Shown: positions 1 to 32,081 of the stretch, piece by piece
Position numbering within the stretch: position 1 is the first letter of the stretch
Layout: each line of letters begins with the position of its first letter
Source: a bacterium
GTDB lineage: Bacteria > Zhuqueibacterota > Zhuqueibacteria > Zhuqueibacterales > Zhuqueibacteraceae
DNA length: 32,081 nucleotides
Reading direction: 5' to 3'
Assembly: GCA_044869275.1 (NCBI GenBank)
Contig: JBIOXB010000180.1
Span: 1 to 32,081, forward strand
The notes under the pieces: model-generated
Database searches by the model: none
What the model was told of the DNA's origin: nothing
What the model saw: the letters and a program-made list of their open reading frames with translations, nothing else
Program-made: the position numbers and the translations under genes

Positions 1-11
1 TTCAGCATGCC

Positions 12-79
12 GTCATTCCCGCGCAAGCGGGAATCCAGGGAGCACGAGGAACTTGGATTCCCGCTTTCGCGGGAATGAC
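12..79. repeat. REP-like palindromic doublet (GTCATTCCCGC...GCGGGAATGAC, dRS3-like ATTCCC-N8-GGGAAT core)
   Basis: gtcattcccgcgcaagcgggaatcc and ggattcccgctttcgcgggaatgac are inverted copies, each itself a hairpin. A degenerate copy lies near 3122-3200 and a half copy near 3508-3528. Confidence 0.85.
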
Positions 80-219
80 AGGTTTTCATCATGATAGGGT
101 GTCAATCCGGACATGGCAATTCTTACAAATGACAGTGCTGCTTTTCTTGCAAATACGAGAAGTTAACGTTGTAATAATAGTCATGACAACAAGAAACTCC
201 TCTCATGGGCTGACATGCT

Positions 220-1200
220 ATGCAATACGTCAATCTTGGCAAAACTGGTTTGAAGGTGTCGCGCCTGTGTCTTGGCATGATGACCTACGGCTCGCCGCAA
301 TGGCGCGAATGGGTGTTGACGGAAGAACAGGGCCGGCCATTCATCCAGCGCGCTCTCGAGTTGGGGATTAACTTTTTTGATACTGCCAATATGTACTCCC
401 TCGGTGTCAGCGAAGAGATCACCGGCCGCGCTTTGCGCGATTTTGCCCGCCGCGACGAAGTCGTGATCGCGACCAAAGTCTTTTTCCCCATGGGTGACAA
501 ACCCAATCAGGGCGGCCTGTCGCGCAAGCACGTGATGCACGCCATTGACGCCTCTTTGCGCCGCCTGGGAACCGACTACATTGATCTCTATCAAATTCAT
601 CGCTTGGATAAAGAGACGCCGATTGCAGAAATGCTGGAAGTATTGCACGAAGTGGTAAAGGCGGGCAAGGCGCGCTACATTGGCGCTTCGAGCATGTATG
701 CGTGGCAATTCGCCAAAACCCTGTACCTCGCCGACCAGCACGGGTGGACGCGCTTTGTCACGATGCAGAATCATTACAATCTGGTGTATCGCGAAGAAGA
801 GCGTGAGATGCTTCCGCTCTGCCGGGAGGAAGGTGTCGGCATTATTCCATGGAGTCCGCTGGCACGAGGCTTTCTCGTGGGCAATCGCACGCTCAACAAA
901 GCCGGAGACACCGCCCGCGCGCAAACCGACAAATTCGCGCACGAGATGTACTTTCAACCGGGTGATTTCACCATCGTGGATCGCGTCGCCGTGCTGGCGA
1001 AACGCCGCGAGGTCTCTGCCGCGCAAATAGCGCTCGCTTGGCTGCTGCACCAGCCGGGCGTCACTGCACCGATCATCGGTGCCAGCAAGATGCCGCAATT
1101 GGAGGAAGCCGCGGCCGCGCTGAACCTCGGACTTTCGCCGGAAGAATGTGCGTTTTTGCAGGAGCCTTATCAGCCGCACCCGGTGTTGGGACATAGTTAG
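220..1200 (+). CDS. Aldo/keto reductase
   Basis: 326 aa; LGKTGLKVSRLCLG start, FFDTANMY, IATKV, DLYQIHR, PWSPLARG and APIIGAS AKR motifs. Confidence 0.95.
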   Translation: MQYVNLGKTGLKVSRLCLGMMTYGSPQWREWVLTEEQGRPFIQRALELGINFFDTANMYSLGVSEEITGRALRDFARRDEVVIATKVFFPMGDKPNQGGLSRKHVMHAIDASLRRLGTDYIDLYQIHRLDKETPIAEMLEVLHEVVKAGKARYIGASSMYAWQFAKTLYLADQHGWTRFVTMQNHYNLVYREEEREMLPLCREEGVGIIPWSPLARGFLVGNRTLNKAGDTARAQTDKFAHEMYFQPGDFTIVDRVAVLAKRREVSAAQIALAWLLHQPGVTAPIIGASKMPQLEEAAAALNLGLSPEECAFLQEPYQPHPVLGHS

Positions 1201-1221
1201 GCCGCATTTAGCACATCAGAG

Positions 1222-1373
1222 TTAGCTTGACAATTTTAGCTTAAATTCAAGCCCTCTCAATCTGTCATGCTGTAAGCATCTTCGCCAGATTTTAGTGCAG
1301 CCCTCTTGGGAAGATGCTTACAGCATGACAGAGAACGGGGGCTTTGAGGACTAACTTAACATTGTCAAGTTAG
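1222..1373. mobile_element. MITE-like element with inner 23-bp perfect palindrome
   Basis: TTAG direct repeats at 1222-1225 and 1370-1373; terminal IR CTTGACAAT (1226-1234)/ATTGTCAAG (1361-1369) extending imperfectly inward; inner perfect IR tctgtcatgctgtaagcatcttc 1261-1283 / 1310-1332. Confidence 0.7.
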
Positions 1374-1431
1374 AATGAAATCTGAAAGTCTTTATGATCA
1401 ACTGATTGATTGAGAGCGGCAAGAGCCTGTC

Positions 1432-1593
1432 TAATTCATAAAATTAAACCGCCGAGACGCCGAGTTCACAGAGAACATCAAGTTGTCGAAAACCGTCGGC
1501 CAAAAGCAGCCACTTTCATGCTTCTTAACGAGATCCACGTCATCTAAACTTTTTTAATCTCTGCGTGCTCGGCGACTCCGCGGTTATGAATTA
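1432..1593. repeat. Inverted repeat element with 9-nt periodic arms
   Basis: aaccgccgagacgccgagttcacagaga (1447-1474) versus tctctgcgtgctcggcgactccgcggtt (1558-1585), plus outer taattcat/atgaatta. Confidence 0.65.
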
Positions 1594-1688
1594 TTCAGGT
1601 TAGAATTCGCCCACTATCACAAGACAACCGCAACACGGAGATGCGCCGGCGGGACGCCTCTACAGATTGTACAAAGATTGGAGCCAGC

Positions 1689-2207
1689 ATGAATACTTCC
1701 ACCAGTACGGCACAGCATAAAGCCCTCGCCGCCGAGCGGGGGCCGGTTCCGGTGGCAATTGTGACGGTGAGCGATTCGCGCACGCCGGAGACGGATACCA
1801 ACAAGCATTACTTGCAAGCGCAAATCGAGCACGACGGCCATCGCGTCGCGGTTTATCATTTGATCAAGGATGAACCGGCACAGGTGGCCGAGGTATTGGA
1901 AGAATTATCGCACAGCGAAGCACGCCTCATTTTGTTCAACGGCGGCACCGGCATTTCCACGCGCGACACGACCTACGACGCCTTGAGCCGCAAGCTGGAA
2001 AAAACGCTGCCCGGCTTCGGTGAATTATTTCGCATGTTGAGCTATGAACAAGTCGGCGCAGCCGCCATGCTTTCACGCGCGACAGCCGGCGTCTACCGCG
2101 GCAAGGTCATTATCTCAACCCCGGGCTCGCCGGCAGCAGTACAGCTTGCGTGGGAGAAACTGATCGCGCCCGAGCTCGCGCACTTGGCATGGGAAGTGGC
2201 GAGGTAA
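1689..2207 (+). CDS. moaB: Molybdenum cofactor biosynthesis protein B (MoaB/Mog family)
   Basis: [46 protein letters not shown] and STPGSPAAV motifs; GGAG RBS before ATG 1689. Confidence 0.9.
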
Positions 2208-2248
2208 TCCCTTCCAATCGCAGCTAAACCGCAGCAGAAGAATCTCTG

Positions 2249-2299
2249 TCCGAAGATTTCGCAGATAAAGAATCTGTGTGAATCTGCGAATTCAGCGGA
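2249..2299. repeat. Short inverted repeat (CGCAGAT/ATCTGCG family)
   Basis: tccgaagatttcgcagat (2249-2266) versus atctgcgaattcagcgga (2282-2299), 15/18 complementary. Confidence 0.6.
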
Positions 2300-2732
2300 T
2301 AATGTGACGTCGTCAAGTTAAATAGAAATCCCTCTGTATGTTCTCCGCCCGCGCTGGGGTTATCTTTCGGTTGCAGCACTCCCGCCTATTGTGATTTCTC
2401 AATTTTGGATTTGAACCATCCGCCTCGACTCCAGTTCTATGTTACTTGAACCTGTTATACATATGTTCATATTATATTGTCTTGTTTTTGGCTTGACATT
2501 CGAGCCATGATAGTTTGTTTTGTCTTTTTAATATAGACATATATTATGCATAAATTATACATATAGTGAACAATACTTTATTTTGTCTCAATTTTTGACA
2601 TTTAAAAATCACGGTATAATCGCAGGAAGAACAGAGTCGGATTGACTTGCTTATAGCCTTGTCACAACTCGCAGAAGTTTGCTCTTTGGGTGTTGCTCAA
2701 ACCACCATTACCATTTCATAGGAGGTCGCACT

Positions 2733-3177
2733 ATGAACAAGGCGAAGTGCTTGTTCGTTTTTGCTCTGCTCACCGGCATGGCGCACGGCGAGGTTGCCCA
2801 CGCACAGACCGCGCGGCTGGAGGTGATTCACAACGCGGCGGATCCCACTGCAGCAATAGTCGAAGTTTATTTGAACTCCGCTTTCAGACTGTGTGAAAAC
2901 TTGGTAATGCCGCACCCTGAGCTTGTCGAAGGGTGCTAAGTTCAAAAATCCGGCTTCGACAAGCTCAGCCGGCGTTGAAACCAAGCGTTTTCACACAATC
3001 TGTTTGTTGTTGAACGATTTCGCATTCCGCCAAATATTCAACGTCGCGGGTCAAGTGGTGAAAACTTTGATAAAACATTTTGCGCAAGAATACGTCTATC
3101 AATTTACCGGAGGACTATGCTGTTACTCCCGCGATGACGGGAGTCCACGCATGCGGGTGCCAGGAGTCATCCACTAA
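2733..3177 (+). pseudogene. Remnant of a secreted DUF4397-like protein, interrupted by a MITE and internally deleted
   Basis: GGAGG RBS, signal peptide, then ARLEVIHNAADPTAAIVEVYLN. Removing 2885-3002 plus one TTT restores SALLLNDFAFR in frame, followed by IFNVAGQVVKTL, which resembles a T9SS/FlgD-type C-terminal domain fragment. Confidence 0.7.
2885..3002. mobile_element. 118-bp MITE with 16-bp terminal inverted repeats and TTT target duplication
   Basis: cagactgtgtgaaaac (2885-2900) / gttttcacacaatctg (2987-3002), 15/16; TTT at 2882-2884 and 3003-3005; inner perfect IR ctgagcttgtcgaag 2917-2931 / 2954-2968. Confidence 0.85.
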
Positions 3178-3230
3178 TGGACTCACACTTTCGCAGCGAT
3201 TTTTTACAGGATATTTATTAGGCTCCTTTA

Positions 3231-3476
3231 GAACACGGATAACGCGGATTCACACGGATTTTTCTGATCAAAAGCTCTTTTCTTATGCTTGAATAAGTTG
3301 AGGCGAGTAAAATCAAAGCCGGCCGTTTTTTCGTCGTCAAATTTGTTCAACTCAGTCTCACAGGTTGTTTTCGCAAACGTGCCATTAGTGAAAAGTACTT
3401 TGACCGCCAGAGTTAATTTGACCAATTCAACGGCACAGGAAAACCAAAATCCGCCTAATCCGTGTCATCCGTGGTC
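3231..3476. repeat. Inverted repeat element with CGGAT 9-nt periodic arms
   Basis: gaacacggataacgcggattcacacggatttt versus aaaatccgcctaatccgtgtcatccgtggtc (3446-3476), enclosing about 180 bp of non-coding DNA. Confidence 0.65.
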
Positions 3477-3546
3477 AAAATAGTATGAAAAACTGCCTTT
3501 GAAAAACTTCTGCTTTCGCGGGAATGACGAACCACGAAGGACCGTA

Positions 3547-4413
3547 ATGAACGCTTGCCAGGGATATTCCGCCTACAATAAACTCCGCCATTTGCCGCAG
3601 TTTCACGGTTTGGAGTTATTGGAGGCCAGTTATCAAGATCACGTCTTCCCGCGACATTGGAATGAGTCTTTCATCATTCAATTGGTCGAGCAGGGCGTGA
3701 ACGGATTCTATTGTGACGGCAAGGTTCACACCGCGCCCGCGGGCAGCATCGTATTGATCAATGCGTATGAAGTGCATACCGGCTATTCCGCCGGCAAGGT
3801 TCCATTGATTTACCGCAGCCTCTATCTCACCCACGATTTCCTGCGTCGCGTCTGCGCGCAAATCGACGCCGGCTTTGAGACCGCGCCGTTGCTGTCTGCA
3901 CATGTGGTTCATGATGCGCGGCTTGCCGGGTTGATCCGTCAAATTCATGGCGCAGCCGAAGGGGCATGCGACGACCTTTGCGTCCACACCCGACTGCTGC
4001 AGGCGCTATCACGCGTCTTACACTGCTATGTCAACGTGCCGGTGCGCGCGCCGTCGGCGGGGCATGAAATGGCGGCAGTGCGACGCGCGCGGGAATATTT
4101 GCACGCGAATTATTCTCAAAACGTCTCACTCGCAGAGCTGGCGCGGCATTCCTATCTCAGTCCCTACCATCTTTTGCGCACGTTCCGCAAGGCGCTGGGC
4201 ATGCCGCCGCACGAGTATTTGACCAATTTGCGTATCGAGCGCGCCAAGCGTCATTTAGCGGCAGGTATTCCCATCTCACAAGTTGCCCTCCAGACCGGCT
4301 TTATCGACCAAAGCCACCTCCATCGCCGCTTCAAGCATCTCGTCGGCATCACTCCCGGCCAATTTCTCAAAATGAGCAATTTTGTACAAGACCGTAAACG
4401 GGCGGTGCATTAA
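3547..4413 (+). CDS. AraC-family transcriptional regulator
   Basis: N-terminal cupin (FPRHWNE...EVHTG); C-terminal double HTH (SLAELA...SPYHLLRTF...GFIDQSHLHRRFK...GITPGQF). Start could be 3499 or 3547. Confidence 0.93.
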   Translation: MNACQGYSAYNKLRHLPQFHGLELLEASYQDHVFPRHWNESFIIQLVEQGVNGFYCDGKVHTAPAGSIVLINAYEVHTGYSAGKVPLIYRSLYLTHDFLRRVCAQIDAGFETAPLLSAHVVHDARLAGLIRQIHGAAEGACDDLCVHTRLLQALSRVLHCYVNVPVRAPSAGHEMAAVRRAREYLHANYSQNVSLAELARHSYLSPYHLLRTFRKALGMPPHEYLTNLRIERAKRHLAAGIPISQVALQTGFIDQSHLHRRFKHLVGITPGQFLKMSNFVQDRKRAVH

Positions 4414-4511
4414 TTTCACCTGGATCGTCACCGTATGACTGGGTCGAAGTGCTTTTCAAACAAGCTGCAAGAGAAAATGCTGAGCATAAATTTATTCCCG
4501 GAGAAAATCTT

Positions 4512-5657
4512 ATGAACATACCTCTTCATCGTCTGCTTTCGCTGTTTGCGATATTCACGCTGGCCACAGCGTTCGCGCAGCCCGCGGCAAAGCTGGAGTA
4601 TGTTTGCCCCATGCGGTGCGACAATCTCACCTACGAAAAAGAGGGTGTTTGCACGGTGTGCGGCATGGCTCTCGTCGAAAAAGGCCGGGCGGCACAAGCC
4701 ACTGCAGCGTCGCGGCCCGCCAGGCAGCAGACACTGGCGCGAAGCAAAAACGTCGCCATCTTTATTTTTGAGGGCGTGCAGATTATCGACTATGCCGCGC
4801 CCTACGAGGTTTTTGGCCAGGCTGGGTTTGAGACTTTTACCGTCGCGGAGAAAGCCGGGGCCATCACCACCGCGATGGGCATGAGCGTCAATCCGAGATA
4901 TACTTTTGACAATCACCCGCATGCCGACATTCTGCTCATTCCCGGCGGTGGCGTGCCACAGCATCAAGATAATCCCAAAGTCATTGAATGGATTCAGAAT
5001 AAAACCAAGGAAGCCGAAGTCGTGCTCTCGGTTTGCAACGGCGCATACTTTCTCGCCAGAGCCGGCTTGCTCGACGGCCTGGAAGCGACGACCTTTGCTG
5101 CTTTGATTCCCGGCCTGCAGGCGGCCGCGCCAAAAGCAAGGGTCGTTTCGAACAAAAGGTTTGTGGATAACGGCAAGATCGTGACATCCGCAGGACTTTC
5201 ATCGGGAATCGATGGCGCGCTGCACGTGGTCGAAAAGCTGCTCGGCCGCGGCTGGGCCGAAGTGATCGCCACCAATCTCGAATATGATTGGGATCCGGAA
5301 TCAAAATATGTGCGCGCCGCCCTGGCGGACAAACATCTGCGCAGCACTTACGGTTTCATGAGCAGTTTCGAGCGCGAAGTGTTGAGCAACAATGGGAACG
5401 GCGAGTATTGGGAAAGCAAGTGGAAATTGCAGACCGAGTCCTCGCCGGCGGAAGTATTGGAGCGCCTGGACAATAGTTTAGCAACGGAGAACAAATGGGT
5501 GCGGCAGAATGCGGCTCAATCAAATGGCACCATGAAAAGTTTGTGGAAGTTTCTCGATCCACAGCAAAAAAGCTGGACTGGCACCGCCAGCGTCGAGGCC
5601 GTGCCGGGAGAGAACAACAGGCTTATCGTGACGATGGCGGTGCGTCGCGCTGACTGA
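4512..5657 (+). CDS. Secreted DJ-1/PfpI-family protein with N-terminal heavy-metal-binding (HMBD-like) knuckle
   Basis: Signal peptide; YVCPMRCD...GVCTVCGMAL; IIDYAAPYEVF; LLIPGG; nucleophile elbow LSVCNGA; VTSAGLSSGID; extra C-terminal domain of about 110 aa. Confidence 0.88.
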   Translation: MNIPLHRLLSLFAIFTLATAFAQPAAKLEYVCPMRCDNLTYEKEGVCTVCGMALVEKGRAAQATAASRPARQQTLARSKNVAIFIFEGVQIIDYAAPYEVFGQAGFETFTVAEKAGAITTAMGMSVNPRYTFDNHPHADILLIPGGGVPQHQDNPKVIEWIQNKTKEAEVVLSVCNGAYFLARAGLLDGLEATTFAALIPGLQAAAPKARVVSNKRFVDNGKIVTSAGLSSGIDGALHVVEKLLGRGWAEVIATNLEYDWDPESKYVRAALADKHLRSTYGFMSSFEREVLSNNGNGEYWESKWKLQTESSPAEVLERLDNSLATENKWVRQNAAQSNGTMKSLWKFLDPQQKSWTGTASVEAVPGENNRLIVTMAVRRAD

Positions 5658-5830
5658 AGCAACCGGCATTTCCGCAGACGGGCGAATCATCGTCGGGAAT
5701 GGCACGAGCTCGAACGGACAAAGCTATGGCTGGATTGTAGAACTGCCTTGAAAGGATCATTTGCAGATGGCGTAACCCGTAGCTATCTTTAGCAAGAAGC
5801 CGGCTGAATTGCACAGAGCTCGAAACGATC

Positions 5831-6976
5831 ATGGCTGCCATCCTTTCCGAGAAAAAGACTTCCCTCCCAAACCGCTGGATCATTTGGAGCATCGTGGCCG
5901 GGTTTTGGATTGCGGTCGGCGTGCTTTCGGCGGTGCAGTTTTATTACACACTGTTGGGGGAGAAAGTCCCTATCTCTGGGCAGAAGGTGTTTTCCGTACA
6001 GGCCGCGCAGTGGTTTTTATGGATACCATTTTCCGGCGTGATCCTGTGGCTGGGCTGGCGCTTTCCGTTTCAACGCAAGCATTGGGCGGCGCGCTCAATA
6101 ATTCATCTGGCCGCGAGCACGGCCATTGCTGCTGTTCACGTCACCTTGCATGCGCTGGTCATCGTTGTGCTTAAGCCTTTTCCCTGGCGGACCAATTATG
6201 CATTTTCCGGAGTCTTTTGGGGACAGCTGCAATCCCTCTTCGACCTCGATTTTTTGATTTATTGGGGCGTTCTAGGGGCGGGTGTGGCGGTTACCTATTA
6301 CCACAAGTATCGTGAAGGTGAACTGCACGCCGTGGCGTTGCAAGCGCAGTTGGCGCAGGCGCAACTGCAGGCGCTCAAAATGCAATTGCATCCGCATTTC
6401 TTGTTCAACACACTTAACGCCATCGCCGCGCTGGTGCGCAAGAATGAAAACCGCCACGCCACGGATATGATCGCGGGCTTGAGCGATTTGCTGCGGCTCG
6501 CCCTGGAAAACGCCGGCGCGCAGGAAGTCTCGCTGCAACAGGAATTGGAATTTCTCGAGCGCTATCTCGCCATCGAGCAGATTCGTTTTGGCGAGCGCCT
6601 GCAGGTACACATGCATATCGCCCCGGAAACGCTGGCAGCACGCGTACCCAATCTCATTCTGCAGCCGTTGGTGGAGAATGCCATCCGCCACGGCATTGCG
6701 GCGCGTTCCTCGGCGGGGACGATTGAAATCAGCGCGGTGCGCACCAGCAGCTTGCTGCGTTTGGAGATCGCCGATGACGGTCCGGGTTTGTCGCAGGAGG
6801 CGCAAACGAATTCCGGCGTCGGGTTGACGAATACACGCGCACGGCTGCAGCAGCTTTACGGCGTTGCGCAGAGGCTGCTGCTGAAAAACTCGGAACGGGG
6901 AGGGGCCGTGGTGACGCTGGAAATACCGTTCGCCCTGGCCACGCTTGAAGAGAAAGAGGAAAACCGGCATGGATAA
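5831..6976 (+). CDS. LytS/YehU-type membrane sensor histidine kinase
   Basis: About 4 TM helices; LKMQLHPHFLFNTLN H-box; LQPLVENAIRHG; DDGPG; GVGLTNTRARL. Confidence 0.95.
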   Translation: MAAILSEKKTSLPNRWIIWSIVAGFWIAVGVLSAVQFYYTLLGEKVPISGQKVFSVQAAQWFLWIPFSGVILWLGWRFPFQRKHWAARSIIHLAASTAIAAVHVTLHALVIVVLKPFPWRTNYAFSGVFWGQLQSLFDLDFLIYWGVLGAGVAVTYYHKYREGELHAVALQAQLAQAQLQALKMQLHPHFLFNTLNAIAALVRKNENRHATDMIAGLSDLLRLALENAGAQEVSLQQELEFLERYLAIEQIRFGERLQVHMHIAPETLAARVPNLILQPLVENAIRHGIAARSSAGTIEISAVRTSSLLRLEIADDGPGLSQEAQTNSGVGLTNTRARLQQLYGVAQRLLLKNSERGGAVVTLEIPFALATLEEKEENRHG

Positions 6977-7775
6977 AATTCGCACGCTCATCGTTGATGA
7001 CGAGCCGCTCGGGCGCGCCGGCATGCGTGTGTTGCTGGAGCGCGATGCCGAGATTGAGATCGTGGGCGAATGCGCCAATGGTGGCGAGGCGGTCGCCGCG
7101 ATTCGCGCCAACGCACCGGATTTGCTTTTTCTCGATGTACAAATGCCGGAGATGGACGGCTTTGAAGTGTTGGCGCAAGTGCCAACGGAACGTCTGCCGG
7201 TCGTGGTTTTTGTGACCGCTCACGATCAACATGCCTTGCGCGCCTTTGAGGTGCATGCCCTGGATTATTTGTTGAAATCCTATTCCGATGAACGTTTTGA
7301 AGCTGCACTCAGGCGGGCGAAAGAACAAATCCGCCAGAAGAAAGTCAACGAGGTCAGCGCACGGCTCATGGCCTTGCTCGACAGCCGAAGACAGGAGCGA
7401 AATCATGCGGAAGCACAAACACCAACGGAGAATGGTGCTTATTTGACCAGGCTCGTCGTCAAGAGTGGCGGACGCGTGTACTTTCTGAAAACTTCCGAGA
7501 TCGATTGGATCGAGGCTGCCGATTATTATGTGTACTTGCATACCGGCGCCAAATCTCATCTTTTGCGCGAGACGATGAACGAACTGGAAAAACAGCTCGA
7601 CCCGGCGAAATTTTCGCGCATCCACCGCTCCACGATCGTACATCTTGACCGCATCAAGGAGCTGCAGCCACAGGCGCACGGCGATTATGTTGTCATTTTG
7701 CAAAATGGCGCACACCTAAAGCTAAGCCGGAGCTATCGTCCCAAGCTTGAATCTGCTTTAGGGCGGTCTCTATGA
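6969..7775 (+). CDS. LytTR-family response regulator
   Basis: IVDDEP, FLDVQMP, FVTAH and DYLLK receiver motifs; C-terminal FSRIHRSTIV...LSRSY; overlaps the kinase stop codon. Confidence 0.95.
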   Translation: MDKIRTLIVDDEPLGRAGMRVLLERDAEIEIVGECANGGEAVAAIRANAPDLLFLDVQMPEMDGFEVLAQVPTERLPVVVFVTAHDQHALRAFEVHALDYLLKSYSDERFEAALRRAKEQIRQKKVNEVSARLMALLDSRRQERNHAEAQTPTENGAYLTRLVVKSGGRVYFLKTSEIDWIEAADYYVYLHTGAKSHLLRETMNELEKQLDPAKFSRIHRSTIVHLDRIKELQPQAHGDYVVILQNGAHLKLSRSYRPKLESALGRSL

Positions 7776-8048
7776 ACCGCGACTGGCAAGCCGCCTGCTC
7801 CATTTCGCTGCATTCCTTCTGCTGCTTGCTGCAAGAGCATTTATTCAAACAAGTGTCGTCCATATATTGTGGTGTGGTGAGCACTCGGCCAAATATTGTG
7901 TCACTTCGCATGTCACTAACACAAGCTGTCAAGACCTGGCGCGGCAACTTTTCGCTTTTGCGTTGCTCTTGCTGCTCATGGCGTGCAAAAATGCGAGTAT
8001 GAAATCGAGCTTTACAAAAATTGATTCTTAATACCGCGTAGAAGAATT

Positions 8049-8438
8049 ATGAATCAAGGCATTCGCCCCAAGCCGTTGATGCTCGTTTTGCTTCCGGTAG
8101 TGGTATTGGCTTGCGTCCGCCTATTCAGCACGTCAGCGATTCCGCTTGTACAGCATGAGCGCAACAATATTGAAATCGCGGGACTTGCGCTCGTAAAAGC
8201 CAAATCGGATTCGCAACGCGCCGACTATTTTTGTGCCAAAGTCGCTCCTGTACTGGCAAAGTGCCAGCCGTGCCATTTCAAAGGTGGCAAGATGTATGCG
8301 CAGCTTCCTTTCGACAACCCGAGAACCATTCGTTCTCTTGGCACGAAACTTTTCACGCGTATTCAAGATAAAAAAGAGCAGGCCGTCATTCGCATTTTTC
8401 TTGAACAAACTGAAGATTCAACCAAGACGACCAGATGA
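8049..8438 (+). CDS. Small exported/membrane-anchored protein with a CxxCH motif (possible c-type cytochrome)
   Basis: Hydrophobic N-terminus; VAPVLAKCQPCHFKGGKM. Confidence 0.6.
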   Translation: MNQGIRPKPLMLVLLPVVVLACVRLFSTSAIPLVQHERNNIEIAGLALVKAKSDSQRADYFCAKVAPVLAKCQPCHFKGGKMYAQLPFDNPRTIRSLGTKLFTRIQDKKEQAVIRIFLEQTEDSTKTTR

Positions 8439-8480
8439 GTTTCACTGTAGCATTTGAGGTTCATTTACCACGAGAACGCT

Positions 8481-9866
8481 ATGCCTCACAAAACACGACT
8501 GTGCAGTGCGATGTTGTTTGTTTTGTTCACACAATACCTGTGGGCGCAGGACTGGCCGCAATGGCGTGGCCCGCATCGCGATGGCCATGTGCAGGAATTC
8601 TCCGCGCCGGCCATGTGGCCGGACAGCCTCAAATTGGTTTGGAAAATCGCAGCCGGCGCCGGCCTTGCTTCGCCGCTGGTTTCGGAAGGCAAGATTTATT
8701 TGATCACCCGGGAGGGCGAGGAGGAAACCGTTTCCTGTTATCGCCTCGGCGACGGCAGCAGAATCTGGCAACAGCGTTATACCTCGCCGTTCATTCCAAA
8801 TGCGCAAGCGGTGATTTCGCGTTATTTCCCAGTTTCGCAGGGCAAAGGGCCGTTTGCCACGCCCATCGTCCACGGCGATCGCATTTACGCGCTCGGCGTC
8901 GATCGTGTGCTTTCTAGTTTTGACAAAAACAGCGGCGAATTGAAATGGCGGCAGCACTATTTGAAGCAGGAGGTTCCGGCCCAGCTCGTTTACGAATGCC
9001 AGCCCTGTGGCTGTAGCGAAGACGGCAAAGAATTCCCTCAACCGGGGAAATGCTCGGCCTGCGGCATGACGCTCGGCGTGAAAGGTTTGGAAACTTCCGC
9101 CAGCCTTGATGGGCAAGGAAACTATTACGGCGCTGCCGCTTCACCGGTGATTGAAAACAAAATCGGAATCGTAAACGTCGGCAATTTAAAAGGCGGCGAT
9201 TTGATTGCGTTTGACTTGAAAAGTGGCCAAGAAAAATGGCGCTGGCACGGCCCGGCACCGTCCTCCTCCTCACCAATCACCGCTACTCTGCATGGCGTTC
9301 GCCAGGTGATTGTTTTGACCAGGGAAAACCTCGCCGGCGTAAATGTGAGGGACGGCCAGCAGCTTTGGAGCTTTGCGATTGCATCAGACGCACAGATTGT
9401 TACGCCCATTGTGTTTGAGGACCTGGTGATTTTCTCCGCCTATCGCAGCCCCACCACCGCGGTTCGCGTTCGCAAAGAAGCGAATGGTTGGTCCGCAGAA
9501 AAAGCGTGGGAAACGAATGAGGTGACGCTTTATACGAGCACACCGGTTTTGGTCGGGGATAAAATGTATGGCTTGTCATATGCCAATCGCGGGCAATTCT
9601 TCGCCATGGAAGCGCGCACCGGCAAAGTAATCTGGACGAGTGAAGGCCGCCAGGCACAAGGCGCTGTCATTTTGAGTTGCGGCAATGAAGTACTTGCGCT
9701 CACGGACGAAGCTAAGCTCATCACTATGGCCAGTGATGCTGGCGCCTATCAACCGCATGCGAACCTGCAAGTGGCGGGCAGCCCGACCTGGGCGCATCCC
9801 GTGCTGTGGGATAAAAATATTCTCATCAAGGATGAAACGCATCTCACGCTCTGGCGCGTGGAATGA
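8481..9866 (+). CDS. Secreted PQQ-like (BamB-type) beta-propeller protein with an inserted Cys-rich metal knuckle
   Basis: Signal peptide; AQDWPQWRGPHRDG; repeated ASP/ATP...G..W blades; terminal TWAHPV; insert YECQPCGC...PGKCSACGMTL. Confidence 0.88.
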   Translation: MPHKTRLCSAMLFVLFTQYLWAQDWPQWRGPHRDGHVQEFSAPAMWPDSLKLVWKIAAGAGLASPLVSEGKIYLITREGEEETVSCYRLGDGSRIWQQRYTSPFIPNAQAVISRYFPVSQGKGPFATPIVHGDRIYALGVDRVLSSFDKNSGELKWRQHYLKQEVPAQLVYECQPCGCSEDGKEFPQPGKCSACGMTLGVKGLETSASLDGQGNYYGAAASPVIENKIGIVNVGNLKGGDLIAFDLKSGQEKWRWHGPAPSSSSPITATLHGVRQVIVLTRENLAGVNVRDGQQLWSFAIASDAQIVTPIVFEDLVIFSAYRSPTTAVRVRKEANGWSAEKAWETNEVTLYTSTPVLVGDKMYGLSYANRGQFFAMEARTGKVIWTSEGRQAQGAVILSCGNEVLALTDEAKLITMASDAGAYQPHANLQVAGSPTWAHPVLWDKNILIKDETHLTLWRVE

Positions 9867-9876
9867 ATTGAACGGC

Positions 9877-12246
9877 TCAACGCCGCCTCTGCAAGGTTTT
9901 GCCGTCGCTTTCGAAAACCACGGCGCCATTCAGATCCGTGCGAATGCTGCGAATGCCCAATGCCTCGTATCGTGCCATGACCGACGCATGTGGATGGCCG
10001 AACTTGTTGCGCCTGCCGGCGGAGATGACGGCCCATTGCGGCGTCACGGCTTTCAAAAAGGGCAGCGTACTCGAAGTTTGGCTGCCGTGATGGCCGGCTT
10101 TGAGCAAGTCGCCGTCCAGCAGTTCCGCACGCCGTGTCATGCGCCATTCACTTTGCCATTCTGCATCACCGGCAAAAAGCATGGAGGTCTCCCCCCAAAC
10201 CACTTTCAAAACCACGGAAGCGTCATTGACGTTTTCGACCATGCCGATGCCCTTGCCCCCAGCCGCCAGCACACCAATGCGCGCGGGAGGGAAGGCCTGC
10301 AACATGTCTCCCCAATGCAAAGCGCGGCGAGGCACACGCAAACTATCCAGCAAACGCTCGCATTTTTGTTCCAACCACGAATCGATTTCCGCACCGCAAG
10401 AATAAACCGTATCGATTTTCAACCAGGAAGACAATAGCGCGGGCAAGCCACCGAGATGATCGGCGTGGGGATGCGTGATGACGACCGCGTGTAGACGGCG
10501 AATGCCCTGTTGGGCGAAATACGGCAAAAGCACGCGCTCGCCGGCGTCGGTATACTCGTACCAAGGGCCGGCGTCGATCAGCATGCGCCGGCCTCGCGGA
10601 AATTCCAATAAAATGGCATCGCCTTGATCGACGTCAAAAAACGTCAGGCGCAGCTTGGGCGTCCCCTGCGATGCTTCCCGCCAAATAAAAATATTCAAAA
10701 CCGCAAGCGCAGCGAGCACCAGCCACCGCCGCGCTGGGCGGCGCCATTCGACGAAAACCGCGAGTGCGAGCAGGTAGAAAACCAGCAATAATAACGGGGC
10801 GTGCACGGCTGCGATATAAGCCCCGGGCAGGCCCGCGAGCCAGTGCGTGAAAAGTATCATGCTGTTAACGGCGAAATCGGCGACCGCGCCGTAAACCTGC
10901 AGCAAGAAATCAGACCAGGACGCAACCAGGCAGGCAACGACGCCGGCGGCAACTGCGAGAAACGAAACCGGAATGACGATCAAATTTCCCCAAATCGCAG
11001 TGAGCGGCAGGCGGCCGTAAGCCATGAGGACGAACGGCAGGGTGGCGAATTGTGCCGCAAAGGAAACGGCCAGTAGCGCCACGGCCCAGCGCACTGGTGG
11101 CCAGCGCCAGCGCACCAGACGCGAGAATTGCAGCAACAAAGGCCGGTAGAGATAGGCAATGCCTAACACCGCAACGAAAGAAAGCTGAAAGCCGAGCTGA
11201 AAGAGCTGCCAGGGCTGCCACATCAGAATGAGGACAGCCGCCGCGCCCAGGCTATTGTAAATTTCGGCCTCGCGCTCGAAAACGTCGCCCAGGAGCAGTA
11301 CAATCGCCATAACGGTGGCGCGCACCACCGGCGGCTGCAGGCCGGTCAGCATCGCGTAGAATATCAGACCCAGCATGGCAAGAAAAACCTGCCAGCGTTT
11401 GGGCGCCCGCAGGAGATCGCATAGCACATAGAGTATGAGCGCGACAAATCCGACGTGCAAGCCCGAAACCGAGAGCACGTGAATGAATCCGGTTTGCGCG
11501 AAGCTTTCCATCACTTCGTGATCGATTTCTTCGCGTTGTCCCAGCAGCAAGCCTTGCAGCAAGGCCAGAGACTGGCCGGAGGAAAAGCGCGACAATTGTT
11601 GCGAAATCCAGGCACGCACCCGAGCAAAAGCGCGCGCCAGCGAGAATCCGGAAGGCGCTCCCGAACGCCAAAGCAGGGAATCTTGTGTGCACCAGAACAG
11701 GGTGTGAATTTCCAATGCCTTCAAATAAAGGCGATAATCGAACGCGCCGGGGTTGCGCGCGTCATCGGGCAGCCGCAAGCGGCCTCGCAACAGAATCCTT
11801 TCACCGATTTCCACGTCGCGCAATTTTCTTCCTGCAACCAAAACGTTGCCTTGCACCTCGATCCAGGGCAGATCTCCACGAGAGAGCGCATGCGCAGCCA
11901 GGACAAAGCGCCAGTGCTCCCGGGCTGGACGAGGCGCCTCCTGCACGGTGCCCGACAAAATCACTTCACGATCAGGATCGGCGAAGCGGCTCACGTCATT
12001 TTGAGCCAGAAACTCTTGCACCGTGAGGCGCAGCATCCCTGCACCCATGAATGACAAAAGAATCAAAATTGCAGGTGCAGGACCAGCAGGTTCATCCTGT
12101 CCCGGGTGATGCAGCCAAACGGCGAAAAAAAACGGAAATAGGAAAAATACGACAGGAATGGCAGGATGAAAATGACAGGCATATTGCAGACATTCGCCAC
12201 CACTCACGGCCAATGCCGCAAAAAACATCGGACGCTTCGAGATCAT
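9877..12246 (-). CDS. comEC: DNA internalization competence protein ComEC/Rec2
   Basis: OB-fold RNPGAFDY; HVLSVSGLHVG competence domain; metallo-beta-lactamase FDVDQGDA, THPHADH and GHHGS; start chosen at ATG 12246 with a purine-rich RBS. Confidence 0.95.
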   Translation of the reverse strand: MISKRPMFFAALAVSGGECLQYACHFHPAIPVVFFLFPFFFAVWLHHPGQDEPAGPAPAILILLSFMGAGMLRLTVQEFLAQNDVSRFADPDREVILSGTVQEAPRPAREHWRFVLAAHALSRGDLPWIEVQGNVLVAGRKLRDVEIGERILLRGRLRLPDDARNPGAFDYRLYLKALEIHTLFWCTQDSLLWRSGAPSGFSLARAFARVRAWISQQLSRFSSGQSLALLQGLLLGQREEIDHEVMESFAQTGFIHVLSVSGLHVGFVALILYVLCDLLRAPKRWQVFLAMLGLIFYAMLTGLQPPVVRATVMAIVLLLGDVFEREAEIYNSLGAAAVLILMWQPWQLFQLGFQLSFVAVLGIAYLYRPLLLQFSRLVRWRWPPVRWAVALLAVSFAAQFATLPFVLMAYGRLPLTAIWGNLIVIPVSFLAVAAGVVACLVASWSDFLLQVYGAVADFAVNSMILFTHWLAGLPGAYIAAVHAPLLLLVFYLLALAVFVEWRRPARRWLVLAALAVLNIFIWREASQGTPKLRLTFFDVDQGDAILLEFPRGRRMLIDAGPWYEYTDAGERVLLPYFAQQGIRRLHAVVITHPHADHLGGLPALLSSWLKIDTVYSCGAEIDSWLEQKCERLLDSLRVPRRALHWGDMLQAFPPARIGVLAAGGKGIGMVENVNDASVVLKVVWGETSMLFAGDAEWQSEWRMTRRAELLDGDLLKAGHHGSQTSSTLPFLKAVTPQWAVISAGRRNKFGHPHASVMARYEALGIRSIRTDLNGAVVFESDGKTLQRRR

Positions 12247-12337
12247 CTTTCGCCCCCTTTTCTCTCTCGATCCCCCTGACACGGCAAAAGCAGTTTGTCC
12301 GCGTGCGTTCTTGATGCGCGCGGAAACTCTCAAAATG

Positions 12338-12446
12338 CTAGTACGCTGTTACCATAGTTTTTTAGTCATGGTGAGCGAAGCCGAACCATGCCACCCTTCG
12401 ACTTCGCTCAGGGTGACCTTCAAAAATTAAGGCTACAATGCACTAG
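12338..12446. mobile_element. MITE-like shell (CTAG ends) around a REP-like hairpin pair
   Basis: CTAG at 12338-12341 and 12443-12446; degenerate outer IR; inner gtcatggtgagcgaagccgaa...ttcgacttcgctcagggtgac (12365-12417). Confidence 0.6.
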
Positions 12447-12470
12447 GTTGCGTTTTTCGCGGTCGCCGCC

Positions 12471-12734
12471 TCAATTGAATTGCGCTTGCCAGAGCTTGCG
12501 CAATTCCTCATCTGTCGGATCCGGAAAAATCTCGGAGGCGAGCTTGCGCGCATTGTCCACGGCGGTTCGCAAGGCGGTTTGATAATCTTCCGGCGCGGCC
12601 GTCCAGCCTAGCTGCCGATGCATCATGGCAAAGATCATTTGTGCCGTTGCCGCTGAGAATTGCTCCCGCTGTTCTTTGCGCTGAGCGAGGCGTTCCTGCA
12701 CAAAATGCTTTTGGATGGCACCCTGGTATTCCAT
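12471..12734 (-). CDS. Small helical hypothetical protein (87 aa)
   Basis: GGAGG RBS before ATG 12734; occupies an otherwise empty gap; no recognisable domain. Confidence 0.7.
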   Translation of the reverse strand: MEYQGAIQKHFVQERLAQRKEQREQFSAATAQMIFAMMHRQLGWTAAPEDYQTALRTAVDNARKLASEIFPDPTDEELRKLWQAQFN

Positions 12735-12761
12735 GCTGAACCTCCCACATTTTGAGATCAT

Positions 12762-12777
12762 TGCGACTGCCGTTCCA
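12762..12777 (-). promoter_or_regulatory. Candidate sigma54 (-24/-12) promoter
   Basis: TGGAACG-GCAG-TCGCA versus consensus TGGCACG-N4-TTGCW, with GG-N10-GC spacing; predicted start near 12751, just above the RBS. Confidence 0.5.
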
Positions 12778-12814
12778 GGCGTGACGTTTTGCCAAGCAGG
12801 CGGGGAGTTTCCGC

Positions 12815-12843
12815 TTGCTTGATTTCCGATTTTGCTCTATAAT
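12815..12843 (+). promoter_or_regulatory. Sigma70-type promoter of the M61 peptidase gene
   Basis: TTGCTT-N17-TATAAT. Confidence 0.6.
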
Positions 12844-12888
12844 AAAAGCATTTTAAATTCAAGCGCAAGATTTTTTCAAGGACAAACC

Positions 12889-14733
12889 ATGGCGAAAATT
12901 CTATTTGTTTTAGCGTTCATTGGCGCAGGTATTCTCATGAGCACAACCTCGGTTCTGGCGACTCCCAAAATCACTTATCAGCTCGGCATGTCCCAGCCGC
13001 ACACGCATTTGTTCGAAGTACAGATTACGTTTGAAGATTTGGCGCCCGAGGAAGGATATCTCGATTTGATCCTGCCGGTCTGGCGGCCGGGCCGGTATGT
13101 GATTCTTGATTTCGCCGGAGGCGTGCAAGAGTTTTCGGCGCACGCCGGAAACGCGGCGGCAGATTCCGATCCTTCCCATGCTTTGCGCTGGTGGAAAACG
13201 GATAAAAGCACATGGCGCGTGGATACCGGGGGCCAGCGTGCGGCCAGCGTGAGCTATAAAGTTTATGCAAATGAATTCAACCTGCGCACGCGAGGGCTGA
13301 ATGATCAGCATGGTTTTGTCAACGGCGCGGCGGTATTCATGTACCTCGAAAAATTCCGCCAATCGCCACTGACGCTGCAAGTTCGCCCTTATGGCAATTG
13401 GCACGTCAGCACCGGGCTCGATCGCGTCAAGGGCAAAAGCAATCTCTTTCAAGCGCCCAATTATGATTACCTCGTCGATTGCCCGCTGGAAATCGGCAAT
13501 CAGCAGGATTTCGACTTCGAAGTGCAGGGCAAAAAACACTATCTCAGTATTTTTGGCTCCGGCAATTGGAAAAGCGACAAGCTGGTCGAGCGCCTGCAAA
13601 AAGTGGTGCAAGCCAATTTCGAATTCTGGGGCGAGCTGCCTTACGCGCACTATTACTTTCTGGTGCACAGCATGTCTGGTGCCGGCGGCGGCACCGAGCA
13701 TATCAATTCGACCATCATGGGCATCAATCCTTTCAGCTTCAGCAGTGAAACCGGATATGAGAGTTTTACGAATCTCGCGGTGCACGAATTCTTTCATACC
13801 TGGAATGTCAAACAATTGCGCCCGGCCGACCTGCATCCTTACGATTACACACGCGAGAATTACTCCAAACTGCTGTGGGTGGCGGAAGGGACGACTTCGT
13901 ATTACACGACGATGCTGATGCGGCGTGCGGGCTTTACGCCGGTGAGCAGCTTCCTCAGTCAACTGGCCACGACGGTGCGCAACGATCGCCAGCGCCCGGG
14001 CCGCAAGATTCAATCGCTGGAAGAATCGAGCTTTGACGCGTGGATCAAATTCTGGAAAAACTCGCCCAACGATCAAAATCGCGAGGTGGATTATTACGAC
14101 AAAGGCGCGGCGGTGAGCATGCTGTTGGATTTGGAAATCCGGCAGCGCACACAAAATGGCGCTTCATTGGACGAGGTTATGCGCACGCTCTATCACCGTT
14201 TTCCGCTTTCCGGGCCGGGATATTCTGCCGCAGATTTTGAGCACGTGGTGAATGAAATCGGCAACGGCGAGTATCGCGAATTCTTTGAAAAATACGTGCG
14301 GGGCACGGCCGAACTGGAATTTGTCAAATCCCTGGGCAATGCCGGCTTGGAGGTGCAGGAGACACCAGCACTCGACACCAAACCCTCGCTGGGCATTTCT
14401 GTAAGAGATGATGGCGGCCGCACGGTCATTCAACAAGTCAATAGCGGTACCGCCGGGTATGACGCGGGCCTGAATATCGGCGATGAAATTTTAGCGCTCG
14501 ACGGTTATCGGCTGCGGCCGAATCAACTGCAGCAACGTCTGGGCGATTTCAGGGTGGGCGACAAAATTCAGCTTACGATCTTTCGCCAGGATCAGTTGCG
14601 ACAGCTTGATATTTCGTTGCGGATCGCGGAAACACCCGATTACACGGTCAGGCACACGGCCAATCCTTCGGAATTGCAAAAGCAGATTTATGCGGCGTGG
14701 ACGGGTGCCTCCTGGCCGGAGGCTGCAAAATGA
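12889..14733 (+). CDS. M61 family (glycyl aminopeptidase) metallopeptidase with C-terminal PDZ
   Basis: Signal peptide; LPVWRPGRY; GGGTEH; HEFFHTWNVKQLRP; LWVAEGTTSYY; YYDKG; PDZ AGLNIGDEILALDG. Confidence 0.95.
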   Translation: MAKILFVLAFIGAGILMSTTSVLATPKITYQLGMSQPHTHLFEVQITFEDLAPEEGYLDLILPVWRPGRYVILDFAGGVQEFSAHAGNAAADSDPSHALRWWKTDKSTWRVDTGGQRAASVSYKVYANEFNLRTRGLNDQHGFVNGAAVFMYLEKFRQSPLTLQVRPYGNWHVSTGLDRVKGKSNLFQAPNYDYLVDCPLEIGNQQDFDFEVQGKKHYLSIFGSGNWKSDKLVERLQKVVQANFEFWGELPYAHYYFLVHSMSGAGGGTEHINSTIMGINPFSFSSETGYESFTNLAVHEFFHTWNVKQLRPADLHPYDYTRENYSKLLWVAEGTTSYYTTMLMRRAGFTPVSSFLSQLATTVRNDRQRPGRKIQSLEESSFDAWIKFWKNSPNDQNREVDYYDKGAAVSMLLDLEIRQRTQNGASLDEVMRTLYHRFPLSGPGYSAADFEHVVNEIGNGEYREFFEKYVRGTAELEFVKSLGNAGLEVQETPALDTKPSLGISVRDDGGRTVIQQVNSGTAGYDAGLNIGDEILALDGYRLRPNQLQQRLGDFRVGDKIQLTIFRQDQLRQLDISLRIAETPDYTVRHTANPSELQKQIYAAWTGASWPEAAK

Positions 14734-14814
14734 AAGGCAAAAAAATTGAAATGAACGAAAATTGGGCAACAGATGTTCAGAAAAAGCTTTGCAAGTTCCG
14801 TCGTAAAAAACGCC

Positions 14815-14843
14815 TTGACAATCATCAGGCTTTTGTTTAGAAT
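14815..14843 (+). promoter_or_regulatory. Sigma70 promoter of the aromatic biosynthesis operon
   Basis: TTGACA (14815-14820), 17-bp spacer, TAGAAT (14838-14843). Confidence 0.85.
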
Positions 14844-14871
14844 CCATGCAGTAAAATTGCAAGAGAATCCC

Positions 14872-14976
14872 ATGCCCATGCACAATTTTTCGACCACACG
14901 ATTTTTTTACAATTTTAGCTACTGCTTCTGGCGAAAGTGCAGCCATGGTGGAAACTGTCCAAGCACAAGGCGATGA
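14872..14976 (+). CDS. Attenuator leader peptide rich in Phe/Tyr/Trp
   Basis: MPMHNFSTTRFFYNFSYCFWRKCSHGGNCPSTRR*; 5 Phe, 2 Tyr and 1 Trp within 15 codons; start at 14872 or 14878. Confidence 0.85.
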   Translation: MPMHNFSTTRFFYNFSYCFWRKCSHGGNCPSTRR

Positions 14977-15027
14977 AAACAGCCCCTTTGACCTAGCGCA
15001 GCGACAATCAACCAACCCCACTATGGC
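14942..15027 (+). promoter_or_regulatory. Antiterminator helix
   Basis: GCCAUGGUGG (14942-14951) pairs over 10 bp (one G-U) with CCACUAUGGC (15018-15027), the 5' arm of the terminator. Confidence 0.75.
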
Positions 15028-15052
15028 AGCAGCCAGGTGGGGTTTTTTATTT
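15014..15052 (+). terminator. Intrinsic terminator of the attenuator
   Basis: AACCCCAC (15014-15021) / GTGGGGTT (15037-15044), inner TGGC/GCCA, followed by a T tract. Confidence 0.88.
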
Positions 15053-15068
15053 CATGGAGGCAGAGGTC

Positions 15069-15392
15069 ATGCAAATCGACGACTGGCGTGAACGCATCGA
15101 TGTCGTGGATCTGAAAATTCTGGATCTTTTGAACCAGCGTGCGCGTTACAGCGTGGAAATCGGGAAAATCAAACATCGCCTGAACTTGCCGGTCTACGTG
15201 CCCGAGCGCGAGCGCGCCATTTACGCGAGATTGGAGCAGGCGAATCAAGGGCCGTTAACCGGAGCAGCGGTGCGGCGCCTGTTTGAACGCATCATCGATG
15301 AATCACGCCGCCTGGAAAAGGATAGAAATGAGGAAACAAAAAGCGCAAGCGTTGATTTCGGGGAAGCGGCGGGGCCGGACTCCAAAACCTAG
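15069..15392 (+). CDS. Chorismate mutase (AroQ/type II)
   Basis: WRERIDVVDLKILDLLNQRA...IGKIK...YVPERE...IIDESR; directly upstream of DAHP synthase. Confidence 0.92.
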   Translation: MQIDDWRERIDVVDLKILDLLNQRARYSVEIGKIKHRLNLPVYVPERERAIYARLEQANQGPLTGAAVRRLFERIIDESRRLEKDRNEETKSASVDFGEAAGPDSKT

Positions 15393-15422
15393 CACACGAC
15401 GCAAGCAAAGGAGAACTATACC

Positions 15423-16436
15423 ATGGTGGTCGTCATGAACGAACATGCTTCGGAAGAACAAATTCAGTCGGTCATTTCCCGTTTGGTCGAAATGAGCTTC
15501 GACGTGCACCGCTCCACCGGGGTGAATCAAACCCTGCTGGGCGCGATCGGAGACAAACGCAATATCGACCCGGGCAGCCTCGAGTTGATGGACGGCGTGC
15601 ACGAAGTCTTGCGTATCACCACGCCGTACAAGCTCGCCAGCCGCGCTTTTCATCCGGAAAATACAGTTATCAAAATCCACGATGTCGTCATCGGCGGCGA
15701 AGACATCGCCGTCATGGCCGGTCCTTGTTCCGTGGAAACACCAGGGCAGATTGAGACGATTGCGGCCTTGGTCAAGAAGGCGGGCGCAACAATTCTGCGG
15801 GGCGGCGCTTTCAAACCGCGCTCCTCCCCCTATTCTTTTCAAGGCTTGGGCGAAGATGGGCTCCGCATGCTGCGCCGTGCGGGGGAGAAGGAACAATTGC
15901 TGACGGTTTCCGAGGTCATGGAAGTGGCGCAAGCGCCTGTGGTGGCGGAATATGTGGACATTCTGCAAGTGGGGGCGCGCAATATGCAAAACTTCAGCCT
16001 GTTGCGCGAGCTGGGCAAGCTGCGCAAGCCGGTGCTGCTCAAACGCGGCATGGCGGCGACCATCGAAGAACTGCTGATGGCGGCGGAATATCTCATGGCG
16101 GGTGGCAACTATCAGGTGATTCTCTGCGAGCGCGGCATCCGCACCTTCGAAAACGCCACGCGCAACACGCTTGACATTTCCGCCATCCCGGTGGTGAAAA
16201 AACTCAGCCATCTGCCCATCATCGCGGATCCCAGCCACGGCACGGGCCGGCGCGACAAAGTGGCGCCCATGGCGCGCGCCGCCGTGGCCGCGGGCGCGGA
16301 CGGCTTGATCATCGAAGTGCATCACGATCCGGACAACGCGCTCTCCGACGGCGCGCAATCGCTGCGGCCGGAACAGTTTTCCAGTTTGATGGCAGAGCTG
16401 AGATTGATTGCGCAGGTGATTGGGAAAAAAATCTGA
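15423..16436 (+). CDS. aroF: DAHP synthase, class I-beta with N-terminal regulatory domain
   Basis: [52 protein letters not shown] and SDGAQSL motifs. Confidence 0.96.
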
Positions 16437-16492
16437 AATAGCACCTCACGAAACCCGCATTGGCCAGCGCGAGCGTGCAGCACAGCAAGTTT

Positions 16493-17326
16493 CTATAGCA
16501 CCGGCGAAAGCATCAATTCATCAAGGGGAATAGATTTTCCTTTTTTCAAAAGCGCTTGATGCACGCGAAACTCGAGCGGCGGCAGCAAACCGATTTGCGC
16601 CATCTCCTCGCCGCGTTGCAGGATTTCTTGGGGAAGGCCGTCCATCACCAACGCACCGCGATGCAAAACCAGCAAGCGCTCGGCGAATAATGTTTCTTCG
16701 GCAAACTGAGTGATCAGTAAAACAGACAGGTGCTCTCTGGCTTCCGCCCTCGCTTGCCGCAAGTGTGCGAGCGTTTCGAACAAACGCACGCGGCTGGGAT
16801 AATCCAGCAGCGAAGTGGGTTCGTCTAAAATCAGATAGCGCGGCTGCATCACCATCACGCCCGCCAAAGCCACGCGCTGTTTTTCACCGCCCGAAAGCTC
16901 GTGCGGCGCGCGCCGGCGCAAGGCGGTGAGCTTGAAGCATTCCAACATTTCATCGACGCGCGCATGCATTTCATCGCGCGGCACGCCCAAATTCTCCAAC
17001 CCAAAAGCGATCTCGCGTTCGACCGTGGGCGCGACCATTTGATTGTCCGGATTCTGAAAAACCATGCCCACGCGCCGGCGAATTTCAATAAGATTATGAG
17101 GGTTTCTCGTGCTCAAGCCATCGACGAGAACTTCACCTGCCGTTGGCGACGAAATGCCATTCAAGCAGCGCGCCAGCGAGGTTTTGCCCGAGCCATTCGC
17201 ACCCATCATGGCAACGAATTCATTGTCTGCGATGGTGAAAGATAAATCAGACAAAACGGAATGCAAAACGGTGGGAGTGGGAAAGGCGAGGGAAAGATGG
17301 CCAACGATGATCATCGCCGATGACAA
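16493..17326 (-). CDS. ECF transporter ATPase (EcfA/CbiO-like)
   Basis: GANGSGKT, VFQNPDNQMV...EIAFGLEN, LSGGEKQR and LILDEPT; start 17326 or 17314. Confidence 0.9.
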   Translation of the reverse strand: MSSAMIIVGHLSLAFPTPTVLHSVLSDLSFTIADNEFVAMMGANGSGKTSLARCLNGISSPTAGEVLVDGLSTRNPHNLIEIRRRVGMVFQNPDNQMVAPTVEREIAFGLENLGVPRDEMHARVDEMLECFKLTALRRRAPHELSGGEKQRVALAGVMVMQPRYLILDEPTSLLDYPSRVRLFETLAHLRQARAEAREHLSVLLITQFAEETLFAERLLVLHRGALVMDGLPQEILQRGEEMAQIGLLPPLEFRVHQALLKKGKSIPLDELMLSPVL

Positions 17327-17383
17327 TAGTCTGGTCGAAAATTTTAGGAATTTGATTCTGGGCTTGGTTCGCCTATGGGCTTG

Positions 17384-17577
17384 CGACGTAACGCAACATT
17401 CATGTTGCGCGAATGGTGATTCTCACTGCTTGTTCAACACCACCCTCAACATAAATGTTGAGTTACGGCCTCAACACTTTCGACGTAACGTAACAGTCAA
17501 GTTGCGCGAATGGTGATTCTCACTGCTTGTTCAACACCACCCTCAACATAAATGTTGAGTTACGGCCTAAACACTTT
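17384..17577. repeat. Tandem duplication, 2 x 97 bp, of a REP doublet (REPIN/BIME-like)
   Basis: 17384-17480 and 17481-17577 differ at 4 positions; each unit has GTAA+C+GCAACA..TGTTGC and CTCAACA..TGTTGAG+TTAC hairpins in inverted orientation. Confidence 0.9.
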
Positions 17578-17597
17578 GACCCTGAAGGGTCAACTAC
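17576..17597 (-). repeat. Single GTAG-type REP
   Basis: Minus strand reads GTAG-TTGACCC-TTCA-GGGTCAA. Confidence 0.7.
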
Positions 17598-17602
17598 AAA
17601 AC

Positions 17603-18574
17603 TTATTCCCACTTGCTCAAATAAAAACTCTTGGGATCGGCAGTTTCGTGATGTCCCTTGAGCGTCATGCGCATTTCCGCGTGAAAAACGCGAAAGCCCA
17701 GGCCGAGAAGCTTGCGGTAAGCGCGCCCATAGCGCAGCGGCACGCGAACGCAAACCGTGTCCAGGCTTTTTTGACTGGCCCAAGTGCACAACAGCGCCAC
17801 GGCATGCCCGGGCAGCTCGCGCCATTCCGGCTTCATCAACATCAGGATGATCTTGAGATAACGCGCCGGTTCTTCGGGAAAATAAGTTTCGGTATGCCCG
17901 AGCATGCAAGCCTGCAGTTTGCCCTCTGCAAAGACGAACACGGTGTCGCCGTATTTGAAACGGTCGAGGCGATCCATTTCTTCTCCCGCGGACAAATGCG
18001 GGTCGTTCTCGCGCGCCAGGGTTTCCGCCGCCGCCAGCAAACGCGCGCGCTCGGCGGGATCGGCCTGGCTGTAATAACGCATCTCGAAGTGTGAAGGCAG
18101 CATTTCCTTTGCCACCGGCGGCACGCGCTTGATCATGTCCAGCGTCAATTTTCCCGGCGTGAAGCCGAGCTTGCTGTAGAAGCCGAGATTGCGATAATTG
18201 CGCGGCGCGGTTTCCAAGCCGATTACCTTCGCGCCGGCATCCTGCAACGCGTTCATCGCGGCGCGCATGACTTCGCGCCCCAGTTTTTTGCCTTGGTGGC
18301 CCGGAATGATGCTCACCGGCCCGATCCATCCCACTTTGCCCCACAGACGCGCAAAAACATAGCCGATGAGATTGTTTTTATACTCCATCACGAAGCAGCC
18401 GCGGGGAAAACCGGACAAATACATCTCCAGAAAGGAAAGATGGCAAGCGGGCACAAAGGCGTTCTTGTAGCCTTCTTCAATGCGCGCAGAAGTGAAGGCT
18501 TTCGAAAGCACGCGATTCACCGCGGGCAAATCGCTGAGGCGCATTTCGCGCAGTTGATACGAAGTGGTGGTCAC
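17603..18574 (-). CDS. GNAT-family acetyltransferase (tandem GNAT fold likely)
   Basis: WIGPVSIIPGHQGKKLGREVM acetyl-CoA motif; NLGFYSKLGF; second degenerate repeat AYRKLLGLGFR. Confidence 0.88.
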   Translation of the reverse strand: MTTTSYQLREMRLSDLPAVNRVLSKAFTSARIEEGYKNAFVPACHLSFLEMYLSGFPRGCFVMEYKNNLIGYVFARLWGKVGWIGPVSIIPGHQGKKLGREVMRAAMNALQDAGAKVIGLETAPRNYRNLGFYSKLGFTPGKLTLDMIKRVPPVAKEMLPSHFEMRYYSQADPAERARLLAAAETLARENDPHLSAGEEMDRLDRFKYGDTVFVFAEGKLQACMLGHTETYFPEEPARYLKIILMLMKPEWRELPGHAVALLCTWASQKSLDTVCVRVPLRYGRAYRKLLGLGFRVFHAEMRMTLKGHHETADPKSFYLSKWE

Positions 18575-18577
18575 CGT

Positions 18578-18937
18578 TTACTCCGTCGCACGCTCTTCCG
18601 AAAAAGCACGCGCTTCTTTTTCATCGTTGAAATGGGGAATGTACTTGAGCAAGCCCACCATCTCGAAGATTTTCTGAAAATGCGGCGTCAAGCCGAACGC
18701 GCGCAACGCCCCCCCTTGCGCCTGGGTCTTGTTCAACAGCGTAATAATCACCGCCATGCCCGCGGAGTTGAGATAATTGACTTCGCGGAAATTCAAGATA
18801 ATGATTTTGGCTTTTTGCAGCAGCGCACGCTCATATGCCGACAAGATTTTCTTTTCCGCCAGCGCCGTGATGTCGCCCTGCAAATCCATGAGCGCCAGGC
18901 GATCCTCCAGGCGCAGCGTGACTTGAATATCGTTCAC
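18578..18937 (-). CDS. STAS-domain anti-sigma factor antagonist
   Basis: IILNFREVNYLNSAGMAVI (phospho-Ser motif); IFEMVGL. Confidence 0.92.
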   Translation of the reverse strand: MNDIQVTLRLEDRLALMDLQGDITALAEKKILSAYERALLQKAKIIILNFREVNYLNSAGMAVIITLLNKTQAQGGALRAFGLTPHFQKIFEMVGLLKYIPHFNDEKEARAFSEERATE

Positions 18938-20948
18938 GAGGATCCTTTTCTTTTTTGTTCACCGGCCAGCCACAGCGTGGTCACGTGCCCGCGCGGGGAG
19001 AGCGCGGCATGCTCGACTTGATCGACGAGCTGCTCCATCAAAAATAGCCCCATGCCGCGCGGCGCTTCCTGGCCGCTGATTTTGTTCGCCAAATCCGGCG
19101 AGGGCCTGGCCGCGGCCGTAAAACCGGTGCCGGTGTCGACGACCTGAACCATCAATCCTTGTTCCTCGAGTTTGAAAATGATTTCCACATTTTCGCTTTC
19201 TTGCGAGCGGTTGCCATGCTCGATGGCGTTCAAACATGCTTCCGAAACCGCGGTGCACAAATCCGCGATGCGCGCAGGTCTGAAACCTGCCCGCTCCGCC
19301 ATGGCCGCGGCCGCATCCATGGCCAATTTCTCATACCCGCATTGCGAAGGAATGGTCAAACGTATTTCATGCGCCGGAGCGCGGCGAAGGTCGTGCAAAT
19401 AACGCGACTCTGGGCCCACCGGTGAGAGTGTCTGCATTTGCGGGAGGCCTTCGAATCTTGCCGCCACGAGGGTGAGATCATCGATACGGTTTTGGGCGCC
19501 TGCGAAGCGCTCCGCATCGGCAATGAGAAAATCCAAAATTTCCGGCAAAGACGTGTGCGGCGCGCGGCTTTGCACGGCCGCGCGGAAGCGGTCGAAGCTG
19601 TAGGGCTCGTGCGCGTCATTCATCATATCCACGATGCCGTCGGTGTAAAATACCAGCAAATCGCCGCTGTGCAGTTCGAAGTGATGGTGGCCATAACAAA
19701 TCTGAGGTTGAATGCCCAGCGGCAACAGATCGCCGGCGCGCGGCAGGGGCAGATAAAACGCCTCGCCGTTGCGCAGGAGCAAAGGCATGGTTTGTCCGGC
19801 ATTGGCATAAACCAGGAGGCGCTGCTCGAGATCAAGCAGGCCGCAAAACACCGCAACGAACATGTTTTGGTTCAAATCACGCGCCAGGCGCCGATTGGCG
19901 CTCTGCAAAATCTCCTGCGGCTGTTGCCGCTCTTCCGCGGCATGGCGCAATGCCGAAAGCGCCGCGCTCATGACCATCGCACCGGAAACTCCCTTGCCGG
20001 AAACGTCACCGATGATGATGGCGATTCTATGGCCATCGAGAGGTATGAAATCGTAAAAATCTCCGCCGACTTCCGTGGCAGGAATGGAGCGTGCCGCGAT
20101 TTTGAGGCCGGGCAAAGCCGGCGGTGCGGCCGGCAGCATTTCCATCTGCATGCGCCGCGCGATGTCGAATTCCTGCGCCATGCGCAGATTGTGCTGCAAC
20201 GAGCGCAGCATGGTATTGAACGAGCGCGCGAGATCGCCGATTTCATCCTTGGAATCGAACACGAAAGTCGCATCGAGCTTGCCGGCGGCGACCTCCTGCG
20301 TGGTGAGCGTCAACTGTTTGAGCGGGGCCAGAATCTTGCGCACGGAAAACGTCATAATCAAAAGGCCAACGATCGTCATCGCGGACACGGCTTCAATCGT
20401 GCGCTGCAAGACGATGCCCGAGCTTTGAAAAAGATCACGCTCGTACGCGGAAGAAAGCAGAATCCAATGCCAGGGCCGGTAATACATGTAATAAGCAATT
20501 TTCACCTCCCCTTGCCGCCCGCGCGCCTCGGTTTCCTGGCGATAACTGATGAAGGCGGCGTAGCGGTCGCGCTGGCCGTGCGCGTTGACGTCGTGGAAAA
20601 CCGTTTGAATGTGCGGGAAGCGGTCATTGTTGAGGTTGTTGCCTTCGTCCGAGGGATGAATGATCAGCGTGCCGTTGGCGGCGCTGGGGGAATTATCGAG
20701 CGCCACGATGTAGCCGTCGTTGGCAATGCGCACGGCCTTAATTTCGTCTTTCAGTGCCGGCGTCGGGCCGCCGTAGTGCAAATTGTAGCTTTCGCATCTG
20801 GCATAAGCATACTCCGTGCGCGCGACGAGCAGGTCACGCGCGAGCCGCTCGATCTCGCTTTTCGAGCCTTGATACGCCCACAAACCGACGATGGTGATCG
20901 TCAGCGCGATCTCCAGTAAGACCGTGAGCACGAGCTTGCTGCGGAGGG

Positions 20949-20952
<4 letters not shown>
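18934..20952 (-). CDS. Cache-HAMP-SpoIIE (PP2C) phosphatase fused to an RsbW-like kinase domain
   Basis: 2 TM with Cache sensor; HAMP DEIGDLARSFNTM; VGGDFYD, GDVSGKG, YTDGI and DDLT; C-terminal AVSEACLNAIEHGN, DTGTGF and RGMGLFLM. Confidence 0.92.
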
Positions 20953-22469
<1,517 letters not shown>

Positions 22470-22772
22470 CAAGCATCCGAGAGATATTTCTTGATCGGCT
22501 TGCGAATAATAGCGAGGGGATGTAGGAAAAGCAAGGGGAAAGAAGCGGCTCCCAGGCAAAATGGCTTCGTGATGACAAAGCCGTTGCTTTCGGGGCGGAT
22601 TCCGCGAGCCGGAGTCAACGCTGCCAGGATAGCAAGGTAGGTTCGCTAGGTTAGGAATGAGCCGCGACCTTGCAATCTGCGATGCGCCGGCTTGCTCTTG
22701 CCCTTGCCGCAGTTTTTCTTTATCATGGGTGCGCAGGCGAAAGATCGCTTCTCAAAAAACAACGGAGAAAAC

Positions 22773-24194
22773 ATGAACTGGCGCAACGGCATTTGGGCAG
22801 CGCTCGCTTTACACGGCGCCGCACTGCAAGCCCAATCCTTCCAGCAATACTTTGTGAACAAAACCCTGCGCGTGGATTATCATCACACCGGAACCAAGGG
22901 CGAAGAGAAGTTCGCGCTTGATCAATGTTATGAGGAAGGCGAATGGGCGGGCGGTCAAAGGAATTTGGTCGATCATTTGAACCTGGGCGAATATCAAGCG
23001 CGCGTGTATGACGTGGAAACCTCGACCGTGATATTCTCGCGGGGATTTTCCACCATGTTCAACGAATGGCAAACCACGGGCGAGGCAAACCAGGGCCTGT
23101 ATCGCACGTTTCACGAAACCGTGCGGCTGCCCATGCCCCAAAAGAAAATTCAATTCACCCTCTGCCGCCGCGACCAGCAGATGAATTTTCGCGAAATTTT
23201 TTCTCTCACCATCGATCCCGCCGCTCCCACGCAGATCAACCGCGCGCCGCGAGCAGCACGATTCAAAGCCACGGCACTGATGCAAAACGGCCCGCCGGCA
23301 AGCAAGGTCGATCTCGTCATTCTGGGCGACGGGTACGCCAAAGAAGAAATGGAAAAATTTCGCAAGGATGCGCAACATTTCAATGACATCATGTTTTCGA
23401 TCACACCCTTCAAAGAGCGCAAGCAAGATTTTAATGTGTGGATGATCGAAGTGATTTCGGAAGAATCCGGCATTTCCAAGCCGGACAAAAACATTTGGAA
23501 GAGCAATGCGCTCGGCGCGATTTACAATACCTTCGGTTCCGCGCGCTACGTTTTGACCACCGCCAATGCAGCGCTGCGTGACATCGCCGGCCAAGTGCCT
23601 TACGAAGTCATCAACCTGCTCATCAACGACGAGCGCTACGGCGGCGGAGGGATTTACAATCAGTACAACACGACGTACACGATCACCGATCAAGCCGGGC
23701 AGGAATGGCAGCGCGACTATGTCTATGTGCATGAGTTCGGCCATTCTTTTGCCGGACTCGGGGACGAGTACTACAGCTCACAAGTTTCATACGAGGCATT
23801 TTATTCCAAAGAAGTCGAACCGTGGGAGCCGAATGTGACCGCGTTGCGGGACAAAGGAAACTTAAAGTGGAAGGCATTTGTGGCACCGGAAACTCCATTG
23901 CCTACGCCGTGGGAGAAAGCGGAATACGATAGCATCGCAAATGTGCGCGCCACACTCGACCGCCTGGCCCCGGACTATTATGCCGAGCGTGAGCCGCTCA
24001 TCAAACGCCAGGACGAGCTGCTGCGAAAAACGAAGTACGCCGGAAAAGTTGGCGCTTTCGAAGGCGCGGGTTACGAGGCGCGCGGCTTGTACCGTCCCGC
24101 CGCAGATTGTCGCATGTTCTCGTTGAGCCTGGTGGACTTCGATCCGGTCTGCCGCGCGGCAATTGAGAAGGTGATCGACTCTTATGTGAAGTGA
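22773..24194 (+). CDS. M64 (IgA peptidase-type) metallopeptidase with N-terminal domain
   Basis: Signal peptide; DLVILGDGY; YGGGGIYN; HEFGHSFAGLGDEYY; GAFEGAGY...YRP..DCRM...FDPVC. Confidence 0.93.
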   Translation: MNWRNGIWAALALHGAALQAQSFQQYFVNKTLRVDYHHTGTKGEEKFALDQCYEEGEWAGGQRNLVDHLNLGEYQARVYDVETSTVIFSRGFSTMFNEWQTTGEANQGLYRTFHETVRLPMPQKKIQFTLCRRDQQMNFREIFSLTIDPAAPTQINRAPRAARFKATALMQNGPPASKVDLVILGDGYAKEEMEKFRKDAQHFNDIMFSITPFKERKQDFNVWMIEVISEESGISKPDKNIWKSNALGAIYNTFGSARYVLTTANAALRDIAGQVPYEVINLLINDERYGGGGIYNQYNTTYTITDQAGQEWQRDYVYVHEFGHSFAGLGDEYYSSQVSYEAFYSKEVEPWEPNVTALRDKGNLKWKAFVAPETPLPTPWEKAEYDSIANVRATLDRLAPDYYAEREPLIKRQDELLRKTKYAGKVGAFEGAGYEARGLYRPAADCRMFSLSLVDFDPVCRAAIEKVIDSYVK

Positions 24195-24228
24195 GGCTGG
24201 TGCTCGATGCTGGTTGCTAGTTTAAGCT

Positions 24229-24273
24229 CGTTCCCACGCTCTGCGTGGGAACGCCTCTCAGATGCTCTGCGTC
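24229..24273. repeat. REP-like hairpin between convergent genes
   Basis: cgttcccacgc-tct-gcgtgggaacg (24229-24253) followed by gatgctctgcgtc. Confidence 0.75.
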
Positions 24274-24309
24274 CGATCTGGTATTACAACAAAAAAAACA
24301 GAACGAAAC

Positions 24310-25284
24310 TCAAAGCGAAATTTCCTGTATCAATTCACGATACCTGACCAGCATCAAATCCAAAGGAATGTCACGCACCAACGCACCTGGCTTGGAATCT
24401 ATGACGACGCGATGATGCGTGCTGAGCGGCCGGAACTTTTTGAAATTCCATTCTTCGTTGGCATAAAGCCCCAAGAGCGGGCGGTCAAAAGCAGCGGCCA
24501 CGTGCACCAGCGAAGTATCGGGCGAGATGACAAGTTCAGCGTGCTTGACGGCGGAGAACAAATCGATGAAGGACTCAGCGCGATAGTAGCGCGCTTGCGA
24601 AACTGCAGCAACGATTTCTTGCGCCCGTGCAGCGTCAGCGGGGTCGCAGGTGATCACGAAATGGCGGCGATCGTCCGCCATCTCGCGGAGAAAGGCAATC
24701 CAATTGGCCTGTGGCCAGTAGCGAATGTCTTTGCTGGCAGAAAGGTGCACACAAAAATACTTCTGCATTTCCTGCTCGCCTAAAAAGGCGGACAGCTTTT
24801 CCTCAAAACGCGGATCTGCACATAGCAGAGGGCGCGGATCGGCATTTTGCAGACCGAAGATTTGCAGGGCGCGGAGGTTGCGCACCGCCACTTGCTCGTG
24901 ATAATTTTCCGAGGCTGCAGGAATCGGCACGTCAAAAAGCGCTTTTCTGGCCTGTGAATTGAAACCAACTTTGTGCCTTGCTTTGGCCCAACGCGCAAAC
25001 CAATAGCCCTCGCGCGAGAAATGGTCTTTGGGATCGATCCAATAATCATACGCCTCGCGCCGGAGATTCAAAAGCAGCTTGAAAACCCCGGCCGGTTTTT
25101 TGGAGTGAACCAAAACCTGGTCAATCAGCGGATGCGTGCGCGCCAGCCCCTGATTGTGGCGGCTGGCCAGTACGTGGATTTGATGCTGGGGGTGGTCTTC
25201 TTTTAAAGCGCGCAGCATGGGCGTAGCGAGAATGAAATCGCCGAGGCGGTTGAGCTGCACGATCAATATTTTTTGCGGAGGCAT
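24310..25284 (-). CDS. Glycosyltransferase family 9 (heptosyltransferase-like)
   Basis: KILIVQLNRLGDFILATPMLRALK; ISPDTSLVHVAAAF. Confidence 0.93.
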   Translation of the reverse strand: MPPQKILIVQLNRLGDFILATPMLRALKEDHPQHQIHVLASRHNQGLARTHPLIDQVLVHSKKPAGVFKLLLNLRREAYDYWIDPKDHFSREGYWFARWAKARHKVGFNSQARKALFDVPIPAASENYHEQVAVRNLRALQIFGLQNADPRPLLCADPRFEEKLSAFLGEQEMQKYFCVHLSASKDIRYWPQANWIAFLREMADDRRHFVITCDPADAARAQEIVAAVSQARYYRAESFIDLFSAVKHAELVISPDTSLVHVAAAFDRPLLGLYANEEWNFKKFRPLSTHHRVVIDSKPGALVRDIPLDLMLVRYRELIQEISL

Positions 25285-25358
25285 TATGATTATTTCGAAT
25301 TGCAGAATGACAAAACAGAAGTGTGCGCATAAAGCACTCAAACGAGACGCCGAGCAGT

Positions 25359-26717
25359 CTATCCCAATCTTTCCAGCATCGAATACAATTTGCGCCGCGT
25401 GATGCCCAGCAGCTTCGCGGCGCGGCTCTTGTTGCCGCCGGCTTTTTCAATGGCGCGGTGAAGCAGTTTTTTTTCCATTTCTTCGAGATTGATGCCGTCC
25501 TCAGGAATGTCGAATTGCGTCGGCAATTTTTGCAGGCCTTGGAGGTGCGGCGGCAAATCGAGAACGGAAATCGGTTGGCCGCCCGCCATGATCAGCGCGC
25601 GCTCGATGACATTTTCCAGTTCGCGCACGTTCCCCGGCCAGGTGTATTGTCGCAGTTTTTCAATCGCCTCCGGTGAAATCGCGTGCCGATCTTTGCCGGC
25701 TTTTTCCAAAAAATGGCCGATCAAGTCCGGCAAATCCTCCGGCCGCCGGCGCATGGAGGGCAGCGTGATCGGAAATACATTGATGCGATAATAAAAATCC
25801 TCCCGCATGCGCCCTTCTTTGAGTGCGGCTTCGAGATCACGATTGGTGGCCGCGATCGTGCGCGCGCGAACCGGAATCGGTGCGGTGCTGCCCAGCAGGG
25901 TGACTTGCCTGGCTTGCAAGGCGCGCAGCAGCTTGACTTGGATCGCCAATGAGACTTCTCCGATCTCATCCAAAAAGATCGTGCCGTCCGCAGCGGCTTC
26001 AAACAAGCCCGGCTTGCGGCGCTCGGCGCCGGTGAACGCGCCCTTTTCGTAGCCGAACAATTCGCTTTCCAATAATGTCTCCGGCAAAGCCGAGCAATTG
26101 ATCGCGACGAACGGCTTGTCGGCGCGTGGGCTGAGATAGTGAATCGCCTGCGCCACCAATTCCTTGCCCGTGCCGCTTTCGCCGCGAATGAGCACGGTCG
26201 CCTCGCTGGGCGCGACCTTGTGGACGAGCTTGTACACTTCCTGCATCACGCCACTTTGGCCGACGAGGTTTTGCACGGAATAGCGCTGCTTTAACTCCTG
26301 CCGCAACGAACGATTTTCCTGCGCCAGCGCCTCTTTTTCCTGCGCGAGGTTCTTGCGCTCGAGCAAATGGCGGATTTTTACTTTCAATTCCTCCAGCTCG
26401 AACGGTTTGATGAGGTAATCATAAGCGCCGCGCTTCATCGCTTCCACCGCGGTTTGCGCCGTGGCATAAGCCGTCATCAAAATCACGGCGCATTGGGGAT
26501 GGCGCTGTTTGGCAAGATCGAGCACCTGCATGCCATCCGGACCTTCCATTTTCAAATCCGTCAACACCAGATCATAGGCATGCTCGCGCAAGGCATTCAT
26601 CGCCACCGCGCCGTTCGTGGCCGTGGCGATGGCATAGCCTTCCGGCTCCAGCGCCGCTTTGAGCACCGCGCACATGCGCGTTTCGTCGTCTACGATCAGA
26701 ATGCGATAATCGGTCAT
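25359..26717 (-). CDS. Sigma54-dependent (NtrC/AtoC-type) response regulator
   Basis: Receiver IVDDE/LTDLKM; GESGTGKE; canonical GAFTGA; WPGNVRELEN; Fis HTH. Confidence 0.96.
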   Translation of the reverse strand: MTDYRILIVDDETRMCAVLKAALEPEGYAIATATNGAVAMNALREHAYDLVLTDLKMEGPDGMQVLDLAKQRHPQCAVILMTAYATAQTAVEAMKRGAYDYLIKPFELEELKVKIRHLLERKNLAQEKEALAQENRSLRQELKQRYSVQNLVGQSGVMQEVYKLVHKVAPSEATVLIRGESGTGKELVAQAIHYLSPRADKPFVAINCSALPETLLESELFGYEKGAFTGAERRKPGLFEAAADGTIFLDEIGEVSLAIQVKLLRALQARQVTLLGSTAPIPVRARTIAATNRDLEAALKEGRMREDFYYRINVFPITLPSMRRRPEDLPDLIGHFLEKAGKDRHAISPEAIEKLRQYTWPGNVRELENVIERALIMAGGQPISVLDLPPHLQGLQKLPTQFDIPEDGINLEEMEKKLLHRAIEKAGGNKSRAAKLLGITRRKLYSMLERLG

Positions 26718-26771
26718 ATGCTTGAGGCGTGACAGGTACTGTGTAATACGTAACAGGTAATTCCTAACGGG

Positions 26772-26806
26772 ACACTGACAACTGAGCACTAATAACTGAT
26801 CACTGT
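26772..26806. repeat. Degenerate heptamer tandem array
   Basis: acactga caactga gcactaa taactga tcactgt. Confidence 0.7.
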
Positions 26807-26811
26807 CTCGT

Positions 26812-28146
26812 TCACCCCGGCAGCCAAATATGTATCGTCGTGCCTTGTCCGGGTTGCGATTCAGCGCTGATGCGGCCGTTGTGCTTTTCGATAATCTGCT
26901 TGCACACGGTCAAGCCCAGGCCCGAGCCGCGGCTTTTGGTGGTGAAAAACGGCTCGAAGATTTTTTCCGGCGCCACCGGCAGGCCCGGGCCGTTGTCCAC
27001 AATGCGAAGATGAATGCGTTCGCGGCCCTGGCCGCGATCGTCGAGATGAATATCGACCTGGCCGTTGCCGTTCACGGCCTGGCTGGCATTGAGAAAAAGA
27101 TTCATCAACACCTGCGTGAGGGCGTCCTCGTCATATTCGGCGAAGATTTCATTGTGGCGGCCGTGCCATCGCCAAGCCATGCTGCCGCTTTGTTCTTCAT
27201 GGCCCATGAGATCGAGCGCGCGCTGCACGGTTTTCACCAGATCGCCACGCCTGCAATTCAAATCGCGATCGCGGGCAAAGCTCAAAAAGTCGTTCATGAG
27301 CCGGCTCAAGCGACGCACTTCCGCGGGAATGAATTCGAATAGCTCGTCGGGTTGTTGTCGGTTCTCATACTTTTGGCGCAGAACGTCCGCGGTATTTTTG
27401 ATGATCCCGAGCGGGTTGCGGATTTCATGCGCGACCGTCGCCGCCATTTGCCCCATCGAAGCCAGGCGCTCCGAGCGGCGCAGGTTTTCCTGCGTGCGCA
27501 GAAAAAGCGAAATCGCGCTCGCCAGAAAGAAACCGAAAACCAGCAAGGCGGCAAAACTGGCAATGCCACCGGCAATCAAACCCTGGCGAAACTGCGCCAT
27601 CAAATTGAAAAAATCAGCGTTGGCTTCCGCCACGAACAAGCAAACGATTTGGCCCGCGTCGTTGCGCACAGGCGCGTAGGCAGTTTTGAAACGCGCCTCC
27701 GCAATCACGCGCAACGCCGAGGCCACAATTTCGCCCTGCCAGGCTTTTGTGACTTCGACGCTGTCTTCGATCAAGTAAAAGACCTCTTTGCCAGCCGGGA
27801 ACAAATTCTGATCGCTGCTGGCCAGCACGCGCCAATCTTTATCGATGAGAAACATTTGCTGCACCTCGACACCATCGAGCAGCTCCTCGAGCAAAGGGGT
27901 CACCAGCAAACGCGCAGAATTTTCCTGGCCCAGCGAGAGATAATCGACGAACGGGCTGGCGGCGGCCAGCGCCGCACCCAGGCGCGCAATGGCCTGCAAG
28001 CGCGTTTCCAGCTCGCCCTCCAGGGATTTTTCCATCCGGTTGAGAAAGAACCAACTCCCGAAATTAAAAATCGCCAGCACGGTGATGATCATGACGCTGA
28101 CCAAGATGATCAACGCGCGTGACGACGTGAGTAGGGAAAAGCGCAT
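26812..28146 (-). CDS. Membrane sensor histidine kinase (NtrB-like)
   Basis: 2 TM; VAHEIRNPL; NLFLNA; DNGPG; FEPFFTTK; GSGLGL. Confidence 0.95.
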   Translation of the reverse strand: MRFSLLTSSRALIILVSVMIITVLAIFNFGSWFFLNRMEKSLEGELETRLQAIARLGAALAAASPFVDYLSLGQENSARLLVTPLLEELLDGVEVQQMFLIDKDWRVLASSDQNLFPAGKEVFYLIEDSVEVTKAWQGEIVASALRVIAEARFKTAYAPVRNDAGQIVCLFVAEANADFFNLMAQFRQGLIAGGIASFAALLVFGFFLASAISLFLRTQENLRRSERLASMGQMAATVAHEIRNPLGIIKNTADVLRQKYENRQQPDELFEFIPAEVRRLSRLMNDFLSFARDRDLNCRRGDLVKTVQRALDLMGHEEQSGSMAWRWHGRHNEIFAEYDEDALTQVLMNLFLNASQAVNGNGQVDIHLDDRGQGRERIHLRIVDNGPGLPVAPEKIFEPFFTTKSRGSGLGLTVCKQIIEKHNGRISAESQPGQGTTIHIWLPG

Positions 28147-28182
28147 GTTCGCATTTCAGGATTTTGCAGGCCACGGCCTGCG

Positions 28183-28337
28183 ATTCGAAGATCGTAGATC
28201 GTGGGTCGTAGATAGTTGATCGTAGATTGTGAATCGTGCATAGTATTCGGACAATGGTGATTCGGACCCATCATCCACGATCCACCATCCACGATCCACG
28301 ATCTTCCATCTTCAATCTTCCATCATCGCTTTTCGAC
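28183..28337. repeat. Two inverted degenerate heptamer arrays
   Basis: (GATCGTA/GATCGTG-like)n at about 28183-28238 facing (CCACGAT/TCCATCT-like)n at about 28270-28337. Confidence 0.8.
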
Positions 28338-28339
28338 CC

Positions 28340-30520
28340 TCACTTCCCCCTCATCTCGAATACCCCGTCCCAGGTTGCCGGGCGCGGCGATTGCATGAAC
28401 ACTTCGCAGCGCCGCAGAAACTCGGTGGCCGGCCCGTCATCCTGTTTCAATTGCAGCACGCGCCGAAACTCGAAGATCGCACGTTTCCAGTTTTGCAGCC
28501 GATAATGCTCCAGGCCCCGCGCGAAATGGGAGAAGACCGCGGCATATTGATGATCGATGCCGCGATCACGCCGCGCCAGCAATTCGAACACGCGCACCGG
28601 CTTGGTTTTTCCCTTGACGCGAATATAATCCAGTTCGCGCACGATGATTTTCTCCTTGGCCAGCTCGTGAGTTTCCTCGCTGACGATGATGCTGGTGCCA
28701 TACATCTTATTGACGCCCTCCAGGCGCGCGGCCAGGTTGACCGAGTCGCCGATGACGGTATAATCGAAGCGATGCTTGCCGCCGATATTGCCGGCGATCA
28801 TGTTGCCGGAATTGATGCCGATGCGCGCCTGCAGCAGCGGGCGGTTTTCGGCCTGCCAATTCCGGCGCAATTCACGCAGTTTCTCCTGCATTTCCAGCGC
28901 GGCAAAACACGCACGCTCGGCGTGATCTTCTTCTTCGATGGGCACGCCGTAGGCCGCCATGATCGCGTCCCCGTCGTATTTGTCCAAATAGCCGCCGTAC
29001 TTCAGCACGATGTCCGTCATCGCGGAAAGATACTCATTCAATTGTTGGAGCATCTCTTCCGGACTGAGCCTTTCCGAAATCGAGGTGAAGTCTTTGAGAT
29101 CGGAAAAAAATGTGGTCGCATACTTGCGCTCGCCGCCGAGCCTGAGCTTGGCGGGATTGCGCAGCATTTCCTGCACCAGATTGTCGGACAGGTAACTGCC
29201 GAACATGCCATAAAAAAAGTTCTTTTGGCGCTCTTCGCTGCGGTAACGGTAGATCATGCCGATCAGCAGCGCGAGCGCCATGCCCAGCAACGGCTCGACC
29301 AGGGTCATGAGCAGGTTGCGTTGCGTGAACGACCAAAACGTGAGCGCGCTGTATCCGGCGCCGCCCACCAGGGTCAACAAAATGCTGGCCCACGGGCTGA
29401 GCAACACCGCCACCACGCCGATCAATATCGCCACCACGAGCAGAATGATCAGAGCGGAGGTCTGAGGCAATTCCCACAAAAAGTCTTGCCGCAGAATGCT
29501 GTAGATCAAATTCGCGTGAATCTCGACGCCGGGAAAATCGTTTTGGAATGGCACCACGCGCAAGTCGTACAAGCCCGGCACCGAGGTTCCGATCAATACG
29601 ATTTTGTCTCTGAAAAAGCCCGCCGCGACGCGCTTTTCGAAAACATCGTAATAAGAAACGTAACGAAAAGTTTGAAACCCACCCTGGTAATTGACCGGTA
29701 CGAGGCTGCGCTCGTCCATCGGGATAAACAAAGCGGGCGTGCCATTCGCTGCACGGCCAAGCTGTGCTTCGTACTGGGGTGTGAGGCGCACTTCCGTGGT
29801 CGCGACCTGCTGACGTTGCATCACCACGGCGAGCGCGAGCGAAGGGTAAGTCTGGCCGCCGAAATTCAACAACAGGGGAAAGCGGCGAATGGTGTCGTCG
29901 TTATCGGCTGGGAAGTTGACGAAGCCGAGCCCCGCACTCTGGTTGTAGAGCTGGAACAGTTTTCCCGGAAAATAATCCAGGGCGGGAAAACGGGCAGAAA
30001 GCCTGGCGGGAAAATGGAAGGTATAGCGCTGCGCTTGAAACTCCGGCGGTGGCGAAGACATGGAGGGTAAAAAAATCTCGGGATTCGAGCGGGAGAAAGC
30101 CAGCGCGTTGACGACATTGCCAGCGCGCTGCACACTCTCCAGCAAAACTTGATCGAGGTAGGGATCGGCGCCGCGGTCCATGAACAAGATGTCGAAAGCG
30201 ATCACCGCCGCTCCGTCGGCGTGCAGATAATCAATAACGGCGGCGTGATGGCTGCGCGGCCATTGCGCATAGCTGCCCAATTTCTCCAGACTGCGTTGAT
30301 CAACGTCAACGATCACGATGTCTTCGATGGGCGCGTTGCGGCGCTGCGCGCCGGCATACGCGATCTTTGCCAGATAACGGCTGTCCAGGGTTTCCGCTTC
30401 AATTCGCGCAAACAAATCCGATCGAAAGACACGCGTGACGAACAATACCAGCAAAGCCGCCAGCAAGCCCAGGGCCGCGCCGAGCAGCGTCTTTTTGACT
30501 AATGAGATGGCTAATTCCAC
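28340..30520 (-). CDS. CHASE2-domain class III adenylate cyclase
   Basis: CHASE2 (WPRSHHA, PGVEIHAN), 3 TM, FFSDLKDFT, DKYDGDAIMA, FDYTVIGDSVNLAARLEG; Lys/Asp pair typical of ATP specificity; TPR-like tail. Confidence 0.95.
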   Translation of the reverse strand: MELAISLVKKTLLGAALGLLAALLVLFVTRVFRSDLFARIEAETLDSRYLAKIAYAGAQRRNAPIEDIVIVDVDQRSLEKLGSYAQWPRSHHAAVIDYLHADGAAVIAFDILFMDRGADPYLDQVLLESVQRAGNVVNALAFSRSNPEIFLPSMSSPPPEFQAQRYTFHFPARLSARFPALDYFPGKLFQLYNQSAGLGFVNFPADNDDTIRRFPLLLNFGGQTYPSLALAVVMQRQQVATTEVRLTPQYEAQLGRAANGTPALFIPMDERSLVPVNYQGGFQTFRYVSYYDVFEKRVAAGFFRDKIVLIGTSVPGLYDLRVVPFQNDFPGVEIHANLIYSILRQDFLWELPQTSALIILLVVAILIGVVAVLLSPWASILLTLVGGAGYSALTFWSFTQRNLLMTLVEPLLGMALALLIGMIYRYRSEERQKNFFYGMFGSYLSDNLVQEMLRNPAKLRLGGERKYATTFFSDLKDFTSISERLSPEEMLQQLNEYLSAMTDIVLKYGGYLDKYDGDAIMAAYGVPIEEEDHAERACFAALEMQEKLRELRRNWQAENRPLLQARIGINSGNMIAGNIGGKHRFDYTVIGDSVNLAARLEGVNKMYGTSIIVSEETHELAKEKIIVRELDYIRVKGKTKPVRVFELLARRDRGIDHQYAAVFSHFARGLEHYRLQNWKRAIFEFRRVLQLKQDDGPATEFLRRCEVFMQSPRPATWDGVFEMRGK

Positions 30521-31368
30521 TTTTCAAACTCACCGGTGAAAACACGTTTGACCTGGCCTGCCAACAGCAGGCGTTTGGAGTGTGCTTCCCGGCTCACCAC
30601 CAACTCCCCGCCACGCGTCAAAAGACGAATGGGAAAATTCACGCCATGAACCCGATGCGCCAGCAGCGCCGAAGCCACCGCGCCGGTGCCGCACGCCAAC
30701 GTTTCTTCTTCGACGCCCCGTTCGTAGGTTCGGATTTTCAAGCAAGATTCGCCGCTGATTTCCACAAAATTCGCGTTGGTACCGGCAGGCATAAATGCCG
30801 GATGATGTCGCAACGCCCGGCCGAGGCTTTCAACGTCAATTTGCTCCACGGCCTCGGCGAATAACACCACATGCGGCACGCCGGTGTTGACGTATCCGCC
30901 TTCCGTTATCCGGGTGGACGCCGGAACCGTGAGCGTGTGCAAAACCTCCACCTGCAGGCGCAGATCACGCGGTTCTTGCATGCGCAGGGTGACGCGATCG
31001 CGTGAGACTTCCGCTTGATAAACGTCGCCGCTCACCTCGAATTGCATGCGGGTTTCGGCCAGACCATGCGTTGCGGCATGGTACGCCGAGGCGCGCGCGC
31101 CATTGCCGCACATTTCCGATTCGCAGCCGTCGCGATTGAAGTAGCGCATGGTGAAATCGCAATCCGCGCGGCGCGGCGCTTCGATCAGCAGCATCCCGTC
31201 CGCACCCACACCGGTCTTGCGCGCGCACAAGTCAAAAAACAGATTCGTTTCGCCGCCGGTAAATTGCCGCGCGCGGTTATCGATCAGAATGAAATCGTTG
31301 CCGGTGGCGGTATATTTGATGAAGGGTATTTTTTCGGGCACGTAGCGCAGCTCGATTCGAATAGGCAT
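30511..31368 (-). CDS. dapF: Diaminopimelate epimerase
   Basis: GNDF, GVGADG, MCGNG, NTGVPH, GTNANF and YERGVEEETLACGTG. Confidence 0.97.
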   Translation of the reverse strand: MPIRIELRYVPEKIPFIKYTATGNDFILIDNRARQFTGGETNLFFDLCARKTGVGADGMLLIEAPRRADCDFTMRYFNRDGCESEMCGNGARASAYHAATHGLAETRMQFEVSGDVYQAEVSRDRVTLRMQEPRDLRLQVEVLHTLTVPASTRITEGGYVNTGVPHVVLFAEAVEQIDVESLGRALRHHPAFMPAGTNANFVEISGESCLKIRTYERGVEEETLACGTGAVASALLAHRVHGVNFPIRLLTRGGELVVSREAHSKRLLLAGQVKRVFTGEFEKWN

Positions 31369-31404
31369 TCAACACGCTGATCGCAGCAGACAACCTTATA
31401 AGAA

Positions 31405-31433
31405 AATATAAAAAAGGATGGGAAGAAAGTCAA
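31405..31433 (-). promoter_or_regulatory. Sigma70-type promoter of dapF
   Basis: Minus strand TTGACT-N17-TATATT, about 36 nt above the ATG. Confidence 0.7.
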
Positions 31434-31527
31434 AAGCTTTGGCGAGGCAGCGGCACCCACGGTTTGCGAGGGAGGTCGCGCAAGCCGCCGGTATGGAGCC
31501 CAGGGGCCTGCGCCAGATTTTCGACAA

Positions 31528-31974
31528 TTACTCCTGCGGCACCGGCCGGATCACCTCGTCCCAGTGTCGCTCGGTGAGCTCCCAGCGGCGATTCTCTTCT
31601 TTATCGAAGGAATCCTTATCAGGATAGACCCGCTTTTTGACTTCGTCTTCACGTTTGCTCATCTCGTCCAAAGCCGCCCAGTTTTTCATGCGCATGACCA
31701 CTTGATAATCCCAGGCCGGGTCGCTCTGATGAAAAGCGATTTCGTACAGCTCGACGGATTGGATCAGACCCGCCTTCTGGTGGTCCAACAAAATAGGCAA
31801 ATGATTTTTCTTGTACAGCACCAGCCATTCCGCCTTGCAGCCGCCCTTGATTTTGTAAAAGCTGACTTCCACGACCTCACGGGGTTGCGCTAGTGCGGGA
31901 GCAACCATGCCAAGCATCAAGATAAAACCCAGCGCGATCCTTCCCGACGAAGACGAATTCCTTTGCTTTCGCAT
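31528..31974 (-). CDS. Secreted hypothetical protein (possibly NIPSNAP-like alpha/beta barrel)
   Basis: AGGAG RBS before ATG 31974; signal peptide ending ALA-Q; FYKIK...WLVLYKKNHLP...WDY pattern. Confidence 0.75.
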   Translation of the reverse strand: MRKQRNSSSSGRIALGFILMLGMVAPALAQPREVVEVSFYKIKGGCKAEWLVLYKKNHLPILLDHQKAGLIQSVELYEIAFHQSDPAWDYQVVMRMKNWAALDEMSKREDEVKKRVYPDKDSFDKEENRRWELTERHWDEVIRPVPQE

Positions 31975-32028
31975 AACCCATCTCCTCATTTTATAATAGA
32001 GTCCCTATCTAGCTCATGAAAGAGATGT

Positions 32029-32055
32029 AAACGGATTAAGCGGATTGAAGGGATT
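32029..32055. repeat. One arm of a CGGAT 9-nt periodic repeat
   Basis: aaacggattaagcggattgaagggatt, same style as 3231-3263; the partner arm would lie outside the window. Confidence 0.45.
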
Positions 32056-32081
32056 GTGATTCTGAAAAAAAACAGGTTTTT

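Follow-up and report, generated by a model that had tools for sequence, protein, structure and literature searches.

The genes for chorismate mutase (CM) and DAHP synthase (aroF) in the window, the 32,081-nucleotide stretch of DNA analysed here, are preceded by what is on balance likely to be a ribosome-controlled attenuator, which would sense mainly phenylalanine, then tyrosine, and tryptophan at most weakly, as judged from its codons and from models of the switch. An earlier note on this DNA had proposed a leader-peptide attenuator controlling both genes, a claim for which conservation and covariation provide strong support. It had also proposed that Phe, Tyr and Trp are all sensed; sensing of all three is overstated for this copy, in which a single Trp codon occurs. 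On sequence grounds, the CM-aroF leader is part of a phylum-wide conserved attenuator family that is uncatalogued in Rfam, and within this family the Trp, Tyr and Phe codon content tracks the gene content of the downstream operon. The genome holding the window is referred to below as G000 and its congener as G001.

Promoter, Leader Peptide and Downstream Genes

A sigma-70-type promoter, TTGACA-N17-TAGAAT, is present on the forward strand at positions 14815 to 14843 (-35 at 14815 to 14820, -10 at 14838 to 14843), as had been claimed. It was the sole promoter-like match in a search of positions 13500 to 18000; because shuffled sequence averages 2.7, the match alone is not significant, and its support comes from conservation. 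The -35 element is kept in the family alignment, and in 82 of 101 leaders of the family TTGACA or TTGACT lies no more than 110 nt before the leader ATG, compared with 54 of 1,200 random 110-nt segments. A near copy of this promoter has been seen in G000 (C131:6018-6053) before a ribosomal-protein-L21-like gene, identified by eye, which suggests a housekeeping promoter type.

The predicted leader peptide of 34 residues, MPMHNFSTTRFFYNFSYCFWRKCSHGGNCPSTRR, is encoded on the same strand at 14872 to 14976, with a TGA stop at 14974 to 14976 and an alternative start at 14878 that would give 32 residues, so that both of the lengths noted earlier are found. The ATG at 14872 is aligned with the start of leaders from joined trp and aro operons of the same family. 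Another ATG, at 14846, was rejected as the leader start: its frame has two codons, and transcription probably begins downstream of it. Eight of 15 codons are aromatic (FSTTRFFYNFSYCFW; leader codons 6 to 20, 14887 to 14931), comprising five Phe (four TTT and one TTC), two Tyr (both TAC) and one Trp, by codon reading and family alignment; at least eight aromatic codons in 15 were found in 13 of 55,073 short ATG frames genome-wide. The lone remaining Trp codon (14929 to 14931) sits where G001 and the joined-operon leaders also have one, and would be the final A-site position at which a modelled stall frees the antiterminator arm. Pairing is possible between the Phe/Tyr codons at 14900 to 14917 and the 5' untranslated segment 14852 to 14869, in which the leader ribosome-binding site lies; this 17 bp helix (14852 to 14917) has a z-score of -2.48 in folds against shuffles and could prevent ribosomes from re-initiating on the leader.

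Chorismate mutase (AroQ / CM_2; 15069 to 15392, forward strand) starts at the ATG at 15069, preceded by GGAGG at 15056 to 15060, and matches PF01817 as well as TIGR01807 over its cut-off. It is followed by a DAHP synthase with an N-terminal ferredoxin-like regulatory domain (15423 to 16436, forward strand; NF006421 over its cut-off, PF18152), whose best PDB matches are 4grs and 1rzm. Profile matches thereby confirm the gene order proposed earlier. The DAHP synthase gene is the last of the unit, with a convergent neighbour beyond it, and the nine bases around its start (15421 to 15429, CCATGGTGG) also occur in the antiterminator arm, probably by chance.

Antiterminator and Terminator

The 5' arm of the antiterminator, GCCATGGTGG, lies within the leader ORF (14942 to 14951) and pairs with 15018 to 15027 over 10 bp, including one G-U. 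This second strand is also part of the 5' arm of an intrinsic terminator (15014 to 15052, with the hairpin at 15014 to 15044 and a U6 tract at 15043 to 15048), which makes the two structures mutually exclusive. Compared with 200 shuffles each, the antiterminator region (-24.8 kcal/mol) has a z-score of -2.33, with 8 shuffles folding equally well, and the terminator hairpin (-21 kcal/mol) has one of -4.27, equalled by 1 shuffle. A simple terminator scan left the latter undetected, probably because of a one-base bulge. A weak inner stem is predicted across the leader stop codon (14956 to 15006), and over the Trp codon no convincing pause hairpin was found, with 14926 to 14952 (candidate 14929 to 14945) folding at chance level (z 0.10).

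Both helices covary, in agreement with the earlier description of an antiterminator exclusive with a GC-rich terminator. A MAFFT alignment of 35 leaders was used, drawn from the joined, trpB2, trp and truncated classes together with G000 and G001. In the antiterminator, 78.7% of cells are paired, compared with 69.4% when shuffled and 31-58% in slid controls, and there are 35 two-sided changes against 14.9 in shuffles (0 of 500 reach this value), although covariation counts and shuffles overstate independence because the genomes are related. The terminator in the same alignment has 90.9% of cells paired and 58 two-sided changes. An anchored pairing test on 94 of 101 leaders revealed an excess at arm positions 4 to 7 and none at 8 to 10, which indicates a family core of about 7 bp, the G000 CM-aroF copy having 10 bp. 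An unanchored helix score gave a modest gap (cognate 16.9, non-cognate 14.2), with only 45% exceeding the 95th shuffle percentile.

Model of the Switch

Folding of both RNA states was carried out with a ribosome footprint assumed to end 12-13 nt past the first A-site base and a transcript end at 15030. The antiterminator reached a probability of 0.90-1.00 for stalls up to the Trp codon and at most 0.14 from the next codon. As the modelled switch falls right after the Trp codon, all eight aromatic codons would be placed to act, with Trp at the boundary. With the ribosome stalled on the last aromatic codons, the full terminator folds at -34.5 kcal/mol and the antiterminator at -27.2 to -30.2 kcal/mol. 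The complete terminator is therefore more stable at equilibrium, and readthrough would need the antiterminator to act as a kinetic trap.

In the trpL geometry, a ribosome that has reached the leader stop codon keeps the antiterminator from forming. In the G000 leader, unlike E. coli trpL, 22 nt separate the stop codon from the end of the antiterminator arm, so that a ribosome at the stop leaves the arm uncovered. When modelled at this position, with ribosome bulk ignored, the antiterminator re-forms with a probability of about 1.0 at transcript end 15030, and the off state would therefore need steric or kinetic effects. The leader stop codon lies 19-28 nt past the arm in 19 of 19 joined-operon leaders, which argues for a family design rather than decay.

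The attenuator is predicted to increase expression of the two genes chiefly on shortage of charged tRNA-Phe and next of charged tRNA-Tyr. The probable sequence of events can be outlined as follows. With the ribosome stalled at codon 20 or earlier, 14942 to 14951 would be free to capture the emerging 15018 to 15027, and the terminator would come too late. A ribosome running on would melt the arm and the inner stem and come to sit between the two arms; parked there, it would delay their re-pairing, so that the more stable terminator could form and transcription would stop near 15045 to 15050. In a toy race model with assumed rates of 15 codons/s and 40 nt/s, tenfold slowing gave a readthrough of 0.79-0.94 for Phe, 0.24-0.50 for Tyr and 0.08-0.23 for Trp, and fiftyfold slowing of Trp gave 0.58-0.73. 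The modelled ranking of Phe, Tyr and Trp is in line with the importance ascribed to many regulatory codons in attenuation in an excerpt of one source (PMC1183508). Two soil RNA runs (5-6% of sampled words), searched at 80% likeness, gave mostly diverged coding-gene pieces, leaving the leader uncovered and being uninformative either way.

Leader Family Across the Phylum

AroF and TrpE searches were performed on 61 relatives and then on 167 genomes of the phylum, where 133 of the 167 had an AroF match and 103 a TrpE match. The loci examined are part of these matches: 165 loci led to 156 operon heads, with ten loci giving no head, since the gene heading the operon was at another place or beyond the stretch; four further heads were excluded, either for want of upstream sequence or as internal. 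Heads were classed by gene content, the leader being chosen by its pooled Phe, Tyr and Trp count, and 23 truncated heads and four trp operons with aroF or tyrA and no CM were left out of the codon contrast. The survey genomes are related, and the operon-head counts that follow are not independent tests.

Leaders occur at 19 of 19 operons in which trp genes and CM-aroF are joined, with 2-4 Trp codons per best 12-codon window (mean 2.84) and a Tyr mean of 4.1. Where CM or aroF heads an operon without trp genes, leaders were called at 66 of 77 heads, including doubtful calls for one genome where the terminator is missing (G021) and two where the leader is badly placed (G082, G154); Trp codons number 0 in 45 of these leaders, 1 in 21 and never 2, with Tyr at 3.9 and Phe at 3.4. 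For trp-only operons, the automatic rule found leaders at 19 of 25 (Trp mean 3.3, Tyr 0.5), of which the G144 call is false, while four of the six misses are Trp-rich leaders by inspection. Operons with trpB2 between CM and aroF have leaders in 4 of 4 cases, with three Trp codons. At four loci (L040, L042, L043, L046) the order is CM, a gene of unknown function, trpB2, aroF and tyrA, no trpE was found, and the leaders are Trp-rich and mixed (HHWFWYWYYH), as would be expected if codon content follows the presence of a gene for making Trp.

A leader of the same family precedes CM-aroF-tyrA-aroA in L117, a KSB1 record, and in relatives of genus g4 no leader was detected at CM-aroF. An Rfam search of positions 14600 to 15500 returned five weak matches at E<=10, none of them a leader family (Trp_leader, RF00513, included), and ten loci gave 0 matches at the gathering score. 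A pattern-limited aroF scan of named genomes retrieved mostly Acidobacteriota, in which operon starts lay outside or had no detectable leaders.

Other leader types were seen in passing. Tyr/Phe leaders with a different terminator precede CM on metagenome contigs of other, unplaced lineages. Short Tyr-rich leaders ending in FYYGYYS occur before CM-aroF at L187, L192, L199, L201, L203, L213, L228, L246 and similar contigs; these have a CCCTC/GAGGG-type terminator, belong to another lineage, and in some cases lie between trpA and CM. A second distinct trp attenuator type, with a WWW leader and a GCCGTG...CACGGC terminator, is found at trp-only operons of other families (L083, L305-L330); it is widespread in the class and also occurs on the acidobacterial or unplaced contigs L129, L183 and L233. 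At L007 / L395 (G013:C1032), the sequence upstream of CM is compositionally unlike the rest, possibly reflecting a chimeric contig.

Such a family offers a natural series for asking how many codons, and in which positions, an attenuator needs in order to respond to a given amino acid, and how RNA regulators are re-tuned as operons split or fuse, one scaffold occurring as Trp+Tyr+Phe, Tyr+Phe or Trp-rich according to the operon. It would bring classical attenuation to an uncultured phylum and provide a seed for the missing Rfam model.

Two Copies in One Genome

A loss of trp genes from G000 was considered and rejected, as a complete trpEGDCFBA operon is located on contig C168. Its trpE leader (...SLWWRFWRLLPRGHGGA) reads WWRFWR, has the CATGGTGG arm as in the CM-aroF copy, whose core is FFYNFSYCFWR, and ends in a near-identical terminator. 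The Trp-rich trpE attenuator (L084; G000:C168:51706-51930) is followed by a second terminator-like hairpin and U tract near 51923. An equivalent pair is carried by G001, with WWRYWH before trpE and FFNCISYYFWR before CM. In the other 19 genomes listed with both heads (G144 being a false call), the terminator of the trpE leader differs and is mostly GCCGTG-like.

The G000 CM-aroF leader shares 58-63% identity with leaders of joined operons, both those of sister genus g2 and those on metagenome contigs, and 43% with its trpE paralogue. Aligned codons read TGG AGC TAC TGG TAT TGG CGC in G002, where the operon is joined, TTT AGC TAC TGC TTC TGG CGA in G000 and ATC AGC TAC TAC TTT TGG CGA in G001; the closest contig, L172, where the operon is also still joined, has TTT AGC TAC TGG TAT TGG. 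Positions that are Trp in joined-operon relatives are thus Phe and Cys in the G000 CM-aroF leader. The trp genes of G000 and G001 cluster with those of g2 and g3 (SH-aLRT 100), in a clade where joined operons are common, and their AroF proteins group with the family in a quick tree.

The simplest reading of these sequences is a duplication at an operon split, followed by division of the codons. In the ancestor, a single Trp+Tyr+Phe leader would have headed a joined operon of the order trpEGDCFBA-CM-aroF-tyrA(-aroA). In the genus of G000 and G001 the operon would have split and the attenuator duplicated, after which the trpE copy would have become Trp-rich with little Tyr or Phe, and the CM-aroF copy would have lost every Trp codon but the last. 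Split operons are found in 3 of 4 genera of the bacterial family, and the joined-to-split direction therefore rests on parsimony with joined outgroup families. As two paralogues with divided codons coexist in G000, the pair is suited to a codon-swap comparison.

Amino Acids Probably Sensed by the CM-aroF Leader

The leaders that appear clearly three-way are those of the joined trp and aro operons of relatives. In the G000 CM-aroF copy, the Trp part of the earlier claim is weakened by the dedicated Trp-rich copy at trpE, by the former Trp codons that are now Phe and Cys, and by the rarity of Trp in relatives. As the Trp codon lies where a stall should still work, a weak Trp input is nevertheless plausible.

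A true three-way sensor, with the last Trp codon under selection so that DAHP synthase also answers Trp shortage, is possible, if doubtful. The codon is held in place in both G000 and G001 while the adjoining one has been replaced differently (TGC, TAC), but two genomes are too few to demonstrate selection, and TGGC is perhaps kept by pairing with the GCCA of the arm, though that hairpin is at chance level. Its placement as the last codon at which a stall would free the arm, the readthrough modelled at fiftyfold Trp slowing, and the fact that the one aroF-type DAHP synthase found in G000 feeds chorismate to Trp as well all favour such a role. Among aro-only leaders, exactly one Trp occurs in 11 of 13 from other classes of the phylum, and FYLFYWW precedes CM-aroF on L233, a metagenome contig of a non-member lineage; against this, 42 of 52 same-class leaders have no Trp, and in Trp-blind windows of 65 leaders of operons without trp, Trp makes up 16 of 968 codons, about as many as Cys, His or Pro. 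The Corynebacterium glutamicum aroR leader also bears on this point, being described in an excerpt as holding only Phe-Tyr-Phe and as responding to Phe, Tyr availability being without effect (PMC11802643); the presence of a codon is therefore no proof of sensing.

A broader account, slightly more tentative still, would regard the attenuator scaffold as a programmable OR gate whose codons are rewritten as trp genes come and go, with a selected Trp codon keeping pathway entry three-way, the trp branch having a Trp-weighted copy of its own, and the genus of G000 and G001 caught just after the duplication.

It is improbable that the leader and hairpins are real and the switch differs or has decayed, into a leaky fixed terminator or into initiation control through the 14852-14869 / 14900-14917 pairing. 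The stop geometry unlike that of trpL, the terminator winning at equilibrium, the z-score of the 5' helix and the genus g4 relatives in which no CM-aroF leader was detected would fit such a change, but the frame, aromatic run, arm and terminator are intact in G000 and G001, and the stop spacing is shared by all 19 joined-operon leaders. Least probable of all is that the UNN codon run (Phe, Tyr, Cys, Trp) mainly reports tRNA modification through the MiaA pathway instead of amino acid supply: TTT TTT TAC ... TTT ... TAC TGC TTC TGG are all UNN codons and pheA is de-repressed in miaA mutants according to an excerpt of one source (PMC3082878), but codon content follows the downstream products, a match for which a general sensor of modification would have no use.

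Comparison with Known Systems

The mechanism is textbook; what stands out is the match between codon and operon content, together with the division of codons between paralogues, more so than any three-way sensing by the CM-aroF copy. The original study of the C. glutamicum aroR leader is reportedly that of Neshat et al. from 2014. In the excerpts available of three later sources, this leader lies upstream of aroF, has mixed Phe/Tyr codons and attenuates the DAHP synthase gene (PMC11802643, PMC7356990, PMC4046766). What it shares with the G000 leader, compared by function only, is a DAHP synthase gene under attenuation by a leader with both Phe and Tyr codons; it differs in belonging to another phylum, and the same excerpts mention neither CM nor a Trp codon for aroR. 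The contrast drawn in the earlier note with pheL and trpL, each sensing one amino acid, thus left out known mixed-codon leaders such as aroR.

Single leaders reading several amino acids are also familiar, with thrL reading Thr and Ile and the ilvGMEDA leader Ile, Leu and Val. These resemble the G000 leader in serving a shared pathway, but involve other amino acids, and G000 has paralogous copies with divided codons. Both operons are named in an excerpt of PMC1183508. The E. coli trpL and pheL attenuators are treated in excerpts of three sources (PMC11802643, PMC1183508, PMC3082878). The likeness to them lies in the cognate-codon leader ORF, the exclusive antiterminator and terminator, and the race between ribosome and polymerase. 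In contrast to these two, the G000 leader has mixed aromatic codons, no Rfam match and no clear pause hairpin, and is predicted to control pathway entry together with chorismate mutase. A literature search found no paper on a Trp+Tyr+Phe leader or on attenuators of this phylum, although tables supplementing the attenuation surveys may contain leaders of this kind. A cross-phylum attenuation survey, said to be by Lopatovskaya from 2010 and cited in PMC4833913, may already describe mixed aromatic leaders.

Other Regulatory Elements in the Genome

No TrpR was found in G000, which is 94% complete, and no T-box (RF00230) in its genome, the control being matched in 5 of 14 genomes. When short frames of G000 were screened genome-wide for amino-acid runs ahead of a terminator, none stood out convincingly as a leader for His, Leu, Ile/Val or Thr. 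An apparent TyrA-PheA fusion (prephenate dehydrogenase and dehydratase, in a frame of about 480 codons) is encoded at G000:C169:10786-12066 on the reverse strand and also on G001:C373. No aromatic leader was seen before aroA on C218 or before the fusion on C169, whose assembled upstream sequence extends for only about 180 nt. On contig C75 (74584-74800, reverse strand), a TonB-dependent-receptor-like gene is preceded by a terminator and an element which we take, by eye, to be TPP-riboswitch-like.
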